Translations under genes and position numbers: made by a program
Virus record (IMG/VR): IMGVR_UViG_3300037424_000564
Location: 141,057 to 205,056 of that record
Direction: 5' to 3' (one strand)
Length of the DNA: 64,000 nucleotides
Source: a virus
Lineage: Duplodnaviria; Caudoviricetes
Notes under the pieces: generated by a model
What the model was told of the DNA's origin: nothing
Databases searched by the model: none
What the model saw: the letters and a program-made list of their open reading frames with translations, nothing else
Part shown: positions 1 through 64,000 of the stretch, one piece after another
How the letters are laid out: every line of letters starts with the position of its first letter
Position numbering within the stretch: the first letter of the stretch is position 1

Positions 1-1133
1 TTGAATTTACTACGAAGAAAGTCACCTAACCACAGAGTAAGAAATTCTTTCCAGAATTCATCAGTTAATTTTGATTTAGAAAATACTTCATCTTTCATGA
101 AATCCACAGATACTTTTTTAGGATTCATTTTGAATGATTGTTTTTCTTTGGTAAATACACCTTCATCTAGACAGAATTGAAGCAATCCAGAATACATAGT
201 CAAACCAGCTTCGAAGTCAATTGTGAATTTGACTTTTGTTTTTTCTTTAGCAGTTCTACATTTAGTAGTGGTAGAAGTAATCAAACCACCAGTAGTACTA
301 CCGTTACTAGCTTTCTCTTGTGCTTTGGTAAATTCATTGATGATGGATGCATTGTATAAACTACCAGAACCACCACCAATTACTTTACCACCAAATCCAC
401 CAATTTGATCATATACGTGATTAATAGCAATGATAGGTACGTTTTTAATACCTGCTCTCATTGTGCAAGTTCTGAAGAAAGCTTTGAGTTTGGATGCTCT
501 AGTCATATCTTTTGTTTCTGAACCAGATTGTGTATCGTCGATTTCTTTGTTGGTAGAAATATTACCAATAGAGTCAATTCCGATAATGACTTTATCTTCT
601 GGACCAACTTCATCAAGAATATTCAATACAGAAGTCATTAGGGATTCTACTGTGTCTACAGGGATATAAAGTAGTTTGTTAAGGTCGATGCCTCTTTGTT
701 TCAAATCTTCTTTATTATTATTAGCCATTTCTGTATCATAAAGTACAGCAAAGTATCCCATTGCTTGTGCGACTTTGATTGTTTCTAGCATTAGGAAAGT
801 TTTACCACAAGAGTTAATACCAGCTAATTGCCAGATACGACCAGAAGGTAAACCACCATCATATCTAGATGAAATTTGAGCATTTAGAAGAACGTTGCCA
901 GTTGAAATCCAATCTCGAATGGGATACTTATCAATTTCATCCTCTCCCATAAGTTGAGCATAATCAGAAGCAGATGAAGACATTAGACGTTCGCCAAAAC
1001 TCATTTTCTTTTTCTTTTCTTGTGCTTCTTTATCGTTGTCCTTTAGAATTTTCTTTTCTTCTCTGCTTAATTTAATACCATTTTCTTGTTTGAATCTTAA
1101 TTCCATTAGTTCTTTTTCAGTTACTTTTGCCAT
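1..1133 (-). CDS. uvsX: UvsX/RecA-like recombinase (3' end runs off the window; missing from the ORF track)
   Basis: Hand translation from the ATG at 1133 is open to the window edge: WISTGNVLLNAQIS, GGLPSGRIWQLAGINSCGKT (Walker A), LYDTE, IGIDSIGN (Walker B), INHVY, GGGSGSLYNAS. Confidence 0.93.
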   Translation of the reverse strand, partial: MAKVTEKELMELRFKQENGIKLSREEKKILKDNDKEAQEKKKKMSFGERLMSSSASDYAQLMGEDEIDKYPIRDWISTGNVLLNAQISSRYDGGLPSGRIWQLAGINSCGKTFLMLETIKVAQAMGYFAVLYDTEMANNNKEDLKQRGIDLNKLLYIPVDTVESLMTSVLNILDEVGPEDKVIIGIDSIGNISTNKEIDDTQSGSETKDMTRASKLKAFFRTCTMRAGIKNVPIIAINHVYDQIGGFGGKVIGGGSGSLYNASIINEFTKAQEKASNGSTTGGLITSTTTKCRTAKEKTKVKFTIDFEAGLTMYSGLLQFCLDEGVFTKEKQSFKMNPKKVSVDFMKDEVFSKSKLTDEFWKEFLTLWLGDFLRSKF

Positions 1134-1352
1134 TTAGTTCTCCTTAAAAAAGTTTTTGAATGTTTTATATACAGGGGATTCTTGAATCTTGAGACGTTTT
1201 CTAGCTCTTCTTATTAGATATTGTAAAAATCTAGGATCGCAACGCTCTAATCCTTCTCTAATAAGATTACCTGAAATATCTTCAAATAATAAAGAAATTG
1301 AACGTTCAGATTTTTTTGATTCAAATGCTAACTTCTTTATTATTTTATCCAT
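1134..1352 (-). CDS. Hypothetical protein (72 aa)
   Basis: ORF whose stop abuts the uvsX start (TAAATG); ends in YKTFKNFFKE. Confidence 0.7.
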   Translation of the reverse strand: MDKIIKKLAFESKKSERSISLLFEDISGNLIREGLERCDPRFLQYLIRRARKRLKIQESPVYKTFKNFFKEN

Positions 1353-1355
1353 ATA

Positions 1356-1826
1356 TTAATTCCAAGTTATTTTATGTTTTATGCTGTCACAATCTGAACA
1401 ATATCCGTTTACATTAATCTCTGCTGTTTTGTATGTATAATTACATATATGACATTCTTTAATACCTTGATTTTCCATTTCAACATTTTTCATAATTTTA
1501 TATGCATCATCGCCATATACAAATGTTTGATTAACTGAGTCGTAATAGTTTTCATCTTTAATTATAATATCTAACTTATTTATATGATCCAGCATTATTA
1601 TAGTATTCAATGCCGCTATTTGTGGGGAAATATTGATAGTAAAACTTAAATTAAAACAAACATCTTCATGTACATATAACATAATGAAATCTTCTGTTTG
1701 TAGTATTAAATTCAAATCATTGTAAATTAAATTGGTAAAAAATTCAGATCCAAATACTGTTTTAATATCATTTTCTATATTTGATAATTTACTATATGCA
1801 TCTTGAGTTTGTTCTAAACTACTCAT
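1356..1826 (-). CDS. Hypothetical protein with C-terminal CxxC...CxxC
   Basis: 156 aa ORF packed tightly in the operon. Confidence 0.7.
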   Translation of the reverse strand: MSSLEQTQDAYSKLSNIENDIKTVFGSEFFTNLIYNDLNLILQTEDFIMLYVHEDVCFNLSFTINISPQIAALNTIIMLDHINKLDIIIKDENYYDSVNQTFVYGDDAYKIMKNVEMENQGIKECHICNYTYKTAEINVNGYCSDCDSIKHKITWN

Positions 1827-3536
1827 TTATTCTATCTCCAATATCTTAGAAAATCCTTTTTCCATTATAACGTTATATGTCTTGTCAAAATAGCCAGAAT
1901 CAAGATCATTGTTGTGATTTATAGTTAATATACATTTATTCTGATAATCTGTATGTTCTTTGAGAATATCAAATAAAGAAACTGTTCCGGTTGCATCAAG
2001 ACCTGACATAACTTCATCAAAAATTAATAGATTAGTATTAGATTTTTTATTTTTATGCATTGCGAATTTTATAAAAGTAAATAGAATTGCAAGATCAATA
2101 CGTTTTTTCTCACCTTCACTGAAATTATGATAACTATAATCTTCTTTGTGTCTTGTATTTATAACCTCATTAAAGTTGGAATCAAAGTTAAAAATAGTAT
2201 TTGCATTGAATTTAGTTAGATATGTATTAAGTAGGCGATTAATAGATGGTAAATATTTATTAATAATGAGTGGTTTCATTCCATCATCAGAAAATAAACT
2301 TCGTAACACAAGAAGATGTTCTTTTTTATTACATAGCTTATTATATGTATCAGTAAGATCTATCTTTCTATTATTATACTCGTTAAATTTACTTTCGTCA
2401 ATTGTAATTACTTTCTCTCTAATGATAGAAATTTGTGATTGTAACTTATTAATTCTGTTTGTATTTTCGATAAGCCCATTATTGACAAAATTTTCATTAT
2501 TTATAATTCTATTCGCCTTATCAATGGAATCAAGAATAGATTTCAAAATTAATTTATATTCATCTAACTCAACTTGATAATTCTCTAATAATACTTTATT
2601 TTGATTATTATTTTCGTCATTATTTAAATTTATTATATTAGGGCAACTACCGCAGGTATTCTTGAGGAATAATATCTTCTCTTCATGTACACCAATAGCT
2701 ATTTCTAATTCAATTTTTTTGTTTTCGATTATATCTATTTTACTTTGGATATCAGTACGACTTTTGATAAGATTTGCTTTATCAATTTTCTTTTTATTAA
2801 TTATTTCTATTCCAGTTTTAAATTTAATATTTTTATCTTGTAATTCTTTAATTTCTTCTTGATATGATGAAATTAAAATGTCTGCTTCTAATTTTAATTT
2901 AGTTTGAAGATTTTTCATTTTTTCGAGATTAGCAAGTTCTTGTTCAATTAATAAATTAATATTATCAATATCTTTTTTTGTATCTCTAATTGTTTGGTCT
3001 GTTTGGTCTGTTTTAATTTTAAGATTCTTAGATATTGTAGTAAATAATTCAATGTCAAATAAATTTTCAATAATTGATCTTTTTTCTGCTTTATCTAATG
3101 TCATAAACGATGCAGATTTAGTAAGACTTTTAAATATAACTTGATTAGATAAATTCTCATTGAACCCAAGGATATCATCATCTAGAATTTGTTGATATCC
3201 TCGTTTGTTACTAGATACAGGAATTATCTCATTATTCTTATATATTTTAAATGTATCTGGTTTTAGAGTACGAGATATAATATATTCATCATCTTGTTTC
3301 TTAAATTTAAGATGTACTTCCAAACCTTTTTTATTTTTAGAATTTATTAGTTGTTTAATTTTTATTTTTCTATACGGTTTGCCATATAACGCAAAATAGA
3401 TAGCATCAATAATGGAACTTTTACCCATACCATTACTTGCTTGTATTTTACAAACTCCCGTAGTAAAGTCAAAAGTAGTCATATTATTACCATATGATAA
3501 TAAATTTTTCCATTTGACTGTTTTAAATTCTATCAT
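1827..3536 (-). CDS. gp46: Recombination endonuclease ATPase subunit (T4 gp46, Rad50/SbcC-like)
   Basis: Walker A ASNGMGKSS, coiled coil with central CxxC hook (CGSC), signature FSEGEKKRID, Walker B LLIFDEV, H-loop INH. Confidence 0.95.
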   Translation of the reverse strand: MIEFKTVKWKNLLSYGNNMTTFDFTTGVCKIQASNGMGKSSIIDAIYFALYGKPYRKIKIKQLINSKNKKGLEVHLKFKKQDDEYIISRTLKPDTFKIYKNNEIIPVSSNKRGYQQILDDDILGFNENLSNQVIFKSLTKSASFMTLDKAEKRSIIENLFDIELFTTISKNLKIKTDQTDQTIRDTKKDIDNINLLIEQELANLEKMKNLQTKLKLEADILISSYQEEIKELQDKNIKFKTGIEIINKKKIDKANLIKSRTDIQSKIDIIENKKIELEIAIGVHEEKILFLKNTCGSCPNIINLNNDENNNQNKVLLENYQVELDEYKLILKSILDSIDKANRIINNENFVNNGLIENTNRINKLQSQISIIREKVITIDESKFNEYNNRKIDLTDTYNKLCNKKEHLLVLRSLFSDDGMKPLIINKYLPSINRLLNTYLTKFNANTIFNFDSNFNEVINTRHKEDYSYHNFSEGEKKRIDLAILFTFIKFAMHKNKKSNTNLLIFDEVMSGLDATGTVSLFDILKEHTDYQNKCILTINHNNDLDSGYFDKTYNVIMEKGFSKILEIE

Positions 3537-4651
3537 TCATCCTCCATATTAAACGCTTCATCATTTGCGTTTTTATATTCTTCAATAGCACAATCAACCA
3601 ATAATGTTTTATCTATTCCCGGCTCAAATGTCATACCTTGAATACACGCTATTATCAATTCAAGAGTAGATTCTTCTTCTATAAATTTTTCATCAAATGA
3701 ACTAGAATCAAAGTCTTCAACAACATCTTGAGTCTGAACAACGCTAATTTTATAATCATTACATGATATGGATGATATACTAGCTTGATATGTTTCGAGT
3801 GCTAAAGGATTATCACTTTTTTTAACATATATTCTGACATAGTTATGTTTAGCTATATCTAGGGATTCTTCTTTTGATATAGGTTTTGATTCAGATAACC
3901 CATCAACTGTTAAATCACCGTTGTCATACCATATCTTTATAAATTTGGGATTTGTGTTATTTTCAATAAATCTCTTTCCAAAATTATCATCTAATACATA
4001 GAAACCTTTCTGTGTATTAAAATCATTCCAAGTTAATTGATATGGTGTGCCTATCATAATAACATTATCACGCTGAAAATTTATATGATAGTGTCCAGAG
4101 AATACATATTTATATTCCTTAAATTTAGTATGAGAGTATCCAGTTTTCCCTGTGATACCTTTTATCATAGGGAAATCTTTTAATTCAAGATGACCTATCA
4201 AAATATCACATTTTTTAGGAAATACCTCTTTATTGGTATCTACGATCCAAGGAACAAATCCTATAGTATATTTTTCTATAATCTTTACTTCTTGTTTGTC
4301 ATAAACGATTATATTTCTATATTCTCTTGTAGTTTTTGTTAAAGAATTTTGTGATATTTTATCTTTATAATAGGTATCATGGTTGCCTACCAGCATATGC
4401 AAAAATACATCATTAGAATCAAACCAAGCAAAAAATCTATCTTTAATTTCATCTAATATAAGCCAATCAATTTTTTCTCTGGAATGAAAAAAGTCGCCAG
4501 AGAAAATAACATTTTTGATTTCATTTTGGATGATATAGGGAAAGAATTGTTGTTCGAAAAAATTCATTTGTTCTTCAAACATTGAAACTGAAAAATTTGA
4601 TATTCCAAAATGTATATCCGACACTAAAGCTATTTTGGGATTAAAATCCAT
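3533..4651 (-). CDS. gp47: Recombination nuclease subunit (T4 gp47, Mre11/SbcD-like)
   Basis: SDIHFG, GDFFH, GNHD, GHLE and SGHYH metallophosphoesterase motifs; adjacent to gp46. Likely start MDFNPK at 4651. Confidence 0.95.
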   Translation of the reverse strand: MDFNPKIALVSDIHFGISNFSVSMFEEQMNFFEQQFFPYIIQNEIKNVIFSGDFFHSREKIDWLILDEIKDRFFAWFDSNDVFLHMLVGNHDTYYKDKISQNSLTKTTREYRNIIVYDKQEVKIIEKYTIGFVPWIVDTNKEVFPKKCDILIGHLELKDFPMIKGITGKTGYSHTKFKEYKYVFSGHYHINFQRDNVIMIGTPYQLTWNDFNTQKGFYVLDDNFGKRFIENNTNPKFIKIWYDNGDLTVDGLSESKPISKEESLDIAKHNYVRIYVKKSDNPLALETYQASISSISCNDYKISVVQTQDVVEDFDSSSFDEKFIEEESTLELIIACIQGMTFEPGIDKTLLVDCAIEEYKNANDEAFNMEDE

Positions 4652-5141
4652 CGTTTTGTTCCTGTTTACACTCTTCTGCTGCATCTTCATCATAAAGATT
4701 TATTTTATCTAATGAATACATACTCTGTTCATTAATAGTATCAAATTTTATTTTGGATTGAGTATCTTCGTTGTTCCAGATTTGACGAAAGGAAAATTCA
4801 GTGATTTGAGTGAAATATGAAAAGGCATTATTAGATTTTTCAACATTAAAATTATGGGCATATTTGACACAGGTTAAAATAGCTTCAGATCGCATTTCAT
4901 CGATATAAGTATATCCCCTCCATCTTGGTTTCAATGCATAATGATTTACTATTTTCATAATACAAATAGCAATATATTCTGTCATTGGTGTCCATTCTGT
5001 TCTATTCTTATCTCTATCATTTTCTGAATTCTCTGCTATCCATGCGGCTACTGCCTCTGTAAACTCTTTGTTGTTTACATAATGTGGATTTTCTGTAGCT
5101 CTTTTTGATAATTTTCTTTTTGGTTTTACTTTATCGACCAT
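4641..5141 (-). CDS. gp55: Late-transcription sigma factor (T4 gp55)
   Basis: HYVNNKEF...YTYIDEM...NFNVEKSNNAFSYFTQI; T4-like gp55-gp47-gp46 order. Confidence 0.93.
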   Translation of the reverse strand: MVDKVKPKRKLSKRATENPHYVNNKEFTEAVAAWIAENSENDRDKNRTEWTPMTEYIAICIMKIVNHYALKPRWRGYTYIDEMRSEAILTCVKYAHNFNVEKSNNAFSYFTQITEFSFRQIWNNEDTQSKIKFDTINEQSMYSLDKINLYDEDAAEECKQEQNDGF

Positions 5142-5375
5142 TTATTTCTCCTTCTTATTATCAAAATATTTTTTAATTACTGGAAAAATCAATTCATTGT
5201 AACATCTGTTACATAAATCAATCACATCTGTTCTTCCTGATATTGAATTAAGATCTGAGTCAACGTATCCGTTCATTATTCTACCTTGTGCCATATCTGT
5301 TAAATGACATTTATATTGGAATTTATTAACAGATCCTTCTTTCCCACAATGATCACAAAATTGTTTTGTTGCCAT
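5142..5375 (-). CDS. Small Cys-containing hypothetical protein
   Basis: 77 aa; CDHC...CNRC suggests a zinc ribbon. Confidence 0.65.
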   Translation of the reverse strand: MATKQFCDHCGKEGSVNKFQYKCHLTDMAQGRIMNGYVDSDLNSISGRTDVIDLCNRCYNELIFPVIKKYFDNKKEK

Positions 5376-5383
5376 AAATAAAA

Positions 5384-5436
5384 ATCCCCTTTGTTAGTAT
5401 ATAGACATTATATACCAACAAAGGGGATAGAGTCAA
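5384..5436 (-). promoter_or_regulatory. Long hairpin overlapping a sigma70-type promoter upstream of the gp55 operon
   Basis: Arms ATCCCCTTTGTT (5384-5395) / AACAAAGGGGAT (5417-5428); minus-strand TTGACT-18-TATAAT. Confidence 0.55.
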
Positions 5437-5456
5437 ATTTTAATCAAACTACCAAT

Positions 5457-5756
5457 TCACGGTAGTTCTGGTTGCATTCCTTCAATAATAGTTTTTAAAC
5501 TTTCAGAATCAAAACCTGCTTTTTTTAGATCCTCGATTAATTTTTCAGATGTTACTGTTAAAAAATATTCATCAACCTTTGTTTGAAGGTCAATTGTCCA
5601 TTTAATATCTTCTGCAATGATTCTACAAATATCACATGTAGTTTCAATAACATTATCACCACAATTAAAACATCTACATGTAGCTAATACTTTATGGCAA
5701 ATTTTACAGACTACTCGACCATGACCATTTAGTAATTTTTCATAATTAATTTTCAT
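5457..5756 (-). CDS. Hypothetical protein with CxxC pairs
   Basis: 99 aa ORF; CKIC, CFNC, CDIC. Confidence 0.65.
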   Translation of the reverse strand: MKINYEKLLNGHGRVVCKICHKVLATCRCFNCGDNVIETTCDICRIIAEDIKWTIDLQTKVDEYFLTVTSEKLIEDLKKAGFDSESLKTIIEGMQPELP

Positions 5757-5758
5757 TT

Positions 5759-7390
5759 TTATTTCCTTTTCGTATATTTACGTTTTGCTGGTTTAGCAGG
5801 GTTGAAATTAAGACAACCATCTTCAGGAAGATATTTAAAGGCATCTGGATCGCTACCACCAAGAACTTCACGAATTAGATCAGTAGTAGCATTTTCATAT
5901 ACTTCAATTTCTACTTTAGAAGGAGTCTCTTCTGTATTGTGAACCAGAAAGAGATTTTGTTTTGCTCTGGTACAAGCAACATATTTGAGATTGATTTCCT
6001 GCACCTTCTCCCAATCCATTCTGGCCCATTTGTTTTCAGCAGACTGCAACCAGAATACGTTGTTCCACTCACGACCTTTACTTTTATGAATGGTGGAAAG
6101 GATAACACAACCTTTCAGATCATCACCAAAGATATTGTCAATTTCCTCACAAACACTATCAATAGGAGTAGTGCATTTGGGGTTGATTTCCTGAACCCGT
6201 TTTATAATAACTTTGATACAAGCAACTTTATCTTCAATAGCAATTGCCTGTGATTCTTTTTCTTTGATACGATATTTCGCGGATTCACGATCACGGTAAG
6301 TATCAAGACGATCAATCAAAACGCTAAAGTTTTTGCATTTGTAACGGCGAACCAAAGTTTTGATAGAAGTTCCAATTTCACGACCTTCTACTTTAGCAGG
6401 AATCCCTTTGGCGATGAACTGGTATACCAGAGAGATAATAGGACGAGTGAAGCGACAAAGAATAGCATCACCTTCTTTTGCAGTTTCTGTGATGTTGGTT
6501 TTAAGAACTTCTACTTTACCAACAGGAGAAGAGGGGTGAGCAACAATATGTTTCACAAACTGGTTTGCGTAAGTAACGATGCTTGAAGGGCAACGATATG
6601 TAACAGTGAGAGGCATCTGAATAGCATCAACTGCGTTACCAATAAGGTCAAGAGCATCAGAATCAGCGCCAGTGAAACCGTAAATTGCTTGGTGGCGATC
6701 ACCAACAGCAACCAGTCGCCCCCCTCGTTTAAGCATTAGAAGGGCAAGAGCGCGTCGAGAAGCATTAGTATCCTGTGCTTCATCAATAAGAACCCAATCA
6801 TGTTCATATGCTTTAGCATGATGAATCAGGGGAGCAAGAATCATATCATCAAAATCAATAACATCAGTATCTTGTGCTACTGATTTAGTAAATACTTTTT
6901 TGGCGCGATTAAGGATAAGTTCATCGTTATCCATACAATCGATATTAAAGTGTTCGATAAGATTATACCATGCAGTGTCTTCATTTGGCACAACAGCACC
7001 AATAGCTGCTTGTTTTGCATAAGAAACGAGATTCACAGTAACAGTTTCAAATTTACGATCTTCATATTCAGTGAACATAGAACGATAAATGTTACGACAT
7101 TTAAAATTATCAACTTTAACATTACCAGCAACACGCCTCCAAATACCAAATCCAGCAGAGTGCATTGTTCCGATGTTTAGGCCAGTTTTATTGGGTGCTT
7201 TTGACTTGATTTCGTCGGCAATCTTCTTATTATAAGAACCAAAGAAGATATCACCTTCCATGAGTTTAAGAGCTTCAATCAGAGTAGTAGTTTTACCAGC
7301 ACCAGCTACTGCTTCGAGAACGCAAGAACCTTTACCAGTAGTGATCCAGTTGAAAAAGTTGCTCTGTTGCTCGGAAGGAATGAAAGTCAT
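5759..7390 (-). CDS. UvrD/Rep-family SF1 helicase
   Basis: AVAGAGKTT, IDEAQD, VGDRHQAIYGFTGAD, YRCP, STIHKSKGREW, YVACTRAK. Confidence 0.92.
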   Translation of the reverse strand: MTFIPSEQQSNFFNWITTGKGSCVLEAVAGAGKTTTLIEALKLMEGDIFFGSYNKKIADEIKSKAPNKTGLNIGTMHSAGFGIWRRVAGNVKVDNFKCRNIYRSMFTEYEDRKFETVTVNLVSYAKQAAIGAVVPNEDTAWYNLIEHFNIDCMDNDELILNRAKKVFTKSVAQDTDVIDFDDMILAPLIHHAKAYEHDWVLIDEAQDTNASRRALALLMLKRGGRLVAVGDRHQAIYGFTGADSDALDLIGNAVDAIQMPLTVTYRCPSSIVTYANQFVKHIVAHPSSPVGKVEVLKTNITETAKEGDAILCRFTRPIISLVYQFIAKGIPAKVEGREIGTSIKTLVRRYKCKNFSVLIDRLDTYRDRESAKYRIKEKESQAIAIEDKVACIKVIIKRVQEINPKCTTPIDSVCEEIDNIFGDDLKGCVILSTIHKSKGREWNNVFWLQSAENKWARMDWEKVQEINLKYVACTRAKQNLFLVHNTEETPSKVEIEVYENATTDLIREVLGGSDPDAFKYLPEDGCLNFNPAKPAKRKYTKRK

Positions 7391-7420
7391 GGTTTGCTCC
7401 TTTGGGGTTGATGTAAGAAG

Positions 7421-7449
7421 ATCATACCCTTTATTGATTTAGTTGTCAA
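7421..7449 (-). promoter_or_regulatory. Early sigma70-type promoter
   Basis: TTGACA-17-TATGAT upstream of an AAGGAG site and the helicase ATG. Confidence 0.8.
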
Positions 7450-7471
7450 TTATTTTCTAAAATATAATAAT

Positions 7472-7744
7472 TTACATCATTTCATTAATTCTACTTTTAT
7501 ATTCCTTTTCACGAAGGTCGCAAATAAGTTTATATTTTGGATTTTTCTTCATATTTTTGAGTTGTTGAATTTCTTTATCAAGGTAAGATTGTATGGATTG
7601 AATTGTGTGCCATTGGCCGGGACCAGCATCCCCATATGCTGAAATTTCACTACGATATTGTGATTCATTTTCAGCAAGAGCTTCCATACCATGCTGAATA
7701 CTTTCTTCGAGTTCTTCCAGTTTAGTACGAAAAAAATCTAACAT
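7472..7744 (-). CDS. Hypothetical protein
   Basis: 90 aa ORF with AAGGAG site and upstream TTGACA-17-TAATAT (7769-7797). Confidence 0.7.
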   Translation of the reverse strand: MLDFFRTKLEELEESIQHGMEALAENESQYRSEISAYGDAGPGQWHTIQSIQSYLDKEIQQLKNMKKNPKYKLICDLREKEYKSRINEMM

Positions 7745-7797
7745 AATAATTCTCCTTGATTTTGAGATATATTATAATTAGATTTTTTATTTGTCAA

Positions 7798-9327
7798 TTA
7801 AATTTTGAATATTTCTTCTTTTACATCCCAATTCTCTTTATCGTAATATTTCTTTCTGACTATATAATGGTCAAGTGCATAATTTATAAACCTAGTTTTG
7901 GTTTCAGGTATAATAAAACTTGCATTATCAATGATATCGAAAAGTCTAGCACAATCCTTATCTTTATGTTTTCTCAAGGATCTACCTATAGATTGAAGAA
8001 CTTTAATACGACTTTTGTATCCAGAAGCAAGAACCAAATTATTCAAATTTTTAACATTCCAACCAGCAGCTAAAGTTCCATAAGTAGCTAGAAGTATTAC
8101 ATTTGTGTTATTTTCTAAAAATGTTCTAACATCTTCTCTATCTTCTAATGGTGTATCACCATCTACATATAATACTTTTTCTGTTCCGAAATGATTTTCA
8201 AAATATTCTTTTAATAAATATCCATGTTTTGATTTTTTAGTAAATAAAACTAATGTATTACCTTTTAAATTATCTACCAATTTCAGAATGAATTTATTTC
8301 GTTCTTCATTGCTATACATTAGATTATTTTGTATCTGATATCGTTCTGCTGGTTTCGTTGCCTCTTCAGTAGCATCATAAATTTTACGTTTAAATTCAGA
8401 ACTATAATTTAATACAACTGAATATATTTTTAATTTAGCTATATAATCATTTTCTTGGAGATATTTGTATGTTGCTATTTCCACGATTTTACCAAAAGCA
8501 CCAACAATAGAATACCATTCTGCTGTGACTGATTCTGGATAAGTACCTGAAAACCCATATCTATATTCTGCATTGACACAATATCTAGCTAATGATTGTA
8601 TAGATCCTGCATCAGATGCTGCCTCATGCACTTCGTCACAAATAAGACAGTCAAAATCATTATATGGATTATCTTGTTTTACTTTTGGTGTTATTAATGA
8701 TTGCCATGTTGCTATAATTATAGGGCTATCATAAAACTTTCTCTGTCCACCATAAATACGATGACAGTATTTTTCTGCATTAAATCCATAATCAATAAAA
8801 TCTTTATACATTTGTTCTACCAATCCTGTTTTAGAACAAATCAAAATTACTTTCTTTTTCAAAAGCATCATGAATCTACATATAATATATATACATAAAG
8901 ATTTACCACCAGCAGTACTAATAAGTGTATTCATATTTTTATAACATAATGATTTATATATAGCTTCAAATTGATATGGTCTTACTGTAAGAGGTAGATT
9001 TAAAGATTCTATAAATCGTTGTAATTCTTTTCTATCAATTTTATTAGATAGAGGATAATTACAATCAATACTATATCCACCTTTTTCTGCAAATTCATAC
9101 ACCTTATAAACTAATCCGATAGGAAGTTCATTTGTTGAAATTTTAAAGAATCTAATTTTCCCATCCCACATTTTAGCCTTGTATTTTGGGGAGAATCTAT
9201 AATTAGTTGCAAAAGATGAAAAATAGTTATATAATTCTCTTGCAATGAATTCTTCACATCGGATGGTGACTGTGGAATGATCTTTTTTTAAAATTGAAAT
9301 TTGAGTTTTATTTAACATAGGAATCAC
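7798..9327 (-). CDS. uvsW: UvsW SF2 DNA helicase
   Basis: WDGKIRFF, RPYQ, STAGGKS, DEVH, FSGT, GWNVKNL, LQSIGRSLR, DIIDN. Confidence 0.95.
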   Translation of the reverse strand: MIPMLNKTQISILKKDHSTVTIRCEEFIARELYNYFSSFATNYRFSPKYKAKMWDGKIRFFKISTNELPIGLVYKVYEFAEKGGYSIDCNYPLSNKIDRKELQRFIESLNLPLTVRPYQFEAIYKSLCYKNMNTLISTAGGKSLCIYIICRFMMLLKKKVILICSKTGLVEQMYKDFIDYGFNAEKYCHRIYGGQRKFYDSPIIIATWQSLITPKVKQDNPYNDFDCLICDEVHEAASDAGSIQSLARYCVNAEYRYGFSGTYPESVTAEWYSIVGAFGKIVEIATYKYLQENDYIAKLKIYSVVLNYSSEFKRKIYDATEEATKPAERYQIQNNLMYSNEERNKFILKLVDNLKGNTLVLFTKKSKHGYLLKEYFENHFGTEKVLYVDGDTPLEDREDVRTFLENNTNVILLATYGTLAAGWNVKNLNNLVLASGYKSRIKVLQSIGRSLRKHKDKDCARLFDIIDNASFIIPETKTRFINYALDHYIVRKKYYDKENWDVKEEIFKI

Positions 9328-9340
9328 TTTTGAATTAAAT

Positions 9341-9369
9341 TTGACAGATTAGAAATCTGATGTTATAAT
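9341..9369 (+). promoter_or_regulatory. Consensus sigma70-type promoter for uvsY
   Basis: TTGACA-17-TATAAT. Confidence 0.85.
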
Positions 9370-9445
9370 GAACCTTAGGTGCCGCTGGAGTGGATAGATA
9401 TAAGGTAAATTAGCTAGTTGTATACTATTATTTAGGAGAGATAAA

Positions 9446-9880
9446 ATGAGTGAAACGGAGTTATCAAGGCAGGATAAAATTTATAAAAAGTTTAAGGAAT
9501 TAAAAATTGAAGCAGAAAATGTTGTTAAGCTTGACACCTATAAGATGTCAAATGCATTCAATAATAGTTCAGACATTGTTCGATGGATCACAAAAAAAAC
9601 TGAATGGTCAAGAGTTTTGAGAGACTTAGAGGTTAAACGTAAAAAAGCATATAGAATAGCATATGAATATTATCAAACTGAATTTGCTTTGAAACTCACC
9701 ACTAAGGATGAATATATTTTATTCATCGAGAGTGATGAGAATTATGTAAATCATATGCAACTTTCATTGTTAGTAAAAGAAGTCATTCAATTTATTGATT
9801 CAACAATTGATGCATTGAAAACAAAAGGTTATGATATTAAAAATTTAATTGAATGGAGGAAATTCACCAACGGGCAGTAA
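9446..9880 (+). CDS. uvsY: UvsY recombination mediator
   Basis: Helical 144 aa protein ending KGYDIKNLIEWRKFTNG, next to uvsW. Confidence 0.8.
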   Translation: MSETELSRQDKIYKKFKELKIEAENVVKLDTYKMSNAFNNSSDIVRWITKKTEWSRVLRDLEVKRKKAYRIAYEYYQTEFALKLTTKDEYILFIESDENYVNHMQLSLLVKEVIQFIDSTIDALKTKGYDIKNLIEWRKFTNGQ

Positions 9881-10651
9881 CTAACTGTAATAAATTTCAA
9901 TATTAGATAAGATATTGTGAATTTTTGATATCTTATCTGTATCTGAACTCAATCTATTTACTTTTAATTTACCTTGATTATTTATCATATACTGTTCCAT
10001 ATAATATTTTGAATATAATAAACCGCTTGTATGCATAAAATTTCTAGGTGATGAATATTTTGGAATTAAAAAATATTCAATATTAGCCAATTTATCAATT
10101 AAAAATTTAATATTATTAGAATCAATATAAGATTGATATTCTATGAATGGGAAGATAACTGTATCATACAGACTTCCCATTAAATTTTTTATGGCATTGT
10201 CTTTTGCTACTTTAGAATTATTTTCGATTGATACTCCCATTGCTGAAGGCATATCTACTGGGTCAGTTGGATTATTGAGTTTCATATAATTAATTAAATT
10301 AAAAACTGATTCCGGTATAGCTCCTAAGAATCTAGCCTGTTCAGTAACCGTCATCGTAGTAGTAATATCAATAGACGAATCTACTTTATATTCAAATTTT
10401 TTAGCTTTAGATATAATAGCGTTTAAATCATTTAGATTTTTGATTATTATATTATAATTTTCTGAAGTTAATAGATCAACAGCAAGCAATATATCAGATT
10501 TTATTAATGTTGATGTACGATATACAGTATCTAAAGTTTTTTTATTTATATTATATTCATTTATTACTACTGACGTTATAATATTAGGATCATTACTAGT
10601 AATAGGAAATGATTTCATATCTTCTTTTAATTTGTCTAAAAATTCACTCAT
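9881..10651 (-). CDS. Hypothetical protein in the baseplate operon (TAG stop)
   Basis: 256 aa ORF overlapping the gp5-like gene. Confidence 0.65.
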   Translation of the reverse strand: MSEFLDKLKEDMKSFPITSNDPNIITSVVINEYNINKKTLDTVYRTSTLIKSDILLAVDLLTSENYNIIIKNLNDLNAIISKAKKFEYKVDSSIDITTTMTVTEQARFLGAIPESVFNLINYMKLNNPTDPVDMPSAMGVSIENNSKVAKDNAIKNLMGSLYDTVIFPFIEYQSYIDSNNIKFLIDKLANIEYFLIPKYSSPRNFMHTSGLLYSKYYMEQYMINNQGKLKVNRLSSDTDKISKIHNILSNIEIYYS

Positions 10652-12297
10652 CCTATATTAACCTTTGGTGCTGATATTCTAACTAATGCAGTTGAAGAAA
10701 TAGTTGCTGGTCCAGTACTATTGATAGTTGTTTGCCCACTACTATTTATATTGACGTTTCCTGTGACTGTTATAGTTAAATTACCTTTAGTTGTATTATT
10801 ATAATCACCAGATATAGTTTCTACGTGATTCCCATCAGTTTTATCAGTTTTATCACCAGCAATGGATGTTGTATTATTTCCACCTATTTTTTCTATTTTA
10901 TTTAATTTAATATCTTCTGTAGAAGATCCACCGATTAATGTATCAATATCACCACCTATATCGATGTTATCATTTCCAGAAATAGTTCTGAATTCACTTT
11001 TTCTTACTTCTATTTTTGAATCCCCAATTATAATTTCGACTTTATCTTTTGAAGTTGTTACTTTCCATTCTCCGTCTGTAATTTCTTGTCTATCTTTAGT
11101 TATTTTTCTATGAACAGACCCATCATTTACCATTGCTTCATATGTTCCAGATGGATGTTGATTTATTTTACGTTTATTACCGGGAGTTTCATCTGTTATT
11201 TCGACAAATCCAGCTTTATTTTCTTTTACTACAATTTTCCCATATTCTGCTTTTTCAGGAGTTGGTGCTGGTTCGTTAATTGGTGTAATAGATTTAGATG
11301 GTATTAAAGGTGGAGTAAATCCTAAAGTTTCACCAATAGAAGCAAAAGAAGCCATATCATTAAGTTGACTTGTTGAAGGAGTATTTGGAACACTTGGTTT
11401 TGGTGGCATTGCTGTTAATAAAGATTTAACAGAACCACGAATAGAACTAAGAGAAACAGTTTTAGCACTATTAAATATATTTGTCTTAGGAATCAAAGAC
11501 GATAATGATGGTAGTGATGGTAATTTAGGTAATGTTAATTGTTTATATTGACTAACTGCACTTTCAAACATAGAAAGTTTAGGTTTTAATATTACAGCAT
11601 CTGGTGTCCCTTTTAAAGCATCTGGATTAGATGTTAATTTACCAGCTTTATTTGGAACATTTCCTTGAATATAATTTGAACAAGAAGATCTTCCTTTATC
11701 ACGTTTAAAGAAATTATTTTTAATACCATTATCATTGGAATTATTAATATTAAAAGATCCAATTGGATCTGTTAATTTACTTTTGAGTGAATTTAAAGCA
11801 GCAGTTTGATCATTTAATTGCTTTATATCTTCACCAGTATACTTTGTTATAGATGCGCCAACACTATCATTTATAGCACCAGCTATATCTAAAATTTGTG
11901 AATTAGCTACATCGGTTAATTCAACTGGTATTTCAGCGATAGTATCAAACTTACTTTGTAAGTTTAAATTTATACTATTAGAAACATCTTGTACAAGACT
12001 TGCTCCAAATGTTGAAATAATATCAATATAACTACTTCTAGTATCTAAATGGAATGATGACAATTCACCTACAGCATCATCTATAATAACTTGACCAGCT
12101 TCAGCGGATGGATTGCTTTGTTTTTTACGCAGAGTTGACATTTTTCTGGAAGTTCTAGAAGTAAGTTTAGCAGCTTTTCCACTATTTCTAGTGGTATACT
12201 CTCTAGATTTATTATCAGAATAATTAGCAAAAACTTCTAAACTTGACTTTTTTTTCTTAGCAGAATAGTTAATTATTTCATTTTCATATGTACTCAT
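10648..12297 (-). CDS. gp5: Baseplate spike, gp5-like C-terminal beta-helix with a long S/K/P-rich N-terminal region
   Basis: GFVEITDETPGNKRKINQHPSGTY followed by 8-residue repeats (ISGND, IGGD, IGGN, IAGD, VTGN). Confidence 0.78.
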   Translation of the reverse strand: MSTYENEIINYSAKKKKSSLEVFANYSDNKSREYTTRNSGKAAKLTSRTSRKMSTLRKKQSNPSAEAGQVIIDDAVGELSSFHLDTRSSYIDIISTFGASLVQDVSNSINLNLQSKFDTIAEIPVELTDVANSQILDIAGAINDSVGASITKYTGEDIKQLNDQTAALNSLKSKLTDPIGSFNINNSNDNGIKNNFFKRDKGRSSCSNYIQGNVPNKAGKLTSNPDALKGTPDAVILKPKLSMFESAVSQYKQLTLPKLPSLPSLSSLIPKTNIFNSAKTVSLSSIRGSVKSLLTAMPPKPSVPNTPSTSQLNDMASFASIGETLGFTPPLIPSKSITPINEPAPTPEKAEYGKIVVKENKAGFVEITDETPGNKRKINQHPSGTYEAMVNDGSVHRKITKDRQEITDGEWKVTTSKDKVEIIIGDSKIEVRKSEFRTISGNDNIDIGGDIDTLIGGSSTEDIKLNKIEKIGGNNTTSIAGDKTDKTDGNHVETISGDYNNTTKGNLTITVTGNVNINSSGQTTINSTGPATISSTALVRISAPKVNIG

Positions 12298-12306
12298 ATT
12301 ATTTCC

Positions 12307-12603
12307 TTATCCTGATAAACCTCTTACCCATCCAATCCAACAAGGTGCCATGGGAGATTTTTGCATGAACATAATGTAAAGATAATCTCCTACATCAGGT
12401 ATTTCACCTGAATTTTGTTTACTAGGAGCTATGTGATTGGCCCAAATAGAATTTTCAGGAACATCATTAGACATATCATGAATACCTAAAACTCTAACTC
12501 TAACACGTTCAAGAGCTTTAGGATCTTCATTACTTACAACAAGACCAAAAAATAATCCACCTAGATCTATTTCATTATTTATATCGAATTCATACCCCAA
12601 CAT
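12307..12603 (-). CDS. gp5: Stand-alone gp5 N-terminal OB-fold domain
   Basis: FFGLVVSNEDPKALERVRVRVLGIH...WANHI...GEIPDVGDYLYIMF. Confidence 0.8.
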   Translation of the reverse strand: MLGYEFDINNEIDLGGLFFGLVVSNEDPKALERVRVRVLGIHDMSNDVPENSIWANHIAPSKQNSGEIPDVGDYLYIMFMQKSPMAPCWIGWVRGLSG

Positions 12604-12611
12604 ATATTATC

Positions 12612-13868
12612 TCACTTTTCCCATTTGATAATATCAGATTCAAATTCCTTATATCCATCTGATACTAACGTTATATATTGTTTATAATCTTCATATAATG
12701 AAAATACATGTTTTATTTCACGAATAAGATACATGCCTTTAAATAATTTATTATCAGTAACATCAGGATTGGAAGTATTTTTACCATCTTGTGATGGATA
12801 TTCTAATAATGTCAACCATCCTGCTCTACGTGTAGTTTCACCTAAACATGATATATTTATTTTAAAAGCATCAGTAGTTAAAAAGGAATATTTATTATTC
12901 AAATGACCTTCTATAAAATCTTTTAAAGTTTGTGTATTATTACTTTCTGCTGTTTGAGGAAACAACGGAACAAAACTAGAAGATGTATATTTTGGTTCCA
13001 AGAAAGCTGTAGGTAATGGAAACTTATTAGCTAATCTAGTTTGTGTTGTTTTATTAATTCCAATATCTGTTATAGTAAATTTACTATTATTATAATCAAA
13101 AGCATATATATCAGTTTTAGGTAAACCATTATTTACCATTCGAACTGTATCATAACAGCTTTCAATATTCATTTCCATTACTCTACCTTGATATCTAATA
13201 TTGGTTGGATTAACTATAAAGGATTCATATTTACCTAAACTACCTTTTGTTAAATAGTCTAAAGATGTTACATTTACTTTATCTGTTTTAAAATCAGTCC
13301 AACATAAAAATCCACCATTTGATTCTTCATTTGTAGAAAATCCTAATAGATATTTAATGGAATGATATGGTGTCCATAATGGAGTGACGAAGTTTTCAAG
13401 TGATTGTTTTGTTTTTTCTACTAATCCTATTTCTGCACCACATTCTTTTAATAAATCAACTACAATTTCACTAGTGGTAACTTCTTTATCAACTTTTCCA
13501 TATGGTTTAGATACAAGTCTAGTAAATGCATCAATTAACCAAGATGAACAAAATCCTAATTGCAACGCATCATATGTATTATGAGGAAGAAAGATTGAAC
13601 CTTCATTTGTATAAATTTTATATTTTAATGTCAGTTCATTTTCTTCAGAACCATCAACAGCAAAACTCAATATAATTTCGTCATTAGCAAAAATATTACC
13701 TATTTCTTGAAGACCTTCATAATCTCTTATGTTAATAACACCAACAATACCCGGTTGTGTTATAGATTCATATATCTCAACAACAGTAATATTGGCTAGA
13801 TTTATCTCATGTTCTTTTATTGTTACTTTACGTAACTTTAAAATTTCAAATGTTTCGTTATTATCCAT
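12612..13868 (-). CDS. Baseplate hub protein (gp27-like)
   Basis: IYESITQPGIVG N-terminus and GMYLIREIKHVF C-terminus; sits between gp53 and gp5. Confidence 0.65.
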   Translation of the reverse strand: MDNNETFEILKLRKVTIKEHEINLANITVVEIYESITQPGIVGVINIRDYEGLQEIGNIFANDEIILSFAVDGSEENELTLKYKIYTNEGSIFLPHNTYDALQLGFCSSWLIDAFTRLVSKPYGKVDKEVTTSEIVVDLLKECGAEIGLVEKTKQSLENFVTPLWTPYHSIKYLLGFSTNEESNGGFLCWTDFKTDKVNVTSLDYLTKGSLGKYESFIVNPTNIRYQGRVMEMNIESCYDTVRMVNNGLPKTDIYAFDYNNSKFTITDIGINKTTQTRLANKFPLPTAFLEPKYTSSSFVPLFPQTAESNNTQTLKDFIEGHLNNKYSFLTTDAFKINISCLGETTRRAGWLTLLEYPSQDGKNTSNPDVTDNKLFKGMYLIREIKHVFSLYEDYKQYITLVSDGYKEFESDIIKWEK

Positions 13869-14376
13869 TTAAGATTGCTTCCCTATATTTCCAAATAATA
13901 TCTTTTACAGTTTGTTTTTTTGGTACAATTATATTACGTTTATCTTCATTCGTTGCATTAATTAATCTAGCATATGTATTGTATGAAAATTTATGTTCAG
14001 TATTATATATTCTATTTGTGACTTCTATTATTTGGCTTTGAGTTAAAGGCCAATCATTATATGGATCTTTAATATCATTAAAAATAGCAATAATCCACCA
14101 TAAATTTACATCACCATATAAATCGTATGCTATTGTCTGCATAGTATCATTATCTTTTATTTCATAATTAATAATAACTTCAATATTATCTTTATAATTA
14201 AAAACAACATCAAACTTATCAAAAAGATTTTTAACTGTGGTTTTTATTGGTTGTTTATTTGTAAAAGTATATTTATCATCAATTGATATATTATTAACTT
14301 TATTTAAAGTATTTAAATATCCACTTAGATCATAATCAATATCTACAAATTGATCAAAATATGAAAATTCAGCCAT
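13861..14376 (-). CDS. gp53: Baseplate wedge protein (gp53-like)
   Basis: YEIKDNDTMQTIAYDLYGDVNLWWIIAIFNDIKDPYNDWPL. Confidence 0.88.
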   Translation of the reverse strand: MAEFSYFDQFVDIDYDLSGYLNTLNKVNNISIDDKYTFTNKQPIKTTVKNLFDKFDVVFNYKDNIEVIINYEIKDNDTMQTIAYDLYGDVNLWWIIAIFNDIKDPYNDWPLTQSQIIEVTNRIYNTEHKFSYNTYARLINATNEDKRNIIVPKKQTVKDIIWKYREAILNG

Positions 14377-14380
14377 ATCT

Positions 14381-15115
14381 TTACTCCTCGTTAAGAATCC
14401 AATGTTTTTTGATATGTTGAAATGATAATGATAAATTTATTTGTACTGGATTTTTATCATGGTATATAGCTGCACTTTCTTGTTCGGAAGTATATGAGAC
14501 ACTGCAATTAGTAAGTGCCATAAATTCATAACCTTCAATATCATTAGATATACCTATACCATTTATACCGATAAATTTAATATCCCATAATGGAGGAAAT
14601 TTTAATAATATACCAGTACTATTGTCATCATTAATAAGACTTGGCATAATATTTTTTTTAAAAGTTTTTGCTATCTTTACTATTGTATTTCCTTCATCTT
14701 GATCATATGGAACCAATTTAAAATTAAACGTTACTGACATAGGATCTACATTTTGAAATATCAATATATCTGTTGGTAATGGTGCTACACCACCAACAGC
14801 TTTAGCTGAATTAATAATTTTACCACCATCAGCACCACTAAATCTTTCTGTTATATTAGAAACTAAAGCAGCACCCCAACTATTAGTACCTTGATAAATT
14901 GATTCTAAACCCCAAGTAGCATTTATATTTTCAGAAAAGTCTCCCGGCATATATAACGAAATATCAGGTATGCTATTTGGTTTCTTTTCTGCTTTAGCAG
15001 TTCCATTAAATGATTCTTTAGATGATGGTGTAGTATAATTATATGATTGAAATAAAACAGATGGTATATTTTTATCATATTTTGTTGGATATCTATATGT
15101 TGCTTTATTTGCCAT
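14381..15115 (-). CDS. gp48: Baseplate tail-tube cap (gp48-like)
   Basis: ISLYMP, FNFKLVPYDQDE, LTNCSVSYT, PVQINLSLSFQ. Confidence 0.8.
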   Translation of the reverse strand: MANKATYRYPTKYDKNIPSVLFQSYNYTTPSSKESFNGTAKAEKKPNSIPDISLYMPGDFSENINATWGLESIYQGTNSWGAALVSNITERFSGADGGKIINSAKAVGGVAPLPTDILIFQNVDPMSVTFNFKLVPYDQDEGNTIVKIAKTFKKNIMPSLINDDNSTGILLKFPPLWDIKFIGINGIGISNDIEGYEFMALTNCSVSYTSEQESAAIYHDKNPVQINLSLSFQHIKKHWILNEE

Positions 15116-17631
15116 TAATATGACCTCGCCAATCTACCAATATATGATTGTGTATCACCAGTTACGATAATTGATGGAGGAATAACAGGACTACTACCTC
15201 CACCTGAACTAATACTTATATTATTTATCGCTTCTCTTGTTGTGTTAAATAATTTTTGTTGATTTCTCATATCAGTTATAGTTTCAGTATTTTTTAAAGT
15301 TGATCCTTCTGACACTTGATTTCGTCCATTTGTATTATTAATAATATTATTAACGCCACCCTCATTAGTTAATCTAACAATAGGAGATTTCACTGTTGGT
15401 AGATTTCCAATGCTTGCAGGAGTAACGTTTGAAATAACCAAACCACCGTCTGTTTTTGTTATATTTTCTTGATTGTTTATATTAGAACTATTGACTAATG
15501 ACCCCATGCTAGGAACTGTTTGTGCTGATGAAGGAGCTGTATCTGTTTTCATTCTATTTAACGTATCAACACGATCTTTTTTGGCTACTGCTTTTTCTTT
15601 TTTGTCATCCCCGAAAAATTTATTGAATCCTTTACCTAATAATCCAACAGGGCTAAATTCAACCATTGCTGATAAACCTTTATATATTGTTTCAGGTTTA
15701 ACTAGTCCTAATGATAGTGAAGATAAGGCACCAGCCGCAGTAGCCCCTGTTTTTTGTAATACTGATGCTTTTTCGCCTTTTTTAAGACCAGCTATTTGAT
15801 CCGCATTTTTGAACCCCTTAAATCCACCGTGTATTGCCTGTCCAGCAGTTATAGCTAGTCCAATAGGACCAGCAAATTTAGCTAAACCACCTAGAAGAGG
15901 ACCAGCTTTGCTAAGTAAACCAGCACCCTTAGATAGCAAACCACCACCTGCTGCACTAGATAACAAACCACCACCTTTAGATAGTAAACCACCACCAGCT
16001 TTAGATACTTTAGTTAACAGTTTTCCTATTGTTGATGTTCCCTTTGGTCCTTTTGGTCCTTTTGAAGTAATTAAATCAGGGAAACCTCCATTTAATCCAC
16101 CACGCATTTCATGCCAGTTAGTTATATATACTGGTGATCCTTCTCTACCAACAGCTTTAACTACAGTACTCAAACCGGGAATTTTTTTAATAAATTTATT
16201 TTTAGATAATGCACCAGTTAATTTACTGAATATAGATGATGATATATTACTTAGAAATCCACTTTTCTCTGGTTGAGCTTCACCTTCAGTGCCTTCTTCT
16301 ATTGTACCTTTACCTCCAAATAATGACCTAGCAGAAAGAATATTTTTAGGTTTAGATAATAAACTACCTCTAGCAACAGCATCTCTAGAATCTTCAAGAG
16401 CTTCTTCTGCGGTATGTTCTAATTTTTTTAAAGGTATTAATCTATCAGCAATTAATTTTAATAATTGAGTAGTATTATCTTTAGCAGGAGTTACAGTTAC
16501 TGTTTCTCCTTTATGAACTCTGAGATTATCTATTAATCCACCAGCACCAGATTCCTGTCCACCTTTAACACCAAATCGACCGCCTGTTTTAGCAGAGAAA
16601 GAAGACGATAAACCACCTGATCGTTTAAGTGATTTTATTAGTTTACGCATTTCATCATTTGGTTCTGATGCTGCGAATGAAAGACCTTCGACACCTTTTT
16701 TTGATGTCGAAGCGGTGTGTCTTAATGATTTTCTGAAATTATATATTTCACTTTTTATGTTATTTTCTTTTTGCATTCTCTCATTTCTTTTTTGTGAAAG
16801 AGAAGTTGATAGCATCATTAATCCAGCAGAACCACCTAATAAACCAGCCGCTTTTAATCCAAGAAGACCTGCTGATTTTAATTTTTCTTTACCTGATTCT
16901 TTTTTGAATTCGCCTGCTCTTTTTATAAGAGCATTTATTCCTTCAGGTATAGCCAACGGCAAACCACTACCCAAAGCAAGAGAAGCAGCTATAGCTGTTG
17001 CATTAACTCCTACTTTAGCATATTTTTTTACTTTACTAGTAACAATTAATGTTTTTATTACATCAGATTCACCCTTAGCGAATGTACTGATTTCATTTAA
17101 AATAGCATTTGCTATAGTTATACTGTTTATTGTTGCCTTATGAATCTTTACATCTTTTTTAATTTCTTCATTTATTTTACGTAATTCTTTGGATTTTTCG
17201 GTTATTTGAAGTTTAAGAGTATTTGAATTAGATATATCTAATTTAGATTTTCTTTTTTTACCCGCACCAATGTGTTTTAATTGTAATTTTAAATATGAAA
17301 TATCATTTTCTAATAATTTTTTATTTACTTCTTTAATATATTTTTCTTTTTTATATTCTTTATTAGTAGTAACTTTTAATTCAGTAGAAAACTTTTTAAA
17401 TTCGGTGAATGATTCATTAAGAGCCTTCTTTTGAGAATCGACAAAACTTTTTTTACCTATTAATTTTTGGCTTTCGTCAAAAGTATTTTTTAAATTAAGA
17501 CTAACAAAAGACATGATTGAATATAACATAGTTCTTAACGATGTTACTTGCACCATATCATTTTTTCTTTGAATTTTAGCTTCAAAGATACGTAATGCTT
17601 GTTCGAATTTATCTAATGTTGTTTTTGCCAT
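15115..17631 (-). CDS. Tape measure / gp29-like protein
   Basis: 838 aa; K-rich helical N-half and G/A/L-rich repeats (GGGLLSK); lies between gp26/gp51 and gp48. Confidence 0.75.
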   Translation of the reverse strand: MAKTTLDKFEQALRIFEAKIQRKNDMVQVTSLRTMLYSIMSFVSLNLKNTFDESQKLIGKKSFVDSQKKALNESFTEFKKFSTELKVTTNKEYKKEKYIKEVNKKLLENDISYLKLQLKHIGAGKKRKSKLDISNSNTLKLQITEKSKELRKINEEIKKDVKIHKATINSITIANAILNEISTFAKGESDVIKTLIVTSKVKKYAKVGVNATAIAASLALGSGLPLAIPEGINALIKRAGEFKKESGKEKLKSAGLLGLKAAGLLGGSAGLMMLSTSLSQKRNERMQKENNIKSEIYNFRKSLRHTASTSKKGVEGLSFAASEPNDEMRKLIKSLKRSGGLSSSFSAKTGGRFGVKGGQESGAGGLIDNLRVHKGETVTVTPAKDNTTQLLKLIADRLIPLKKLEHTAEEALEDSRDAVARGSLLSKPKNILSARSLFGGKGTIEEGTEGEAQPEKSGFLSNISSSIFSKLTGALSKNKFIKKIPGLSTVVKAVGREGSPVYITNWHEMRGGLNGGFPDLITSKGPKGPKGTSTIGKLLTKVSKAGGGLLSKGGGLLSSAAGGGLLSKGAGLLSKAGPLLGGLAKFAGPIGLAITAGQAIHGGFKGFKNADQIAGLKKGEKASVLQKTGATAAGALSSLSLGLVKPETIYKGLSAMVEFSPVGLLGKGFNKFFGDDKKEKAVAKKDRVDTLNRMKTDTAPSSAQTVPSMGSLVNSSNINNQENITKTDGGLVISNVTPASIGNLPTVKSPIVRLTNEGGVNNIINNTNGRNQVSEGSTLKNTETITDMRNQQKLFNTTREAINNISISSGGGSSPVIPPSIIVTGDTQSYIGRLARSY

Positions 17632-17633
17632 AT

Positions 17634-17828
17634 TTATCTACCAATAGTTGATTTAGCTGCTACTCTATCTTTTATATCTTTAATACACATCGCATGATAT
17701 ATTTCCAATTCAAAAGGATACATATCAAATATTTCAAATGTACTATATCCACTTTCTTTTTTCATAGCATACATCATAGTATAAAGTTCAGATATAGATA
17801 TATCAAAGATTATAAAACTAAAAAACTT
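17634..17828 (-). CDS. gp51: gp51-like tail/baseplate chaperone frame, probably reached by -1 frameshift from gp26 (first ATG at 17777)
   Basis: Open frame KFFSFIIFDISISELYTMMYAMKKESGYSTFEIFDMYPFELEIYHAMCIKDIKDRVAAKSTIGR resembles gp51 (YSLxEIExMxPxExxIY); not in the ORF track. Confidence 0.7.
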   Translation of the reverse strand, partial: KFFSFIIFDISISELYTMMYAMKKESGYSTFEIFDMYPFELEIYHAMCIKDIKDRVAAKSTIGR

Positions 17829-18526
17829 AACAAATCACCAAAGTCAATTTTAATATCTTCTTTACATTTAATACACTTAATTGTTCTACTTAGAGATACA
17901 TCTGAAATTTTAGAATTAAAACTTTTATAAATTTTTTCCATATCAAGAGGATCAAGAGGATCAAGGAATGTAATAACTTCATCTTCAGTAAATGAAGTAT
18001 ATGTTGTATCTTTATATGTAATACCTACTATTGAATTAATAATATAATAGTAAGTATATTTTGCATCAGAAGATCCATACTTTTTCATTAAATCCATAGA
18101 TTTATTATAAGAAAGATCGCCAAATGTAATAATTAAATCATTATTTACAGGAACAGGTGACATATCAAATTTTTTAACCACTAGATTATCAGTAAGATTT
18201 ACTTCATCCTGCAAAGACATATTACATTTAGGACATTTGTAGTTATATTCAATCGTTTCACCTTTAGAAAGTTTTCTAATTTCAACACAAACTTTTTTGA
18301 TATCTTGTTCTGATAATACATTAAATTTAGCTGTATCATCAACACAATTTTTTAAAAACGAGATTATATATTTAATTTTATTTGCTTCTGCATCTTCTTC
18401 AGATTCTAATGCAAATAATAGTTCCTTTTCATCTTTAACTTTCCAACCTCGCGCACCGATTGCTTTACCTGATGGTAAATTGTTTTTAACAAAATTCACT
18501 TCTTCGTTCATTTTTGGTAGTGCCAT
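17810..18526 (-). CDS. gp26: Baseplate hub / tail assembly chaperone (gp26-like)
   Basis: LPSGKAIGARGWKVKDEKELL, EIRKLSKGE, CPKC and CIKC zinc motifs. Confidence 0.85.
   Translation of the reverse strand: MALPKMNEEVNFVKNNLPSGKAIGARGWKVKDEKELLFALESEEDAEANKIKYIISFLKNCVDDTAKFNVLSEQDIKKVCVEIRKLSKGETIEYNYKCPKCNMSLQDEVNLTDNLVVKKFDMSPVPVNNDLIITFGDLSYNKSMDLMKKYGSSDAKYTYYYIINSIVGITYKDTTYTSFTEDEVITFLDPLDPLDMEKIYKSFNSKISDVSLSRTIKCIKCKEDIKIDFGDLLSFLVL
17819..17825 (-). other. Candidate -1 frameshift slippery heptamer T TTT TTA
   Basis: In the gp26 frame (agT TTT TTA gtt tta TAA); the -1 frame is the gp51-like ORF. Confidence 0.6.
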
Positions 18527-18539
18527 GATTTATCTCCTT

Positions 18540-19199
18540 TTATTTGTTCCATTCTTGTCTGGAATCTCTATTGCCATTTGTTGAAATATGATAGTTATCG
18601 CTGTTATCTAACGGAGTTATATTATGAAACATGTATTTAAATTTTACAGTTGTTTGAATTACTTCACCACCTCTAGAATAGTTATAAGTAATACCAGATA
18701 CATCATATGGAAATACATTAACAAATCTATCACAATAATAAGCATCACCATGATAGTTCAATGGAAATATTAAAAATTCTGATGGACTTGGCATATAATC
18801 TGCCATATAATTACGAACAACCCCATTCTCAGATACATTCACTGCTTCTGACATCCAAGAGAAAAAGAATCGTCTTAATAACAAGTCAGGAGTTTCATAG
18901 AATGTTATTGAAAGATCAGAGTCTGTTCTGCCTTTGAAGTAAAATCTTTTTGCGCCATTTATTTCTAATTCAGATGGACTAATTGATATATTTGGTAATT
19001 CACAAGATGCTACTTGAAATTCTAACCATCCATTTTTTCTAAACTGTGCTTTATTTTTTGGTGCATTGAGTAAACAAACAAATCTATTAGATAAAGGAAT
19101 ACCATGATTATCACCAATAGTAGAAATTTGTTTAAACTGTTCTATATCAATAAAATTTAAATATGATTTTGGTTGAATTCCATCTAATGTATTTGGCAT
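18540..19199 (-). CDS. Tail tube family protein (gp19/gp54-like)
   Basis: SNRF, ASCELP, LSITFYET, FFFSWM, NVFPYDV, TTVKFKY. Confidence 0.75.
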   Translation of the reverse strand: MPNTLDGIQPKSYLNFIDIEQFKQISTIGDNHGIPLSNRFVCLLNAPKNKAQFRKNGWLEFQVASCELPNISISPSELEINGAKRFYFKGRTDSDLSITFYETPDLLLRRFFFSWMSEAVNVSENGVVRNYMADYMPSPSEFLIFPLNYHGDAYYCDRFVNVFPYDVSGITYNYSRGGEVIQTTVKFKYMFHNITPLDNSDNYHISTNGNRDSRQEWNK

Positions 19200-19216
19200 T
19201 TTAATTCCTATTTAAA

Positions 19217-19891
19217 TTATGTATACTTCTTATAAATGTTATGCATTGTAAATTTGAAAGTTACAGTAAACTCTTCAACTGCATTTTCTGTGTCTTGTGA
19301 TAACTCGATAGCTGATATAGTTTGGGGCCAAGCATTTGTTAATTCGATTGCATATACTTCATTTAATTGACTATCAAATTGGTGAATCGAAACATGCCCT
19401 TGCATCGCTAATAATGGAATAGATCCTTTATTTTCTTCCCAGTTATATATTGCCACACGTTGCCAATTGTTAAACATAGATCTTAAATTAAAATCAGAAT
19501 CATTAATGAATGTAATAGACACATCACCATAATTAACTTCATTTGTAGGTATAAATAATTTTTGTCCAGCACGTTCTAATAGATATTCTTTAATACTAAT
19601 TTGTGGGAAATCTGCTTTTTTTGCAAATGCTGTTATTAATTTATCTATATTTTGCCATTCTGCTTTTTTATATATATCATCTGGTGGAACAATGTTTACT
19701 TTAAAAAGATTTGGTCTTGCTAAATCTCTAATTAATTGCGATTTTAAATAATTAATATGAAAACTAGACGGGTCAATACCAGATTTTAAAGAACTAATAT
19801 CTTTTGGATATTGATTAGACTCTAATCCCTGATTATTACCACTAAATTCAAATTTACGTGGAGTAATTGGTACTTTTGATGGTATTGCCAT
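19217..19891 (-). CDS. Tail tube family protein (gp19-like)
   Basis: DLARPNLFKV, KADFP, ITFINDSDF, LTNAWPQTISAIELS, EEFTVTF. Confidence 0.82.
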   Translation of the reverse strand: MAIPSKVPITPRKFEFSGNNQGLESNQYPKDISSLKSGIDPSSFHINYLKSQLIRDLARPNLFKVNIVPPDDIYKKAEWQNIDKLITAFAKKADFPQISIKEYLLERAGQKLFIPTNEVNYGDVSITFINDSDFNLRSMFNNWQRVAIYNWEENKGSIPLLAMQGHVSIHQFDSQLNEVYAIELTNAWPQTISAIELSQDTENAVEEFTVTFKFTMHNIYKKYT

Positions 19892-19894
19892 TAT

Positions 19895-20437
19895 TTATTC
19901 CTCATACATATCTAGATTTTCAAAATAAGAATATGAAAAATCAACTGTAAATTTTTCAATTTGGTCAGTATTAGTCATATCTAAATCAATAGCTGACATA
20001 CTAATTGGGAATACGTCATAAAATTTATAGCTTGCTAACGATGAAACATCAGTTCTTCCTTTTTGATTTACGACTATTGTTGCCCCAAGCATATTAGCTG
20101 CATATGTTTTTTCGTTATTGTCTGCAACTCGTTGGCCACCAAATTCCATCCATTTTTCAATTAAAGATTTACCAACAAAATCATAATCATTTAAAAATGT
20201 TATTGATAAGTTTTGTTTAGAATAATCTCCCGGTAATTTTAATTCCATACCATGAAACTTAATTGAGACTTCTCCTTGTGATCTACTAGGAATTGAAGCT
20301 GATTGTGCAGTCCAAGTAAAAATTTCTATTTTAGATGTATCTATACCTATAGTAGAAGGTATATAAACCTCTACTGTAAATCTATTAGGTCTAGCAAAAT
20401 CTGAAAGTTGATTTTTAAAATCTTTAAGTTTAATCAT
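19895..20437 (-). CDS. Tail tube family protein (gp19-like)
   Basis: FARPNRFTV, AQSASIP, ITFLND, FYDVFPISMSAIDL, EKFTVDFSY. Confidence 0.82.
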   Translation of the reverse strand: MIKLKDFKNQLSDFARPNRFTVEVYIPSTIGIDTSKIEIFTWTAQSASIPSRSQGEVSIKFHGMELKLPGDYSKQNLSITFLNDYDFVGKSLIEKWMEFGGQRVADNNEKTYAANMLGATIVVNQKGRTDVSSLASYKFYDVFPISMSAIDLDMTNTDQIEKFTVDFSYSYFENLDMYEE

Positions 20438-20616
20438 TATTTCTTTTCATGATCAATTGAAATTATCTTATCGATGTTGATAAGACATTTATCTAAAATA
20501 ATTACGTTATTATCAAAGTCAACAACTAAACCACTCAACATAGTTTTATTGTCTAAAAATACCTTTACAGGAATTTTTTTATATTGTGCATCATTTAAAT
20601 ATTCGTTATATGCCAT
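20437..20616 (-). CDS. hfq: Hfq-like Sm-fold RNA chaperone (59 aa; below the ORF-track cutoff)
   Basis: MAYNEYLNDAQYKKIPVKVFLDNKTMLSGLVVDFDNNVIILDKCLINIDKIISIDHEKK follows the Hfq pattern FLN..R..RVPVSIYLVNG..LQG.I.SFDQFVILL...ISTV; AAGGA site upstream; TAATG coupling to the next gene. Confidence 0.72.
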   Translation of the reverse strand: MAYNEYLNDAQYKKIPVKVFLDNKTMLSGLVVDFDNNVIILDKCLINIDKIISIDHEKK

Positions 20617-20629
20617 TGTCTGTCTTCCT

Positions 20630-21076
20630 TTATTTTATTAGTACAATTCCTGTGATACCAACAATACATGCTGAAACAAATCCTACCCCAAACCATGTAA
20701 ATCGTGACGGTTTAGATTCTGTACATTTATTAAACCCATCTGAACATTTATTATATTCCTCTTCAAACCTATCACCACGTACTTTATACACATCTTTATC
20801 TTTTTCTAGAAGTGATATTTTTTTGATATATTCATCAGATAGCAATAAGTATTTATTATTTTGTTCGCTTAGGAGAAATATCTTCTTTTCATAAAATTTA
20901 TTCTTCTCTAATGAAAAATAATATTCACTAGTTATTTTTCTAGCAGTATCTAATGTAATACCTGTAGTAATTGGCGTTTGATCTTCACTTTGTGCTGGAA
21001 TCGCTTGTAGTGGTATCAGGGTTATTATTCCAATACAAATTAATTTCTTCAAAAGTTTTATCTTTGAATTTATCAT
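20630..21076 (-). CDS. Signal peptide + coiled coil + C-terminal TM protein (possible spanin-like partner)
   Basis: N-terminal signal (LICIGIITLIPLQAIPA) and C-terminal hydrophobic helix; overlaps the upstream gene. Confidence 0.45.
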   Translation of the reverse strand: MINSKIKLLKKLICIGIITLIPLQAIPAQSEDQTPITTGITLDTARKITSEYYFSLEKNKFYEKKIFLLSEQNNKYLLLSDEYIKKISLLEKDKDVYKVRGDRFEEEYNKCSDGFNKCTESKPSRFTWFGVGFVSACIVGITGIVLIK

Positions 21077-21380
21077 AGGATGCCTCTTTTGTTGGTTTAG
21101 TTTTATCCAACTGTTTTATTTCATTATTAGTCTTTTTTATACTCTTATTTAGTACATCTATATCACGATCAATTTTTGGATACTCTGTTTTTTCTCGGTC
21201 TTCTACTTCCGCTAATGGTTTATTGATATCAATTTTAGTTTCTATTGTACTATGACTTCGTTTTAATGCTTCTAATTCTGTTTTTGCTGATTGCATAGAA
21301 TTCCACATGAATATAAATCCAAGAAGAAATAATATATAAACAATAGTATTAGCTATTAGTACTTTTATTTTACTGTCCAT
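20985..21380 (-). CDS. N-terminal TM + coiled-coil protein (possible i-spanin-like)
   Basis: TM segment IANTIVYILFLLGFIFMW followed by a charged coiled coil. Confidence 0.45.
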   Translation of the reverse strand: MDSKIKVLIANTIVYILFLLGFIFMWNSMQSAKTELEALKRSHSTIETKIDINKPLAEVEDREKTEYPKIDRDIDVLNKSIKKTNNEIKQLDKTKPTKEASYDKFKDKTFEEINLYWNNNPDTTTSDSSTK

Positions 21381-21392
21381 AATTACTCCTTA

Positions 21393-21557
21393 TTATTTTA
21401 GTTTAGGTACTTTTTTGATTATACCAGTTAGTTTAAAAAAATTACCATCAATAGTTCGTAAATATAGTTCGCTATCATGATTAGATGGTTTTAATGCTTC
21501 TTTTATGCTATCCATGTCTTTTGCTTTTATTGAAACATCTATAATAGTTTTTTGCAT
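21393..21557 (-). CDS. Small hypothetical protein (54 aa)
   Basis: MQKTIIDVSIKAKD...KVPKLK with an AAGGA site upstream. Confidence 0.55.
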   Translation of the reverse strand: MQKTIIDVSIKAKDMDSIKEALKPSNHDSELYLRTIDGNFFKLTGIIKKVPKLK

Positions 21558-21592
21558 ATAATTCCTTTCATACTTTTATATTATTTATAATA

Positions 21593-21623
21593 AAAAAGAG
21601 ACTGGAAATTCCAGTCTCTTTTT
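21593..21623. terminator. Intrinsic terminator (bidirectional-type)
   Basis: AAAAAGAGACTGG-aaatt-CCAGTCTCTTTTT. Confidence 0.8.
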
Positions 21624-21643
21624 GATAAAGTATGTGATATAAT

Positions 21644-22351
21644 TTAATTCATATCAAATTCATGTTTCTTAAATACTTTTACTACTATTTGACTATATCC
21701 ACTTACCATTTGAACTGTTGCATCAGGTAATAATTGTTTTATATAAGAAGCCAATTCACCAGAAGTAAATCCCTTTTGATAACTACCTCTAGTACGATCA
21801 AGTATTTCTCCATTTTCTTTATTTAATACTAAAGCAGTTTTGGCACCTAGCACGTCAGCCTTTGAACGGACACCAATGATAGCAACTCCTTCAGGCTTTA
21901 AATGTGACCAAATGTCTTTAACGATGTGATCCCTTATATCTTGTTCTACTACATTTAAAACAGCAGAATTTATAATATAATCGTACTGTTTATTTGGAAG
22001 TGAATTTAAACCACTATGAGTAATATCTACAGCTTTGTTATGTGGAAATGGTTCGTATGATTCTATATGAGCATCATATTCATCTCTAAGCATTGCAGAT
22101 CCCATACCAAGACCAGCAGAATAATCCAATCCAATACCTTCTTTGTTTTCAGGAGGAAGAGAATTAAAAAATTTAGCATATGATGCAGTTGTATTAGAAC
22201 GTTGTGTTGGATGACCAGCATCAGGGTTGAATTTGATACCTTCTTTTTTTCGGATAGCATCTACTTCTTCTGAAGTGAAACCTCCTTTATGATCATCAAA
22301 ATAGCTATTATCATCTTCACTTAACAACATATATAATGCAAATTTACTCAT
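21644..22351 (-). CDS. Class I SAM-dependent methyltransferase with capsid-targeting-like N-terminus
   Basis: LDYSAGLGMG, YEPF, YDYIINSAVLNVVE, HLKPEGVAIIGVRS; starts MSKFALYMLLSE. Confidence 0.8.
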   Translation of the reverse strand: MSKFALYMLLSEDDNSYFDDHKGGFTSEEVDAIRKKEGIKFNPDAGHPTQRSNTTASYAKFFNSLPPENKEGIGLDYSAGLGMGSAMLRDEYDAHIESYEPFPHNKAVDITHSGLNSLPNKQYDYIINSAVLNVVEQDIRDHIVKDIWSHLKPEGVAIIGVRSKADVLGAKTALVLNKENGEILDRTRGSYQKGFTSGELASYIKQLLPDATVQMVSGYSQIVVKVFKKHEFDMN

Positions 22352-22353
22352 AA

Positions 22354-22713
22354 TTAATCCTTCTTCTGCCATGCATGGTTGCAGTTTTTACATTCATACA
22401 TTTTTTGTTTAGGATATTCTAATACTTTTTTGTGTCCACACTTAGGACATTTCATATCAGATGATTGATATTTATCTTTGTCTAATTTCTCAAGTTCTAA
22501 AAATAATTCAAATTTAGATTCTTTCATAACTTTTTCTCTTGTACGATTGATAAGCATTTGACGATAACGCATATTATCAGGTGTTATACCTTCTTTATCA
22601 AGTTCAGATGTTACTGAACGCCAAACACGCTCAACATCATCAACAGATTTTTTAATACCTTTTGCTTTTGCTTGTAAAGATAAATCCTTCCAATAATCTT
22701 CTACTTTACTCAT
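22354..22713 (-). CDS. Hypothetical protein with C-terminal zinc ribbon
   Basis: CPKC...CKNC; internal ESKFELFLE. Confidence 0.65.
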   Translation of the reverse strand: MSKVEDYWKDLSLQAKAKGIKKSVDDVERVWRSVTSELDKEGITPDNMRYRQMLINRTREKVMKESKFELFLELEKLDKDKYQSSDMKCPKCGHKKVLEYPKQKMYECKNCNHAWQKKD

Positions 22714-22729
22714 ATTATACATCCTTATT

Positions 22730-23563
22730 TTATATTGTATTTAAAATTTGGTTCATGTCATCCCAAGATGGTATTTTTTTCATTGCAGATGGTAATAAAT
22801 CTTCTCTATGCAATCTCTTTATAAAATTTTGAATAAAAATTTCATAATCATTTTTATTCTTGAAATTTTTGAAATTTGCCATTAATGACGCTTTTTTCTG
22901 GAATAATTTCTCCCAAGTCAAATTATCAAATTCTTTTTCTGATAATTCTCTTTTAACTTGCTTTATTGCATGTATTTGAGAATTAATTTCAAAATTAGTA
23001 TGATTAACACTATTAAATTTTCCAATTATCCCTTTAATATTATTATATTCATTTGCTTTACTAATTTTTTTAGAGATAAAAGAATTATGTGTTACGTCAT
23101 CAATCCAATGTACTAGTTCATGATAAATAGTTGCTTTTATTGAATGTGAAGTAAATTCATTAAAAAATCTAGGAGTTTGGACATTTAAAAATTTTTCAAT
23201 TGAACTTTTATTAAATTTTTGATTTCGTAGAAATGTAAATGCAGGCATATTTAATGATATTTGTAATGTATTATTATTAGGTCTATAAAAACTTCCATTA
23301 TCAAATATACCAACACGTATAGATACTGGTTTTATTTCAGATGCTTCTATGCTTGAATTGTTTTTCAATTCAGTAGAAGGAAATATAGCAAACTCATACC
23401 CATCACTAGAGTTAGTTTTTCTTAAAATATCATATATATAATCTTCATCAATTTCTTGCAAAGCTTTGATAAATTTATTCATATTTGATTTATTGTAAAT
23501 ATAATCAACATCATCATTTAAATCATATGTTTTTTCGATAATATATTGTTCAAATTTACTCAT
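22730..23563 (-). CDS. Zincin-like metallopeptidase-motif protein with capsid-targeting-like N-terminus
   Basis: TIYHELVHWIDD (HExxH) with a downstream E (FEINS); starts MSKFEQYIIE. Confidence 0.65.
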   Translation of the reverse strand: MSKFEQYIIEKTYDLNDDVDYIYNKSNMNKFIKALQEIDEDYIYDILRKTNSSDGYEFAIFPSTELKNNSSIEASEIKPVSIRVGIFDNGSFYRPNNNTLQISLNMPAFTFLRNQKFNKSSIEKFLNVQTPRFFNEFTSHSIKATIYHELVHWIDDVTHNSFISKKISKANEYNNIKGIIGKFNSVNHTNFEINSQIHAIKQVKRELSEKEFDNLTWEKLFQKKASLMANFKNFKNKNDYEIFIQNFIKRLHREDLLPSAMKKIPSWDDMNQILNTI

Positions 23564-23777
23564 GTATTTTTTCTACTTTATAATTATTAGATTTAAAATG
23601 ATTAGAAACTAACCCTACATTTCTATTTAGTTTTTTTGCTAACTGAGAAAGCATATTTCTATGTGCAGATACTTCACTTGGAGCAGATGTATATAGAATA
23701 TGATTCTCTTGATACCAATTATAAGTACCTTTATACTTATTTTGTGCTTCAGTTAAAAACTGTTCGAATTTAGTCAT
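23556..23777 (-). CDS. Small putative internal head protein
   Basis: Starts MTKFEQFLTE; directly downstream of a TATAAATA late promoter. Confidence 0.65.
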   Translation of the reverse strand: MTKFEQFLTEAQNKYKGTYNWYQENHILYTSAPSEVSAHRNMLSQLAKKLNRNVGLVSNHFKSNNYKVEKIHE

Positions 23778-23795
23778 TATATTATTCCTTTATAT

Positions 23796-23809
23796 TTATT
23801 TATAAATAA
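23796..23809. promoter_or_regulatory. Palindromic bidirectional T4-type late promoter
   Basis: TTATTTATAAATAA contains TATAAATA on both strands. Confidence 0.75.
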
Positions 23810-23884
23810 TGAGTGAGATTTGATATTAGTAGTATCAAATCAACAGTAGGGTGAACTGCTGTCCTCATTATATCTATTTATAGG

Positions 23885-24652
23885 GTGAATACAATGAATA
23901 ATTTCTATAATTATATCTATCTTGATCCAAGAAAATCTGGCAAATTTACATATGAAGGCTTAAATTTTAGTTTATTGTACGAACCATATTACGTTGGTAA
24001 AGGTTGCAGAAATAGATATATTGTGCATTTAATGAATCATTCGTTAAAATATAAAAATTTTAAAAATTCTATAATTAAAAAATTGCTTTCAAGTAATATA
24101 GATAAACAAACATTAAAAACTTTTATAATGAAATTAAATGTAAATACATCAAATATAGATGCTAATATAAATGAAACATTATTAATAACTACTATAGGAA
24201 GACGGAATAATAATACTGGTAGTTTATCTAATTTATGTGATGGTGGAGATGGAGTAGTTGGTCATATTAGTAATAAAAAATATAAAAAATATGAAGAATT
24301 ATATGGCATTGAAAAGTCAAATTTAATTAAAGAAAAGATAAAATATATTGGTATTGATAACGGATTTTATAATAAAACCCATTCAGAAAAACAAAAACAA
24401 CTTTGGACAAATACTCGTAAAGGAAAATTAAATAATAAAGCTAAAAAGTATAAATTTATATCACCTAATAATGTTGAATATATTGTACACGGAGAATTAA
24501 TTAAATTTATAAAAGAACATAATTTACCAAAAAGACAACTACTTTATCATATGGATAGATATTGTAATGTTGGAATAATAAAAGATTTTATGATAATACC
24601 AACAAGAGGGAATGCTAAAATATTAATTGGTTGGATTATAACACTACAGTAA
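23885..24652 (+). mobile_element. Free-standing GIY-YIG-type homing endonuclease with NUMOD3-like motif (likely ATG start at 23894)
   Basis: YNYIYLDPRK...PYYVGKGCRNRY..H, E..LI..IGR...GSLSNLCDGGDG, FYNKTHSEKQK; inserted antisense to its neighbours. Confidence 0.82.
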
Positions 24653-25150
24653 TGGAGCTACTTGAGTATTCCAAAAATTTAAACTTCCTATTTTTGATTT
24701 TGGAATATTATTTTTATTTACTATAATAGTCCAATGTAATGAGTGTTGTTTACTTTGTTCTACATCAAACCCATCATAATTATCATCTACAAATTGCCAT
24801 TTATGATGATAAATAATTTTACCACTTTTTTGATGTGTTTTATTATTTACCCACTCATCTATTATAGGTTCGGGGTTACTATTAAAGTCACTAGATTTTA
24901 TAAAAGAAAATATACCAGTTTTCGGATTATACTTCACTACCACATAGTCATAATTTTTAGGGAGAGCATTCTTTGCATTTTGAAGTGGACCAGATGGAAA
25001 CTGATCTTCATATTGACGATGAACATAAACCTCACCACCGATAACTTTACCAATTGGATATCCAGCACCGCCACGTTTTAATCCAAGCTTTTTTAGCTTA
25101 GAATCAATATCTACATCTTCATTTATATATTGTTTAAATGAATATATAAT
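24644..25150 (-). CDS. HHKW-motif protein resembling a domain of DNA-phosphorothioation-associated methyltransferases; probable ATT start
   Basis: Frame is open 69 codons upstream of the tracked GTG: (M)IYSFKQYINE...IGKVIGGEVYVH...VVKY...FSFIKSSDFNSNPEP...IYHHKWQFVDDNYDGF...KIG...W. TAAGGA lies 6 nt before the ATT. Confidence 0.6.
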   Translation of the reverse strand: MIYSFKQYINEDVDIDSKLKKLGLKRGGAGYPIGKVIGGEVYVHRQYEDQFPSGPLQNAKNALPKNYDYVVVKYNPKTGIFSFIKSSDFNSNPEPIIDEWVNNKTHQKSGKIIYHHKWQFVDDNYDGFDVEQSKQHSLHWTIIVNKNNIPKSKIGSLNFWNTQVAPLL

Positions 25151-25159
25151 CGTATGTCC

Positions 25160-25804
25160 TTAACTGTAGTATTTCTTTTGAACTTCTTCATCAAATCCAT
25201 AATCAATAATGACTGGTTTGCCCTTATAGATTCCCCAATTGGCTAATCTAGTGAAGTCTCCTGTCAAGAAACCAAAATTACCCACCATATCTATTACTTC
25301 GTTATAAATTTCAGATTCTCTAATTTCTTCTTGTTCTTCTTCAGGTACACCATATGTGAAATTTCTATTATAACGATTTCCATTATTTTCAACTTCCCAT
25401 TGTTGTAACATTTTTCCAAAATTAACAAAATTCAAACCAGTAAGAGCTTTAAATTTAGAAGCAGTCAATTTATCTGCTTTCTCGAACTGAATCCATCTTG
25501 GAGGGTCATTATCATCATCATGATCAATTAAAGGAATTAAAACACTCCCATGCATATTATGTAAGCCATAATCTGCTTCTTTTTCATTCTGTGCTAATCC
25601 TTTAGCATTTTTTGCTACTTTAAGAACAGTTTCTCTACCCTCAAAAGGAATAATAAAAGCAACTCTAGAAGAGCCAGTTCCTATTTTAGCTGCTCGTTCT
25701 AAAGCATAATCTAATTGCTTTTTAAAAGATCCTTTAAATGCTTCTTTATCCCAATCAGGAGGTAAAGGCATTTCATTTAAAAATTGTGTAAATGATTTCA
25801 TAAA
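25160..25804 (-). CDS. Protein-kinase-like fold protein (paralog 1)
   Basis: IGTGSSRVAF (Gly loop), VLKVAKN, AQNEKE, GDFTRLANWG (D...N), IIDYGF (DFG-like); starts MKSFTQFLNE. Confidence 0.7.
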   Translation of the reverse strand, partial: FMKSFTQFLNEMPLPPDWDKEAFKGSFKKQLDYALERAAKIGTGSSRVAFIIPFEGRETVLKVAKNAKGLAQNEKEADYGLHNMHGSVLIPLIDHDDDNDPPRWIQFEKADKLTASKFKALTGLNFVNFGKMLQQWEVENNGNRYNRNFTYGVPEEEQEEIRESEIYNEVIDMVGNFGFLTGDFTRLANWGIYKGKPVIIDYGFDEEVQKKYYS

Positions 25805-25836
25805 TTTCCTCATATATAGTTTACTTTATTTATTAA

Positions 25837-25877
25837 AAAATAAAAAGGCATATCGTTAAGACATGCCTTTTTATTTT
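25837..25877. terminator. Intrinsic terminator
   Basis: AAAATAAAAAGGCAT-11 nt-ATGCCTTTTTATTTT. Confidence 0.75.
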
Positions 25878-25894
25878 CTCTATTATTTTAATTA

Positions 25895-26200
25895 TTAAAG
25901 ATATTTACTATATCCATGCATTTTTTCTTGTGAAATCATATTCTCTGTAAACAATTTTGTTTTTGAGTTTAAACCTACCATGATAAGTTCAATTAAATCA
26001 TTATTATCGATAGAACTTATTATAGAATCAAACGATTTGTTTAATAAAGTAACAAATTGTTTCATATCATTATTAGATTTTTGTAAATAATCTACATAGT
26101 TTTTATGTTCTTTGTTAATTGTCTCTAATGAGATTATATTATTTTTTAGATTTTTGATTTGTACTTCATAATCTTGAATAATTTTTTCTTCATCGCTCAT
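25895..26200 (-). CDS. Hypothetical coiled-coil protein
   Basis: 101 aa ORF with AAGGAG site. Confidence 0.65.
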   Translation of the reverse strand: MSDEEKIIQDYEVQIKNLKNNIISLETINKEHKNYVDYLQKSNNDMKQFVTLLNKSFDSIISSIDNNDLIELIMVGLNSKTKLFTENMISQEKMHGYSKYL

Positions 26201-26211
26201 AATTTTTCTCC

Positions 26212-27081
26212 TTATGCTACCACCTTTTCTACTGCAACAACTCTACCATCTTGAACATGAGTTTCAATCCAACCAATTTCACTTGGTTCATATCCAGCAA
26301 CTTCAGCATAACTGATTGCATATGTACCGGGATCGCTGTATAGCTTCAAGAAGCTACCTGAACAACCATACCATCGACTATCAGGTGGAATATAATCAGC
26401 ATTTTGTTCTGTGAGAACATGATAATGTTGTTTAATACTAACACCATCATCTGTTAAGAATAATTTATCTTCAATAGTAGGATCTACTACTATTAATTGG
26501 TGAGTATGACCACAACTCATGTAAATACAGTCACTAAATCCACTCTTGCACATTTTATTTTTCAGTGATGCTTTTTTATTAGCAAGTCTTTGGATATCAT
26601 CTTTAGCATTACTGTTAATATTTCCGTATCCGTGAGTAAAGAACATTTTATGCATTAATTGATTTTTCTTATCAACAGCAGTAAACTTAAAGGCATATGT
26701 GCCATAAGGAACATCTAATTGATTAGCAATATATCTACCAAAGTCCATAGTGTTCAATAGTTTATACTCATGATTTCCGAATCCCCAACCAACAATCTTA
26801 TCTCTAATTGGCATAAAATCTTTTACAACTGCATCTGCTTGTTGGATCGGTGTCATTAGATTATCTTTAATATCTAATGAACAACTTGCATATCGTTTAT
26901 CATTAGGTAGAATAGCTTCAATCGAATCTCCTTTATTGACCAAGAAATAATCTTTTCTAGATGCTACTTTGTTGATCATTTCTTTGATGCTATCTCTAGC
27001 ACAATTCGCACTTCCATAATGATAATCTGAACTATCGATTAATACATAATCTCTCGGCATTACTTTTTTAATTAATTCCAT
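26212..27081 (-). CDS. Calcineurin-like metallophosphoesterase
   Basis: SDYHYG, KGDSIE, GNHE, FTHG, CGHTH, GSFL. Confidence 0.85.
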   Translation of the reverse strand: MELIKKVMPRDYVLIDSSDYHYGSANCARDSIKEMINKVASRKDYFLVNKGDSIEAILPNDKRYASCSLDIKDNLMTPIQQADAVVKDFMPIRDKIVGWGFGNHEYKLLNTMDFGRYIANQLDVPYGTYAFKFTAVDKKNQLMHKMFFTHGYGNINSNAKDDIQRLANKKASLKNKMCKSGFSDCIYMSCGHTHQLIVVDPTIEDKLFLTDDGVSIKQHYHVLTEQNADYIPPDSRWYGCSGSFLKLYSDPGTYAISYAEVAGYEPSEIGWIETHVQDGRVVAVEKVVA

Positions 27082-27104
27082 TAATTTTCCTCTCAATATT
27101 TAAA

Positions 27105-27359
27105 TTACCAAACAAATTCTACAGAACCTTCCATACAATTTATACATTTTGTTACGCTAGTTCTTTCTATTAATGGTCTTCCACATCTAATACATCGATT
27201 ATTTTCTTTTCTTTTTTTGCGTACTCGTATTGCTTGTATTCTGTCATTTTCTTGACATATGGGACATCGATACGCATATTGTGATTTTTCTCTACCACAT
27301 CTAACACATAGATTTAATAATTTACGTTTGATGGTTAATTCACTTTGGGTAGTTTTCAT
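27105..27359 (-). CDS. Cys-rich zinc-finger protein
   Basis: Two CxxCG...CxxC units. Confidence 0.65.
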   Translation of the reverse strand: MKTTQSELTIKRKLLNLCVRCGREKSQYAYRCPICQENDRIQAIRVRKKRKENNRCIRCGRPLIERTSVTKCINCMEGSVEFVW

Positions 27360-27393
27360 CTTATTCCTATTATATTTTATATAATGAATATTA

Positions 27394-28116
27394 TCAACTT
27401 TTAATATTTGATCTTTTATTCATGAATAAATTTCTATTTCTGATAGTGAGTTCGCCTTCATTTTGAATATGATTTGGAGTGTCATAATGATATTGATGAA
27501 TTGCCTTAACTCCATCATCATTCACCTTTTTAATTCCAGCTTTATTTATATCAAGTAAAAATGCATCATCATCATACGCACAACCACTAGCAAAATCTTC
27601 ATCGAAACCACCAAACTTATCTAAAGATAATTTAGATATTGCTGCACAAAAATGATAGTATTTTGGTCTATATATGGAATGGTTATACCAACCATCATCA
27701 CCACCAAAAGTTACTGCTCTATTTTTAAAACTAACCTGATTTAATTTAGTGGTAGAGTTTTGTGAATACACAGCAAAGGCATGATAATTATCACGTACAT
27801 TTTCTTGAACATATTTAACAATATCATCACAATGATAACACTCTGCATTTTGTATGATAATCAAGTCACCAGAGCATAGTTTGAATCCTATATTAAAAGC
27901 CATACAAGGATTGATCCACCATTTTTTCTTTTGAGTTATATTGACATGGATAATAGGTAATTCGGGGAATTCTTCAATAATAGGAGTAGCACTATCGCTA
28001 CTCCCATCATCAACAATAATAATTTCATATGGAATAGTATAATTAGAAATAGAAGTTAATGTATTTCTTAGTTGACTACTTCGATTGAAGTAAGTCATAC
28101 ATATTGATACTTTCAT
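27394..28116 (-). CDS. Glycosyltransferase family 2
   Basis: SICMTYFNRS, IIIVDDGSSD, AFNIG, GGFDEDF, YDDDAF, HQYH. Confidence 0.88.
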   Translation of the reverse strand: MKVSICMTYFNRSSQLRNTLTSISNYTIPYEIIIVDDGSSDSATPIIEEFPELPIIHVNITQKKKWWINPCMAFNIGFKLCSGDLIIIQNAECYHCDDIVKYVQENVRDNYHAFAVYSQNSTTKLNQVSFKNRAVTFGGDDGWYNHSIYRPKYYHFCAAISKLSLDKFGGFDEDFASGCAYDDDAFLLDINKAGIKKVNDDGVKAIHQYHYDTPNHIQNEGELTIRNRNLFMNKRSNIKS

Positions 28117-28124
28117 AGTTTACC

Positions 28125-29189
28125 TCAAATAAAATTTGTATGTTTTGCATCTTTTTTGATGCAATAATTGATGAATTCATTTTTCTTTTCAAACATACAA
28201 GGAAGTCTACAAGATTTCCTTGGATTATGATTAGCCATGAAGTTTTTTGTTTCTGGTGAAAACCACATATCTTCAAATGTTTGTTCTTTGAGATTACCAA
28301 CATAACCAAGATCATTGTATGCAAGAGTACAACAAGTATATACGTTAAGATCTGCGCCAATATAAGGTACTAGTGATTTCATGGGGCAGAAGTCATAATT
28401 TTGAGTGCCTTCAAATAGATCACCGATTCGATCATTAAATAAATTAAAGACAGTGAAGTTTTGATCATTTAGATCTTCAACTGTTTTTAATGTTTCTTGT
28501 TTAGCTTCATCAAACCATCCATCGTAATATTTAATTCCAGTATCAGTGAATGCGGCAGATATTCTAAAGTTATCAACTCCCAATTCTTTGAAAAATTTGG
28601 CTGATTGATATACTTCAGTCCAGTTATCTTTAGTAATAACGAAACCAATTCCGAACACCATATCTTTAGATTTCTGATCAACTAGAGATTTGACATTGTT
28701 TATCATTTTGTGATATTGTTCTTCTTTTACATTTCTAGTTTTAGCGTATGTAGTTGGAGAGAAGCAATCTACTGAAACTCTAACCCATGAAGCATTAGTT
28801 AAAGAATTTATAATACTTTCGTTCCAATTTACTCCATTTGATACAAGGCCAAGATCCATCCCACTAACTAAAGTAAGATCAAAAGCACGATCAATATCTT
28901 TATGTACAGTTGGTTCACCACCACCAGTAAACTGAATAGCTTTAACGCCACAAGTATTCAAACTTGAAATAATATCTAATAATTTCCCTGTTTCCATTTG
29001 ATCACCACCACCAAAATTTTGTGATGATGAATATCCATGCATACGATATGCACAAAAAGAACAATTTTGATTACATCTGTTAGTTGGAACTAAATGTACT
29101 TGTAACGGAATTACATGATGCTTCATTTTCATTTGGCTAATTGTATTCCCATGATGTACAATTTTATATGGGCTATATTCTTCGTTCAT
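28125..29189 (-). CDS. Radical SAM / SPASM(Twitch)-domain protein
   Basis: NRCNQNCSFC (CxxxCxxC), FTGGGEP, SNG, RVSVD; C-terminal C...IGADLNVYTCC...GNL...W...C..C. Confidence 0.9.
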   Translation of the reverse strand: MNEEYSPYKIVHHGNTISQMKMKHHVIPLQVHLVPTNRCNQNCSFCAYRMHGYSSSQNFGGGDQMETGKLLDIISSLNTCGVKAIQFTGGGEPTVHKDIDRAFDLTLVSGMDLGLVSNGVNWNESIINSLTNASWVRVSVDCFSPTTYAKTRNVKEEQYHKMINNVKSLVDQKSKDMVFGIGFVITKDNWTEVYQSAKFFKELGVDNFRISAAFTDTGIKYYDGWFDEAKQETLKTVEDLNDQNFTVFNLFNDRIGDLFEGTQNYDFCPMKSLVPYIGADLNVYTCCTLAYNDLGYVGNLKEQTFEDMWFSPETKNFMANHNPRKSCRLPCMFEKKNEFINYCIKKDAKHTNFI

Positions 29190-29758
29190 TCTTTCTCCTT
29201 ACATTCAAATATAAAAAATCTTCCTTCTTTGTTAATAATTTTTACAGATTTAAAATAACTAGATAATATTTTGTACCACCAATCAACATTTTCTTTAATT
29301 GGGTGTAATTCTATTCCACACTGAACATCACTATGATTAGCTATCCCAAATAGACATCTTTTTGATAATTTCAAACACGCAATAATAAAATCATCAATCT
29401 CATTATATTGTATATGTTCCATAACGTCAAAACAATATAAACAATCATATACAATATTATCATCTGCATACTCAACTACGCCAATATTTTTATGTGGTAG
29501 TTTTGAAAGATATTTATCACAGCAAACTTTGCTAATTTCAATACCAAAAACATTTAAATTTTTATTTAAAAAATACGTAAGAGCATTACCTGAACCACAA
29601 CCAGCATCTAATATAGAATTATGGTCGCCTGCTAATATAAATTCTTCTATAAATTCATATTTATTTGGAGTAGGTGGATTATAGTTAGGGTTATTTTTAT
29701 ATACTAAATTATAAATTTCGCTATTTTTCATTTTATAATCATTCCAATTCCACCCCAA
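29186..29758 (-). CDS. Class I SAM-dependent methyltransferase
   Basis: ILDAGCGSG, GIEIS, CFDVMEHI. Confidence 0.85.
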   Translation of the reverse strand: MGWNWNDYKMKNSEIYNLVYKNNPNYNPPTPNKYEFIEEFILAGDHNSILDAGCGSGNALTYFLNKNLNVFGIEISKVCCDKYLSKLPHKNIGVVEYADDNIVYDCLYCFDVMEHIQYNEIDDFIIACLKLSKRCLFGIANHSDVQCGIELHPIKENVDWWYKILSSYFKSVKIINKEGRFFIFECKEKE

Positions 29759-30270
29759 GTAGCACCTGAAATAAATTCTTCATATTTATAATCATGTTTA
29801 ACTGAATTCCAAGTATTAGAAACAAAACAATTTTGAATCCTATGTTCATGTGTATCTACGATATCATGAAAGAAAATCATACCACCATCTTTTACCAAAT
29901 TGATGTAATTTTCAAAGTCTCGTTTAGCTCCCAATTCAGTATGATCACCATCAATGAAGAGGAAGTCTACTTGTTCATTTTTGAAAAAATCTTGTACATT
30001 TTTTATAACATTTTCTGAGGTAGAATTACCAATAAAGAACTTATGTTCACAGTTATTTTCAACTTCAGTTGTATCAAAAATTTTACTGATATCAATAGTT
30101 CCTAATTTTGAACAAATCTTAGAAAAAGCAATTGTGGTTCCACCAGTATAACAACCAATTTCTAATCCTACTGCTCCTTCTGGAATTCTATTAAGAACTT
30201 CTTTAAATTCGCTTTCGATTTGTTGAATTTTATACTGTTTACATTTTTGCCATAAATCATCTGTTTTCAT
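29728..30270 (-). CDS. Class I SAM-dependent O-methyltransferase (Methyltransf_24-like)
   Basis: LEIGCYTGGTT, VDFLFIDGDHT, DGGMIFFHDI, WGGIG. Confidence 0.85.
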   Translation of the reverse strand: MKTDDLWQKCKQYKIQQIESEFKEVLNRIPEGAVGLEIGCYTGGTTIAFSKICSKLGTIDISKIFDTTEVENNCEHKFFIGNSTSENVIKNVQDFFKNEQVDFLFIDGDHTELGAKRDFENYINLVKDGGMIFFHDIVDTHEHRIQNCFVSNTWNSVKHDYKYEEFISGATWGGIGMIIK

Positions 30271-31048
30271 ATTTCATACTTTCTTTCCATTTATTAAATT
30301 TTTTATTGATTTCGTTTAGTGAAGGTGATAAATATCCTGTTGAATAATTTCCATGTGAACAGAAATATGAAGGTTCGTATCCCATCATATCAGCAATATG
30401 ACTGAAATCTCGTTCAAAAAAATATCTATCGGAATATTCATTTATGTTCGTTGTGAAAAATGAATCATCTACATTACTTATAAATCTTTTGAGTATGTGA
30501 TTTTTGAGTATGAAGAAAGTATTAATATAATAATATTCCATGACTGGATATTTTAATATATCATCTGATATAAATCTACGCATTGAAGACATTTTGCCGA
30601 TATCGTTGCCGATATTAGTACATGTTAAGAAAGGTGCATAAGATCCTACTTTTTCATCTGCTAGACTTTCTTTTATTAAAGTACCATCAAATAGTAATTT
30701 AAACATATGTTGACGTAATTGATCATTATTTGATGTAATGCCTTTTGTGTGACAGAAATAGCATCTATCAAAATTCATATCAGATTCTTTATATAGTTCT
30801 AATGCAGCAATAAATGAGGATGCATCAGAATCTATCATCATTTCTGGTGTAACTCTTCTGGTTTTAATTTTGAGATTACCTTTAGATTTACGAATGAATT
30901 CTTCTGTTTCAGGGATTGAATTTGATTGGATTCCGATGAATACTGTTTGTCCAGTTTCTTTTCGACTTAAGTATTCTAGAATTTCTTTGAGGACATATCT
31001 TTTTTTGATGCTTGGTAGATAACAAGCTAATAATATACAATTATTCAT
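30257..31048 (-). CDS. RgpF-like (rhamnan synthesis F) glycan-related protein
   Basis: CYFCHTKG motif, YYINTFF, RYFFERDF; located among glycosyltransferases. Confidence 0.55.
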   Translation of the reverse strand: MNNCILLACYLPSIKKRYVLKEILEYLSRKETGQTVFIGIQSNSIPETEEFIRKSKGNLKIKTRRVTPEMMIDSDASSFIAALELYKESDMNFDRCYFCHTKGITSNNDQLRQHMFKLLFDGTLIKESLADEKVGSYAPFLTCTNIGNDIGKMSSMRRFISDDILKYPVMEYYYINTFFILKNHILKRFISNVDDSFFTTNINEYSDRYFFERDFSHIADMMGYEPSYFCSHGNYSTGYLSPSLNEINKKFNKWKESMKYENR

Positions 31049-31884
31049 TATTTCATCCATCTATATTTAAAATCTTTAGCAGTAGATGATTTTAAATATG
31101 TAAACTTGACATCAGATTTGTATTTTTCAATATTTTCCATTAATTTAGGAACATTTTTTTCGCGGAAAGAATCTTTGAAATCTCTATATTCCTTTTCATT
31201 AACTTCTTCCATTCCATCAGAAGCTTTAAATCCCGGTTGAGTTGTGTCAATAATAGCCGCTTTACCAGCAGGAAGATGGAAGAAAGCATCTTCGTCTTCC
31301 ATATATGCGTTATGCTTGCCTCTGACAGCTAATCTGATATAATAGTCAGCATCCTCTTCCCCATAAGTTTGATAACTATTTTCATTAAAATATCCAATCA
31401 AATTCTCTATATAATCAGATATTAAAACACAAGCACCACCTATATTTCCACCTTTAACTCTCATGTTAATATCGTTGTCAGAAAAATTAATAGGATAAGA
31501 TACTGGTTCGACATTATACCCAATTGTACCAAACTTTGGATATTTTTGTAGGAAAAGCACCATATCATCTAACCATCCAACTTTTTGTGCAACCATATCA
31601 TTATCAAGTTTTAAGAAATATTTTGCGTTTGGTTCTTTTGTCCATGCAGCATTAGCACCTTTGGCAACACCAACATTTTTAGGATTTAGACAAAGATTGT
31701 CAATTAGATTTGATTCTTTGAGGGATTTGAGATATTCAGCAGAACCATCAGTAGATCCTTGATCTATGACAGTAATTTTGAAAGGATATTTCCCTTTTGT
31801 TTGATGGATAGCTTCAATGCATTGTTTGGTATAATTTAATCTATTAAATGATAAAATACCAATATTCACGAATTCTTTTTTCAT
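31048..31884 (-). CDS. Glycosyltransferase family 2
   Basis: ILSFNRLNYT, VIDQGSTDGS, NVGVAKGAN, LKLDND, YGEEDADY. Confidence 0.88.
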   Translation of the reverse strand: MKKEFVNIGILSFNRLNYTKQCIEAIHQTKGKYPFKITVIDQGSTDGSAEYLKSLKESNLIDNLCLNPKNVGVAKGANAAWTKEPNAKYFLKLDNDMVAQKVGWLDDMVLFLQKYPKFGTIGYNVEPVSYPINFSDNDINMRVKGGNIGGACVLISDYIENLIGYFNENSYQTYGEEDADYYIRLAVRGKHNAYMEDEDAFFHLPAGKAAIIDTTQPGFKASDGMEEVNEKEYRDFKDSFREKNVPKLMENIEKYKSDVKFTYLKSSTAKDFKYRWMK

Positions 31885-31897
31885 TAATTGATTCCTT

Positions 31898-32089
31898 TTA
31901 CGCAGATTCCCATGGTTCTGCTAATAGTAATGATGATGCGTGTATCCACATTCCTTCAGATTTGTTGTTAATATAACACGATGGATTATCACAAATCATA
32001 AAATAATTTGATGTTGCTATAATCTTTTCAGATTTTGCCATTAATCCAAGATTACACATTGGGCATTTATATATAAAATCTTCGTGCAT
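31898..32089 (-). CDS. Small zinc-ribbon protein
   Basis: MHEDFIYKCPMC...CDNPSC. Confidence 0.55.
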   Translation of the reverse strand: MHEDFIYKCPMCNLGLMAKSEKIIATSNYFMICDNPSCYINNKSEGMWIHASSLLLAEPWESA

Positions 32090-32102
32090 TTTTTGTTTTC
32101 TT

Positions 32103-32600
32103 TCAAGGAGTAAATTCATATAAGTAAATATCAACATTATGACGTTGTGATATTTTTTCAATTATCCCATATACAGTAGACCAGTCACCATTAGCTAGAC
32201 CGCATCCAACTAGATAAGGCATTCCAATTTTATTTCCTTTTTCGGGGAAATCAGTAATAAGAAATTTAATATTGATAATGCAATCATTAAGTCCTCGTTC
32301 AAAAGCAGCATAATCGGTATACACTACATTTGGATCAGCCCCGTAGTAAAATTGACCATACATATTAAAAATATATTTTTCTAAATTATTGTTTAACATG
32401 TGAGTATCTAATGCAAAGCTATAAGATCCCAATTTACATTTAGGTGTTCTTACATCTTTAATAAAAGATTCATATGCTCTTGGGTAAATTTTTCTAATTT
32501 GTCCAGCAATACCACTACCAAATCCACCGTGACAATTACTTTGATGGATTATATATCTACAATCAGATATTAATAAATTTCCTTGTATATGATGAATCAT
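32103..32600 (-). CDS. Macrodomain (ADP-ribose hydrolase/binding) protein
   Basis: IIHQSNCHGGFGSGIAGQIRKIYP, NMYGQ, MPYLVGCGLANGDW. Confidence 0.88.
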   Translation of the reverse strand: MIHHIQGNLLISDCRYIIHQSNCHGGFGSGIAGQIRKIYPRAYESFIKDVRTPKCKLGSYSFALDTHMLNNNLEKYIFNMYGQFYYGADPNVVYTDYAAFERGLNDCIINIKFLITDFPEKGNKIGMPYLVGCGLANGDWSTVYGIIEKISQRHNVDIYLYEFTP

Positions 32601-32602
32601 AT

Positions 32603-33028
32603 TTAATCCTTATAGTTATTTTTCTTATAAACTTTACGCATACGATATTCAAAATATCGACCATATCTACCAAGGATAACTGCCATTTGTTCAGGAGTTA
32701 ATTCTTTCATTTGGGTAATACCTGACATATAATACATTCGAAGACCTTCTAAACCAGTTCTGAATTTAGGCTTTCGTAGTAAATTATATGTCAATCTCAT
32801 TCGTTCTTTTTTCCTACCAACTGTATTAGTTTTCTTCATTACATCCATAATATTTTCGTAAAGTTCGATTCTATGCGGTTTGGCTATCCAGTGCATATTA
32901 AGTCCTAGAATGGAATCTGGTCTTATATCTATTATAAAAATTAAAGGAGTTTTGTCATAGACAGGTAATGTACCTTCTCCTATAGCTTTATATCTGAAAC
33001 TATATACTTTATTATAATCAATTTTCAT
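32603..33028 (-). CDS. DNA end protector (gp2)-like paralog
   Basis: YSFRY...LPVYDKTPLIF...LGLNMHWI...R. Confidence 0.7.
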   Translation of the reverse strand: MKIDYNKVYSFRYKAIGEGTLPVYDKTPLIFIIDIRPDSILGLNMHWIAKPHRIELYENIMDVMKKTNTVGRKKERMRLTYNLLRKPKFRTGLEGLRMYYMSGITQMKELTPEQMAVILGRYGRYFEYRMRKVYKKNNYKD

Positions 33029-33212
33029 TTTCCATCTTTTCAATTAATTGAATTATCACTTCTTTATTGAATCCATCTTCTTCTTTTGCTTGATACAGCA
33101 GATTAAGAATAGCATCCTTCTCGGAAGGACCAAACCCAGAAATATTAGGAATCTTATCAACAAATGCGATATATTCGTTGTCTTCAAAATCGTAAGCTAC
33201 TTTTACTCGCAT
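33018..33212 (-). CDS. HicB-like antitoxin-fold protein
   Basis: YDFEDNEYIAFVDKIPNISGFGPSEKDAILNL. Confidence 0.65.
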   Translation of the reverse strand: MRVKVAYDFEDNEYIAFVDKIPNISGFGPSEKDAILNLLYQAKEEDGFNKEVIIQLIEKMENEN

Positions 33213-33239
33213 AATACCTCAATTATTTAGATGATGTTA

Positions 33240-33298
33240 AAACAGAAAAGATAACATCTTTTCTGTTTCTATAACAAAAATACTATTATAATAGTATT
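33240..33298. promoter_or_regulatory. Hairpin plus 20-bp palindrome upstream of the HicB-like gene
   Basis: AAACAGAAAAGAT-aac-ATCTTTTCTGTTT (33240-33268); AATACTATTATAATAGTATT (33279-33298). Confidence 0.5.
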
Positions 33299-33349
33299 AA
33301 TATTTAATAAGTGTACAACTCATATAAAATACTATTATACCGGCATTAA

Positions 33350-33607
33350 TCATTTAAAAAAATCTTTACTTTGAGTAAATTTGATAACTTGTTTTGCGGA
33401 TACTGATACAGCTTCGCCAGTTTTAGGATTTCGTGCCATACGAGCAGGTTTATTTTTAACAACAAAAGAACCTAGACCGGCAATACGTAATCGTTCACCT
33501 GACTCAATCCTATCAACAATTCCTTGAATTACACTCTCAACAACTTCCTTGCCTAATTTTTTAGTTAGGTTATACTCAGTTGCTACTCTTTCAATTACTT
33601 CTTTCAT
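33350..33607 (-). CDS. hup: HU/IHF histone-like DNA-binding protein
   Basis: LRIAGLGSFVVKNKPARMARNPKTGEAVSVSAKQVIKF. Confidence 0.93.
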   Translation of the reverse strand: MKEVIERVATEYNLTKKLGKEVVESVIQGIVDRIESGERLRIAGLGSFVVKNKPARMARNPKTGEAVSVSAKQVIKFTQSKDFFK

Positions 33608-33628
33608 TATAGTTCTCCTTTTGGTTTC

Positions 33629-33877
33629 TTATTTATCCATATTTACAGTAAAACATCTATCTTCAATATCCCTGATGATTTTTCTCAAACTTTCTTTGTT
33701 TGTCTCAATATCACATGCATTTAAATTATGATATCCTTCAAACATAAAATCAAATCCTTTTCTCACATGATAATCAAAAATTATAGTTGCATCACTATCA
33801 AACGTGACATTAAAAATGAAGGCATAGCAAGTATATTCTTCGATTATGTGTTTTATTTTGAATAAGTAGTCTAGCAT
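33629..33877 (-). CDS. Hypothetical protein
   Basis: 82 aa ORF behind TTGACA-17-TATATT (33901-33929). Confidence 0.65.
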   Translation of the reverse strand: MLDYLFKIKHIIEEYTCYAFIFNVTFDSDATIIFDYHVRKGFDFMFEGYHNLNACDIETNKESLRKIIRDIEDRCFTVNMDK

Positions 33878-33925
33878 AAAAATTCCTTATGGTTAATGAC
33901 AATATAACATAATATGATATTAATG

Positions 33926-34096
33926 TCAATTAAACTCAATATTATTTTTATATTTCATATCACGGAAGTCGCCTCTTTTTTCCTTGCGCCCTTCAGCATC
34001 TTTCATAATGCGATTGGCAGGGATGGCACTACGCCCACGAACTGTTTTAAATAGGGCATTTGTGTCAATTTTTTTAGGTGAAGATTTCTTACTCAT
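33926..34096 (-). CDS. Small basic hypothetical protein (56 aa)
   Basis: MSKKSSPKKIDTNALFKTVRGRSAIPANRIMKDAEGRKEKRGDF...; AAAGG site and its own TTGACA-17-TATAAA promoter (34122-34150). Confidence 0.55.
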   Translation of the reverse strand: MSKKSSPKKIDTNALFKTVRGRSAIPANRIMKDAEGRKEKRGDFRDMKYKNNIEFN

Positions 34097-34154
34097 TATG
34101 ATTACCTTTCGTTTATATTATTTTATATCCTAGTTTAAATAAAATGTCAAATAA

Positions 34155-34182
34155 AAAAGGACTAGATTTCTCTAGTCCTTTT
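34155..34182 (-). terminator. Intrinsic terminator after the major capsid gene
   Basis: AAAAGGACTAGA-tttc-TCTAGTCCTTTT. Confidence 0.85.
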
Positions 34183-34211
34183 CTTTTAACTTTTTATCTA
34201 TTTAACTTAAA

Positions 34212-35645
34212 TTACCAAGATTGACCAAAGTTATAACCACCACCGAAAGAAGAACCAGTGAAGTCAACAAGGAATTTACGATAGTAGTTTTGAACTCCGT
34301 ACATATTTCCGGCGATTGCATCTCTAGTCATGAAACCAATTTTTGGTTGGAAAGTAACTGGATCAACAACTTTTTGCATTTGTAGAGGAACATATGGGCA
34401 GTAGATGATACCTGAGTCATAAGTATTGCTACCTTTGTAACCAAGAGTTACATAATCAGTAAATGCAAATGTATCCATGTAAACAGTGAAACGACCGTCT
34501 AGAGTACCAACTTTAGCTACACCTAGAACTGGTTTAACTTGACCGGGAACAGAAGCATACATGAAACCTTGAAGAGTTTCAAGAGCCGCAACGACATTAG
34601 ATGAAGCAACAATGAAGTTAGCAGAACCACGGCGAGTTGAAAGAGCAATTTGGTTTGCTTCACGAAGAAGACGATTGTATAGGGTACGGATTTTCTCTGC
34701 TTCCCAACGACCATCAGGAGTAGTACCAGTAGCTGAATAAGTTACTAGACCAGCACCACCATAAGACCAAGTAGGAGTTACAGTAGCTTTAGCATTCATA
34801 AGGTCAATAAGTTCACGGTCAAGTTCAGCACCGATCTCATATTCCATGATGTTGATTAGTTCTTTCTCAGCATCAAGTCCATGAATGTTTTTTAAATCTT
34901 GTGCCATTTCTAGGGTGTATTCAGCTTTCAAACGACGAGTTTGAGCTTCTACACTAGCACGTTCAATTTTTAGGTTGAGGTTTTTGATATTAGCGCCAGC
35001 AGTTTCACCAGCAGCAGTGGTCCAAGTAGTAGCACCAGCATTACCAGCATATCCTTTGAAGATTAGGTTGAAACCTGCTTCATTTTGGAATCCAGCAACA
35101 GTAGAAGTAGCTGAGAAACCAGTACCAGTTACAACACCACCAGCAGTTACCGCAGTAATAGCATCAGCACCTGAACTAAAAGATACTAGAGTACGACCAG
35201 CTTCTGAATACTTAACAGTACCAGATACACCGTTTGCAACAATAATTGAAGAAACAGTAGGGAATGCAGTAAGATCAGCTAGGATAAGTCCAACGTCAGT
35301 GAATACAGCACCACCAGTAGTCAAGCCACGGTTGAATGCACCACGATCAGTAGGAGTTTGACCAGTACCATCGCCATATACATAACGTAGAGCGTATGCG
35401 TAACCAGTAGGTTGTTTAAGAGCTTGAACGCCAACTAGTTCATTAGCTAGAAGGTTAGGGAAAATACGACGAACGGCTGGAACGAGAATAGGGGTATATT
35501 GAGCGATATCAGATGCAACACTGCTCTCATTCATGCTTACTTCTTGGTTTTCAAGAAGTTGAGCCATAACTTCTTTGGCTTGTACTAAAGGAGCCTTGTC
35601 GCTCTCAATTAATTCTGCCCATTTTTCTACGAGAATATTACTCAT
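34212..35645 (-). CDS. gp23: Major capsid protein (T4 gp23)
   Basis: LANELVGVQAL..PTG, AQTRRLKAEYTLEMAQDLKNIHGLDAE, GIIYCPYVPL, FQPKIGFMTR. Confidence 0.97.
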   Translation of the reverse strand: MSNILVEKWAELIESDKAPLVQAKEVMAQLLENQEVSMNESSVASDIAQYTPILVPAVRRIFPNLLANELVGVQALKQPTGYAYALRYVYGDGTGQTPTDRGAFNRGLTTGGAVFTDVGLILADLTAFPTVSSIIVANGVSGTVKYSEAGRTLVSFSSGADAITAVTAGGVVTGTGFSATSTVAGFQNEAGFNLIFKGYAGNAGATTWTTAAGETAGANIKNLNLKIERASVEAQTRRLKAEYTLEMAQDLKNIHGLDAEKELINIMEYEIGAELDRELIDLMNAKATVTPTWSYGGAGLVTYSATGTTPDGRWEAEKIRTLYNRLLREANQIALSTRRGSANFIVASSNVVAALETLQGFMYASVPGQVKPVLGVAKVGTLDGRFTVYMDTFAFTDYVTLGYKGSNTYDSGIIYCPYVPLQMQKVVDPVTFQPKIGFMTRDAIAGNMYGVQNYYRKFLVDFTGSSFGGGYNFGQSW

Positions 35646-35667
35646 TTATTTTGTCTCCTTTATAAAT

Positions 35668-36351
35668 TTATTTTAATTGTGAAAGATACTGTTTCATGGT
35701 ATCTGTATGTTTTTTATCTTCAACGATTACAGTTTCTTTTTTTTCTTCAAGCTTTTCTTCAAGCTTTTCTACAGTAGTTTGAATTTTGGTAACAAAAATA
35801 TCTAGTTTTGATTCAAACAATTCTTCGTCAAAATCAACAGTTTTTGCCATTTCAACAAGTTTTTCACGTTCTACATCAGTTGCAAGTTTTTCACATGCTT
35901 CAGAAATCATAGCTGCTTTTTTTACTAGTTGAGTTTCTTTACGAGATTCAATAAGTTTATTTACCAAAGTAGTGTTTTCTGTTTTCAATTCTTCAATTTC
36001 ATCTTCTGAACTAATTGACTCGTCATTTAGAGAAATATTGAAAGCTTCTACCATTTGTTGAAAGTTACGAAGTACTTTTTCTGCTAGTTTAACTTTAGCG
36101 AAATCTTCAACTACTTGCTCATTTTCTTTGATGTACTCTTTGCAGAAATAATCAATATAGCTATCAACTTGTTCTACTAGATCTTCTTTGAACTCAGTAA
36201 TTTCAGTGCGATTTGATTCTTCTAATTCCTTTTCCTTACTCTTGATTGCTTCATTAATAGCTGATTCAAATAAAGTAGACATTTGAAGTTTTACTTCATC
36301 AGTAAGTAGTTCAGACTCAATAGATTCAAATAATTCTTTGAGTTGTTCCAT
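35668..36351 (-). CDS. gp22: Prohead core scaffold (T4 gp22)
   Basis: Acidic coiled coil between gp21 and gp23; LVEQVDSYIDY. Confidence 0.88.
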   Translation of the reverse strand: MEQLKELFESIESELLTDEVKLQMSTLFESAINEAIKSKEKELEESNRTEITEFKEDLVEQVDSYIDYFCKEYIKENEQVVEDFAKVKLAEKVLRNFQQMVEAFNISLNDESISSEDEIEELKTENTTLVNKLIESRKETQLVKKAAMISEACEKLATDVEREKLVEMAKTVDFDEELFESKLDIFVTKIQTTVEKLEEKLEEKKETVIVEDKKHTDTMKQYLSQLK

Positions 36352-36468
36352 AGTTTATCCTTTCTTGTGAATTAATAATTATCTGATATTATTTAGTAAC
36401 TTACATCAGTTATGCCATTCACAACAAATATAAGTAATTGAATTAACTAAACAATATCTAAATATTTG

Positions 36469-37152
36469 TTATTTAATCTTTGCATTAATTTTTTCTAGAT
36501 TATCTTTAAATAGTTTTAGAAATGCAGCCTGTCGATCTTCAATAGAAAATTTATTCTCTATTACAATAGTATCAATATCTTTTTTTGTTTTTTCTATATC
36601 TTGTTCTGATAAAATACCATCGACCATAACCCATTCTTTGCCTTCAGTAATACCATCAACCCAACAACCGGGACCAGAAGGATCTGAAACAATATCAACA
36701 CAAATAAGACGATAATCTTGTTGAACAACGCCATTCTTTAAAGAACCAACACCACGACTTGAAACTCCTAATTTGACACCACTTTCCATTAAAGATTTAG
36801 CAATCTTTCCACAAGGAGTATCTAGGATCTGTGCCTTGCCAATAGCAGTATTACCATTCATTGATAATTCTTTGATTAAATGTGAAACTCTATCAAGATT
36901 AATCTCTGAAGATGGAGGATGACCCAATTCTCCTAATGCACGATTCTCTTTAATTTTCGTATTAATATGTGCAGCTACTTCTTTCTCAATAATAGCTCTA
37001 GGATAAATACGTTTATTCCCATTCATAACTTCTGACTGTAAAAATGGTCCTTTGATGTAAAAGTTTTTAACTTTAGCCATTCCTTCTTGGACTTCGATGA
37101 TTTCAGACTCCATAAGAGCTAAATCAATTTCTTCAATAATAAGTTCTGCCAT
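36469..37152 (-). CDS. gp21: Prohead protease (T4 gp21)
   Basis: GPFLQSEVMNGNKRIYP, ALGELGHP, INLDRVSH, LGVSSRGVGSL, DIVSDPS. Confidence 0.95.
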   Translation of the reverse strand: MAELIIEEIDLALMESEIIEVQEGMAKVKNFYIKGPFLQSEVMNGNKRIYPRAIIEKEVAAHINTKIKENRALGELGHPPSSEINLDRVSHLIKELSMNGNTAIGKAQILDTPCGKIAKSLMESGVKLGVSSRGVGSLKNGVVQQDYRLICVDIVSDPSGPGCWVDGITEGKEWVMVDGILSEQDIEKTKKDIDTIVIENKFSIEDRQAAFLKLFKDNLEKINAKIK

Positions 37153-37154
37153 AA

Positions 37155-37319
37155 TTATTCTTCCTTATTAAATGCATTCTTTTGTAAAAAATCATTAAAA
37201 CCAGATAAATAATTCTTCATCTTAGTTTCAAATTCACCACTAATTGCTTTTTCAAATTCTTTGTAATCTTTTTTAGCGGCTGCTGTGATAGAACTTTCAA
37301 TTGTATTTTCGTTTGTCAT
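37155..37319 (-). CDS. Small prohead core protein (gp67-like)
   Basis: 54 aa MTNENTIESSITAAAKKDYKEFEKAISGEFETKM...; directly upstream of gp21. Confidence 0.55.
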   Translation of the reverse strand: MTNENTIESSITAAAKKDYKEFEKAISGEFETKMKNYLSGFNDFLQKNAFNKEE

Positions 37320-37341
37320 TTTTATTTCTCCTTACTTCTAT

Positions 37342-38043
37342 TTAGTAAATAATTGTATCTTTATTTGCCATATCTAATGATAATGTTATTTTTTTCATAT
37401 ATGCTTCTTTTCTGTAATACAAAGAATATCTATATGTGTTAGTACGCATAACTAATTGTGTTGCTTCCTGTATAGTTATTTCATGCTCATTGTTATTTAT
37501 ATCTTTAATTTTAATTAAAAATGTAATATTACCACCACCTGCTCCACCAGATATAATAGGTGTAGACAACATGGTATCAATATTTTTTTGTAATGTAGAA
37601 GTATATTCTTCACTACATTCAACTGTATATCCAAATCCAGTATCAAATCCTAATGACATATACTCGTTATATTTAATATCAGAAATTGTATTAAGCTCAT
37701 TAATATTATTGATATAAAACTCATATATCATTCTTTTTTTATTCCATGCTGACCAAAAATATCTCTTCATTTCTAGAGCTAGTAGTTGTGCTTCTTGAAT
37801 TGTAAGTGGATGACTAATATTATCTTTATCTCTAACTGATACCATTGTTTGATCATTACCACCAGCCCCTCCTAATTCTTCAGGAGTATTTAAGAAAATA
37901 TTAAGTCCATCTTCCATCATTTCATAATCAGCTTTGTCACATTGCATAATAAATCCTGATTGTGTAGAATACCCATTAGAAATAATGGTTTTGTAATATC
38001 TATTTGATATTTCTGTTGCTTTTGTTAATATTTTATCATTCAT
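37342..38043 (-). CDS. Internally duplicated DUF4376-like fiber-associated protein
   Basis: Two halves each with GF/Y...GGAGG...xKDxxNxxHxxTIQEA. Confidence 0.5.
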   Translation of the reverse strand: MNDKILTKATEISNRYYKTIISNGYSTQSGFIMQCDKADYEMMEDGLNIFLNTPEELGGAGGNDQTMVSVRDKDNISHPLTIQEAQLLALEMKRYFWSAWNKKRMIYEFYINNINELNTISDIKYNEYMSLGFDTGFGYTVECSEEYTSTLQKNIDTMLSTPIISGGAGGGNITFLIKIKDINNNEHEITIQEATQLVMRTNTYRYSLYYRKEAYMKKITLSLDMANKDTIIY

Positions 38044-38052
38044 ATTTTATCC

Positions 38053-39798
38053 TTAGAAATTAATTGCTTTTGGTATATTAATTAACGGTACTGTTGGTTT
38101 AATTCTAACAGCTACTTCTATCATTCCACCTAATGTACTTAGATCAGGTGGCACCCCTGTCATACCTGCTGTATAAGATGTTATAGCAATAGAAGATATT
38201 ATAATTTTTTGTGCTGATTGTAATATATCGGTGTATATGTTGGGTATCTGTAACTGATTGTAATTATTATAATAACCATATGCATTATTATGATATTCAC
38301 CACCACTAGTCATAATTGTTAAATAAATTTCTCCTTTGATAATGTTATATGATAATATTTCATTAAATGTCACTATATCATTAAATGCATCAAATGGCGT
38401 ATGTCCTGCATATGTTAATTTTTTTAGAAACATGTCAGATAAAATTGTTATTGTATTACCATTGTTTACAACATATGGTGCTTTAGTGGTAGGATCTACT
38501 AAATGAGAATCAATTATAATACATTGACTTCTATCTATCATAAAATAGTCGTTATTCCATCCCCAGAGTTGACCATTACAAGATTGGATAGCACCAGAAT
38601 CCTCGGAATTCAAATTAAAAAAATGATAAGGAAATATAGGAGTATTATTATTACTATCGAGTAGTTCATTAAATGGTGTATTTAATGTATAAGATTCAAA
38701 TAAATTACTGTTAGCATCAACACAATTAATATATTTATTTGTAGTGCTTTCTATGAGTAAGTCATCAGTTGTATAGTAAGTGAATCTACAATTATTATAT
38801 TCAGTGTTTGTATATAAATTAATAACATCTGTTAAAATACAATTAGTAAATATAACACCATCAGCAACGTTAATACGACATAGAGTTGAATTTAACACAA
38901 TTGTCATAGGAGCTAAATAGAATGGATCACCGTTATGTAATTGATTTACGTTGGTTATTAACCAACGTAGACCTACATAATCATAAACAAACCTACCTAC
39001 TCCAAAACCATCATCATGAAAATCCAAATCAATATTCTTAAATGTTGCATTTATTAATATCGATGAATAATCCTCATATGTAATGCAATCATATTGAGGA
39101 TAGTCGGTTAGTGTTTGTTGAATAGTCAAATTATGCATATTAAAATTTGTGAATGGTTCTGATAACAGAGTATTAACACCATTTGCATTTGTAAACTTTT
39201 CCCCAAGATATCCACTTTGACAATATATAATAGCATTTCCTGATAGAATAGAATTACCACTAAGCTCTACACTCTTGATTTGAGAAGGAACAGATTCGCT
39301 ACCATTAAGTAGAATATAATATTCCATCAAATCTGATTCTGCTGCCAATGCATTAAAGGCATCATACATTTCAATAGAATCTTCCCATTCGAAATATATA
39401 TAATCAGTACCTGTAGTTATGTATGGTACACCATCAGGAAAATTTATAATATCAGAATCTAAAAACAAAAATGAATAATCAGAAAAGTCTAGTTTTGTTT
39501 TTTGTGTATTACCGCCACATATAACAATTGGGGTACTAGCATTCATTTCATCAGCGTCAAATATGATATTATCAGTTAATGTATGAGTACCTTCATCTAG
39601 GTAAAGTTTATATTTACCAGCAGAAACAGCTTCATTTAATGTTAGATAATCTCCGCTACCAGTAGGACTAATTAAAACAAATCCATTAGGTGCATTGCCA
39701 GAAGGTAGAGCATCAATAAGGTCAGTAAAATCTTGTTGAGTTGGTTTATCGCCAGTTTCGAATTTAGTTTTTAAGTATTCTTTTATTTCAGTTGCCAT
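38053..39798 (-). CDS. Putative virion fiber/spike protein (beta-helix-like)
   Basis: LKTKFETGDKPTQQDFTDLID anchor; GSGDYLTLNEAV pectate-lyase-like start. Confidence 0.55.
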   Translation of the reverse strand: MATEIKEYLKTKFETGDKPTQQDFTDLIDALPSGNAPNGFVLISPTGSGDYLTLNEAVSAGKYKLYLDEGTHTLTDNIIFDADEMNASTPIVICGGNTQKTKLDFSDYSFLFLDSDIINFPDGVPYITTGTDYIYFEWEDSIEMYDAFNALAAESDLMEYYILLNGSESVPSQIKSVELSGNSILSGNAIIYCQSGYLGEKFTNANGVNTLLSEPFTNFNMHNLTIQQTLTDYPQYDCITYEDYSSILINATFKNIDLDFHDDGFGVGRFVYDYVGLRWLITNVNQLHNGDPFYLAPMTIVLNSTLCRINVADGVIFTNCILTDVINLYTNTEYNNCRFTYYTTDDLLIESTTNKYINCVDANSNLFESYTLNTPFNELLDSNNNTPIFPYHFFNLNSEDSGAIQSCNGQLWGWNNDYFMIDRSQCIIIDSHLVDPTTKAPYVVNNGNTITILSDMFLKKLTYAGHTPFDAFNDIVTFNEILSYNIIKGEIYLTIMTSGGEYHNNAYGYYNNYNQLQIPNIYTDILQSAQKIIISSIAITSYTAGMTGVPPDLSTLGGMIEVAVRIKPTVPLINIPKAINF

Positions 39799-39817
39799 TT
39801 ATATATCCTTTATATTA

Positions 39818-41581
39818 TTAAACATAGAAGTCAGGTGATTTTTGTTTTGTACCAATTCCAGTAGATTGATAATGGATATCAGTGTAATGTAAAAACACAC
39901 TACCAGTCCCACCAACAATATCATATGAACTCAAATAACATCTAACTAATATAACAGAATCTGGTTCTATTAATGAGTTATTGATTTGTGATGCAGATGG
40001 AGAATTAGAAGAAAGTTGAACTTCTGCAATCATATGTCTATATTGACCAGAAGCACCAATAGATGCTAATTGTGTTACACTTGTATTTATAGGATTAATA
40101 AAAGTTTCTTGTTGATGTCCTTTTGCTGCGGTAACATTAAATCCCCAAGTAACAGATCCACTAGTGACACCAGAAGTAGTATGACTCCAATGGGTGTGAA
40201 TAAATAGATCAGTTCCTTTCACATAATCATGTGGTATATGATAATTGAACCATATTTCTTTATTAAGGGAAAATTCATATTGACTTATGTTACCATTATA
40301 AATTGACCATAGAGGATTATTCAACCCACTTCCTCTTACTGTAGATATTCCAATTATATCTTGCCACGGATATGTAGGAGTTATTAAATCAACTTTAATA
40401 CCAGCAGTAGCACTTTTAGAAAGTAGTGGAGTTCCTGAATGTATATTATTATATTCGGATTGATTTACATGATAGAATTCTCCTGCACTTGTAGGCAAAC
40501 CACCTTGTAAATTTGTCAAAAGATTATGATCAACTATATTAGTGTTTAGAGAAATACCAGCACCAAAATTGCTTACATCTATTATTTTAACTTTAGTTGG
40601 ATCGGATAGATCAGTAACACCTTGTTGCATAATAATTTTAGCTCTTAGAATTGATCCTTCCAATGATTGTAAATTTTCAATTCCGATATCTTGATTTTCA
40701 GTATCAGATGATGCGATTGCGTCAGATAAAGAGCCATATACATTATGCCCATATATAACATCAACTACATCAGAACTAGGAAAGTAATATATATACTGAA
40801 TTGAAAATTTATTACTAGGAACTGCTGTTAATATTCCATCGACATCGTAAAAATTTGGTTGAAGTTGATTGAATTCTGTAGTTAAGTATTGATTGGATAA
40901 ATGGTAATTATAAGAATTTATTGCAGTAGCAGGATTACTATATATAATATTAGGAGATAAAGGTTGTTCACTAAAATTAGATGAATATCTAAATGATATA
41001 CCAGCACTACGATTAAGAGTTAACGTAGAATCATAAGCAGTAAATGAATTACCTTGCTTATTCAAAGACCCCATAGTATCTAAAAAATCTATCAGAGTAT
41101 TACCTAGATATAAAGCTGGTGATGAATATTGTCCTACCCCTGCAATTGTAGTATGGTCAAATGTCCAAGCTCTACCTAAAATTGCAATAGTTCTTTTTTC
41201 AAGTGCGGTGAAATTCTCAGAAAAAATAAAAGTAGCAGATCCAATTCCAGATCTTTGAATGCCTACCCAAGGTCTTGTATTAATTGTTATATTAGGATCA
41301 ACATTTTGAGCATTCCAAGACAGAACTTCCACTATAGGATTATTAAAATCAGAAAGATCTACATATAAGGATTTACCTTCAGCGATATCAATAGTTGTGT
41401 TGTCGGGATTTATAGTAATCATACCACCACTTAATACACCAGTAGTCAATCCCAATCTTCCCTCGTCACCTGATACAACATCAGATCCAAATAATCCATT
41501 ATCCAACCAAGTAGCATAATCTTCGCTTGTTATTTTATAACCTGTAACAAATTTAGATTTTAGTTCTTCTCTTATTCCCAT
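39818..41581 (-). CDS. Putative virion structural/fiber protein
   Basis: ELKSKFVTGYKITSEDYATWLD anchor related to the downstream gene; HNLLTNLQGG...YH. Confidence 0.55.
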   Translation of the reverse strand: MGIREELKSKFVTGYKITSEDYATWLDNGLFGSDVVSGDEGRLGLTTGVLSGGMITINPDNTTIDIAEGKSLYVDLSDFNNPIVEVLSWNAQNVDPNITINTRPWVGIQRSGIGSATFIFSENFTALEKRTIAILGRAWTFDHTTIAGVGQYSSPALYLGNTLIDFLDTMGSLNKQGNSFTAYDSTLTLNRSAGISFRYSSNFSEQPLSPNIIYSNPATAINSYNYHLSNQYLTTEFNQLQPNFYDVDGILTAVPSNKFSIQYIYYFPSSDVVDVIYGHNVYGSLSDAIASSDTENQDIGIENLQSLEGSILRAKIIMQQGVTDLSDPTKVKIIDVSNFGAGISLNTNIVDHNLLTNLQGGLPTSAGEFYHVNQSEYNNIHSGTPLLSKSATAGIKVDLITPTYPWQDIIGISTVRGSGLNNPLWSIYNGNISQYEFSLNKEIWFNYHIPHDYVKGTDLFIHTHWSHTTSGVTSGSVTWGFNVTAAKGHQQETFINPINTSVTQLASIGASGQYRHMIAEVQLSSNSPSASQINNSLIEPDSVILVRCYLSSYDIVGGTGSVFLHYTDIHYQSTGIGTKQKSPDFYV

Positions 41582-41594
41582 AATTTACCTCTTT

Positions 41595-43043
<1,449 letters not shown>

Positions 43044-43095
43044 AGTTCAATCCGTTTATAAAGTTTATAATGCAGTATTATTTATACGAAATAAA

Positions 43096-43124
43096 TTGAC
43101 AACTAAAGCAGAATTACTTATAAT
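43096..43124 (+). promoter_or_regulatory. Consensus sigma70-type promoter
   Basis: TTGACA-17-TATAAT. Confidence 0.85.
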
Positions 43125-43141
43125 ATTTCAAAGGAGAAATA

Positions 43142-43513
43142 ATGAATAATATTATATTTTTAGATATAGATGTATTTTATATGTTTTGGTTAGAATTACA
43201 GAAACATCCTACTTTTTTTCTTTTTGGTGGTACTATTATTTATTTGTGTGGATTTTGGATAGAACTGTCATGTCGGACTATTTCCACTAAATGGATTGGA
43301 AATAAACTACATGATACCACCCGAGATTTGGAACCTACAGATGTATGGATTGCTGTTATATGGCCATTACGTATGTTTATTTATTGCCTTCAAACAATTC
43401 TTTATGGGATAAACATGGGAGTTATTCTTCCTTTGGCTCTTTTGATTGGTATAAAATATCAAAAAACAAAAATATATAAAAAGATTGATAAAATATGTTT
43501 CGCACGTTTTTAA
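43142..43513 (+). CDS. Hypothetical membrane protein
   Basis: Two to three hydrophobic segments; AAGGAG site. Confidence 0.65.
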   Translation: MNNIIFLDIDVFYMFWLELQKHPTFFLFGGTIIYLCGFWIELSCRTISTKWIGNKLHDTTRDLEPTDVWIAVIWPLRMFIYCLQTILYGINMGVILPLALLIGIKYQKTKIYKKIDKICFARF

Positions 43514-43514
43514 A

Positions 43515-43543
43515 TTGACAATTAAATCAATATCTAGTATATT
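43515..43543 (+). promoter_or_regulatory. Sigma70-type promoter
   Basis: TTGACA-17-TATATT. Confidence 0.75.
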
Positions 43544-43571
43544 GAATTCAACATCAACCAAGGAGATTATC

Positions 43572-43898
43572 ATGCGAGGACGTAAAGTTGACACTGTGAA
43601 GCAGGAAAAATTCGACACCATTTTCATCAACTCCGTTGATCGTACTCAATTTGAAGACGAAGCACAACGAGAAGGTATTTCCAAAAAAACTGCAACTGTT
43701 TACTGGTACAAACTCTGCAAAGCTAATGGCAGACTTGTAAACGAAAAACGTGGCCGCAAGCCTGTCATCAAAACAGATCTTGGCCATAAGATGGCGACCA
43801 TCGAATCTTTCGTTAATTCCGAAATTGAAAAAGCAAAAAATGCCAAGAAATCAACTCTCGTTCTTTGTCAGATTCTTAATCTTATTGTTGGTGAATAA
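43572..43898 (+). CDS. Hypothetical basic protein
   Basis: AAGGAG site before MRGRK; KRGRKP motif. Confidence 0.65.
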   Translation: MRGRKVDTVKQEKFDTIFINSVDRTQFEDEAQREGISKKTATVYWYKLCKANGRLVNEKRGRKPVIKTDLGHKMATIESFVNSEIEKAKNAKKSTLVLCQILNLIVGE

Positions 43899-44087
43899 TT
43901 ATGTATCCTACTAGTTTCAATTTGGCTTGTTGTCATTACTTCTTGTACCAAAGATTTTTTTGGAACAGCTATATGCATTAATAAGCGTTCTGCTGATGTA
44001 ACTACATTAATCGTGTTCACTATTAGAATGACATTTAATGTACTTGCAATTATCTATCTATGCACAACCAACTAAGGAGGAATAATC

Positions 44088-44225
44088 ATGATTTTCAAAA
44101 GAATGTGGAGAAAAACGAAACGTAAAGGATACCTACGTGTCAAATCAACTCATTATGTTGGATGGTTTCTTTTTGGAATTATTCCACTTTACATTAAAAC
44201 AATTAAAGTTGAATATTACAGATAA
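44088..44225 (+). CDS. Small hypothetical protein (45 aa)
   Basis: GGAGG site; MIFKRMW...YVGWFLFGIIPLYIK. Confidence 0.55.
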   Translation: MIFKRMWRKTKRKGYLRVKSTHYVGWFLFGIIPLYIKTIKVEYYR

Positions 44226-44282
44226 TAATAGACAAATAATTAATATCATATTATGATTAGATCAACGAATAGGAGATACCAC

Positions 44283-45491
44283 ATGTTTATAGCAAATCAC
44301 CCCAAATTATATATAGTCGGAGGTTGTGTCAGAGACATGATCATGGGTCGAGAGGCTTCTGATGTGGATTATTGTTTCTCCGGTTCTGAATCAGAATTGA
44401 TGAAATTGTTTCCTAAAGCATATCAGGTTGGTATTTCTTTTCCTGTGTTCATGGTAAATGGATGTGAAGTTGCATTGACTCGTACTGAAGAATCTAATGG
44501 AGATTCCTATGGTGACTTTATTGTTACTAATGTTGGGGTTTCTATTGAAGAAGATTTGAATCGTCGTGACTTCACAATGAATCAAATAGCAATTAACACA
44601 ATGACTCAAGAAGTGATTGATCCTACTGGCGGCAAGAATGATATTACTGGTATGATCATTCGTACAACTAATACTAAAGCATTTGAAGAAGATCCTGTTC
44701 GTATTTTGAGAGCAATTCGATTTGCAACTACCATGGGATTTGCAATTGAAACTGAAACATTCCAAATGATGAAAGAAAATGTTCATCGTTTGGAATTCAT
44801 CACCAAAGAACGTATTGTGTTGGAATTGGAAAAAATGTGGAAAGGTGCTAATGTGCCTTCTGTATTTTTTACAATTTTGAGCGAGATTGGTGGATTGAAA
44901 TTCATTTCTCCTGTGTTTGAAGCAATGGAAAATGTTCCTGCTGGACCTTTCAAATACCATGGGGATGATACAGTATTTGATCACACAATGAATGTCATCA
45001 ATCGAATCAAACAACATAACGGAACGTTCAGTGCATTCATTGCTGGATTGACTCATGATTTTGGAAAGACTGTGACTCCTGCACATGTATTGCCGGGACA
45101 TCATGGCCATGAGTTTAATGGGTTGGAATTGGCTAAAGAATTTATAACAAATAATCGTTTTGATTCTTACACAAATGAGTTGATCTTGGTTGCTATGAGA
45201 AATCATATGCTGGTTCGTGTTTTCAATGAAATGAGAACTATCACCAAAGTCAAATTTGTTAAATCTATTCCTAAGCATATGGTGGAAGATTTCAAAGTGA
45301 TTGTCTTTTCTGATCATGAAAGGTCACAGGAAACTAAAAATTTTATTAGTTTCGTTTTTGCAACTGTCAATTCTTTTAGAATGACCAAAGAAGATATCGA
45401 ACGTGTTAAAAATACAAAAGATAAAAAAGAAGTAGCTATCAGAATCATCACTAAACATTTGGCTTCTAAAATTAAGGAGATTGAAGAATGA
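44283..45491 (+). CDS. cca: tRNA nucleotidyltransferase (CCA-adding) with HD domain
   Basis: YIVGGCVRD..MG...DVDY, ALTRTE, EDLNRRDFTMN, EDPVRILRAIRF, ERIVLE, H...DHT...THDFGK. Confidence 0.92.
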   Translation: MFIANHPKLYIVGGCVRDMIMGREASDVDYCFSGSESELMKLFPKAYQVGISFPVFMVNGCEVALTRTEESNGDSYGDFIVTNVGVSIEEDLNRRDFTMNQIAINTMTQEVIDPTGGKNDITGMIIRTTNTKAFEEDPVRILRAIRFATTMGFAIETETFQMMKENVHRLEFITKERIVLELEKMWKGANVPSVFFTILSEIGGLKFISPVFEAMENVPAGPFKYHGDDTVFDHTMNVINRIKQHNGTFSAFIAGLTHDFGKTVTPAHVLPGHHGHEFNGLELAKEFITNNRFDSYTNELILVAMRNHMLVRVFNEMRTITKVKFVKSIPKHMVEDFKVIVFSDHERSQETKNFISFVFATVNSFRMTKEDIERVKNTKDKKEVAIRIITKHLASKIKEIEE

Positions 45492-45689
45492 TTAATACTG
45501 AATCGAAATCATCAAAGTAATTAGAATTATGGATCAAATTACAAATACACAATATCGTAATAATAATATATATTTATTATGAGCATCCAGCTTTCGAAAA
45601 AGATGAAAAATTAAGACGCAGGGGTCAACGTAAATTTAGAGGAAGAAATTGGGATTGATTAACAATTACCTTATATTAAGGAATAACTA

Positions 45690-46643
45690 ATGAAAGTATT
45701 ATATTGTGGTTCATTTGCTCCATTACATAAGGGTCATGAATATGTTTACAATGCTATTGTTAACAAATTTGGCAAAGAAAATGTATTCTTAGGAATTGGA
45801 AAAAATGAAAAAAAGAATACTGATATTGCCCAAATTCTTTATTCTATTTGTCCGATTACTTCAAATGTAATCGTGTATGAGGGTCTTACTTCTAATATAG
45901 TAAAAAAGCATAACTTTGATTATCTTGTTAGAGGTATTAGATGTTCAGAAGATATGACAGAAGAATCAAAATTAGCATACTGGAATAAAGAATTGTGCGG
46001 AGTTGATACTTTGTTTATAGTTACTTCTCCTGAACTTTCTATGATATCATCATCCGCACTAAATCTACTAGATGCTTATGATTTTGGGGATGATATCACG
46101 AAATTTATCAACAGTGATGTGTATTATAGATATAAAGCAAAGAAATCATCATTTGATGTAGTATTCGGTAAATGTTGTTCAGGTAAATCAACCCATATTA
46201 AAACGCATTATCAAAATAAAAATATCATTGAAATAGATAAAGTATTTTGGAATTATATTAACACTTCTAAACAATTCAAAGATGTTATGGGTACTACATT
46301 GAAAACTTTATTTTATAATAAAAATAAAATTGCATTCAATGAACATATGCAAGTTGTGATGTCATATTTTGATTGGGCGGAATTAGAAGAGCAAATTGAT
46401 TTTATCAAACAGATAAACAATAAAGATACTATTGTTGATTTTCCCGCAATTGGTTGTTATTGGGATTATATTCCAGTTAAAGTTAGAGCAAGAATGAATT
46501 TGATCAAAGTTTACACTAAAGAAGAAAATAGGGCAGTATTTGCCGGTAATAGAAATGCAAATACTGCCCTAATTGAATGTTCTGATTTAATGTATCAAGA
46601 TCCTCCATATCACGATCAAGAATTTGAAATAATGAAAGAATAA
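45690..46643 (+). CDS. coaD: Phosphopantetheine adenylyltransferase (CoaD)-like domain fused to a P-loop kinase
   Basis: GSFAPLHKGH, GIGKNEKK, YEGL, LVRGIR..ED..EE..LAY.NKEL, TLF, ISSS; then FGKCCSGKST...IEID. Confidence 0.75.
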   Translation: MKVLYCGSFAPLHKGHEYVYNAIVNKFGKENVFLGIGKNEKKNTDIAQILYSICPITSNVIVYEGLTSNIVKKHNFDYLVRGIRCSEDMTEESKLAYWNKELCGVDTLFIVTSPELSMISSSALNLLDAYDFGDDITKFINSDVYYRYKAKKSSFDVVFGKCCSGKSTHIKTHYQNKNIIEIDKVFWNYINTSKQFKDVMGTTLKTLFYNKNKIAFNEHMQVVMSYFDWAELEEQIDFIKQINNKDTIVDFPAIGCYWDYIPVKVRARMNLIKVYTKEENRAVFAGNRNANTALIECSDLMYQDPPYHDQEFEIMKE

Positions 46644-46647
46644 TATT

Positions 46648-46869
46648 ATGACGATATCTGAATTTTTCGACCCAAGTAAACAATCACATATTACAGCATT
46701 TGAATGTTTAATGAATTCTGGTACATGGCCTGTAAATTTTTTACCTAATGATATTTGTTTTTCACCAACTTGGCCATATGACGTTACTCAAAAAATGGTA
46801 ATCTTTTTAATTAAAGAAAATAAAACATTGAAAGAAAAAGTAAGAATACTTAAGAAATATTATTACTAG
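46648..46869 (+). CDS. Hypothetical protein (TAG stop)
   Basis: 73 aa ORF. Confidence 0.55.
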   Translation: MTISEFFDPSKQSHITAFECLMNSGTWPVNFLPNDICFSPTWPYDVTQKMVIFLIKENKTLKEKVRILKKYYY

Positions 46870-47470
46870 CAAACGTGGCAGGTAAATCAAAAACTTCAAT
46901 TTTATCATTTGGGGCGACTACTTGTTTATCAATAATCATTCTCATATTAAAAAGAACAATCATAACTGTATCACTCCATCCAAACGGATGATCTACTGAC
47001 AAATAATCAATTCCTTTTAACACTAGAAAGTTCCTAAACGCATTTGTTTGGGAACTTTTTATTGCTTCATAGTTCACCATCATATTAATGAAATTACTAG
47101 CTGGAACTTCACCTTTGTCCTTGTACCTAGAAAGAGCCTGAAGTATTTCTTTTCTCTTATTTTTTATAATATAATCATCGACAAATTCCAAGATATCAGC
47201 TAAAGGAATGGATGCATCATTTGCATCCATTCCTTTTTTGATTGTTACCATATAAAGCTTGCGACTACCTTTAGAATATTTCTGTGCTGTTTGATAATGA
47301 GTTATTAAATAAAGGCCGGGGCCATACTCGAATCTACCTTTTTTCTGAATTTTGGTTTCATCATAAGCATCATCTAAATTTCCACCATGCCAAAGACTCA
47401 TTGTATTTTGAGTAGTAGATGGAGATATAATCTTTTTAGCTTCTGTTATAAATTGTTTGAATGGTTTCAT
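46850..47470 (-). CDS. ADP-ribosyltransferase (PARP-like)-fold protein with capsid-targeting-like N-terminus
   Basis: LWHGG...EYGPGLYLITHYQTAQKYS; starts MKPFKQFITE. Confidence 0.6.
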   Translation of the reverse strand: MKPFKQFITEAKKIISPSTTQNTMSLWHGGNLDDAYDETKIQKKGRFEYGPGLYLITHYQTAQKYSKGSRKLYMVTIKKGMDANDASIPLADILEFVDDYIIKNKRKEILQALSRYKDKGEVPASNFINMMVNYEAIKSSQTNAFRNFLVLKGIDYLSVDHPFGWSDTVMIVLFNMRMIIDKQVVAPNDKIEVFDLPATFASNNIS

Positions 47471-49254
47471 AATCTTCTCAGTTTACCTTTTTCAAAAATT
47501 AATTTAGATTTACCATCAGTAATAATATCGCCTTCTTCTAAAGATTCAAGAATATCTTTACTTAATCCAGATTCTTGAGCTTTTTGTCTAAATCTACTTT
47601 CAGATGCTGGTGTTTCTGGAACTGGTGCTTCTGCTCCCGGTTGAGGTGCTTGTGCGCCTCCTGCTCCCGGTACTTCTTGAAAATCAGGGGGAACTTCACC
47701 ACCAGCAGCAGGACCACCCCCCATTGGGGCATTGCCAAGAGCGTCAGCTTCTCCACCACCAAGATCTCCAACAGAACTCCAATATTCAGCAATTTCAACA
47801 ACTTCTTCATCAGACATTCTTAGAATTTTCTCTTGAATATATTTTGGTGAAAGAATTCTAGCTTCAGCAGTTGCCAATCCCATAGCATTATTTGCACCAT
47901 TGACTTTAACATCAATGATTTGTGCTTTTTTAAGCATTGAAATTTCATTAGAAGATGCGTAAACAAATTTAATTTTCTCTTGAATATCTTTCCAATCGTC
48001 TAATGACATTACTTGTCTAGCAATCAAATCTTTTTTAAGTAAGTCTACAAATAAGTTATTAAATTTTCTTCTTAATTTCTGAATATATTTGAAGAATTTC
48101 ATTTCATCACGTTCGATATCAATAGTAGGATTGATACTGATTTTGCTTTCAGCATTTCTTCTACTTTTAGGTACACATAACGAACTATATACTTTATTTA
48201 CAAAATAATCAACATCTTCGAATGAAGAGAAACTAGTATTGCTCATATTCAAAGGTTCTACTCTAGTTCCTTTGCCTTGCGAATTAATAGGAAACCAAAA
48301 ATCTTCAAGTATAGAAATAGATTTTGCTGCATTATCAACAGTACCATTTTCAGTATTGTAAACTTTTTTCTGACGATACTTTGAAATTAAACTTTTCATA
48401 TACTCTTCAGCTTTAGTTTTTGGTAGATTCCCGGTATCAATATAGAAAGCACGTTTCTCTGTTGACTTTGTTAATCTATGAATGATAAGAGTATCTTCAA
48501 GTAAATAAAGTTGATTGATAGATTTCATTGCTTTTTGAATTGGACTGTAGTAATAGTTTTTATCAGGTGAATAAATGCCTGAGTTAATACTAGCAATCTG
48601 CTCATCAAAGTAAGTTATTTCAGGGTTTTCTAAATCTTTCATTGGATTATAAGATGAATGTTTATCAATATACCATCTAACAGTACCATCATGTTCATTT
48701 TTATATTTTTGAATATTAAAAGGTGGAAGAAGAATTAATTTCTGAATACCATCTTTTGGTTTTCTATTATTGTACACAACTTCAAAGTTCAATGTAGAAT
48801 CTACATACCATTGACGAAAAAGTTCTTCGCCTTTTTCATTAAAATCTAATAGATAAATTATCTTGTCAAATGAATCATAAATTCTAGATTTAATATTTTC
48901 AGTTAATTCAATATCATCTAGGTTAAGAGTAATAGCAGGATCAATTTCATCAAACACAATAGCTTCAGAAGTAATTTCAATTAATGCTTCATCAACTTCT
49001 GGAAGTAAAGATGATTCCCTCCATCTACGAATAAAATCACCATGATTAATAGGTTGAGCATTACCACCCAAAGCAAAAGAGTTACTATAATTATTAAATG
49101 GATCATAAGTAACGTATGGTGTTTCTAATTCTGTTTCTTTTGAAATTTGTGAGAAATTTTTATGGCGATCTTGCATTGCTTCTTTTTCAGAATAGAAAGG
49201 ACGATTCAATTGTTCAGTAAGATCTCCCCATGCTTCTGTAATATTTTTAAACAT
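47467..49254 (-). CDS. gp20: Portal protein (T4 gp20)
   Basis: PEVDEALIEI, FRQWYVD, LLEDTLIIHRL...RAFYIDTGNLPKTKAEEYM, LEDFWFP, G/P-rich C-terminus. Confidence 0.96.
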   Translation of the reverse strand: MFKNITEAWGDLTEQLNRPFYSEKEAMQDRHKNFSQISKETELETPYVTYDPFNNYSNSFALGGNAQPINHGDFIRRWRESSLLPEVDEALIEITSEAIVFDEIDPAITLNLDDIELTENIKSRIYDSFDKIIYLLDFNEKGEELFRQWYVDSTLNFEVVYNNRKPKDGIQKLILLPPFNIQKYKNEHDGTVRWYIDKHSSYNPMKDLENPEITYFDEQIASINSGIYSPDKNYYYSPIQKAMKSINQLYLLEDTLIIHRLTKSTEKRAFYIDTGNLPKTKAEEYMKSLISKYRQKKVYNTENGTVDNAAKSISILEDFWFPINSQGKGTRVEPLNMSNTSFSSFEDVDYFVNKVYSSLCVPKSRRNAESKISINPTIDIERDEMKFFKYIQKLRRKFNNLFVDLLKKDLIARQVMSLDDWKDIQEKIKFVYASSNEISMLKKAQIIDVKVNGANNAMGLATAEARILSPKYIQEKILRMSDEEVVEIAEYWSSVGDLGGGEADALGNAPMGGGPAAGGEVPPDFQEVPGAGGAQAPQPGAEAPVPETPASESRFRQKAQESGLSKDILESLEEGDIITDGKSKLIFEKGKLRRL

Positions 49255-49328
49255 ATATTATTCCTTTACTGTATTTGTAAATCTAATTTTTAATTAGTTC
49301 AATAAATCTTGTGTTTCGTTATATTTAT

Positions 49329-49889
49329 TTATGGTCGCATTCTTTTGCCTTTTTGTACTATATGTCGTTTCCTTGGTTTCATAGCTTGACTTCTCTCAAG
49401 AAATCTAGCTTTATAAAGAACTTCTGTATACCTAATTGTTTCCCATACACCAACAACTTTAACATTAGTACAATTTGATATTCTGTATCTTCTAATTCCA
49501 GCCAATGAAAAACTCAATGATGGATTATTTTTTATAGTTTTATACCAGAGTCTAAAGAGACTTTCATTTATACTTCTCTTCTTCATTTCATTTATAACTT
49601 CAACAAATTTTGGGCGTAATGCGCCGGGTATCCAATGTAGATTGATTCCTAATGCAGACAGACCACCAATATCTAAAAATATTACTTGTGGATATTGATC
49701 GTATATATGAATCTTTTGTAAATCAATTGGAGTATATCGAAAATAATATATCTTACTATATTCAAATCTACCTGTGTATTTATTGAAAGTAGCATTGGCT
49801 AGATTTTTTGGTTGTTGATTAGGTGGTAAACTTCCACCCAATTGTTTATCTGGCGGTGTAGTATTTTCGTCTCTGAAAAATTCTGACAT
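49329..49889 (-). CDS. gp2: DNA end protector (gp2)-like protein
   Basis: YYFRYTP...YDQYPQVIFL...LGINLHWIP..LR, IRRY. Confidence 0.75.
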   Translation of the reverse strand: MSEFFRDENTTPPDKQLGGSLPPNQQPKNLANATFNKYTGRFEYSKIYYFRYTPIDLQKIHIYDQYPQVIFLDIGGLSALGINLHWIPGALRPKFVEVINEMKKRSINESLFRLWYKTIKNNPSLSFSLAGIRRYRISNCTNVKVVGVWETIRYTEVLYKARFLERSQAMKPRKRHIVQKGKRMRP

Positions 49890-49924
49890 TTAATTTTCTT
49901 TCACGTTATATACCATTATTTTCT

Positions 49925-50395
49925 TTATAGAAAAAATGGGCAATCTTTTTCTGTTAATATCAAAAATTCAACATCTATACCTGCTTGTTTTTTTTCTGCT
50001 ATAATTTGTCTAGTTGTATCCCATTTTGCTTGATTTATTATATATGTTTTAACTTGTTTAAAATAATTTTTAGTTTTACGTTTAGGTACTTTAGGAACAT
50101 CAACTTGACTTTGTGGTTTGATTTCAACCCAGAATTCTTTTGTTTTGCCTGATGCTGTTATAGCCTTAAATGTGAAATCCATAAAATATCTATGGTATTT
50201 TCCATCATCAGGTCGTATATATTTAATTATAGTAGATTCACTTGTCCATTCAATAATATTTGTATTCTTGTCAAGATATTGAGATATAAATTTAATCTCC
50301 CAACCGCTTCTAGCAGTAATTGGACGAGTTCCTGTATATTTCTCAGGATTCTTTAAATGAGGATACATATCATTTATTTGGTAATAGTGACTCAT
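49925..50395 (-). CDS. gp4: Head completion nuclease (T4 gp4)
   Basis: RSGWEIKF...WTSE...Y..PDDGKYHRYFMDF, VEIKP, NQAKW, FLILTE. Confidence 0.93.
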   Translation of the reverse strand: MSHYYQINDMYPHLKNPEKYTGTRPITARSGWEIKFISQYLDKNTNIIEWTSESTIIKYIRPDDGKYHRYFMDFTFKAITASGKTKEFWVEIKPQSQVDVPKVPKRKTKNYFKQVKTYIINQAKWDTTRQIIAEKKQAGIDVEFLILTEKDCPFFL

Positions 50396-51525
50396 TATTT
50401 TTTCTCTTTTGTTTTTCCTGAAGGCATGTAATTACCAATTACTTTAACTACTTTGAATGCTTGTTTAGTTAAAAATACAGTTTGAGTTGGTTCATTAGGA
50501 TGTATAATAGCTAGACCGGGATCTATTAATACATCATATCCCAAATCTCTTATTTGTTTATTCCATTTATTAGGATTAGGACTAGGACTATTTGAACCTT
50601 TACCACCAGCTAGAATATAAGTAAACCAAAAGAAAATTCCACCGGGATATTTTTTACGAATTGCTTCTTTTGTACCTTTGGTGTATATAAATTCTGTGTC
50701 GATTTCTTCAGATTTAGATGATTTGCTTAATTCTTTTTTTAAATAATCAATAAAGAGTTTAAAAAAGTTTTTTGTATTTTCTATCGCAACTTGTTTATCA
50801 GATCTTTTATACTGTTTCAAACTTTTACCAAAAGTTTCATTCCATGCGTTATCAAACAGTAGTTGAAACGTATCATAAACATAATGTCCTTCACTATATT
50901 TTAGAATAGGCTTTATTTCCTGCATGAAATATTCAGCAATAAAACTTTCAACATCATCTTTATATTCATCTTCATAATTATCAACAAAGAGTTCTATTTT
51001 TGTTTTATTGATTAATTGTCCTAGTGTTCCAATAACACCCTCCATTGATTTAATGTTTCCAGTTGAAATATTATTCATAAAAGACATTTTAATATTAGGA
51101 TTTTTTTCAATGGTTCTATCAATAATAGCTTTCACTTCATCTTCTGTAATATCTTTTAAATTTAAAGTTCTATCTAGTGCGATATTTTCAACTAGATAAA
51201 TGAATGGAGCTTGTCCCATAAAAGGTAATCCATCTAATCCTTCATTATCAAGCTGATATGCCACATCAACCAATCTATAAGTATAAATTCCATTAGGAGT
51301 ATCATATACACTTTTAGGATTTATTCCAATTTTGTGAGTTGGTTCATGATGTTTAGATCGAACATTTATATCAGCAGGTTTACCATTTTTATTTGTAACT
51401 GCTGTTCTCATACTAATAAAATAATTAGGTTCATCTAGATATGGTTCAAGAGTCTTCATAGGAAGTTCACGTTTGTTTACATCAGGATTTTTTCTTGCTT
51501 CGAAAAATAATTTGAATTGTAACAT
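50395..51525 (-). CDS. Hypothetical putative internal head protein
   Basis: Starts MLQFKLFFE; GINPKSVYDTPNGIYTY and LGYDVLIDPGLAIIHPNEPTQTVF motifs. Confidence 0.65.
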   Translation of the reverse strand: MLQFKLFFEARKNPDVNKRELPMKTLEPYLDEPNYFISMRTAVTNKNGKPADINVRSKHHEPTHKIGINPKSVYDTPNGIYTYRLVDVAYQLDNEGLDGLPFMGQAPFIYLVENIALDRTLNLKDITEDEVKAIIDRTIEKNPNIKMSFMNNISTGNIKSMEGVIGTLGQLINKTKIELFVDNYEDEYKDDVESFIAEYFMQEIKPILKYSEGHYVYDTFQLLFDNAWNETFGKSLKQYKRSDKQVAIENTKNFFKLFIDYLKKELSKSSKSEEIDTEFIYTKGTKEAIRKKYPGGIFFWFTYILAGGKGSNSPSPNPNKWNKQIRDLGYDVLIDPGLAIIHPNEPTQTVFLTKQAFKVVKVIGNYMPSGKTKEKK

Positions 51526-51534
51526 AATATGTCC

Positions 51535-52005
51535 TTAATCGAAAAGATAGTAACTAAAACCAATACCAATATCAAATGTGAAATTCTCTTCATCTGAACT
51601 TGAACTAGTTAATTGAATATCAGAAATGGATTTGAAAAAACAGTTATAGAAAGTAAGTTTATGTTGTATATTATTCTTATTAGTTGTTAGAAATAAAGTA
51701 GCATCAAATACTGGTTCTACTACATCTAAATTACCAAATACGGGTTCTGCCCCAGACATAATATAGTTGTATACTTCTTTGAACGCTATAAGATCTTCGT
51801 CGCATAAAACAGAAATATCTAGATCATTATATGTCAATGAATCTCCCGGTCTTGCATCATTAACAACCGAACGTGCAATATCTATAGTTCCCAGAGTAAG
51901 ACCGGGAATATTCGCAGTTGTTGTCATTAATTCAATTTGTTTTACATTTTTAAATTGAATTATAAAGTTTGAAACTTTAAATAAGTTTGTAGAAGTAGTT
52001 GTCAT
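51535..52005 (-). CDS. gp3: Tail tube terminator (T4 gp3-like)
   Basis: SNF, ANIPGLTLG, PGDSLTYNDL, CDEDL, FYNCF. Confidence 0.85.
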   Translation of the reverse strand: MTTTSTNLFKVSNFIIQFKNVKQIELMTTTANIPGLTLGTIDIARSVVNDARPGDSLTYNDLDISVLCDEDLIAFKEVYNYIMSGAEPVFGNLDVVEPVFDATLFLTTNKNNIQHKLTFYNCFFKSISDIQLTSSSSDEENFTFDIGIGFSYYLFD

Positions 52006-52025
52006 ATTAAACCTTTCGTTGTTAT

Positions 52026-52072
52026 TATTTATAAAAACAAAAACCTCTAATATAAACTAGAGGTTTTTGTTT
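52026..52072 (-). terminator. Terminator hairpin followed directly by a TATAAATA late promoter
   Basis: 15-bp stem (52035-52049 / 52058-52072); minus-strand TATAAATA at 52026-52033. Confidence 0.75.
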
Positions 52073-52092
52073 GTCATTTAATGTGTAATATT

Positions 52093-52647
52093 TTATACTA
52101 CTTCAAAATAATCATATTTTAAAGTAACACTAATTTCTTCCATAGAATCGTTTGAATCTTGAGAAAGATCAATAGCGGCGATTGTAACAGGATAAGCACC
52201 TATTAAACGATAAGTAGCAAGTACATCAGATGAAGTTCTACCTAATTGTTGTAGTTGAATGACATCAGATTTATATGCTCCCGGTTGACTTCTCTCATTG
52301 CTATCCATTTGAGCCATAACTTCTAACCAATTTTCAAAGAATGATCTTAAGTCCCATTCATAATTATTGATAAAAGTTAAAGTAATATCATCAAAGGTAG
52401 GATCGCCAGCAATATTATATTTCATACCTTGCCAGTTGATTTCAATATTACCAATGGTACGACCGGGAAGAGAAGCAGATTTTGCTAAAAATTCATGATA
52501 TTCTTTCCAAGGACTAAGAGATGCGTTATTATCAGCACCAGATGTAATAATTGCATTTGCTGGATCACCTAAAGCAACCCAGAAACGATTTGGTCTTGCA
52601 ACGTCAGTAACGTTACTTTTAAATTTCTTTAAACTTAATTCAGCCAT
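52093..52647 (-). CDS. gp19: Tail tube protein (gp19)
   Basis: DVARPNRFWV, KSASLPGRTIG, AGDPTFDDITLTFIN, GAYPVTIAAIDLS, EEISVTLKYDY. Confidence 0.88.
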   Translation of the reverse strand: MAELSLKKFKSNVTDVARPNRFWVALGDPANAIITSGADNNASLSPWKEYHEFLAKSASLPGRTIGNIEINWQGMKYNIAGDPTFDDITLTFINNYEWDLRSFFENWLEVMAQMDSNERSQPGAYKSDVIQLQQLGRTSSDVLATYRLIGAYPVTIAAIDLSQDSNDSMEEISVTLKYDYFEVV

Positions 52648-52670
52648 ATTGTAACTCCTTTATATAAATG

Positions 52671-53294
52671 TTATTTTAATTTACTCATTGTTTTTTTAAC
52701 ATTTGATTGTTTATTTTTACCCTCACCAAAATATTGATAATTAGCAACATATTGATTTTTTATTTTTGTTGGTTTAGCTACATATGCAGTAGGATATTGT
52801 TTTTTGAATTCTTTTATCTTCATAGCCAAATCATCTTCTGATTTAGCAACTAACGATCCTTGTGTTGGCACCATTCCTTTTACAAATCCTTTAACTTTAC
52901 CTAAGATAGAAGTATCTTCTTTTTTAGGTTGTGTTCTTGGTTTAGATTTAGGTTTAGGTTTTGGTTTAGATGTTGTTTTATCTTCATCATCTTCATCATC
53001 GTCATTATCTAATTGTTCATTATCTGAATATAAATCTCTTTTCTTAAGAGTATTGACAAAGTTTTTAAGATCTTGAATGCTATTTGGAGATAACCCTTTA
53101 ATAGATGTAGTAAGTTCTTTTATTAACTTTTCGGTTTGGTCTTGGGATAGAGAAACCTTTTCCTTTTTCTTGTCAATTGGGTTAACTTTATTTTTAGCTT
53201 CTTGTTCTTTTTCAAAATCAAGATATGATTTTTTATAATCGAAAGTTTCTTCAGCCATAACTGTTTCTAATATATTATTAAAATTAATTTTCAT
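52671..53294 (-). CDS. Charged hypothetical protein (possible internal/core protein)
   Basis: Starts MKINFNNILE; acidic and KP-rich linker. Confidence 0.6.
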   Translation of the reverse strand: MKINFNNILETVMAEETFDYKKSYLDFEKEQEAKNKVNPIDKKKEKVSLSQDQTEKLIKELTTSIKGLSPNSIQDLKNFVNTLKKRDLYSDNEQLDNDDDEDDEDKTTSKPKPKPKSKPRTQPKKEDTSILGKVKGFVKGMVPTQGSLVAKSEDDLAMKIKEFKKQYPTAYVAKPTKIKNQYVANYQYFGEGKNKQSNVKKTMSKLK

Positions 53295-53967
53295 TTGTAT
53301 ACACCCTTTTATTTAATCTTATAAAATACATGATAGGGAAATTAGACTGTAAACCTATTGTTCTGGTTCTTTCGTATACTCCTTCTAATCCATCTGTCAT
53401 ATCACCTTTTATTGATCCTGATTGATCTCCGCCATTTCCAGCTTTAGTATTTGCTTCTATTGTATAAATATTTAGATTTTTATCAATATACCTAACTAAA
53501 CCAGCATGACCATAATAATTATATCCACTAAATGTAGAGCTACCATGTTTCCATGATGCAATATCTCCCGGTTCAGGTGTATAAATTCCCCATTTGATTT
53601 GTTTGGATGATATTACTTTGAATGTTAATGGACGTTTACTACAATATTCAGCAAATCTAGCAACTCCTGCATAATTAGGATATGGAGATTTTAAATTTAT
53701 ACTTTTAAATACTACATCAAATGAATAAGCTTGAAATGCCTGACAATATGAGTATCCCGGTCCAAGACCACAAAATTTTAACCATTTATCTATTTCTGGA
53801 TTATCATTATTATTTGTAGCTTCACGAACATTCAAATGTGTTTTTTCATATGCTATTATTTCATTAGAAATATTGATTTCAGGCTCAGTCGCGTGGCAAG
53901 TTGAGGCACACCCTCCATAAACAAATGAAGGAAAAAATATGATTAGAAATAATAGAACTTTTATCAT
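53284..53967 (-). CDS. CHAP/NlpC-P60-type cell-wall peptidase (putative endolysin) with N-terminal signal
   Basis: YSYCQAF (Cys), PGDI, GHAGLV (His), TIEANT. Confidence 0.8.
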   Translation of the reverse strand: MIKVLLFLIIFFPSFVYGGCASTCHATEPEINISNEIIAYEKTHLNVREATNNNDNPEIDKWLKFCGLGPGYSYCQAFQAYSFDVVFKSINLKSPYPNYAGVARFAEYCSKRPLTFKVISSKQIKWGIYTPEPGDIASWKHGSSTFSGYNYYGHAGLVRYIDKNLNIYTIEANTKAGNGGDQSGSIKGDMTDGLEGVYERTRTIGLQSNFPIMYFIRLNKRVYTNEN

Positions 53968-54474
53968 TTATCTGTTACTCATTTTGTAGTCTGCTGCATC
54001 CATATCATCACCAGCATCACTACCAGAAATAACTTTTTGAGCAGGACATTTTTTATTATGATCTGAAGCAGATAATGAAGATTCACCATCACAGTCGCAA
54101 ACAGATTCAACTTTTTTAACTAATGCATCTTTTGATTTACCTTCAGACATTTCTTTTTTAAATTTGCCTTTTTTCTTTTTGCATTTGCATTTATCGCCAC
54201 ATTTACCATCACAACCACATTTACCATCACAACCACATTTACCATCACAACCACATTTACCATCACATTCAAAAATAAGTAAGGATCTCTCAATGTTATT
54301 CATAATATTCTCTCTCTTTTCTTTTTTATAATTTTGCGCCATTTTATTTACAGTACCTGAAACAGCTTTCCAATCATCACCATATTCTTTCTTTGCTATG
54401 TTCCAAAATTCTTCAACTACCGTTAGAGGTAGATTATATCTTTTAGCGTAAGTTTTAATATGTGGGATAGGCAT
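53968..54474 (-). CDS. Hypothetical protein with CDGKCG tandem repeats
   Basis: N-terminal helical domain followed by four CDGKCG units. Confidence 0.7.
   Translation of the reverse strand: MPIPHIKTYAKRYNLPLTVVEEFWNIAKKEYGDDWKAVSGTVNKMAQNYKKEKRENIMNNIERSLLIFECDGKCGCDGKCGCDGKCGCDGKCGDKCKCKKKKGKFKKEMSEGKSKDALVKKVESVCDCDGESSLSASDHNKKCPAQKVISGSDAGDDMDAADYKMSNR
54197..54267. repeat. 18-nt tandem repeat (about 4 copies) encoding CDGKCG
   Basis: CCACATTTACCATCACAA at 54197, 54215, 54233 and nearly complete at 54251. Confidence 0.9.
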
Positions 54475-54475
54475 A

Positions 54476-54838
54476 TTACATCAATCCTTTAGAAATAACT
54501 AAAGCCAACGCAAGCCAAATACCCATTTGATATATAGCGGCAGCTATATTATGATCATCAAAAATTTCTTTTTGGATATCTCGTTTCGTTCCTAATTGGA
54601 ATTTTTGTAATCCAAATCCAACTAAGAGTAAAATTACAACATTGAATACTATACCAGTACCCATACTAATAATAGTATCAATATCTACTCTAGTAAACAT
54701 AGTTAAGTAACTAATAAGGGCTACTGTTCCAATCACGAATGCAGTATTGAAATGGCTTTCTTTAGCTTCAAATTTGTCATATTTGTCAATCAGTTTGTTT
54801 TTCATAATAGTTACCTTTGATTTAAAATATTCATTCAT
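54476..54838 (-). CDS. DUF350-like membrane protein (possible holin)
   Basis: Three hydrophobic segments; IQKEIFDDHNIAAAIYQMGIWLALALVIS. Confidence 0.55.
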   Translation of the reverse strand: MNEYFKSKVTIMKNKLIDKYDKFEAKESHFNTAFVIGTVALISYLTMFTRVDIDTIISMGTGIVFNVVILLLVGFGLQKFQLGTKRDIQKEIFDDHNIAAAIYQMGIWLALALVISKGLM

Positions 54839-54857
54839 AATTAGTTCCTAGTTTGGG

Positions 54858-55520
54858 TTAGATTTCTGGTTCTTCTTCTGTAGTTTCTTCGTCAGGTATT
54901 TCTTCAATTTCTTCATCTTCTTCGTCTTTGATATTATCAAGACCAGTAAATTCTTTGATTATCCATCCACCATCATCTGAATCGAATTCCAAAGAAGCTT
55001 TAATTTTAAAATCTGTAGAGTTTACTGATAGAACTGGTTTGGTTGCTTCAATACGTTTTTGAATTTCAGAGTTTCCATTTTTATAATTAATGAAGTCAAC
55101 ATTATCATTTGCTCCAATTTTTTGAGAGATGATAATTCCCATATAATATTGTTCTGCTGATTCATCTGTATATCCGTGAATCTTTTCGCCTAACGATGCC
55201 AAATAGGAAAGATGATTTTTGATATTATGATAATCATCTTTAGTAAAAAATCTAGGATGCCCTTGATTCTCTGTTGTCAACACACCTTGTATTTTTCTTT
55301 TTAGATCTGAAGATTTGGTTAGTTGTTCTATTTCTTCTTTTTTGAAAAATATGATTCTATATATATTTGAAGTATCTCTAGTATGATATTTATCAGTATA
55401 GTTACCAAAATTCTTAGCTGCTAATGCCCATTTACCTTCAAATACATCTTCAACAAATGCATTGAATGTATCATCTTCTTTTGCTTCTCTTAAGAATTTC
55501 TTGAAGTTATTAAATCTCAT
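54858..55520 (-). CDS. Putative internal head protein
   Basis: Starts MRFNNFKKFLRE; acidic tail. Confidence 0.6.
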   Translation of the reverse strand: MRFNNFKKFLREAKEDDTFNAFVEDVFEGKWALAAKNFGNYTDKYHTRDTSNIYRIIFFKKEEIEQLTKSSDLKRKIQGVLTTENQGHPRFFTKDDYHNIKNHLSYLASLGEKIHGYTDESAEQYYMGIIISQKIGANDNVDFINYKNGNSEIQKRIEATKPVLSVNSTDFKIKASLEFDSDDGGWIIKEFTGLDNIKDEEDEEIEEIPDEETTEEEPEI

Positions 55521-55870
55521 TATTCGATCCTTAAAAATGTAAAAAAGTAATTTCCATTATCATTTTTCTTTAATTCAACATGTAATTTTTTAGTAATATT
55601 TTCATCAGATTTTGATTGTAAATTAAAATGCATATTGGCATCAGTGTTAAGTACAATACCAGTTCCATCAAAAGGAACACCATCTTTTAGAATTACTAGA
55701 TCAATACCATTCTCTTTAAATAATTGATTAATTTGTGTGAAAAGATCTTTAGGATTTGCTTGTTCGTTATCAAATTCATCAGGCATATCACCATTTGTAT
55801 ATTTCAGTAATATGCTATTAGCATAGCTATATGCTTGTTGTTCTTGTAAGTAAATCCTAAATGGTTTCAT
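55520..55870 (-). CDS. Putative internal head protein
   Basis: Starts MKPFRIYLQE. Confidence 0.6.
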   Translation of the reverse strand: MKPFRIYLQEQQAYSYANSILLKYTNGDMPDEFDNEQANPKDLFTQINQLFKENGIDLVILKDGVPFDGTGIVLNTDANMHFNLQSKSDENITKKLHVELKKNDNGNYFFTFLRIE

Positions 55871-55879
55871 GATGCTTCC

Positions 55880-56716
55880 TTATGTATGTTTGCTATATAT
55901 TAATTTAATACTTCCATCGTCTTCAACAGAAGCTATTGCGTATTTTGTGTGATTATATAATCCCTGAGATTTAGTTGTGAATCCATAATCTAGAATAACA
56001 GGTCTTCCTTTATAAACTCCCCAATTCTCAGTGTTTATCAAATCATCTAGATTCAATCCTGCTTCTTGTAAATGTATTAATTCTTGAATATGTTGAAAAT
56101 GTTGCTCATTGATATACTTACCTACAACCAATTTATGTAATTTATATCTACGATCATCAATTAACATATATGAATATGCTGATATATGTTTTTGTTCAGG
56201 ATACAATTCTTTGAAAGCATTACTTAGTTGACCAAACCAAGATTCAAATATTCTATTGAATTCTGCACTAGCTGGTTGATCTGCATATGGCATCTGAATC
56301 CAATTTGAAGTTGTTTTAAGTTTTTTACCAGTAGGATCTTGAACTGATAGACTAATCGCATGATTTTTACTAGTATCAATTATAGGCAAAAGACATTTAT
56401 ATTTTTTAAATTTTTTGTATACTTTTATCTCTTCTTCATTTTGAGCTATACCTCTTGAATTCAAAGCTACTTTGATTACAGTATCGGCTAATCCTTCAAT
56501 TAGATCTAGATCCCCAGTACCTTGTTTGAATTGAGAAGGTTCTACACCAACACGGAAAGCGACTCTGGAAGAACCTTCGCCTAATTTTACAGAAGTTTTA
56601 TTTAATGCATTTTCGGCTTTTTCGCTACTATATTTACCGGCATCTGGTGTTAATGCATCAGGAGCCATATTCTTAGGTAAAGGCATTTCATTTAAGTATT
56701 TAATAAAAGTGAGCAT
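55880..56716 (-). CDS. Protein-kinase-like fold protein (paralog 2)
   Basis: LGEGSSRVAF, VIKVALNSRGIAQNEEE, DDLINTENWG, ILDYGF; starts MLTFIKYLNE. Confidence 0.7.
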   Translation of the reverse strand: MLTFIKYLNEMPLPKNMAPDALTPDAGKYSSEKAENALNKTSVKLGEGSSRVAFRVGVEPSQFKQGTGDLDLIEGLADTVIKVALNSRGIAQNEEEIKVYKKFKKYKCLLPIIDTSKNHAISLSVQDPTGKKLKTTSNWIQMPYADQPASAEFNRIFESWFGQLSNAFKELYPEQKHISAYSYMLIDDRRYKLHKLVVGKYINEQHFQHIQELIHLQEAGLNLDDLINTENWGVYKGRPVILDYGFTTKSQGLYNHTKYAIASVEDDGSIKLIYSKHT

Positions 56717-56724
56717 ATATTTTC

Positions 56725-56946
56725 CTACTTTGGATGACAAGGAATACATCCTTGTTCATCTTGAATTTTAAGTTGTTCTTCTGTTAATAGTGTATGAGGT
56801 ACAATTTTGAAATCTTCAATATGATATGTTACTGTTGACATAACTTCATCATTATTTATACCGAATTCATATTTATTTTCTAGATATGGAAATAAGATCA
56901 TCAAAATTGCAATAAGTACGTATGTTGCTATGTTCCATTTAGTCAT
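56725..56946 (-). CDS. Small membrane-anchored protein with C-terminal CxxCH (TAG stop)
   Basis: N-terminal TM segment; ends GCIPCHPK. Confidence 0.55.
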   Translation of the reverse strand: MTKWNIATYVLIAILMILFPYLENKYEFGINNDEVMSTVTYHIEDFKIVPHTLLTEEQLKIQDEQGCIPCHPK

Positions 56947-56983
56947 AAGTAAACTCCATTGTCTTTTTTATTTATGAAAATAA

Positions 56984-57015
56984 AAAAGCCCATCTAAATT
57001 AATAGATGGGCTTTT
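56984..57015. terminator. Intrinsic terminator
   Basis: AAAAGCCCATCTA-aattaa-TAGATGGGCTTTT. Confidence 0.8.
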
Positions 57016-57032
57016 GAACAATTAATTAAAAA

Positions 57033-57641
57033 TTAGTCAAGAATACCAAATTGTTTATCGAACCACTCTTGTTTCTTTTTTGTAGCTTCAATTCCATCAA
57101 GGAATTTATTGATATGTTTTGAAGTTGTGGTTGAATGTTTAGTATCAGTCATAATAGCAGTATCACCATCTTTAACAGCAACAGGAGTTTTATAGCTATA
57201 AAGAATTTTCTTACCACCTTTGGTAACTACAGTTGTAGAAGCTTCTAATAGTTCCATTGCTTCTTTGACAGAAACTTTTCTACCAGATCTAGCTTTTTCT
57301 GCATTAGCCTGACGTTTAAGTTTCATTTCAGGATCTACCTCTTTGGTAGCTTTAATATCTTCTTTTTCTTTACCGCTTTTAGGACGTTCAGAGTAAAGAG
57401 GACATTTGTTAATTGTACAAGTTTTAGGATGATCATCACCAGCACATTCATAGCATTTTGCTTGAATGATATTACGAAAAACTTCTGTAGGTTTAGCATT
57501 ACCTGACTCAAGAGCAGTTACTACTTTTTGAAGATGATTAACTAACTTGTTATCATTTGGTAATGGATTGCTTTGTTTCTTTGTTTTTTCAATTTGCTTT
57601 TTGATGGAAGCAATTATACTTGCATTTGCGTTGTCAGCCAT
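57033..57641 (-). CDS. Two-domain hypothetical protein
   Basis: CYECAG...C...CPLY domain, then LYSYKTPVA...HSTTTSKHINKFL domain. Confidence 0.65.
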   Translation of the reverse strand: MADNANASIIASIKKQIEKTKKQSNPLPNDNKLVNHLQKVVTALESGNAKPTEVFRNIIQAKCYECAGDDHPKTCTINKCPLYSERPKSGKEKEDIKATKEVDPEMKLKRQANAEKARSGRKVSVKEAMELLEASTTVVTKGGKKILYSYKTPVAVKDGDTAIMTDTKHSTTTSKHINKFLDGIEATKKKQEWFDKQFGILD

Positions 57642-57652
57642 TTGATATCTCC

Positions 57653-57958
57653 TTATAGATTATCTTTGTAGTTATCCATATTCTTTTTCTTAGCATCTAG
57701 CATCTTTTGAATATGTTCAGGTGATTTTTGTGATCTAGCATCACCTTCTTTATCAAATTTAATTCGCAATGCTTGCTTAAGAAGAGAATCATTAGTATCT
57801 TTACGATAACCAAAAGGCTCATTTGGATCATCATCATACTGAATTTTCTTACGGATAAGTTTTTGTAGTTTTAAGTTACCTTCATCTTCAGCATTGTATG
57901 CTTCTGATACGATTTCGTCTTGTGTCTTTAATCCTGCAATTAATTCTAATAACCCCAT
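57653..57958 (-). CDS. Hypothetical protein
   Basis: 101 aa; AAGGAG site. Confidence 0.6.
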   Translation of the reverse strand: MGLLELIAGLKTQDEIVSEAYNAEDEGNLKLQKLIRKKIQYDDDPNEPFGYRKDTNDSLLKQALRIKFDKEGDARSQKSPEHIQKMLDAKKKNMDNYKDNL

Positions 57959-58027
57959 GTTAAACTCCTTTTGAGTGTGTAATAAATAGTTTATATTATT
58001 TAGAAAAATAAAAATAAAGGATCATTT

Positions 58028-58147
58028 ATGAATTGTGAGATCTGCGGCAAACCATATCACCATAAACATCATATCATATCAAAATCATTTGGTGGAAAAA
58101 ATGGTAAAGAAAATATAGCATTTTTATGTGCTAGTTGTCACGTCTAA
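58028..58147 (+). pseudogene. Truncated HNH endonuclease remnant
   Basis: MNCEICGKPYHHKHHIISKSFGGKNGKENIAFLCASCHV-stop; the motif breaks off before the last His. Confidence 0.6.
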
Positions 58148-58165
58148 CCACAAGCATCATATCAA

Positions 58166-58723
58166 CTACTTTTGATGTTCTATTATTTTTTTAATATGAT
58201 TCAAAAACATATCTACTGAATGATCTAGTTTCATTCTGTTACATATCTCGCAACATGTAACACAATTATCAATATCATACCCCTTTGAATTATCTACTCT
58301 ATCAATTCCATTATAAATATATAACTCGTTATTATAATTTCGTTTGACTGTTTTTGGCGACGAAGAAGGTGGAGAACCACAATAATAACAATTATCTTTC
58401 GTTAACATAGAAAATTCTTTTCTTGTTAATGTAAAACTTTTTTTATATCTATAACTTGCTCTAGTTTTATAAACTGAATATAATTTCCTTTCATTTGGGT
58501 TATCATACTTAGCTTTACATTTTCCCATACCACAACTTAATGATCCAAATTTTCTAAAATGATATGCTGATTTAGAATAACTTCTGTATGACTCGTTACC
58601 ACATAAACAGCGAGTTAACCAATATGCATTTTGATGATTTATGTCATCCCCACGCATTTCATACTTATCGAGAAATGTAATACTTCCTATCACTTCTCCT
58701 TCTCTGTTCTTTATTACTCCCAT
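58166..58723 (-). mobile_element. HNH homing endonuclease (TAG stop)
   Basis: WLTRCLCGN, SCG..C, CYYCG, NGIDRVDNSKGYDIDNCVTCCEICNRMK. Confidence 0.85.
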
Positions 58724-58742
58724 GTCTATACTCCTTAAATAA

Positions 58743-58793
58743 TTTTCCCTTCAATGTTATTTATAAAATAAAACAAAAACATTGAAGGGAAAA
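58743..58793 (-). promoter_or_regulatory. TATAAATA late promoter inside a 16-bp inverted repeat upstream of the HNH gene
   Basis: TTTTCCCTTCAATGTT (58743-58758) / AACATTGAAGGGAAAA (58778-58793); TATAAATA at 58758-58765. Confidence 0.7.
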
Positions 58794-58798
58794 GAAGA

Positions 58799-58833
58799 AA
58801 ACCCTATCACCGGACTAGCTGATGATAGGGTTT
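58799..58833 (-). terminator. Terminator closing the amber-leader operon
   Basis: AAACCCTATCA / TGATAGGGTTT stem followed by TTCTTCTTTT on the minus strand. Confidence 0.65.
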
Positions 58834-58836
58834 ATA

Positions 58837-58905
58837 TTAAGTAGCAAAACATTTCTTACATTGTGGTGTATGAGACTTACCACACTCTTTACATTTCTTG
58901 CACAT
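58837..58905 (-). CDS. 22-aa Cys-rich micro-protein
   Basis: MCKKCKECGKSHTPQCKKCFAT; GAGGT site 7 nt upstream. Confidence 0.45.
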   Translation of the reverse strand: MCKKCKECGKSHTPQCKKCFAT

Positions 58906-58942
58906 AATCAATACCTCTTCTTTTGAGATATGATTATTTATC

Positions 58943-59260
58943 TTATTTGTACATTTTAAATTTTTTGAAGAACTTTCTATCCTCTCCATAAATTGGTTCT
59001 GTAGCAATTGCAGTAAAACCAGTTTCGTGATCAGGCTCGTAAAACATGTGAGACTTAATTCCTTGTAAATCCAATTTCAACTTTATATCAATCAATTTTG
59101 CCTGATCTTTGACCTCAAACAAAATAAAGTGACATGTCTTTTCAGGATGCTCAATTTGTTTCGTTATTTCTTGAGTTGAGTGAGCCGCCTGTATTATTTG
59201 ATAATGTAAAGACATGTCTTTTCTAATGAAGCAATAAGTATAAGGAGTCTAATTACGCAT
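58943..59260 (-). CDS. Peptidyl-tRNA hydrolase (Pth2)-like protein with in-frame amber codon at position 4
   Basis: AAGGAG-7 nt-ATG CGT AAT TAG ACT CCT TAT ACT TAT TGC TTC ATT AGA AAA GAC ATG...; read-through gives YTYCFIRKDM...QIIQAAHS...FYEPD...TAIATEP, which restores the family's first beta-strand. Confidence 0.72.
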
Positions 59261-59591
59261 TGTCAGTCTCCTTTAGAATAGCTCTAATTGCAATCAAATG
59301 ATCTTCTGTTAAGATACCACCAAACGGTGGTAGAATCCATTCTGGACGTGCATTGCAAACATAATTCATAGCTTTTCTATATGCTTCATTTCCAGTTTTA
59401 CCTTGACAAATTAATTTTCTCTTGGATTGCTTTTCTGGTGATGCAAAACATTGTTTAGGATCTTTGTCTCGTAAAATTGCGTAAAGAGCAAAGTCGTATC
59501 CAGAGAAATTGTAGTTGTCTTTGCATGATTGTTTCCATGCTTTGATCATGTTTAGATATTGTTCTTTAGATTCAAAAATTTCCATTTTCAT
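59253..59591 (-). CDS. Hypothetical protein, first full gene of the amber-leader operon
   Basis: 112 aa; stop overlaps the Pth2-like ATG (ATGCGTAA). Confidence 0.75.
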   Translation of the reverse strand: MKMEIFESKEQYLNMIKAWKQSCKDNYNFSGYDFALYAILRDKDPKQCFASPEKQSKRKLICQGKTGNEAYRKAMNYVCNARPEWILPPFGGILTEDHLIAIRAILKETDNA

Positions 59592-59601
59592 AGTGTGTAA
59601 T

Positions 59602-59661
59602 CCTTTATAGGTGATTAAGTTAAGTTAAGTTAAGTATACTTCACGTTATTTCCTATAAAAG
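59602..59661 (-). promoter_or_regulatory. Translational attenuator hairpin sequestering the SD of the 112-aa gene
   Basis: CTTTTATAGG (59661-59652) pairs with CCTATAAAGG (59611-59602), which overlaps the SD AAAGGA (59606-59601). Confidence 0.55.
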
Positions 59662-59697
59662 TTACGGTGGTCTATTTGAATGTGTCTATCGTTTCAT
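59662..59697 (-). CDS. Leader peptide M-K-R-[amber]-T-H-S-N-R-P-P
   Basis: GGAGG-5 nt-ATG AAA CGA TAG ACA CAT TCA AAT AGA CCA CCG TAA. Confidence 0.65.
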
Positions 59698-59747
59698 ATC
59701 AGCCTCCATGTGTTAGGGTTAAAGTTACGATCTATTCATAAAATCAT

Positions 59748-59776
59748 ATCATATCATTAGATTGGTTATCTGTCAA
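59748..59776 (-). promoter_or_regulatory. Early sigma70-type promoter of the amber-leader operon
   Basis: TTGACA-17-TATGAT. Confidence 0.8.
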
Positions 59777-59783
59777 TTAAAAA

Positions 59784-60083
59784 TCACCATCTATCTTGCC
59801 AACAAAGACAACTATCTTTTCTACCAGCAAGAAAATCTTCTGCTGCACGTAAACAACAAGGATCTGCACCAACTCGTTTTTTATATTCAGTAATTGTATT
59901 TTCAGTTTTAGATTTTCTGATTCTTAGTGATTTTAAAAGTTCAAGTTCTTCTTCAGTAGGTTCAAAATTTTCTTCATTTGGAATCCAAGCTTGATATCCA
60001 TCAACTATATGACATGGATAGTTAGCTGATGAATTACGACAATCATGTTGTCTACCACATGTAGAACAATTTTTTATTTCCAT
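59784..60083 (-). CDS. Hypothetical Cys-containing protein
   Basis: 99 aa ORF with AAGGA site. Confidence 0.65.
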   Translation of the reverse strand: MEIKNCSTCGRQHDCRNSSANYPCHIVDGYQAWIPNEENFEPTEEELELLKSLRIRKSKTENTITEYKKRVGADPCCLRAAEDFLAGRKDSCLCWQDRW

Positions 60084-60130
60084 TTTATTTTCCTTAAATT
60101 TGAAAATTTAATCTACCCAGATTCCATTAT

Positions 60131-60397
60131 TTAAATGAATGGAAGATAATCATTGTCCTTTGTAGATTTGACAATCTGTTTACAAAGATCGATTGTATCC
60201 TCATTACGATGATCAGAACGACCATTTTCAGCCCATTCTTTAATACAGGCCATGAACAGCCTCATTGTGGATTGTTGAAGTGTTCTATGATCGTTGCATA
60301 CCGTTTTAACAAATCCTTCAGTGTCAGGAGAAAAACTATTGACCAGTCGGGAAAGGGCTTCAGCAACTTCAGTTCCATTTTTTGGATTGATTTCCAT
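60131..60397 (-). CDS. Hypothetical protein
   Basis: 88 aa ORF with AAGGAG site. Confidence 0.7.
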   Translation of the reverse strand: MEINPKNGTEVAEALSRLVNSFSPDTEGFVKTVCNDHRTLQQSTMRLFMACIKEWAENGRSDHRNEDTIDLCKQIVKSTKDNDYLPFI

Positions 60398-60443
60398 AGT
60401 GTTTCTCCTTAAAAGTATTTTATTTCAATGATTAAATTAATAT

Positions 60444-60680
60444 TTACATATTAAAGTAAGTACATTTATGGGCTTCAACAATAGAATCATCTTCTATAAA
60501 TGTCAGACTGATTTTTAGTGTAATAGGATGAACAGCAAACCCTTTCACAGTGTTAATTTTTAGTTTTGACTTAAACGGTTTTCCCGAGACTTTTTTGACT
60601 TGAGTTCCAATAAGATCGGAAAAATTAGGATGGTTCATAAATGATTTAACGGCTTTCCTATGCCATGCTCCACTAGACAT
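60444..60680 (-). CDS. Hypothetical phage protein
   Basis: KVSGKPFKSKLKINTVKG...HP.T...FIEDDSIVE. Confidence 0.7.
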   Translation of the reverse strand: MSSGAWHRKAVKSFMNHPNFSDLIGTQVKKVSGKPFKSKLKINTVKGFAVHPITLKISLTFIEDDSIVEAHKCTYFNM

Positions 60681-60709
60681 AATAACTTCTCCCTTTGTAT
60701 ATTAATATA

Positions 60710-61261
60710 CTATTTACTATCTGTAATGGTAAATGCCATATCAGTATTATTAATAGAAGTTATTTTTGAATGATAACCATCCTTAAGTTTTTGTGTTTCA
60801 ATTTCAATAATTTTAATTTCATCGATATAATTAAATTTCGCAACCTTGATAGGAGGAACCCTAAGATTTTCGGGAAGATGTGTTTGAACACTTTTACATA
60901 AGTCAAAATAAACATCAGTAATATCGTGTAATCCGTCACTTGACCAACATGAATTATGATTACTTGTATTTTCAAATTGATCTAGTGGAATGGAGTTCAG
61001 ACCCCATGCTGTACTGACAGCAGACCAAACAGATACATGTCCTGTAAAAATCATGTGGATAAATTTAACATCAGAAATTGAGTCATAACTACTAAGAGTA
61101 TTACCATCAAGATAACCATAATAACTCGCGCTCATTTTTAATTTAATATAAAGAGATTTCTTCTTTTTATTGTCATAACTATTCATCGTGTTGATTGCAG
61201 GAAGTAGTGTTCTGACCATATTCGCTACAGTAATATTAGCATCCAAAGTAGCAACACCCAT
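60710..61261 (-). CDS. Hypothetical protein
   Basis: 183 aa ORF with AAGGAG site. Confidence 0.65.
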   Translation of the reverse strand: MGVATLDANITVANMVRTLLPAINTMNSYDNKKKKSLYIKLKMSASYYGYLDGNTLSSYDSISDVKFIHMIFTGHVSVWSAVSTAWGLNSIPLDQFENTSNHNSCWSSDGLHDITDVYFDLCKSVQTHLPENLRVPPIKVAKFNYIDEIKIIEIETQKLKDGYHSKITSINNTDMAFTITDSK

Positions 61262-61335
61262 GATAAATCTCCTTTTTGATTGGTAGTGGATTTAACTTTA
61301 TATCATATTTCAATTTCTGTCAATTTAAATCTTTA

Positions 61336-61605
61336 TTAAACTTTTGTTTGTAGAATTGGACACCATTCAGGTACAGGTTTCATATCTCGATATCCTTCAA
61401 CATACCCCATAATTTTTTTATAGGTAACAGATGGATGTGTGCAGTAATGATCACTGGCACACCCTGCATTAGGAGTAGCCCGTTCTTGTTCGAATACACA
61501 AGAATTTCGTCCTCCATGACTACAACCATCAATAGATGTACAAGTACGCCGATTGATAACAGTAGAAGTAATAGGAAACTGATAAGGAAAAATTGTTTCT
61601 GACAT
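61336..61605 (-). CDS. Hypothetical Cys-containing protein
   Basis: 89 aa ending PVPEWCPI. Confidence 0.65.
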   Translation of the reverse strand: MSETIFPYQFPITSTVINRRTCTSIDGCSHGGRNSCVFEQERATPNAGCASDHYCTHPSVTYKKIMGYVEGYRDMKPVPEWCPILQTKV

Positions 61606-61631
61606 AATTTATCTCCATTGTGATATGTTTG

Positions 61632-61703
61632 TGGGCAATGCGGGAATTGAACCCGCGATAGAGAATTTAGAGTTCCCTGCTTTAACCACTTAGCTAATTG
61701 CCC
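61632..61703 (-). tRNA. Amber suppressor tRNA, anticodon CUA (3' CCA not encoded)
   Basis: GGGCAAT TA GCT-AAGTGGTTAA-AGC A GGGAA-CT CTA AA-TTCTC TATC GCGGG-TTCAATT-CCCGC ATTGCCC A: complete 72-nt cloverleaf, followed by CAA. Confidence 0.92.
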
Positions 61704-61711
61704 ATTTCATT

Positions 61712-62134
61712 TCATTTCTCCTTTTTAAGTTTGATATTCACACAACCCATATGACATTCAATAACTTTTATTGATTTATCAGGATAGAATTGACATTGAT
61801 TACTATCACTACGTACATCAGACTCTTTGGTTGTTTTGAAGACACAAAACTTCAATCTCCTACTTTTAACCCGTAAAATTTGTTTAAGAAGATCTTCTGG
61901 AAACCAACTCTCGAATTGTTCAATAGAATTGAATCCAAAATATTGATTATCATTTCTAGTAAGATCAAATTTAGGATGAATATCATCCGAATCACCTTTA
62001 TAGTCCATATAGTATCTATATAATCTTAAGCATTCTATTACAGCATTAGCTTTTTTTCTTGCTCGTTCATAAAAACTAATACCATTATTATAAATACCAA
62101 ATCCATTGCCATATTGAAATCTATAAACAAACAT
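61712..62134 (-). CDS. Hypothetical protein
   Basis: 140 aa; FGFNSIEQFESWF...QCQF; co-transcribed with the tRNA. Confidence 0.65.
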   Translation of the reverse strand: MFVYRFQYGNGFGIYNNGISFYERARKKANAVIECLRLYRYYMDYKGDSDDIHPKFDLTRNDNQYFGFNSIEQFESWFPEDLLKQILRVKSRRLKFCVFKTTKESDVRSDSNQCQFYPDKSIKVIECHMGCVNIKLKKEK

Positions 62135-62163
62135 TTTATTCTCCTGTGAATTGGGTTAAGAAG

Positions 62164-62192
62164 AATATATTATTATTTTATTTATTTGTCAA
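62164..62192 (-). promoter_or_regulatory. Early sigma70-type promoter upstream of the tRNA transcript
   Basis: TTGACA-17-TATATT. Confidence 0.7.
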
Positions 62193-62371
62193 TTATTAAT
62201 TAGTCGCATTGCTTTGATTATTGTATTTCTAGTTTCATCTGATAATAGATACCATGCGTTGTCTAATCTAACTTCAACCAATGCATTATGACAAATACTA
62301 GCCATATCATTTAATGCATTGATTGAAGCTGGAATTTTACATGGTTCTGGTGTGAATTCTATATCTCTCAT
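62189..62371 (-). CDS. Hypothetical protein
   Basis: 60 aa; overlaps the yqeY stop. Confidence 0.55.
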   Translation of the reverse strand: MRDIEFTPEPCKIPASINALNDMASICHNALVEVRLDNAWYLLSDETRNTIIKAMRLINN

Positions 62372-62820
62372 GATAGTGCCTGTTTAACTAAAACAGAAGC
62401 CATTTTCCCATCATATAGACCATCATATTCTTTTTTGAGAATTGACATCACTCTACCCATATCAGAAGGAGAAGTAGCATTGTTTGATTTTGTGATAAAT
62501 CCAATAACACCAATCAATTCAACTTCTCCCATTTGTTTAGGAAGAAATTCATATAAAATATTTCTCTCAATATCTAATTGAATTGGGTAAGTATCACATA
62601 GTTCAATTGTTTGATCAATCCCCTTGATAAATGCTTTAATTTTGTTAACACAATCTGTGTCAGTAATAAGACGTTGGCCATCATTCTTGGCAACCATTTC
62701 AATCTCCCCAATAAGAGTACCAAGAAGATTTGCTTTTATTTTGAATGATTTATTTCCAATTGCTTCTTTACGAGCAGCTACCCATTCCTTTTTAATCGTA
62801 TGAATTAGTTCTGGTTTCAT
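62368..62820 (-). CDS. yqeY: GatB/YqeY-domain protein
   Basis: IKKEWVAARK...LLGTLIGEIE...ITD...FLPKQM...DMGRVMSILK..Y.GLYDGKMAS.LVKQAL. Confidence 0.85.
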   Translation of the reverse strand: MKPELIHTIKKEWVAARKEAIGNKSFKIKANLLGTLIGEIEMVAKNDGQRLITDTDCVNKIKAFIKGIDQTIELCDTYPIQLDIERNILYEFLPKQMGEVELIGVIGFITKSNNATSPSDMGRVMSILKKEYDGLYDGKMASVLVKQALS

Positions 62821-63237
62821 TTTATTTCCTTTTCAATTTTATCTTCCAGTAAATGAATCATTTTGTAATAATCTTTTGCTGTTTTAAGTAGAGTTCGATA
62901 ATCCATTTGAGAGGATCAGTAGGAAGGGGTAAAAGTTCGAATCCTTCTCCACCATATTCAACTGAACATTGAGCCGCATAATCTAACATTCGATGTACTG
63001 AATTCACGCCATCTTCTTCATGTAATAATTCCATTAAGATTTCATTAGCAAACACATCATTATCTGTGATATTAAATCCTTGTTGCTTACCATGAGCAAC
63101 ATTTATTGCATAACATAAAATATCAACACCAATTGTTATTGATAGTAGTCCATCGACAATTTCTACAGTTAACGGTTTATTTCTCATAATCAAATCCTCC
63201 CATTTTTTAATCGTATGAATTAGTTCTGGTTTCATTT
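62789..63237. repeat. 34-nt exact direct repeat (62789-62822 and 63204-63237)
   Basis: TTTTTAATCGTATGAATTAGTTCTGGTTTCATTT at both positions. Confidence 0.9.
62858..63235 (-). CDS. Hypothetical protein whose first 11 codons duplicate those of yqeY
   Basis: Starts MKPELIHTIKK; internal M at MRNKPLTV. Confidence 0.6.
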   Translation of the reverse strand: MKPELIHTIKKWEDLIMRNKPLTVEIVDGLLSITIGVDILCYAINVAHGKQQGFNITDNDVFANEILMELLHEEDGVNSVHRMLDYAAQCSVEYGGEGFELLPLPTDPLKWIIELYLKQQKIITK

Positions 63238-63268
63238 GAATTTCCTTGTCTAGTGTTTGAATTCTTCA

Positions 63269-64000
63269 TTAATATTTAATACATTCCATCACAAAACATT
63301 TTTTAGCTCTAATTTTACCAAATTGAACAGTGATGATATCTTCAAGATTTACACGACATATCAAATATGTTTTATTTGAACATTGGTTTTCCCAATATGT
63401 AGCATTTGAGAAATGTAATCCAGAAGTACAAGAGACATTATTATATTCAACATTTAAAGCTTCAATCCAAGAATTCACTGTATATTTAAAATATGGATCA
63501 TAAAATGATGATTTATCATCATTAACTTGTTTAAAACAAATAAGAGATTTATTCGAAGCTATAAGACCTGTTTGGGCTTTGATGTTTTCTCTGATGTTTT
63601 TTGGATCAGTAAGATCCACTTCACAAGTAGAAAAACTAACATACATTTCTTGTGAAATCACTGCATTACCGTGTACTCTAGCATTACCGGATACTTCAGC
63701 TTTATCGGATACACTAGCATCACCGGATACTATAGCATTACCGGATACTCTAGCATTACCGTATACCATAGCATAACCGAATACCATAGCATCACCGGAT
63801 ACTCTAGCATTACCGTATACCATAGCATTACCGAATACTTTAGCATAACCGTATACTCTAGCATTATCGGATACTCTAGCATTACCGTATACCATAGCAT
63901 CATATCCGATAAAGCAGGTAGGTTCTACTGATGCAGAGTCAGCTACCCAACCACCTTCAAATCCATTTGGGTTTTTATGTCGTTTAGCTAGAACTGATCC
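63269..64000 (-). CDS. Hexapeptide-repeat (VYGNAR) beta-helix protein, 5' end outside the window
   Basis: Frame is open to the window edge (RHKNPNGFEGGWVADSA...); tandem V-Y/S/F-G-N/D/Y-A repeats; C-terminal CTSGLHF domain. Confidence 0.8.
   Translation of the reverse strand, partial: GSVLAKRHKNPNGFEGGWVADSASVEPTCFIGYDAMVYGNARVSDNARVYGYAKVFGNAMVYGNARVSGDAMVFGYAMVYGNARVSGNAIVSGDASVSDKAEVSGNARVHGNAVISQEMYVSFSTCEVDLTDPKNIRENIKAQTGLIASNKSLICFKQVNDDKSSFYDPYFKYTVNSWIEALNVEYNNVSCTSGLHFSNATYWENQCSNKTYLICRVNLEDIITVQFGKIRAKKCFVMECIKY

Follow-up and report, generated by a model that had tools for sequence, protein, structure and literature searches.

The window analysed here, a 64,000-nt stretch of DNA at positions 141,057-205,056 of IMG/VR record IMGVR_UViG_3300037424_000564 (Caudoviricetes; a complete virus genome of 205,056 bp), probably carries a self-contained operon whose expression depends on amber suppression: at two UAG codons, a phage tRNA with anticodon CUA would compete with the RF1 of the host. 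The initial annotation had read this region as a suppressor switch, and our sequence comparisons support that reading through a conserved TAG, an amber leader, the linkage of the unit to a tRNA-CUA and a genetic code that is otherwise standard. The parts of the operon and their conservation, the selection on the peptide encoded after the UAG and the pairing between the end of the leader and the next RBS are observed directly or by comparison, and the arrangement would be a private switch, not a code change.

Organisation of the operon and its tRNA

All elements of the operon lie on the minus strand. Using a consensus scan, we located a sigma-70-type promoter (TTGACA-17-(TG)TATGAT, 59748-59776; 11 of 12 matches), of a class with 66 perfect-TTGACA members in the genome, almost all of them on the coding strand. 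It is followed by the leader ORF (59662-59697), a gene encoding a 112-aa protein (59253-59591), a Pth2-like gene (58943-59260) and an intrinsic terminator (58788-58833), all in the order given by the initial annotation. As also described there, the leader and the Pth2-like gene both begin with ATG-NNN-NNN-TAG-ACN behind an SD (ATG AAA CGA TAG ACA and ATG CGT AAT TAG ACT, respectively). The terminator folds into a 13-bp stem with a 9-nt loop and a U-rich tail (dG -17.6 kcal/mol, z -4.57), none of 200 shuffled sequences being equally stable; a simple terminator scan misses it because of the length of this loop. A micro-ORF of 22 aa with a CxxC...CxxC pattern, which had been counted as part of the operon, is present at 58837-58905 and is not conserved: it was not found 3' of the Pth2-like gene in the relatives L054, L009 and L010, and in a second sample 105 other bases stand in place of 58832-59029, the region that contains it. 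We consequently rejected the micro-ORF as a conserved part of the unit.

The tRNA (61631-61703, minus strand) is, as had been claimed, the only one in the window according to ARAGORN, and lies on the same strand as the operon, 2 kb upstream. Its anticodon is CUA, which is that of an amber suppressor, and both ARAGORN and Rfam recognise a canonical cloverleaf, the alignment to RF00005 being full length with all four arms (69.5 bits, for a gathering score of 29). It is a class I tRNA with G1-C72, G2-C71, G3-C70 and A73 and with no encoded CCA; the phage encodes a CCA-adding enzyme. The gene is set apart from the cluster of 25 tRNAs of this genome, and its nearest neighbours among other tRNAs show at most 72% identity and mixed isotypes, tRNA-Lys being the commonest (9 of 29). 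The letter Q in the TAG column of the protein alignment was rejected as a sign that glutamine is inserted at UAG, as the aligned sequences P0023 and P0025 print Q where the DNA (loci L015 and L016) has TAG. The tRNA-CUA is presumably expressed and charged. Strong suppression of UAG would have a cost for the phage, TAG being the stop codon of 25 of its approximately 287 genes.

The amber leader and the hairpin at its end

The leader is an ORF of 12 codons, M-K-R-UAG-T-H-S-N-R-P-P-stop (ATG AAA CGA TAG ACA CAT TCA AAT AGA CCA CCG TAA), preceded by the SD GGAGG at 59707-59703 and with its UAG at 59688-59686. Homologous amber leaders were recovered in 19 further loci, that is in 20 with the window included. 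Across loci the motif is M-x(1-4)-UAG-x(2-7)-(R/S/G/K)-P-P-stop and the peptides are 8-12 residues long. Most of the related leaders end S-R-P-P or A-R-P-P where the leader of the window ends N-R-P-P; L054 ends R-S-P and the remote relative L070 ends R-G-P-P-stop. Synonymous changes among leaders affect Ser (TCA, AGC or AGT), Arg (AGA or CGT) and also Pro codons, and these switches between codon families indicate selection on the leader peptide downstream of the UAG. In E. coli, termination was stalled after a C-terminal Pro-Pro whatever the context tested (PMC3834316), and by analogy the ribosome would be expected to pause at the Pro-Pro-stop of the leader. The R-P-P ending differs from the R-A/G-P-P arrest motif that has been tested, and the RAPP-type core R-(A/G)-P-P, which the leader of the window lacks, is found among its relatives only in L070.

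Both MFE and centroid folds place a hairpin at 59597-59665, the 5' arm of which (59665-59652) begins in the last Pro codon of the leader and its stop codon, while the 3' arm (59611-59597) includes the SD of the 112-aa gene (AAAGGA, 59606-59601). The duplex has an energy of -14.9 kcal/mol in the window, with a z of -5.4 relative to shuffled sequences, and across loci the leader end pairs with the SD or the start of the next gene (mean duplex z -3.1 over 13 loci). The helix formed in 15 of 15 loci with base pairs that differ between them, a covariation taken from per-sequence optimal duplexes, which favour pairing. Duplex statistics were used for this comparison; the MAFFT alignment of the leader region is too poorly registered across clades for RNAalifold covariation.

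The SD of the 112-aa gene belongs to the least accessible 12% among 199 genes. Its modelled accessibility was 0.20 in the free RNA and 0.45 when a ribosome occupied the leader stop; in the comparison of three states the SD scored 0.22 (free), 0.23 (ribosome on the UAG) and 0.50 (ribosome on the leader stop), a modest shift that is missing in L016, L019, L029 and L034. A short SD-bearing uORF followed by an RBS held in a helix that a ribosome at the end of the leader would melt, which is the design of leader-peptide attenuators, is thus found in silico in 13-15 loci.

The Pth2-like gene, its 112-aa neighbour and their relatives

The Pth2-like gene has 105 codons, with the in-frame UAG as codon 4 (59251-59249). 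It is preceded by the SD AAGGAG at 59273-59268, and its ATG overlaps the 3' end of the 112-aa ORF. Conservation within the family is highest at residues 5-15 (TPYTYCFIRKD), and the AF2 model places strand beta-1 at residues 7-13, within the conserved PYTYCFIRKD that lies between the TAG and Met16. As no start codon is found between the TAG and beta-1, and as Met16, downstream of this conserved strand, is replaced by Leu in most relatives, the UAG must be decoded.

The product had been called a peptidyl-tRNA hydrolase, a designation that holds for the predicted fold. Using the AF2 model (pLDDT 95), Pth2/Bit1 structures take all of the first 13 places among the PDB matches (probability 1.0, TM 0.70-0.77, identity 12-21%), and the protein has the same alpha/beta fold as archaeal and eukaryotic Pth2 (PF01981; PDB 1q7s, 2zv3, 3erj, 1xty), to which a weak Pfam similarity also extends along the entire domain (profile positions 6-114 of 115). 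Unlike these enzymes, in addition to its low identity to them, it scores below the PF01981 cut-off (16.5 bits for a cut-off of 23) and has no match in NCBIfam or among PDB sequences (profile search, 0 hits). Six homologues have a precomputed PF01981 match, a six-frame PF01981 search of the genome gave no match at E <= 1, and hhalign gave no usable alignment with GAP32_382, a canonical Pth2. The residues invariant in the family (Q24, H27, E31, H44, E75, P76, D77 and T83) are catalytic candidates only. From its modelled fold, the protein would hydrolyse a tRNA ester. Phage GAP32 carries GAP32_382 as a separate gene in addition to its Pth2-like gene, which suggests that the Pth2-like protein has a distinct job. 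We see in the Pth2-like proteins a branch of the Pth2 fold that is specific to phages and widespread among them, with the 112-aa protein as their partner.

This 112-aa protein is predicted to be all-helical (AF2 pLDDT 90.7) and belongs to a rare family, with 23 representative relatives among 1.8 billion; its gene adjoins the Pth2-like gene even in a relative that is 38% identical. Foldseek searches returned only PDB matches with E > 0.7 and, among AFDB clusters, only uncharacterised proteins with TM 0.5-0.6; the best Z in VIA wide was 3.4, the ESM Atlas gave no match above chance, Pfam gave only sub-threshold noise and PHROGs gave no match.

A blastn search of the region against GenBank phages gave 0 matches, and the relatives obtained from IMG/VR were all distant. 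Homologues were extended upstream as the initial annotation had proposed: besides the 20 amber leaders, this comparison recovered an early TAG (about codons 2-6) in 36 distinct loci encoding Pth2-like homologues of 32-77% identity, and a tRNA-CUA that is the only tRNA in most of these loci. The early stop is always TAG in these 36 loci, never TAA or TGA; 27 of them have an A directly after it and 7 a G, hence a purine in 34 of 36. A tRNA-CUA was found in 18 of the 36 metagenomic loci, many of which are shorter than 3 kb, and lies near the unit on all sufficiently long contigs; it is the sole tRNA in L008-L012, L054, L062 and L064, and a distance of 65-270 nt separates it from the unit in L006, L010, L062 and L064. 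All five examined GenBank phages with the TAG (GAP32, RsoM2USA, ME3, LR756511 and Arash) have a tRNA-CUA within 20 kb, and none was found in the searched flank (2.5-20 kb) of the four phages that have no TAG (XacN1, CM1, Xoo-sp13 and RaK2). Some members of the clade have no TAG in the Pth2-like gene, yet have kept the amber leader and the tRNA, which makes the leader the more constant gate in this clade. Phages such as GAP32, for their part, have no amber leader, so that neither gate is universal.

Proposed gating, alternative readings and known systems

We propose that the operon has two gates in series. When the first is off, RF1 would stop translation at codon 4 of the leader, so that the ribosome would remain short of the hairpin, the SD of the 112-aa gene would stay hidden and the operon would not be translated. 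When it is on, the tRNA would read the UAG and the ribosome would go seven codons further, pausing at Arg-Pro-Pro-stop, where it would cover the 5' arm of the hairpin and release the RBS of the 112-aa gene. The second gate would be in the Pth2-like gene, translationally coupled to the 112-aa gene, in which a second read-through at codon 4 would be needed to make the first core beta-strand. Output would then climb steeply with suppressor activity relative to RF1, like a coherent feed-forward lock. As to the purpose of such a device, the leading candidates are that it keeps a potentially harmful tRNA-ester hydrolase under tight control, or that it feeds back on the suppressor; that it senses the translation state or an anti-tRNA defence, as first suggested, is speculation. 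The loop might even be closed, if the Pth2-fold enzyme, perhaps with the 112-aa protein, acts on the aminoacyl or peptidyl ester of the suppressor tRNA, UAG read-through thereby inducing its own limiter. We consider this extension rather doubtful; if true, no natural riboregulator before the amber leader would have had 'stop codon read through' as its ligand, and the orphan suppressor tRNAs of standard-code jumbo phages would be parts of a self-regulating module moving between very distant phages.

The same anatomy would also fit a gate that reads RF1 activity, as it is the balance between suppressor and RF1 that sets the level of read-through. The tRNA would then be constitutive, and the operon would respond to a host RF1 that is depleted, inhibited or overloaded by switching on, as an RF1 counterpart of prfB autoregulation, and the phage indeed has no RF1 gene of its own. 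However, the tight linkage between tRNA-CUA and the unit over deep divergence designates the tRNA as a working part, not as a fixed background, and no RF1 inhibitor was identified; we hold this reading to be unlikely.

The UAGs could also be true stops, making M-x-x-stop minigenes that act as uORFs or as sources of peptidyl-tRNA drop-off, with the Pth2-like protein produced by re-initiation or from a non-AUG start and the tRNA-CUA serving elsewhere. The drop-off of peptidyl-tRNA, on which Pth acts, is known to be promoted by short ORFs that combine a strong SD with 'hungry' codons near their start (PMC2490762, PMC10192219), and the codon directly after the TAG is ATT, ATC or ATA in 12 of the 36 loci. 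It is unable to initiate in the 24 others, however, and the exclusive use of TAG in AT-rich genomes dominated by TAA, the amino-acid selection on the leader peptide past the UAG and the co-occurrence of the unit with tRNA-CUA all make true stops quite improbable as compared with decoding by the suppressor.

We consider it very improbable that the two TAGs are merely recoded codons in a genome-wide TAG-to-sense code (code 15), in place or emerging. The phage does have a suppressor tRNA, TAG is the least used stop of the 205-kb genome (TAA 202, TGA 60, TAG 25, or 9%), and standard-code relatives of recoded phages do acquire suppressor tRNAs (bioRxiv 10.1101/2021.08.26.457843). By contrast, annotation under code 11 gives a coding density of 88% with no large gene split by TAG, so that neither the low density nor the many in-frame TAGs in conserved genes that characterise code 15 are found, and TAG occupies the same two positions across very distant phages. 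All of the 25 TAG-terminated ORFs have a back-up stop 0-24 codons downstream. A genome-wide scan for early stops (SD, ATG, at most 8 codons, stop and a long open frame) returned the Pth2-like gene as the sole early-TAG case without a nearby downstream start. In agreement with the initial annotation, which had excluded a reassigned code, the phage keeps the standard code outside the amber leader and the Pth2-like gene.

Pseudogenes and assembly errors typically betray themselves by a lone in-frame stop early in a small gene, but here this explanation has a negligible probability. The listed sources of this DNA are all DNA contigs of sediment metagenomes, and 59030-59335, which covers the start of the Pth2-like gene and not the leader, is identical in one assembled by an independent study; relatives assembled independently also carry the TAG, which rules out the assembly error that the initial annotation had allowed for. 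Moreover, 36 distinct loci have kept the TAG, and the sequence after it is under purifying selection.

No published description of an amber-leader/Pth2-like cassette was found. Stop-codon-recoded phages (code 15, TAG = Gln; crAss-like and Lak phages) also have a phage tRNA-CUA that makes in-frame TAGs readable, and the role proposed for it, post-transcriptional timing of gene expression, resembles that of gating by amber suppression (bioRxiv 10.1101/2021.08.26.457843, PMC9523058); unlike them, the present phage has a standard code with 25 TAG-ended genes, and the TAG is found only in the leader and in one small gene, in the first few codons and beside the tRNA. The ermC and cat leaders and SecM-secA likewise associate a short uORF having a strong SD with a next RBS in a hairpin, the 5' arm of which lies under the paused ribosome, and the leader ends Pro-Pro-stop as in the YbeL-PP termination pause (PMC3834316). 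Here the stall is predicted, and the input would not be a drug, a metabolite or secretion, but whether the leader UAG is read through. The RAPP/RGPP arrest peptides ApdA and ApdP are also small uORFs with Arg-x-Pro-Pro ends that regulate a downstream gene (PMC7897499, PMC10951233, PMC12992588), an ending shared by L070; in contrast, most leaders of our set have Arg directly before Pro-Pro and a stop codon in the A site, which points to a termination pause rather than an elongation block.

An early stop that senses the balance between termination and decoding is known from the autoregulation of prfB (RF2), through an early in-frame UGA, and from the PepNL leader, where read-through of UGA by Trp-tRNA relieves the arrest (PMC11890864). 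Unlike in these systems, there is no frameshift site here, a dedicated suppressor tRNA is encoded beside its targets, and read-through would switch the operon on via an RNA hairpin. A related design is the synthetic feed-forward 'leak dampener', in which a suppressor tRNA and early amber codons likewise give tight and steep control (PMC7969014). In contrast to this engineered circuit, the operon would be natural and widespread, and would have a leader stage in addition. The two amber gates in series thus suggest that stop-codon read-through is gauged in nature by a type of circuit known until now only from synthetic biology.

The suppressor tRNAs of standard-code phages have been without a known target, as the XacN1 authors state explicitly (PMC5852040), and the unit described here would be a concrete, conserved target for such tRNAs. 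The TAG-bearing gene and the tRNA occur together in Salmonella phage Arash, Cronobacter phage GAP32 and Acinetobacter phage ME3, where the proposed switch can be tested by standard genetics. The comparison also allows annotations of cultured phages to be corrected: GAP32_397 and Arash gp84c/gp85c, annotated as truncated or split genes, are TAG-bearing members of the family, and the Arash tRNA annotated as tRNA-Phe (21301-21372) has, by ARAGORN, a CUA anticodon.

Operon layout and genetic code

The operon lies on the minus strand and opens with a near-consensus promoter located by consensus scan (59776-59748, TG-extended TTGACA-17-TATGAT); the genome has 66 promoters with a perfect TTGACA, this one included, and nearly all are on the coding strand. 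It continues with a leader ORF of 12 codons (59697-59662, M-K-R-UAG-T-H-S-N-R-P-P-stop) that has the Shine-Dalgarno (SD) site GGAGG 5' of its start, a gene for a 112-aa protein (59591-59253) and the Pth2-like gene (59260-58943), which starts ATG CGT AAT TAG ACT behind an SD AAGGAG and whose ATG overlaps the 3' end of the 112-aa ORF. A micro-ORF of 22 codons is found downstream of the Pth2-like gene, and a strong intrinsic terminator is predicted by folding at 58833-58788 (-17.6 kcal/mol, z -4.6 versus shuffles). Using ARAGORN, we located on the same strand a tRNA with anticodon CUA (61631-61703), which is the sole tRNA in the window. Each of these elements had been named in the initial annotation, and all were confirmed in the sequence.

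The tRNA-CUA is canonical according to Rfam (69.5 bits) and is the only tRNA adjoining the operon, the remaining 25 tRNAs of the genome being clustered about 130 kb away. Its gene, unlike those of close relatives, does not encode CCA, and the presence of a phage-encoded CCA-adding enzyme (window 44253-45491, on the plus, minority strand; PolyA_pol family profile match, 84.6 bits) fits this feature. No RF1 gene, for the release factor acting at UAG, was found in the phage genome.

A reassigned genetic code, which would also make the TAGs readable, had been discounted in the initial annotation, and the complete genome bears this out. The window forms the final 64 kb of one virus record of 205,056 bp. 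This record is rated complete and, under code 11, contains about 287 ORFs at a coding density of 88% and uses TAA, TGA and TAG as stop 202, 60 and 25 times, respectively. Genes ending in TAG have a second stop 0-24 codons downstream, and no large gene is split by TAG, as reading TAG as sense merges the pieces of none; the standard code therefore holds. We also scanned the genome for early stops (SD, ATG, up to 8 codons, stop and a long open frame), and the Pth2-like gene is the only TAG case without a start codon close downstream.

Read-through of the Pth2-like gene and its relatives

The read-through protein has 105 aa and gives a match to Pfam PTH2 that is weak (16.5 bits) but full-length (positions 6-114 of the 115 in the profile), and its model (pLDDT 95) has Pth2/Bit1 structures as all of its best 13 PDB matches (TM 0.70-0.77). 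Under a standard-code reading the ORF is listed from Met16, and the first core strand (residues 7-13) lies between the TAG at codon 4 and this residue. The stretch from TAG to Met16, PYTYCFIRKD, is better conserved than any other part of the family, and most relatives have Leu in place of Met16. As a protein started at Met16 would have no such core strand and the Met16 start is not conserved, the sequence comparison and the structural model together indicate that the UAG must be read through. An independent study yielded a contig that matches the window identically across this TAG.

Close relatives from independent assemblies start M-H-N-TAG, M-N-N-TAG, M-S-TAG or M-S-H-TAG (loci L008, L009, L010-12 and L054) and continue with (T/I)PYTYCFIRKD. 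The initial annotation had interpreted the operon as gated by amber suppression, and when homologues were extended upstream the early TAG, the amber leader (19 further loci) and the tRNA-CUA did co-occur: a TAG at about codons 2-6 is present in 36 distinct loci from metagenomes and IMG/VR (32-77% identity), and this early stop is always TAG and never TAA or TGA. Amber suppression is favoured by a purine directly after the stop, and 34 of the 36 loci have one 3' of the TAG (A in 27, G in 7). A tRNA-CUA was found in 18 of the 36, many of the contigs being shorter than 3 kb; it is the sole tRNA in L008-L012, L054, L062 and L064, and in several loci it lies 65-270 nt from the unit.

Among GenBank phages, the TAG-bearing gene is present in Cronobacter GAP32 (M-A-Q-TAG), Ralstonia RsoM2USA (M-L-TAG), Acinetobacter ME3 (M-T-TAG), Salmonella Arash (M-L-TAG) and the 595-kb LR756511, each with a tRNA-CUA 0.4-13 kb from the gene. 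XacN1, CM1 and Xoo-sp13 have a fused form of the gene without TAG and RaK2 has no TAG; no tRNA-CUA was found in the flanks searched, which extended 20 kb in CM1 and Xoo-sp13 and 2.5 kb in the other two. The XacN1 paper found no targets for the suppressor tRNAs of this phage (PMC5852040).

Some public annotations differ from these readings. In GAP32 (JN882285.1, 290138-290464) the amber-containing gene is missed and GAP32_397 begins at an internal Met. In Arash (OQ632216.1, about 50233-50729 and 49176-49247) the gene is annotated as split into gp85c and a 50-aa 'peptidyl-tRNA hydrolase', gp84c, and a tRNA at locus 21301-21372 is annotated as tRNA-Phe, for which ARAGORN reads the anticodon CTA.

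The amber leader and the predicted masking of the ribosome-binding site

The amber leader of the 19 further loci, distant ones included, has a constant design: a strong SD, ATG, 1-4 codons, TAG, 2-7 codons and (R/S/G/K)-P-P-stop. After the TAG, the codons used across loci are TCA, AGC or AGT for Ser, AGA or CGT for Arg and all four for Pro, and these synonymous switches argue for selection on the peptide and hence for ribosomes translating past the UAG.

Pairing with the SD/start region of the following gene is seen in all loci and involves the final codons of the leader, its stop and the 10-15 nt after it. The arms in the window are 59665-59652 and 59611-59597 (minus strand, predicted by folding), the latter including the SD AAAGGA. 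Shuffling the arms gives far weaker duplexes (z of the native duplex -5.4 for the window and -3.1 on average for 13 loci), and the paired bases vary by locus (AUAG/CUAU, ACUU/AAGU or AGUGU/ACACU, for example). The SD in the window is in the least accessible 12% of the genome. In the modelling of SD accessibility, a ribosome placed at the UAG gives 0.23, against 0.22 for the free RNA, and one placed at the leader stop gives 0.50. In E. coli, a C-terminal Pro-Pro causes slow termination and ribosome stalling in each of the contexts tested (PMC3834316), and R-G-P-P, with which the L070 leader ends, is the strongest RAPP-like arrest core (PMC12992588). The hairpin loop of the window contains a tandem ACTTA ACTTA ACTTA ACTTA (59618-59640) that is not found in relatives, whose loops vary in length and sequence.

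The 112-aa protein, encoded behind this hairpin, gives a confident all-helical model (pLDDT 90.7) that structure and family searches match to no known fold or family, and only 23 representative relatives were found among 1.8 billion proteins.

The window has both amber gates, in series, and several relatives have one. Clade members L062 and L064 have a Pth2-like gene without TAG (M-E-T-P-Y and M-T-P-Y) and retain the SD-masking helix, a tRNA-CUA 100-270 nt upstream and the amber leaders M-L-TAG-I-N-N-R-P-P and M-T-W-T-TAG-V-Y-N-R-P-P. L070, whose homologue of the 112-aa protein is 38% identical, has a leader M-M-TAG-...-R-G-P-P-stop and a Pth2-like gene; a sequence resembling a tRNA, with TTCTAAC (CUA) as its anticodon loop and ACCA at its end, lies upstream of the leader at about 1440-1505, receives no ARAGORN call and may be an atypical tRNA-CUA. 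GAP32-type phages retain the TAG in the gene only. From this comparison, the constant core consists of the tRNA-CUA and the Pth2-like gene together with one amber gate or more.

Taken together, comparative sequence evidence strongly supports read-through of the UAGs. In the mechanism that we propose, suppression of the leader UAG would bring the ribosome to the Pro-Pro-stop, where a probable pause would unmask the ribosome-binding site in front of the 112-aa gene, and translation of this gene would be coupled into the Pth2-like gene, which would require a second suppression event. The tRNA-CUA is presumably charged, and the Pth2-like protein is predicted to be enzymatically active. Possible roles for the gates are those of a timer, a safety lock that contains a harmful tRNA-ester hydrolase, a monitor of tRNA integrity or a feedback on the suppressor. 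The phage recoding literature deals with genome-wide code change rather than with a private switch, and no account of such an arrangement came up in full-text literature searches on suppressor tRNAs together with peptidyl-tRNA hydrolase or PTH2 in phages.

Other features of the locus

Between the operon terminator and an HNH endonuclease gene (58166-58723), a second long inverted repeat, TTCCCTTCAATGTT ... AACATTGAAGGGAA, occupies 58743-58795; Rfam gives only chance-level miRNA-like matches, and the repeat could be another terminator or a bidirectional one. Across window 58832-59029, a stretch of 198 bases that takes in the micro-ORF and the 3' end of the Pth2-like gene, an otherwise identical contig from a second sediment sample (run X2) has 105 other bases instead.

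An identical 29-nt promoter occurs three times in the genome (3478, 116901 and 184571, the last being window 43515) and another, also of 29 nt, three times (4891, 79752 and 150397, the last being window 9341), which points to repeated promoter cassettes. The adjacent minus-strand ORFs 62368-62820 (150 aa) and 62858-63235 (125 aa) share their first eleven residues, MKPELIHTIKK, and then diverge, which suggests a local duplication of the gene start. ORF 63269-64000, which is still open where the window ends, contains a long series of imperfect repeats of 7-8 residues (YGNARVSG / DAMVFGY type), with a matching repeat artefact on the opposite strand.

What the first reader, a model, noticed from the sequence alone, without database searches (positions are those of the whole stretch)
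58943..59260. Pth2-like gene mis-called by 15 codons because of an in-frame TAG
The tracked ORF starts at 59215 with no evident SD and lacks the family's first strand. The upstream ATG at 59260 has AAGGAG at 7 nt and overlaps the previous stop. Read-through restores YTYCFIRKD, matching the Pth2 pattern of hydrophobic strand, R-x-D, then Q-x-x-H. Pth2 is mainly an archaeal/eukaryotic family, so it is unusual phage cargo.
Basis: partly seen in the sequence, partly recalled or inferred. Interest (0 to 1): 0.7.

Follow-up and report, generated by a model that had tools for sequence, protein, structure and literature searches.

The report
Amber-gated Pth2-like phage gene
A 205-kb sediment phage keeps a UAG stop as the fourth codon of a small tRNA-hydrolase-like gene and carries a UAG-reading tRNA 2.4 kb upstream; distant phages, some of them cultured, share this layout, so the stop looks like a built-in switch and not a mis-call or damage.

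Summary
On the minus strand, ATG 59260 (AAGGAG 7 nt upstream, overlapping the previous gene's TAA) is followed by CGT AAT TAG and then an open frame to 58943.

The TAG is real and selected:
- All 8 distinct close relatives called as 90-93 aa have TAG in the same column.
- The 11 codons after it differ almost only synonymously (173 against 12).
- 15 more distant phage lineages start ATG, 1-2 codons, TAG, among them Pectobacterium phage CBB, Cronobacter phage GAP32 and Xanthomonas phage XacN1.

A canonical tRNA with anticodon CUA lies at 61631-61703, and in 10 of 11 close loci that have enough upstream sequence.

The 105-aa product folds as Pth2 (pLDDT 96; the top 13 PDB matches are all Pth2). 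The extension supplies strand 1 and the conserved Y9, R13 and D15.

The operon also opens with an 11-codon leader that has its own TAG and ends R-P-P-stop beside a hairpin that hides the next ribosome-binding site.

TAG still ends about 10% of the phage's ORFs, so this is not genome-wide recoding.

Best reading: expression is gated by the suppressor tRNA. The enzyme's substrate is not known, and nothing here is experimental.

This scan has met the same cassette before on other DNA (at least 55 genomes). I found no paper describing it.

The parts
58943..59260 (-). Pth2-fold gene, 105 codons with UAG read as a residue (the table-11 call is 59215..58943, 90 aa)
59249..59251 (-). In-frame TAG, codon 4, followed by A
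   Evidence: the same column in 8 close loci, and the same early place (codon 3 or 4) in 15 distant lineages
59268..59273 (-). Shine-Dalgarno AAGGAG, 7 nt before ATG 59260
   Evidence: SD-like purine runs precede every leader ATG in relatives
59253..59591 (-). Conserved 112-aa partner gene of unknown function. Its stop overlaps the Pth2-like start (ATGCGTAA).
   Evidence: present directly upstream in all 12 distinct close loci; no family match
59662..59697 (-). 11-codon leader ORF, M-K-R-TAG-T-H-S-N-R-P-P-stop, with GGAGG upstream; its TAG lies at 59686-59688
   Evidence: the same design in all 12 distinct close loci
59597..59665 (-). Hairpin that pairs the leader's stop codon and the 13 nt around it with the Shine-Dalgarno sequence of the partner gene
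   Evidence: z -2.8; the same long-range pairing, with different arm sequences, in 11 relatives
59748..59776 (-). Promoter-like site TTGACA-17-TATGAT with TG (11 of 12 positions)
   Evidence: Weak evidence: the number of such sites in the region is no higher than in shuffles.
61631..61703 (-). tRNA with anticodon CUA (amber suppressor); canonical cloverleaf; CCA not encoded
   Evidence: Rfam tRNA, 69.5 bits
58788..58833 (-). Terminator-like hairpin with a T run, the probable end of the operon
   Evidence: read from the sequence; the consensus scan did not list it

Best explanation
The real gene is 59260..58943. Its fourth codon, UAG, is decoded as an amino acid, most likely by the phage's own tRNA(CUA) at 61631-61703. 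The product is a 105-residue protein of the Pth2 (peptidyl-tRNA hydrolase 2) fold.

Ribosomes that terminate at the UAG make only a tripeptide. The enzyme is therefore made in proportion to amber-suppressor activity.

The operon has an earlier gate of the same kind. An 11-codon leader with UAG at codon 4 ends in R-P-P-UAA. That stop forms the 5' arm of a hairpin that hides the Shine-Dalgarno sequence of the partner gene. Only a ribosome that has read through the leader's UAG reaches that stop and can open the hairpin. Partner-gene translation then feeds ribosomes into the overlapping Pth2-like start.

Shown by comparison:
- The codons after the TAG are translated.
- The TAG and its early position are conserved.
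- The tRNA is linked to the gene.
- The fold is Pth2.

Inferred:
- That this tRNA is the decoder, and which residue it inserts (Gln is the best guess).
- That the hairpin works as a gate.
- That the protein hydrolyses an ester on tRNA. It may clear peptidyl-tRNA or other by-products of read-through, or it may act on the suppressor tRNA itself.
For: 1. Translation past the TAG. In 8 TAG-bearing loci all 11 codons between the TAG and the called start vary, and 10 of them vary only synonymously. Pairwise, 173 codon differences are synonymous and 12 are not.

2. The extension carries Y9, R13 and D15. These are invariant or at least 90% conserved in 109 family members. It also forms strand E7-13 of a model with pLDDT 96.3.

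3. Fold. The top 13 Foldseek PDB matches are all Pth2 (3erj, 1rlk, 1q7s, 2zv3, 1wn2, 1xty; TM 0.61-0.78). A profile of the family finds Pth2 chains at E 1.3e-4 and 9.5e-4, aligned from the extension's strand onward.

4. Conserved leader of ATG, 1-2 codons, TAG, with an SD upstream, in CBB, GAP32, Serratia BF, pEa_SNUABM_19, fHe-Yen9-04, XbC2, Kaldavass, RsoM2USA, LR756511, four IMG/VR megaphages, L045, XacN1 and Stenotrophomonas CM1.

5. tRNA(CUA) linkage.
- It lies 0.5-3.6 kb upstream in 10 of 11 close loci with at least 0.9 kb of upstream sequence, and it is the only tRNA found in any of the 10.
- In this genome it sits about 130 kb from the nearest other tRNA gene.
- It also lies near 10 distant loci.

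6. The base after the TAG is A in 21 of 23 gene leaders. It is A after 10 of the 34 TAG stops that end ORFs in this genome (Fisher p 3e-6). From memory (Bossi 1983; Miller and Albertini 1983), A after UAG is the context that favours amber suppression in E. coli.

7. Non-TAG homologs with a leader of the same length have Gln in that column, as in M-x-N-Q-T-P-Y.

8. The second amber gate and its hairpin are conserved in all 12 close loci.

9. The tRNA is canonical (69.5 bits). The phage encodes a CCA-adding enzyme.
Against: - Nothing is experimental. No RNA or protein data exist for this phage.
- TAG still ends 34 of 329 ORFs (about 10%). Those ORFs show no excess of back-up stops. A strong suppressor would therefore extend many phage proteins and, presumably, host proteins.
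- Several relatives have the tRNA but no TAG in the gene (L011, L013, L015, L017, L046-L048). Some have the TAG but no tRNA(CUA) within 5-10 kb (L006, L008, RsoM2USA, CM1). The pairing is not obligatory in cis.
- This protein scores below Pfam's PTH2 threshold (16.5 against 23 bits).
- The Lys of Pth2's G-K-G-K loop has no counterpart, so the chemistry may differ from Pth2.
- The tRNA's amino-acid identity could not be inferred.
Confidence: 0.7

Rival explanations
1. The expressed product is the 90-aa protein from ATG 59215. ATG-CGT-AAT-TAG is then a three-codon upstream mini-ORF that only couples or regulates translation, and the conserved stretch after the TAG is not translated.
For: Table 11 gives this ORF, and gene callers chose it in 8 loci. 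Pfam still gives it a weak PTH2 match of 15 bits.
Against: - The stretch after the TAG evolves like coding sequence: 173 synonymous against 12 non-synonymous codon differences.
- The 90-aa form lacks strand 1 and the conserved Y9, R13 and D15.
- There is no SD before 59215.
- The 'start' column is Leu (TTG) in L019, L023 and most full-length homologs.
- In Stenotrophomonas CM1 no ATG follows the TAG for a long stretch.
Confidence: 0.05
2. The phage uses TAG as a sense codon genome-wide (code 15, as in crAss-like and Lak phages), and this gene is just one of many recoded genes.
For: A tRNA(CUA) is present. The G+C content is low (30%) and TAG is the rarest stop. Borges et al. (bioRxiv 10.1101/2021.08.26.457843) describe these traits as precursors of recoding.
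Against: - Reading TAG as a residue lengthens ORFs no more than reading TGA or TAA as residues.
- 34 of 329 ORFs end at TAG.
- A genome-wide search found no other convincing in-frame TAG. The two best candidates are adjacent genes or alternative starts.
- Coding density is already 91% under table 11.
Confidence: 0.03
3. The TAG is read through, but not by the phage tRNA. A host suppressor or near-cognate read-through, helped by the early position and the A that follows, would do it. The tRNA then lies nearby for another reason, for instance to disturb host termination or to counter a defence.
For: - Some TAG-bearing loci show no tRNA(CUA) within 5-10 kb (L006, L008, L026, L028).
- Some loci with the tRNA have no TAG in the gene.
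- From memory of minigene studies, termination on very short nascent chains is inefficient.
Against: - The stop is TAG in all 23 gene leaders and all 12 operon leaders, matching the CUA anticodon.
- The tRNA is the only tRNA in the flanks of the close loci, and in this genome it is separated from the tRNA cluster.
- XacN1 carries two such tRNAs elsewhere in its genome (PMC5852040), so absence from a 5-10 kb flank is weak evidence.
Confidence: 0.1
4. A rival for the function only. The protein is not a general peptidyl-tRNA hydrolase. It is a dedicated governor that deacylates or otherwise disables the suppressor tRNA. This would be negative feedback: more suppression makes more hydrolase, which lowers suppression.
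For: - The gene travels with tRNA(CUA) even where it has no TAG of its own.
- The Pth2 loop lysine is missing while a different set of polar residues is invariant (R13, Q24, H27, E75).
- CBB keeps a separate, ordinary PTH2 gene 6 kb away, so this family may do something else.
- A feedback role would explain how a phage tolerates a suppressor while about 10% of its ORFs end in TAG.
Against: There is no direct evidence on the substrate. The fold and the Q-x-x-H-A and acidic motifs fit ordinary Pth2 chemistry equally well.
Confidence: 0.25
5. The TAG is a sequencing or assembly error, or a recent nonsense mutation in a decaying gene.
For: A single in-frame stop near the start is the usual signature of either.
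Against: An independent study's contig is identical across the site. The TAG is conserved at the same column or the same early position in more than 20 lineages with intact downstream frames.
Confidence: 0.01

Closest known systems
Archaeal/eukaryotic peptidyl-tRNA hydrolase 2 (Pth2, Pfam PF01981; PDB 2zv3, 3erj, 1q7s Bit1, 1wn2, 1xty)
   Same: The same alpha/beta fold (TM 0.61-0.78). A first strand that ends in R-x-D-L. A Q-x-x-H-A helix motif. An acidic residue (invariant E75) in the column of the Asp of Pth2's R-D-A-G-H-T segment.
   Different: It is shorter (105 aa). It scores below the Pfam threshold (16.5 against 23 bits). The G-K-G-K loop is two residues shorter, and its Lys aligns to Tyr20 here and to Gln in the family consensus. 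The family is phage-borne, and its gene opens with a stop codon.
Stop-codon recoding in phages with phage-encoded suppressor tRNAs (TAG read as Gln, 'code 15'; Borges et al., bioRxiv 10.1101/2021.08.26.457843)
   Same: A phage tRNA(CUA) lets in-frame TAG be translated in a host that uses the standard code. Those authors propose that suppressor availability regulates when genes are translated.
   Different: There, many late and lysis genes carry TAGs throughout their length. Here only one gene and one leader peptide do, always at codon 3-4, and TAG stays a working stop for about 10% of ORFs. That paper does not mention a hydrolase (0 occurrences).
prfB (release factor 2) autoregulation through an early in-frame UGA (textbook knowledge, recalled)
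   Same: A translation-factor-like gene carries an early in-frame stop, so its own synthesis reports how that stop codon is being handled.
   Different: prfB escapes its stop by a +1 frameshift and senses RF2. Here the frame is unchanged, and escape needs a suppressor tRNA.
Leader-peptide translational attenuation (ermCL, cat and cmlA leaders, SecM-secA; recalled)
   Same: A short leader ORF sits next to a hairpin that hides the next gene's ribosome-binding site. A ribosome parked at the leader's end would open the hairpin.
   Different: The input would be read-through of a UAG inside the leader, not an antibiotic or a secretion signal. The leader ends in Pro-Pro-stop.
Synthetic suppressor-tRNA feed-forward gate (Nucleic Acids Res 2020, PMC7969014; listed)
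   Same: Expression of a target gene with an early amber codon is made conditional on a co-encoded suppressor tRNA.
   Different: That circuit was engineered. This one is natural, conserved and attached to a tRNA-hydrolase-like gene. I saw only that paper's title and abstract.

Membership tests
Pth2 (PF01981) | Pfam model score at or above the gathering threshold (23 bits) | tested here: not met
   16.5 bits with the extension and 15.0 without it. Some relatives pass: the XacN1 fusion scores 25.3 bits, and PF01981 is precomputed on P0018, P0021, P0022, P0025, P0027 and P0030.
Pth2 (PF01981) | The Pth2 alpha/beta fold | tested here: met
   AlphaFold2 model with pLDDT 96.3 and pTM 0.88. The top 13 Foldseek PDB matches are all Pth2, probability 1.0, TM 0.61-0.78.
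Pth2 (PF01981) | An N-terminal strand that ends in R-x-D-L, then Q-x-x-H-A | tested here: met
   Met only with the read-through extension: C-F-I-R-K-D-M, then Q24-A-A-H27. It aligns to V-V-I-R-N-D-L ... Q-G-G-H-A of 2zv3. This protein has Ser where 90% of the family have Ala.
Pth2 (PF01981) | Catalytic Lys of the G-K-G-K loop. Recalled as K18 of S. solfataricus Pth2 (Fromant et al. 2005); I could not check the paper here. | tested here: not met
   In the profile alignment the loop is two residues shorter, and the Lys column holds Tyr20 here and Gln in the family consensus.
Pth2 (PF01981) | Catalytic Asp of the R-D-A-G-H-T segment (recalled as D86 of S. solfataricus Pth2) | tested here: inconclusive
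   That column holds the invariant E75, followed by P76 and D77. The acidic character is kept, but the residue differs.
Pth2 (PF01981) | Hydrolysis of peptidyl-tRNA | not testable with these tools
   Needs an enzyme assay or pth(ts) complementation.
Amber suppressor tRNA | Canonical tRNA with anticodon CUA | tested here: met
   ARAGORN. Rfam RF00005 at 69.5 bits over the full length, against a threshold of 29. The cloverleaf has a 7-bp acceptor stem and a 4-nt variable loop.
Amber suppressor tRNA | Is charged and inserts an amino acid at UAG | not testable with these tools
   Similarity to the phage's 25 other tRNAs is at most 65%, so no isotype call is possible. The discriminator base is A. 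CCA is not encoded, but a CCA-adding enzyme is.
Pyrrolysine system (ARAGORN labels the tRNA 'Pyl') | PylS synthetase present | tested here: not met
   No PylS match in the complete 205-kb genome. The label only reflects the CUA anticodon.
Code-15 (TAG-recoded) phage | Many genes with in-frame TAG, and TAG not used as a stop | tested here: not met
   only this gene and the operon's leader carry a supported in-frame TAG, and 34 of 329 ORFs end in TAG.
Suppressor-gated Pth2-like cassette (this scan's earlier notes; unpublished as far as I could find) | A stop at codon 3-5 of a Pth2-fold gene that matches the anticodon of a suppressor tRNA encoded nearby | tested here: met
   TAG at codon 4 and tRNA(CUA) 2.4 kb upstream on the same strand. 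The same is seen in relatives. The claimed TGA and TAA variants with matching anticodons were not seen in my sample and were not tested.

The most novel reading that the evidence does not exclude
The cassette is a self-contained governor of amber suppression. Two UAG gates in series (leader peptide plus hairpin, then codon 4 of the gene) make a tRNA-ester hydrolase only when the phage's suppressor tRNA is active. The hydrolase then acts back on the suppressor tRNA or on the peptidyl-tRNA by-products of read-through. This would let a standard-code phage run a stop-codon suppressor safely. It would also give the long-puzzling suppressor tRNAs of jumbo phages their first conserved client.
Probability: 0.3. 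Interest if true: 0.85.

Novelty: new variant of a known kind. Interest (0 to 1): 0.75.

Why it matters
Many large phages that use the standard genetic code carry amber-suppressor tRNAs, and nobody knows what these are for. The XacN1 authors wrote that they could not identify any target gene (PMC5852040).

This locus and its relatives supply a concrete, conserved target: a Pth2-fold gene whose third or fourth codon is UAG. XacN1's own ORF364 is one of them, preceded in frame by ATG-AAG-TAG.

The idea can be tested directly in cultured phages (CBB, GAP32, XacN1) with reporters and mass spectrometry.

There are further consequences:
- Current annotations of this gene are systematically wrong. 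The start is placed 15-31 codons too late, or no gene is called at all, in GAP32, CBB, Serratia BF, the Erwinia pEa phages and Yersinia fHe-Yen9-04.
- It would be a natural example of a circuit that synthetic biologists built independently.
- It may be a stepping stone on the way to full stop-codon recoding.

Tried and rejected
Single-protein scans with P0104 and P0118 returned no loci. I therefore could not sample TGA or TAA variants. The anticodon/stop co-variation claimed in earlier notes is untested here.
- Other clients of the suppressor in this genome.
  - A mechanical survey of in-frame TAGs gave 65 candidates, nearly all of them artefacts at ORF ends.
  - ATG with SD before a stop is no commoner for TAG than for TGA or TAA.
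  - The best mid-gene candidate (genome 61524-62135) is a small membrane ORF followed by a separate gene in the same frame. The other candidate (114238-114645) has ordinary starts after the TAG.
- Back-up stops after TAG-terminated ORFs: no signal. The median distance to the next in-frame stop is 6.5 codons, against 7 after TAA and 5 after TGA.
- tRNA isotype from similarity to the phage's other tRNAs: inconclusive.
- Tree of close homologs. The TAG state needs 5 changes on the best tree, but well-supported branches force only one. The number of gains and losses is therefore unresolved.
Single-sequence folds were used instead.
- Partner gene function: no match in Pfam, PHROGs or the ESM Atlas.
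- Expression: no RNA holder was listed for this DNA. Only metagenome contigs could be laid.
- Literature. No paper in the library holds 'suppressor tRNA', 'PTH2' and 'phage' together. Searches found nothing that describes the cassette. Powers et al. 2005 on Pth2 is not held, so the identity of the catalytic residues rests on my memory.
- The pyrrolysine reading was rejected. No release-factor domain and no second PTH2 gene was found in the genome.

Full report
**The observation.**
On the minus strand the table-11 ORF runs 59215..58943 (90 aa). Upstream and in frame lie ATG 59260-59258, CGT, AAT and TAG 59251-59249. Eleven sense codons follow (T-P-Y-T-Y-C-F-I-R-K-D) before the called ATG. AAGGAG (59273-59268) sits 7 nt before ATG 59260. 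The preceding gene (59591..59253) ends in a TAA that overlaps it (ATGCGTAA).

**The TAG is real and selected.**
- A word-indexed search found 31 homologs. Most are 101-108 aa and begin M-(0-5 residues)-(T/I)-P-Y-T-Y-C-F-I-R-K-D. Seven were called as 90-93 aa.
- I fetched the DNA of all seven. With the window this makes eight distinct loci: window, L001, L002, L003, L019, L020, L021, L023. Every one has TAG in the same column, two or three codons after an ATG that follows a Shine-Dalgarno sequence.
- All 11 codons after the TAG vary among the eight loci, and ten of them vary only synonymously. Pairwise, 173 codon differences are synonymous and 12 are not. That stretch is therefore translated.
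- In L019 and L023 the "start" chosen by the gene callers is a TTG, which is simply Leu in full-length homologs.
- A contig from a second sediment study is identical over 59030-59335.

**The same device occurs in distant phages.**
tblastn against GenBank phages found homologs of 29-43% identity in 33 records, the 30 listed nearly all jumbo phages. Read at the DNA level, the following all open with ATG, one or two codons, TAG and then the conserved strand, with an SD upstream:
- Pectobacterium phage CBB and Cronobacter phage GAP32
- Serratia phage BF and Erwinia phage pEa_SNUABM_19
- Yersinia phage fHe-Yen9-04
- Xanthomonas phage XbC2 and Erwinia phage Kaldavass
- Ralstonia phage RsoM2USA
- the 595-kb uncultured phage LR756511
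- four IMG/VR megaphages, and locus L045

In Xanthomonas phage XacN1 and Stenotrophomonas phage CM1 the domain is the C-terminal part of a protein of about 280 aa. That frame too is preceded by ATG-AAG-TAG or ATG-AAA-TAG, and in CM1 no ATG follows.

The stop is TAG in all 23 lineages, at codon 3 in 10 and at codon 4 in 13. RaK2, L046 and L047/L048 have no early stop.

The annotations are wrong accordingly. CBB gp573 and GAP32_397 start 31 codons late, and XbC2_407 and the Kaldavass gene 19 codons late. BF, the pEa phage, fHe-Yen9-04 and RsoM2USA have no gene called there at all.

**The suppressor tRNA.**
- ARAGORN finds one tRNA in the window, anticodon CUA, at 61631-61703 on the same strand.
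- It matches Rfam's tRNA model over its full length at 69.5 bits and has a normal cloverleaf.
- ARAGORN's "Pyl" label is only its name for the CUA anticodon. The complete 205-kb genome has no PylS.
- The genome holds 25 other tRNAs, 24 of them clustered at 51-61 kb and one at 71 kb, about 130 kb away.
- CCA is not encoded, but the window encodes a CCA-adding enzyme (44253-45491).
- In the close clade a tRNA(CUA) lies 0.5-3.6 kb upstream of the gene in 10 of 11 loci that have at least 0.9 kb of upstream sequence. It is the only tRNA found in any of the 10.
- It is also near the gene in L007 (two copies, beside a tmRNA), L009/L010 (65 nt upstream), CBB, LR756511 and L045-L050.
- None lies within 5-10 kb in L006, L008, RaK2, RsoM2USA, CM1 or XacN1. 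The XacN1 paper reports two tRNA(CUA) genes in its terminal repeats and says no target gene could be identified (PMC5852040).

**What the protein is.**
- With the extension, Pfam's PTH2 model matches weakly (16.5 bits, threshold 23) over profile positions 6-114. Without it the match covers 20-114.
- An exhaustive HMMER search found 933 cluster representatives at E<=0.001, mostly about 100 aa.
- In a 109-sequence alignment, R13, Q24, H27 and E75 are invariant. Y9, D15, A28, L56, F73, D77 and R95 are at least 90% conserved.
- The profile finds solved Pth2 chains (24bt at 1.3e-4, 2zv3 at 9.5e-4), aligned from the extension's strand onward.
- AlphaFold2 gives pLDDT 96.3, and residues 7-13 form the first strand.
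- The 13 best Foldseek PDB matches are all Pth2.
- The 90-aa form would lack one of four strands and three of the most conserved residues.
- Against simple membership: the score is below threshold, and Pth2's G-K-G-K loop is two residues shorter, with its Lys replaced by Tyr/Gln. The acidic catalytic column is kept as the invariant E75. The catalytic roles of those residues are recalled from memory, not checked.

**This is not genome-wide recoding.**
- Reading TAG as a residue lengthens ORFs no more than reading TGA or TAA as residues.
- 34 of 329 ORFs end in TAG.
- Other in-frame TAG candidates fail on inspection.
- No release-factor domain and no second PTH2 gene is present.

**A second amber gate in the same operon.**
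- After a promoter-like TTGACA-17-TATGAT (59776-59748) and a GGAGG, there is a leader ORF: ATG AAA CGA TAG ACA CAT TCA AAT AGA CCA CCG TAA (59697-59662).
- All 12 distinct close loci have such a leader 78-110 nt before the partner gene. The pattern is M, 1-3 residues, TAG, 3-5 residues, (R/S)-P-P, stop. This includes the four loci whose Pth2-like gene has no TAG.
- In the window, the leader's stop and the following bases form the 5' arm of a hairpin (59665-59597). Its 3' arm contains the partner gene's Shine-Dalgarno sequence (z -2.8).
- The same long-range pairing appears in the minimum-energy folds of all 11 relatives, with different arm sequences (z -1.4 to -3.8).
- The partner gene is conserved in all close loci and overlaps the Pth2-like start by 1-8 nt. 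Its function is unknown.
- A 22-aa CxxC mini-ORF and a terminator-like hairpin with a T run (58833-58788) close the unit.

**Mechanism: shown and inferred.**
Shown by comparison: the UAG is passed in frame, its identity and early position are conserved, it travels with a tRNA(CUA), and the product has the Pth2 fold.

Inferred:
- The phage tRNA is the decoder.
- Gln is the inserted residue. Same-length non-TAG homologs read M-x-N-Q-T-P-Y, and CAG to TAG is a single transition.
- The A after the UAG favours suppression. It is present in 21 of 23 gene leaders and after 10 of the 34 genuine TAG stops (p 3e-6). The context rule itself is recalled from work in E. coli.
- The very early position makes failed attempts cheap. 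It may also weaken termination on a two- or three-residue nascent chain, as in minigene studies (recalled).
- Two gates in series would make the output rise steeply with suppressor activity.

The enzyme's role is the weakest step. It may clear peptidyl-tRNA or other by-products of read-through, or it may act on the suppressor tRNA itself as negative feedback.

**Cautions.**
- There are no expression data.
- TAG still ends about 10% of the phage's ORFs, with no excess of back-up stops.
- The gene-tRNA pairing is not universal in cis.

**Novelty.**
The scan has met this cassette before on other DNA: 78 notes in at least 55 genomes. A later check of one of those notes kept the observation but gave its bold reading only 20 in 100. 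I reached the same anatomy independently before reading the notes. I found no paper that describes it.

Noticed in passing
L029:4428-5306 (Xanthomonas phage XacN1, AP018399.1) and L028:9440-10300 (Stenotrophomonas phage CM1): In these phages the Pth2-like domain is the C-terminal third of a protein of about 280 aa. Its N-terminal part carries H-D-I-G-K-P and H-D-M motifs, which look like an HD domain, though Pfam did not confirm this. The frame is preceded by ATG-AAG-TAG or ATG-AAA-TAG. The XacN1 paper says no target of its two tRNA(CUA) genes was found; ORF364 looks like that target.
   Followed up: partly
L025:7989-8327 (CBB), L030 (GAP32), L031 (Serratia BF), L032 (pEa_SNUABM_19), L033 (fHe-Yen9-04), L034 (XbC2), L035 (Kaldavass), L026 (RsoM2USA): Public annotations of the homolog start 19-31 codons too late (CBB gp573, GAP32_397, XbC2_407, the Kaldavass gene) or call no gene at all (BF, the pEa phage, fHe-Yen9-04, RsoM2USA), because of the early TAG. 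CBB also has a separate, ordinary PTH2 gene (gp587) 6 kb upstream.
   Followed up: yes
window 58832-59029: A contig from another sediment study is identical over 59030-59335 but replaces 58832-59029 with 105 other bases. That stretch holds the last 29 codons of the Pth2-like gene, the 22-aa ORF and part of the terminator. Depth is low (3.5).
   Followed up: no
window 58837-58905 (-): A 22-codon ORF with two CxxC pairs (a mini zinc ribbon) and its own purine-rich ribosome-binding site lies between the Pth2-like gene and the terminator-like hairpin.
   Followed up: no
window 44253-45491 (+): A CCA-adding enzyme (PolyA_pol domain, 84.6 bits). This matters because the suppressor tRNA here ends ...CCCAC without an encoded CCA, whereas most relatives' copies encode CCA.
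   Followed up: partly
L007:6552-7964 (IMG/VR megaphage, 379 kb): A tmRNA gene, two tRNA(CUA) genes and two tRNA-Lys genes sit together 2-3 kb upstream of the TAG-led Pth2-like gene. A weak match to the partner protein lies between them.
   Followed up: no
window 58166-58723 (-) and 60710-61261 (-): Two TAG-terminated ORFs near the cassette: an HNH endonuclease just downstream of it, and a 183-aa ORF between the tRNA(CUA) gene and the operon. Read-through would add 2 and 24 residues. No evidence that this matters.
   Followed up: partly
genome C1:61524-62135 (-), outside the window: A 55-aa hydrophobic ORF that ends in TAG lies in the same frame as a downstream ASCH/DUF3850-like gene. It mimics a read-through gene but has its own Met start.
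   Followed up: yes

Follow-up and report, generated by a model that had tools for sequence, protein, structure and literature searches.

An amber-interrupted leader peptide with an SD-sequestering hairpin as a likely translational switch reporting UAG decoding in a standard-code phage

Upstream of a gene for a 112-aa protein in the phage studied here lies a short leader ORF with an in-frame amber codon, and the end of this leader pairs with the SD of the 112-aa gene. This arrangement is likely to be a translational switch that acts in cis to signal the decoding of UAG as sense. The window, meaning the whole 64,000-nucleotide stretch of DNA that was analyzed, is part of a 205-kb genome; its features are collected in Table 1. 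The source of the phage is sediment metagenomes, and a search of sequencing runs listed no RNA run containing it.

On the minus strand the leader reads ATG (59697-59695), AAA, CGA, TAG (59688-59686), ACA, CAT, TCA, AAT, AGA, CCA, CCG and TAA (59664-59662), in agreement with a sequence-only reading that had described a GGAGG-led MKR(amber)THSNRPP-TAA peptide at this site. It comprises 11 sense-or-amber codons with its own SD, 70 nt upstream of the 112-aa gene, with UAG as codon 4, seven codons from UAG to UAA, and Arg-Pro-Pro at 59673-59665, the last Pro codon CCG standing directly before TAA. Transcripts from a strong sigma-70-type promoter have the leader at their 5′ end, and related loci carry TTGACA-type promoters at the same position. 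In a regular-expression scan of the entire 205-kb genome it was the single SD-led amber leader ending in PP-stop; a weaker match on the opposite strand, with an S-P-stop ending, is probably due to chance. An Rfam gathering scan of the window returned a tRNA as the sole match.

Under the mechanism that we propose, mRNA from this promoter would open with an efficiently initiated leader ORF. If amber codons are not suppressed, ribosomes would terminate at UAG codon 4, far enough upstream to leave the hairpin closed and the 112-aa gene off. Where the charged phage tRNA(CUA) beats RF1, the ribosome would read on for seven codons to Arg-Pro-Pro-UAA, covering and unwinding the 5′ arm of the hairpin, and would probably dwell at Pro-Pro-UAA because peptidyl-Pro-Pro is a poor termination substrate. 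The freed SD would then allow translation of the 112-aa gene, and a second gene, for a PTH2-fold protein, would be gated again by its own UAG at codon 4. Published work, in which C-terminal prolines impair termination (Hayes et al. 2002, as cited in PMC12856214; PMC6412442 in its section 5.6) and RxPP motifs stall elongation (PMC7897499), leads us to infer by analogy that PP-stop stalls the ribosome here, and we take hairpin opening to be what would activate translation of the 112-aa gene.

Table 1. Features of the leader, its hairpin, the downstream operon and the suppressor tRNA in the window
Feature	Position	Strand	Evidence or remark
tRNA, anticodon CUA (amber suppressor)	61631..61703	-	ARAGORN; Rfam tRNA, 69.5 bits
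Sigma-70-type promoter, TTGACA-N17-TATGAT with TG extension	59748..59776	-	11/12 consensus matches
Leader SD, GGAGG	59703..59707	-	5 nt before ATG; relatives all with GGAGG, AAGGAG or GGAG
Leader ORF, MKR-UAG-THSNRPP-UAA	59662..59697	-	Read from sequence; design common to 15/15 protein-selected loci
Hairpin 5′ arm, GUAACUUUUAUAGG	59652..59665	-	Contains leader stop codon; RNAfold, RNAduplex
Hairpin loop with 5-nt tandem repeat, 4.2 copies	59615..59635	-	TRF
Hairpin 3′ arm, CCUAUAAAGGAUUAC	59597..59611	-	Holds SD AAGGA (59605-59601) of 112-aa gene; P(SD paired) 0.8
Putatively regulated gene, 112-aa all-alpha protein	59253..59591	-	AlphaFold2 pLDDT 92.6
PTH2-fold gene, start ATG-CGT-AAT-TAG (TAG 59251-59249)	58943..59260	-	AlphaFold2 and Foldseek
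22-codon ORF with two CxxC pairs, operon end	58837..58905	-	Read from sequence
Terminator-like hairpin, 10 bp with one G-U, then T-rich run	58791..58830	-	Read from sequence

Pairing of the leader end with the downstream SD

The core stem named in the sequence-only reading, in which CTTTTATAGG (59661-59652) pairs with CCTATAAAGG (59611-59602) over 10 bp with one G-U, is recovered by RNAfold. The helix is lengthened outward and not inward: beyond a one-base bulge, GUAA (59665-59662), composed of the third base of the final Pro codon and the leader's stop, pairs with UUAC (59600-59597). An inner GTGA/TCAC extension that had been suggested was not confirmed because TCAC overlaps the main arm. The full helix of 14 bp covers the SD of the 112-aa gene. 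As an 82-nt hairpin it folds at -14.3 kcal/mol (z = -3.46), with 0 of 200 dinucleotide shuffles folding as well; the wider 181-nt region around it reaches a z of only -1.6.

Two repeats in this region proved specific to the locus. The 5-nt tandem repeat in the loop is not conserved in an alignment of the relatives. The second repeat, CGTAACTTT, does occur twice as had been noticed (59729-59721 and 59666-59658), and 3 of 300 shuffles yield a repeat of equal length. Comparable repeats are present in just 3 of 19 related loci, so we treat it as locus-specific, and a role as a functional alternative arm was rejected for lack of conservation.

The pairing itself covaries among 20 loci. Arm sequences and registers differ widely between loci and are not aligned by sequence, and a MAFFT alignment of 16 leaders therefore gave no consensus structure with RNAalifold; a swap test and a sliding-window test were used in its place. 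In the swap test, duplexes between a locus's own arms average -14.5 kcal/mol versus -7.3 ± 3.0 kcal/mol for cross-locus duplexes (permutation p<5e-5, a nominal value which, like the others given here, overstates independence since the loci are related by descent). The best upstream partner of the SD region within 200 nt is the leader-stop segment in 19 of 20 loci, with a mean z of -3.7, and the minimum free energy structure of each locus joins the SD to the PP-stop region, with P(SD paired) between 0.6 and 1.0.

The position of the 5′ arm suits a switch operated by the ribosome. It starts 12-29 nt past UAG (at least 15 nt in 19/20 loci), level with or past the front edge of a ribosome at UAG, and between -12 and +8 nt relative to the final stop of the leader. 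When a ribosome footprint was masked in silico, the predicted P(SD unpaired) was 0.24 with the footprint at UAG and 0.61 with it at the final stop, compared with 0.25 for free RNA (Wilcoxon p=1e-4, nominal); for the window locus the predicted opening at the final stop is modest, from 0.20 to 0.42. These models are consistent with the logic first suggested from the sequence, in which the SD stays masked when the ribosome is released at the amber codon and is exposed when it reaches the final stop.

Release at UAG might alternatively work as in tna-type polarity, with the RNA left naked for Rho to terminate transcription, a stall at PP-stop blocking Rho, and the hairpin of secondary importance. 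We assign this a low probability. The R-P-stop ending resembles TnaC, the spacer of 44-101 nt from leader to gene is untranslated, and a synthetic UAG-in-tna-leader switch described in section 6 of PMC6412442 works in this way; however, no C-rich rut site is obvious in that short, AT-rich spacer, no intrinsic terminator was found downstream of the hairpin, and what is conserved and covaries is base-pairing to the SD itself, suggesting that initiation is the controlled step. The two mechanisms are not exclusive, and polarity could act together with the SD switch that we favor.

Suppressor tRNA and genetic code

The tRNA(CUA) gene is the only one with this anticodon among the 26 tRNAs of the genome and lies on the same strand as the leader. 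We presume that it provides the trans-acting input of the switch, and its product probably reads the leader UAG. Linkage of this kind extends to other phages: among distinct in-frame loci found by pattern, 8 of 10 have a tRNA(CUA) gene on the same strand within 1.6 kb, versus 0 of 10 control loci. In two loci (L009 and L026) it is directly upstream, and in three (L007, L010 and L049) an apparent tRNA 3′ end occupies that place, its anticodon not being visible.

The phage uses the standard genetic code and is not TAG-recoded (code 15). Across the 205-kb genome, reading TAG as sense raises coding density from 0.81 (translation table 11) to 0.83, 20 ORFs use TAG as their stop codon, and TAG interrupts no long gene. 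Besides weak short-ORF candidates, in-frame TAGs have support at two sites only, one within the leader and one near the beginning of the PTH2-fold gene. In a genome-wide screen for SD, ATG, a few codons, TAG and a long ORF, only the PTH2-like gene stood out, with no enrichment relative to TAA and TGA controls.

Because RF1 and tRNA compete for UAG, the two inputs cannot be told apart from sequence alone, and the leader could sense RF1 activity (through host RF1 depletion or a phage RF1 inhibitor) or could be a plain sense-codon leader in TAG-reading phages. Either is improbable in our judgment. Tight same-strand linkage of tRNA(CUA) favors the tRNA as the variable input over RF1. The standard code is established for this phage, and some of the other loci come from very large contigs, which is compatible with TAG as sense there; but a plain sense codon would drift to CAA, CAG or others whereas TAG is invariant, and in this phage the standard code speaks directly against it.

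Conservation of the leader and the operon

In a set of 50,697 phage records, neither a 3.4-kb blastn query nor the 112-aa protein in tblastn found a match, and a search of viral contigs for related loci retrieved no relative with the single protein and one (L008) with alignment A1. Selection by the 112-aa protein alone gave 15 homologous loci with enough upstream DNA, at identities in alignment A2 from 66% down to ~25%. All 15 have a strong SD and ATG, 1-8 codons, an in-frame TAG, 5-8 further codons and a Pro-stop ending, usually R-P-P or R-x-P-P (RSPP in L016 and L020, RGPP in L031 and L049). The sequence-only reading had made its claim depend on finding the leader upstream of homologs, and the amber leader is kept in every one of these loci.

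TAG is never swapped for a sense codon, and Pro-stop is found in 22/22 distinct stop-terminated leader loci. A purine follows TAG in L049 and in 12 of the first 13 loci selected by protein. The residues preceding R-P-P are not conserved. Although the distance from TAG to the stop varies, it is always in frame with no other stop between. The Arg codon is AGA or CGT and the last Pro codon is CCG, CCT, CCC or CCA, so the part of the leader after TAG is under selection as a peptide.

A blind pattern scan of viral contigs gave 14/16 matches in frame versus 5/13 expected, and the two out-of-frame matches are in GC-rich DNA with no tRNA nearby. The TGA control version of the pattern gave seven matches without a suppressor tRNA nearby, including one plausible opal analogue (L037).

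Conservation of the leader end may have an RNA component: CCNCC-UAA is complementary to SD-like sequences, so part of it could act at that level. In its extreme form this becomes an RNA-only element, in which the real ORF is the 3-codon MKR-UAG and CCNCCNUAA is an untranslated anti-SD opened by an sRNA, temperature or a protein. CCUCC or CCACC followed by UUAA is indeed complementary to UUAAGGAG-type SDs, and the two pair in L001, L004, L007 and L011. We nevertheless find such an element quite unlikely, slightly more so than either polarity or RF1 sensing, since it does not account for a TAG-to-stop frame kept in 15/15 loci despite variable length, for the AGA/CGT exchange at Arg with all four third bases at the last Pro, or for the linkage to tRNA(CUA), and the window SD pairs with post-stop bases, not with the Pro codons, yet R-P-P is retained.

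The two proteins encoded behind the leader differ in how far they can be classified. The 112-aa family comprises ~130 clusters at 50% identity, with nothing in Pfam or PHROGs and no informative fold match in Foldseek searches of PDB, AFDB clusters and VIA-align wide or in two Atlas searches. For the second gene, the AlphaFold2 model (pLDDT 81.8) matches PTH2 structures 3erj, 2zv3, 1q7s and 1xty (Foldseek TM 0.65-0.73, E down to 1.6e-5). Its score to Pfam PF01981 is 16.7 bits with a cutoff of 23, and a profile of the PTH2-like protein gave no match among PDB sequences, where the fold search then did. In the model the first beta strand is encoded upstream of the sole internal ATG, so the full PTH2 fold is predicted to need UAG readthrough. 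The gene is in the operon of most relatives, where TAG at codon 3-6 is followed by an invariant PYTYCF strand, mostly with no alternative start. Whether stalled peptidyl-tRNA-Pro would feed back through such an enzyme, as suggested from the sequence, is speculation that goes beyond the PTH2 fold and amber dependence of the neighboring gene. The terminator-like hairpin after the 22-codon ORF is the probable end of the operon; a terminator scan, which accepts loops of up to 8, made no call there because this loop exceeds that size.

That the SD, ATG, two to four codons and UAG form a minigene or decoy like lambda bar, causing peptidyl-tRNA drop-off and loading Pth, with the PTH2-like enzyme coping and the rest incidental, is very improbable. 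Mini-ORFs of 3-8 codons do make peptidyl-tRNA accumulate (PMC2490762) and most relatives have the PTH2-fold gene in the operon, but the codon before UAG varies (R, H, F, M, L, C, Y or T), the leader is also found in L001 and L004, which lack a PTH2 gene, and the in-frame PP-stop and covarying hairpin would be left unexplained.

Significance and relation to known systems

Suppressor tRNAs are common in large standard-code phages, and their targets have so far not been identified; for XacN1, which has two CUA tRNAs, the authors of the genome paper stated that they had been unable to find the target genes (PMC5852040). The element described here supplies concrete, conserved targets, namely the leader and the PTH2-fold gene, and offers a simple logic, in which genes would be expressed only if amber is suppressed. 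Cultured phages have related arrangements, which makes experiments feasible: Ralstonia phage RsoM2USA has an amber-started PTH2 gene and a tRNA(CUA), and in Pectobacterium phage CBB an amber leader is fused to a gene of the 112-aa family, running on in frame without a stop.

More tentatively, and with the balance of probability against it, the leader, the 112-aa protein, the amber-started PTH2-like enzyme and tRNA(CUA) might together be a mobile checkpoint that asks 'is UAG being read?' in standard-code phages and perhaps in recoded ones, both proteins being made only once suppression works. If so, the two proteins would either deal with the costs of suppression, namely the ribosomes and peptidyl-tRNAs that readthrough leaves stranded, or reinforce suppression, and reinforcement, for example by acting against RF1, would create a bistable switch. 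This would reveal what suppressor tRNAs act on in jumbo phages with the standard code, where such targets have long been missing, and the checkpoint would be a plausible stepping stone toward full TAG recoding.

Among known systems, the ermCL/ermBL, cat and cmlA leaders, SecM-secA and MifM-yidC2 likewise place a short SD-led leader ORF upstream of a gene. Attenuators of the erm/cat type also lock the regulated SD in a hairpin, with its 5′ arm within the leader or adjoining it; here the SD is sequestered and the 5′ arm overlaps the end of the leader ORF. In those systems a ribosome held at a set leader position opens the hairpin, a step represented here by footprint masking only. Their input is a drug or secretion activity, in contrast to the decoding of an in-frame UAG, and the stall site proposed here is the leader's own Pro-Pro-stop in a leader of only 8-15 codons. 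The prfB (RF2) gene similarly uses an early in-frame UGA to sense the current decoding of that stop, but its output is a +1 frameshift in the same gene, with no suppressor tRNA, leader or SD hairpin. TnaC, in which free Trp blocks RF2 release of peptidyl-tRNA-Pro at R-P-UGA, shares a C-terminal Arg-Pro before a stop; in contrast, it needs conserved upstream residues (Trp/Asp) and free tryptophan, acts on Rho-dependent termination, and has no internal stop codon or SD hairpin.

RxPP and RAPP stallers (ApdA, ApdP, ApcA and selected RxPP sequences) also have Arg and then Pro-Pro at the arrest point. The window leader ends in S-N-R-P-P-stop with nothing between R and PP, different from RxPP with A, S, G or P as x, and while RAPP proteins are 80-200 aa monitoring substrates encoded upstream of sec/yidC that arrest in elongation and not at a stop (PMC7897499), the leader here has 11 codons followed by the gene for the 112-aa protein. 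In PepNL of Escherichia coli, likewise a natural leader peptide, regulation depends on readthrough of a stop codon; it arrests at UGA, and readthrough of this terminal stop by Trp-tRNA, a near-cognate host tRNA, relieves the arrest (PMC11890864), whereas here the ribosome would have to read through an internal stop before it could arrest, and a gene for a dedicated suppressor tRNA lies nearby. In code 15 phages, a phage tRNA(CUA) is present and readthrough has been proposed to time expression (Borges et al., bioRxiv 10.1101/2021.08.26.457843; PMC9523058), but the genome studied here is not recoded.

Our literature search found no natural amber-containing leader switch. An engineered parallel is the synthetic UAG-in-leader switch for unnatural amino acids, in which suppressor-dependent readthrough turns a gene on; as described in section 6 of PMC6412442 (its ref. 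107), it is an engineered tna leader that acts on transcription, in contrast to a natural and widespread element with an SD hairpin. The element would be the natural counterpart of these switches of genetic-code expansion, and would bring to the known class of leader-peptide switches a new kind of input, namely how a stop codon read by a dedicated tRNA is being decoded.

The amber leader and its hairpin in the window

The 192-nt gap between the 99-aa and 112-aa genes on the minus strand holds, in order, a promoter, a Shine-Dalgarno (SD) sequence, a leader encoding MKR-amber-THSNRPP-stop and a hairpin. The SD of the 112-aa gene, AAGGA, lies nine bases upstream of the ATG at 59591, within the 3′ arm. 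RNAfold returns one 14-bp helix as both minimum free energy (MFE) and centroid structure, and 0 of 200 dinucleotide shuffles gave an equally stable fold of the 82-nt hairpin (z = -3.46). The sequence-only reading had the coordinates right, and likewise the 10-bp core with its single G-U pair, but not the GTGA/TCAC extension: the helix instead lengthens outward through GUAA:UUAC, taking in the leader stop. The repeated CGTAACTTT that it had described is present in the window, and is not kept across related loci.

Features of the operon and of the suppressor tRNA region (window coordinates)
Feature	Position	Strand	Remarks
Promoter TTGACA-N17-TATGAT with TG extension	59776-59748	-	11/12 consensus positions
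Leader SD GGAGG	59707-59703	-	read from sequence
Leader ORF ATG AAA CGA TAG ACA CAT TCA AAT AGA CCA CCG TAA	59697-59662	-	
Hairpin 5′ arm GUAACUUUUAUAGG	59665-59652	-	pairs with 3′ arm
Hairpin 3′ arm CCUAUAAAGG-A-UUAC	59611-59597	-	includes SD AAGGA
112-aa gene	59253-59591	-	
PTH2-fold gene	58943-59260	-	start ATG CGT AAT TAG ACT; TAG 59251-59249
22-codon ORF MCKKCKECGKSHTPQCKKCFAT, two CxxC pairs	58837-58905	-	between PTH2-like gene and terminator-like hairpin
tRNA(CUA)	61631-61703	-	ARAGORN; Rfam tRNA 69.5 bits
YqeY/GatB-like protein gene	62368-62820	-	PHROG 'tRNA amidotransferase', E 9e-31; 0.7 kb upstream of tRNA(CUA)

Conservation of the leader, its frame and its pairing

The sequence-only reading had staked itself on the leader being kept upstream of homologs. 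Using DNA around homologues of the 112-aa protein with available contigs, we found the same leader design in all 15 distinct loci that had sufficient sequence upstream, at 66% to about 25% identity between the downstream protein and that of the window. These loci give 14 distinct leaders, one being represented by two samples (hyphen, internal amber; final stop omitted): MKR-THSNRPP (window), MQH-VRKIRSP, MKF-SNRPP, MKH-VRTNRPP, MNRH-GNIRPP, MTH-VATLRPP, MM-ICKTGPP, ML-IIKSRPP, ML-TQCRPP, ML-INSSRPP, MEADFYTY-LIRGP, MR-VTQIKIPP, MNC-VAKSRGPP and MM-VDFNIRGPP. In all 15 loci a strong SD precedes the leader, the last residue is proline and the TAG is never exchanged for a sense codon. A purine follows the UAG in 12 of the first 13 unbiased loci as well as in the related locus L049; RF1 recognition is affected by the base at this position (PMC6412442).

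Between 5 and 8 codons separate the TAG from the final stop, with the frame kept and free of other stops in all loci, where retention by chance would be one third per independent locus. For the leader arginine, some loci use AGA and three (L004, L009, L028) use CGT, while the last proline codon may be CCG, CCT, CCC or CCA with its first two positions invariant; this exchange and the free third base are a signature of selection at the peptide level. In the window, the partner of the SD lies 3′ of the stop and not in the proline codons, and R-P-P is nonetheless kept. We also scanned 2.9 million viral contigs blindly for GGAG, ATG, 1-2 codons, TAG-purine, a gap (13 lengths allowed) and MGN-CCN-CCN-TAA, with a tRNA being no part of the pattern. 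Fourteen of the 16 matches are in frame, as compared with 5 of the 13 gap lengths by chance (binomial ~8e-5), and the two out-of-frame matches lie in GC-rich DNA without a tRNA nearby. Proteins 3′ of three pattern-found leaders (L013, L026, L017) match the 112-aa family profile. The kept frame, the codon exchanges, the retained R-P-P and the blind scan indicate that the leader segment after the UAG is translated.

RNAalifold found no consensus structure on the aligned leaders because a sequence alignment cannot match up the arms. SD pairing is conserved even so, although neither the sequence nor the register of the arms is constant. For the first ten loci that were folded, every MFE structure joins the SD to the leader's final codons, its stop or the nucleotides immediately 3′ of that stop, and the probability of the SD being paired is 0.6-1.0. 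The duplex between the leader-stop region and its own SD averages -14.5 kcal/mol vs -7.3 +/- 3.0 for 380 cross-locus pairs. At nearly every locus the own partner is the best or second best (permutation p<5e-5), so that the covariation check suggested in the sequence-only reading came out in its favor, own arms pairing better than swapped ones. When a 24-nt window was slid over 200 nt upstream, the leader-stop window was the best SD partner in 19 of 20 loci, with pairing energies on average 3.7 standard deviations below shuffles.

The 5′ arm starts 12-29 nt past the first UAG base (at least 15 nt in 19/20 loci), which coincides with, or lies past, the front edge of a ribosome holding UAG in its A site. 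Measured from the final stop, the arm starts at -12 to +8 nt. Ribosome masking was modeled by forbidding pairing over a 27-nt footprint. The mean probability of an unpaired SD core was 0.25 with no ribosome, 0.24 with the footprint centered on the UAG and 0.61 with the footprint centered on the final stop, where 19 of 20 loci rise (Wilcoxon p = 1e-4); the window alone goes from 0.20 to 0.42.

Suppressor tRNA, genetic code and operon

The phage genome, from sediment metagenomes, is a single contig of 205,056 bp of which the window is the final 64 kb, with 30.5% G+C, 26 tRNA genes and nearly all genes on the minus strand. Exactly one tRNA has a CUA anticodon. ORFs of at least 100 aa cover 81% of the genome under table 11 vs 83% with TAG as sense, no long genes interrupted by in-frame TAG were found in the genome, and 265 non-overlapping ORFs end in TAA (186), TGA (59) or TAG (20). 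The genome uses the standard genetic code, which together with TAG invariance excludes a plain sense-codon reading of the leader TAG. Separately, the genome has 68 TTGACA-N16-18-TAnnnT sites, and the minus (coding) strand accounts for the majority of those listed; such a number suggests many sigma-70-type promoters and would be unusual by chance for a genome of this size.

A same-strand tRNA(CUA) lies 0.03-1.6 kb away in eight of ten distinct in-frame pattern-found loci, as compared with 0/10 near three chance matches and seven TGA-control-pattern matches (one-sided Fisher p ~4e-4). Six protein-selected loci carry one as well (window, L001, L002, L004, L009, L011), and three more (L007, L010, L049) show an apparent tRNA 3′ end directly upstream of the promoter, the anticodon falling outside the visible sequence. 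On a 379-kb viral contig (L021:4622-5415), a tmRNA gene and two tRNA(CUA) genes sit just upstream of the leader ML-VIRPP, clustering ribosome-rescue and suppression functions. Among the TGA-pattern matches, IMGVR_UViG_3300028588_000819 (L037:1933-1977, +) has the leader ML-TGA-VYLQRPP-TAA, whose end CCTTAATG is complementary to CATTAAGG at the SD of the next gene. It looks like an opal (UGA) form of this switch, and its 2.9-kb locus showed no tRNA. Another (L035:4612-4656, +) is preceded by sequence resembling a tRNA 3′ end (GTTCGATTC...CACCA), which gave no ARAGORN call in that locus and may be a non-cloverleaf phage tRNA. The YqeY/GatB-like gene of the window has a counterpart in phage XacN1, where a glutamyl-tRNA amidotransferase gene lies ~1.7 kb upstream of a PTH2-like ORF, and such neighbors may be relevant to charging of the suppressor tRNA.

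Neither Pfam nor PHROGs assigns the 112-aa protein to a family. It has metagenomic homologues and belongs to a family of ~130 clusters at 50% identity, and its model is an all-alpha domain (pLDDT 92.6) with no informative match in any fold library searched. The start of the PTH2-fold gene overlaps the stop of the 112-aa gene. With readthrough its product is 105 aa (AlphaFold2 pLDDT 81.8), and along its entire length the model matches PTH2 peptidyl-tRNA hydrolases from archaea and humans (TM 0.65-0.73 and E down to 1.6e-5 against 3erj, 2zv3, 1q7s and 1xty), with a Pfam PTH2 match under cutoff. The first beta strand (YTYCFIR) precedes the sole internal ATG. Seven metagenomic relatives have an amber at codon 3-6 followed by an invariant PYTYCF, and six of them replace the internal methionine with leucine or isoleucine, so that readthrough is required there. 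Amber suppression is thus used twice in the operon, which ends with the 22-codon CxxC ORF and the terminator-like hairpin.

Two cultured phages carry PTH2-like genes that are unannotated or annotated truncated. In Ralstonia phage RsoM2USA the unannotated gene starts ATG TTG TAG, 13 kb from a tRNA(CUA). In Pectobacterium phage CBB it has TAG at codon 4, and an amber leader, ML-NPSTGPPD, directly 3′ of a tRNA-Gly gene, runs in frame and without a stop into a 112-aa family member (L043 about 1437-1530 = L045:18297). This is the device in a fused form within a cultured phage; the 40 kb of CBB that were scanned showed no tRNA(CUA).

Probable gating by readthrough and comparison with known systems

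An amber-readthrough-gated leader switch is the best description of the element and probably its mechanism. A ribosome released at the amber would leave the hairpin closed, while one reading through to the RPP-stop would cover the 5′ arm and free the SD. All computational tests applied agree with this central proposal of the sequence-only reading. Ribosome dwell at the leader end is supported by published work: prolines at the C terminus impair termination (Hayes et al. 2002, cited in PMC12856214; section 5.6 of PMC6412442), and RxPP motifs stall elongation (PMC7897499).

The leader could sense RF1 rather than the tRNA, two inputs inseparable by sequence. A tna-like Rho polarity mechanism could coexist with the switch, although it is the pairing of the SD that covaries. 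The mini-ORF before the UAG is similar to the lambda bar minigenes, which load Pth (PMC2490762), but we rank this reading low because the codon preceding the UAG varies. Feedback through Pth acting on stalled peptidyl-tRNA-Pro, also suggested earlier, is not supported: nothing beyond co-occurrence of the PTH2-fold gene speaks for it, and two relatives (L001, L004) lack that gene, keeping the leader and 112-aa family gene with a different second gene. The frame and codon evidence is at odds with an untranslated anti-SD element.

Opening of an SD hairpin by a leader-peptide switch is textbook knowledge. What is new here is the input, an internal stop codon with a presumed dedicated suppressor tRNA, making this a variant of leader-peptide translational control. 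We found no natural leader gated in this way in full-text searches of the literature; leader, hairpin and attenuation are absent from the text of a phage recoding preprint (Borges et al., bioRxiv 10.1101/2021.08.26.457843), and the authors of the XacN1 genome paper (PMC5852040) explicitly did not identify the targets of its CUA tRNAs. A synthetic switch with UAG in the leader (PMC6412442 section 6) is an engineered analogue, and in the host leader PepNL (PMC11890864) arrest is cancelled by readthrough of a terminal UGA.
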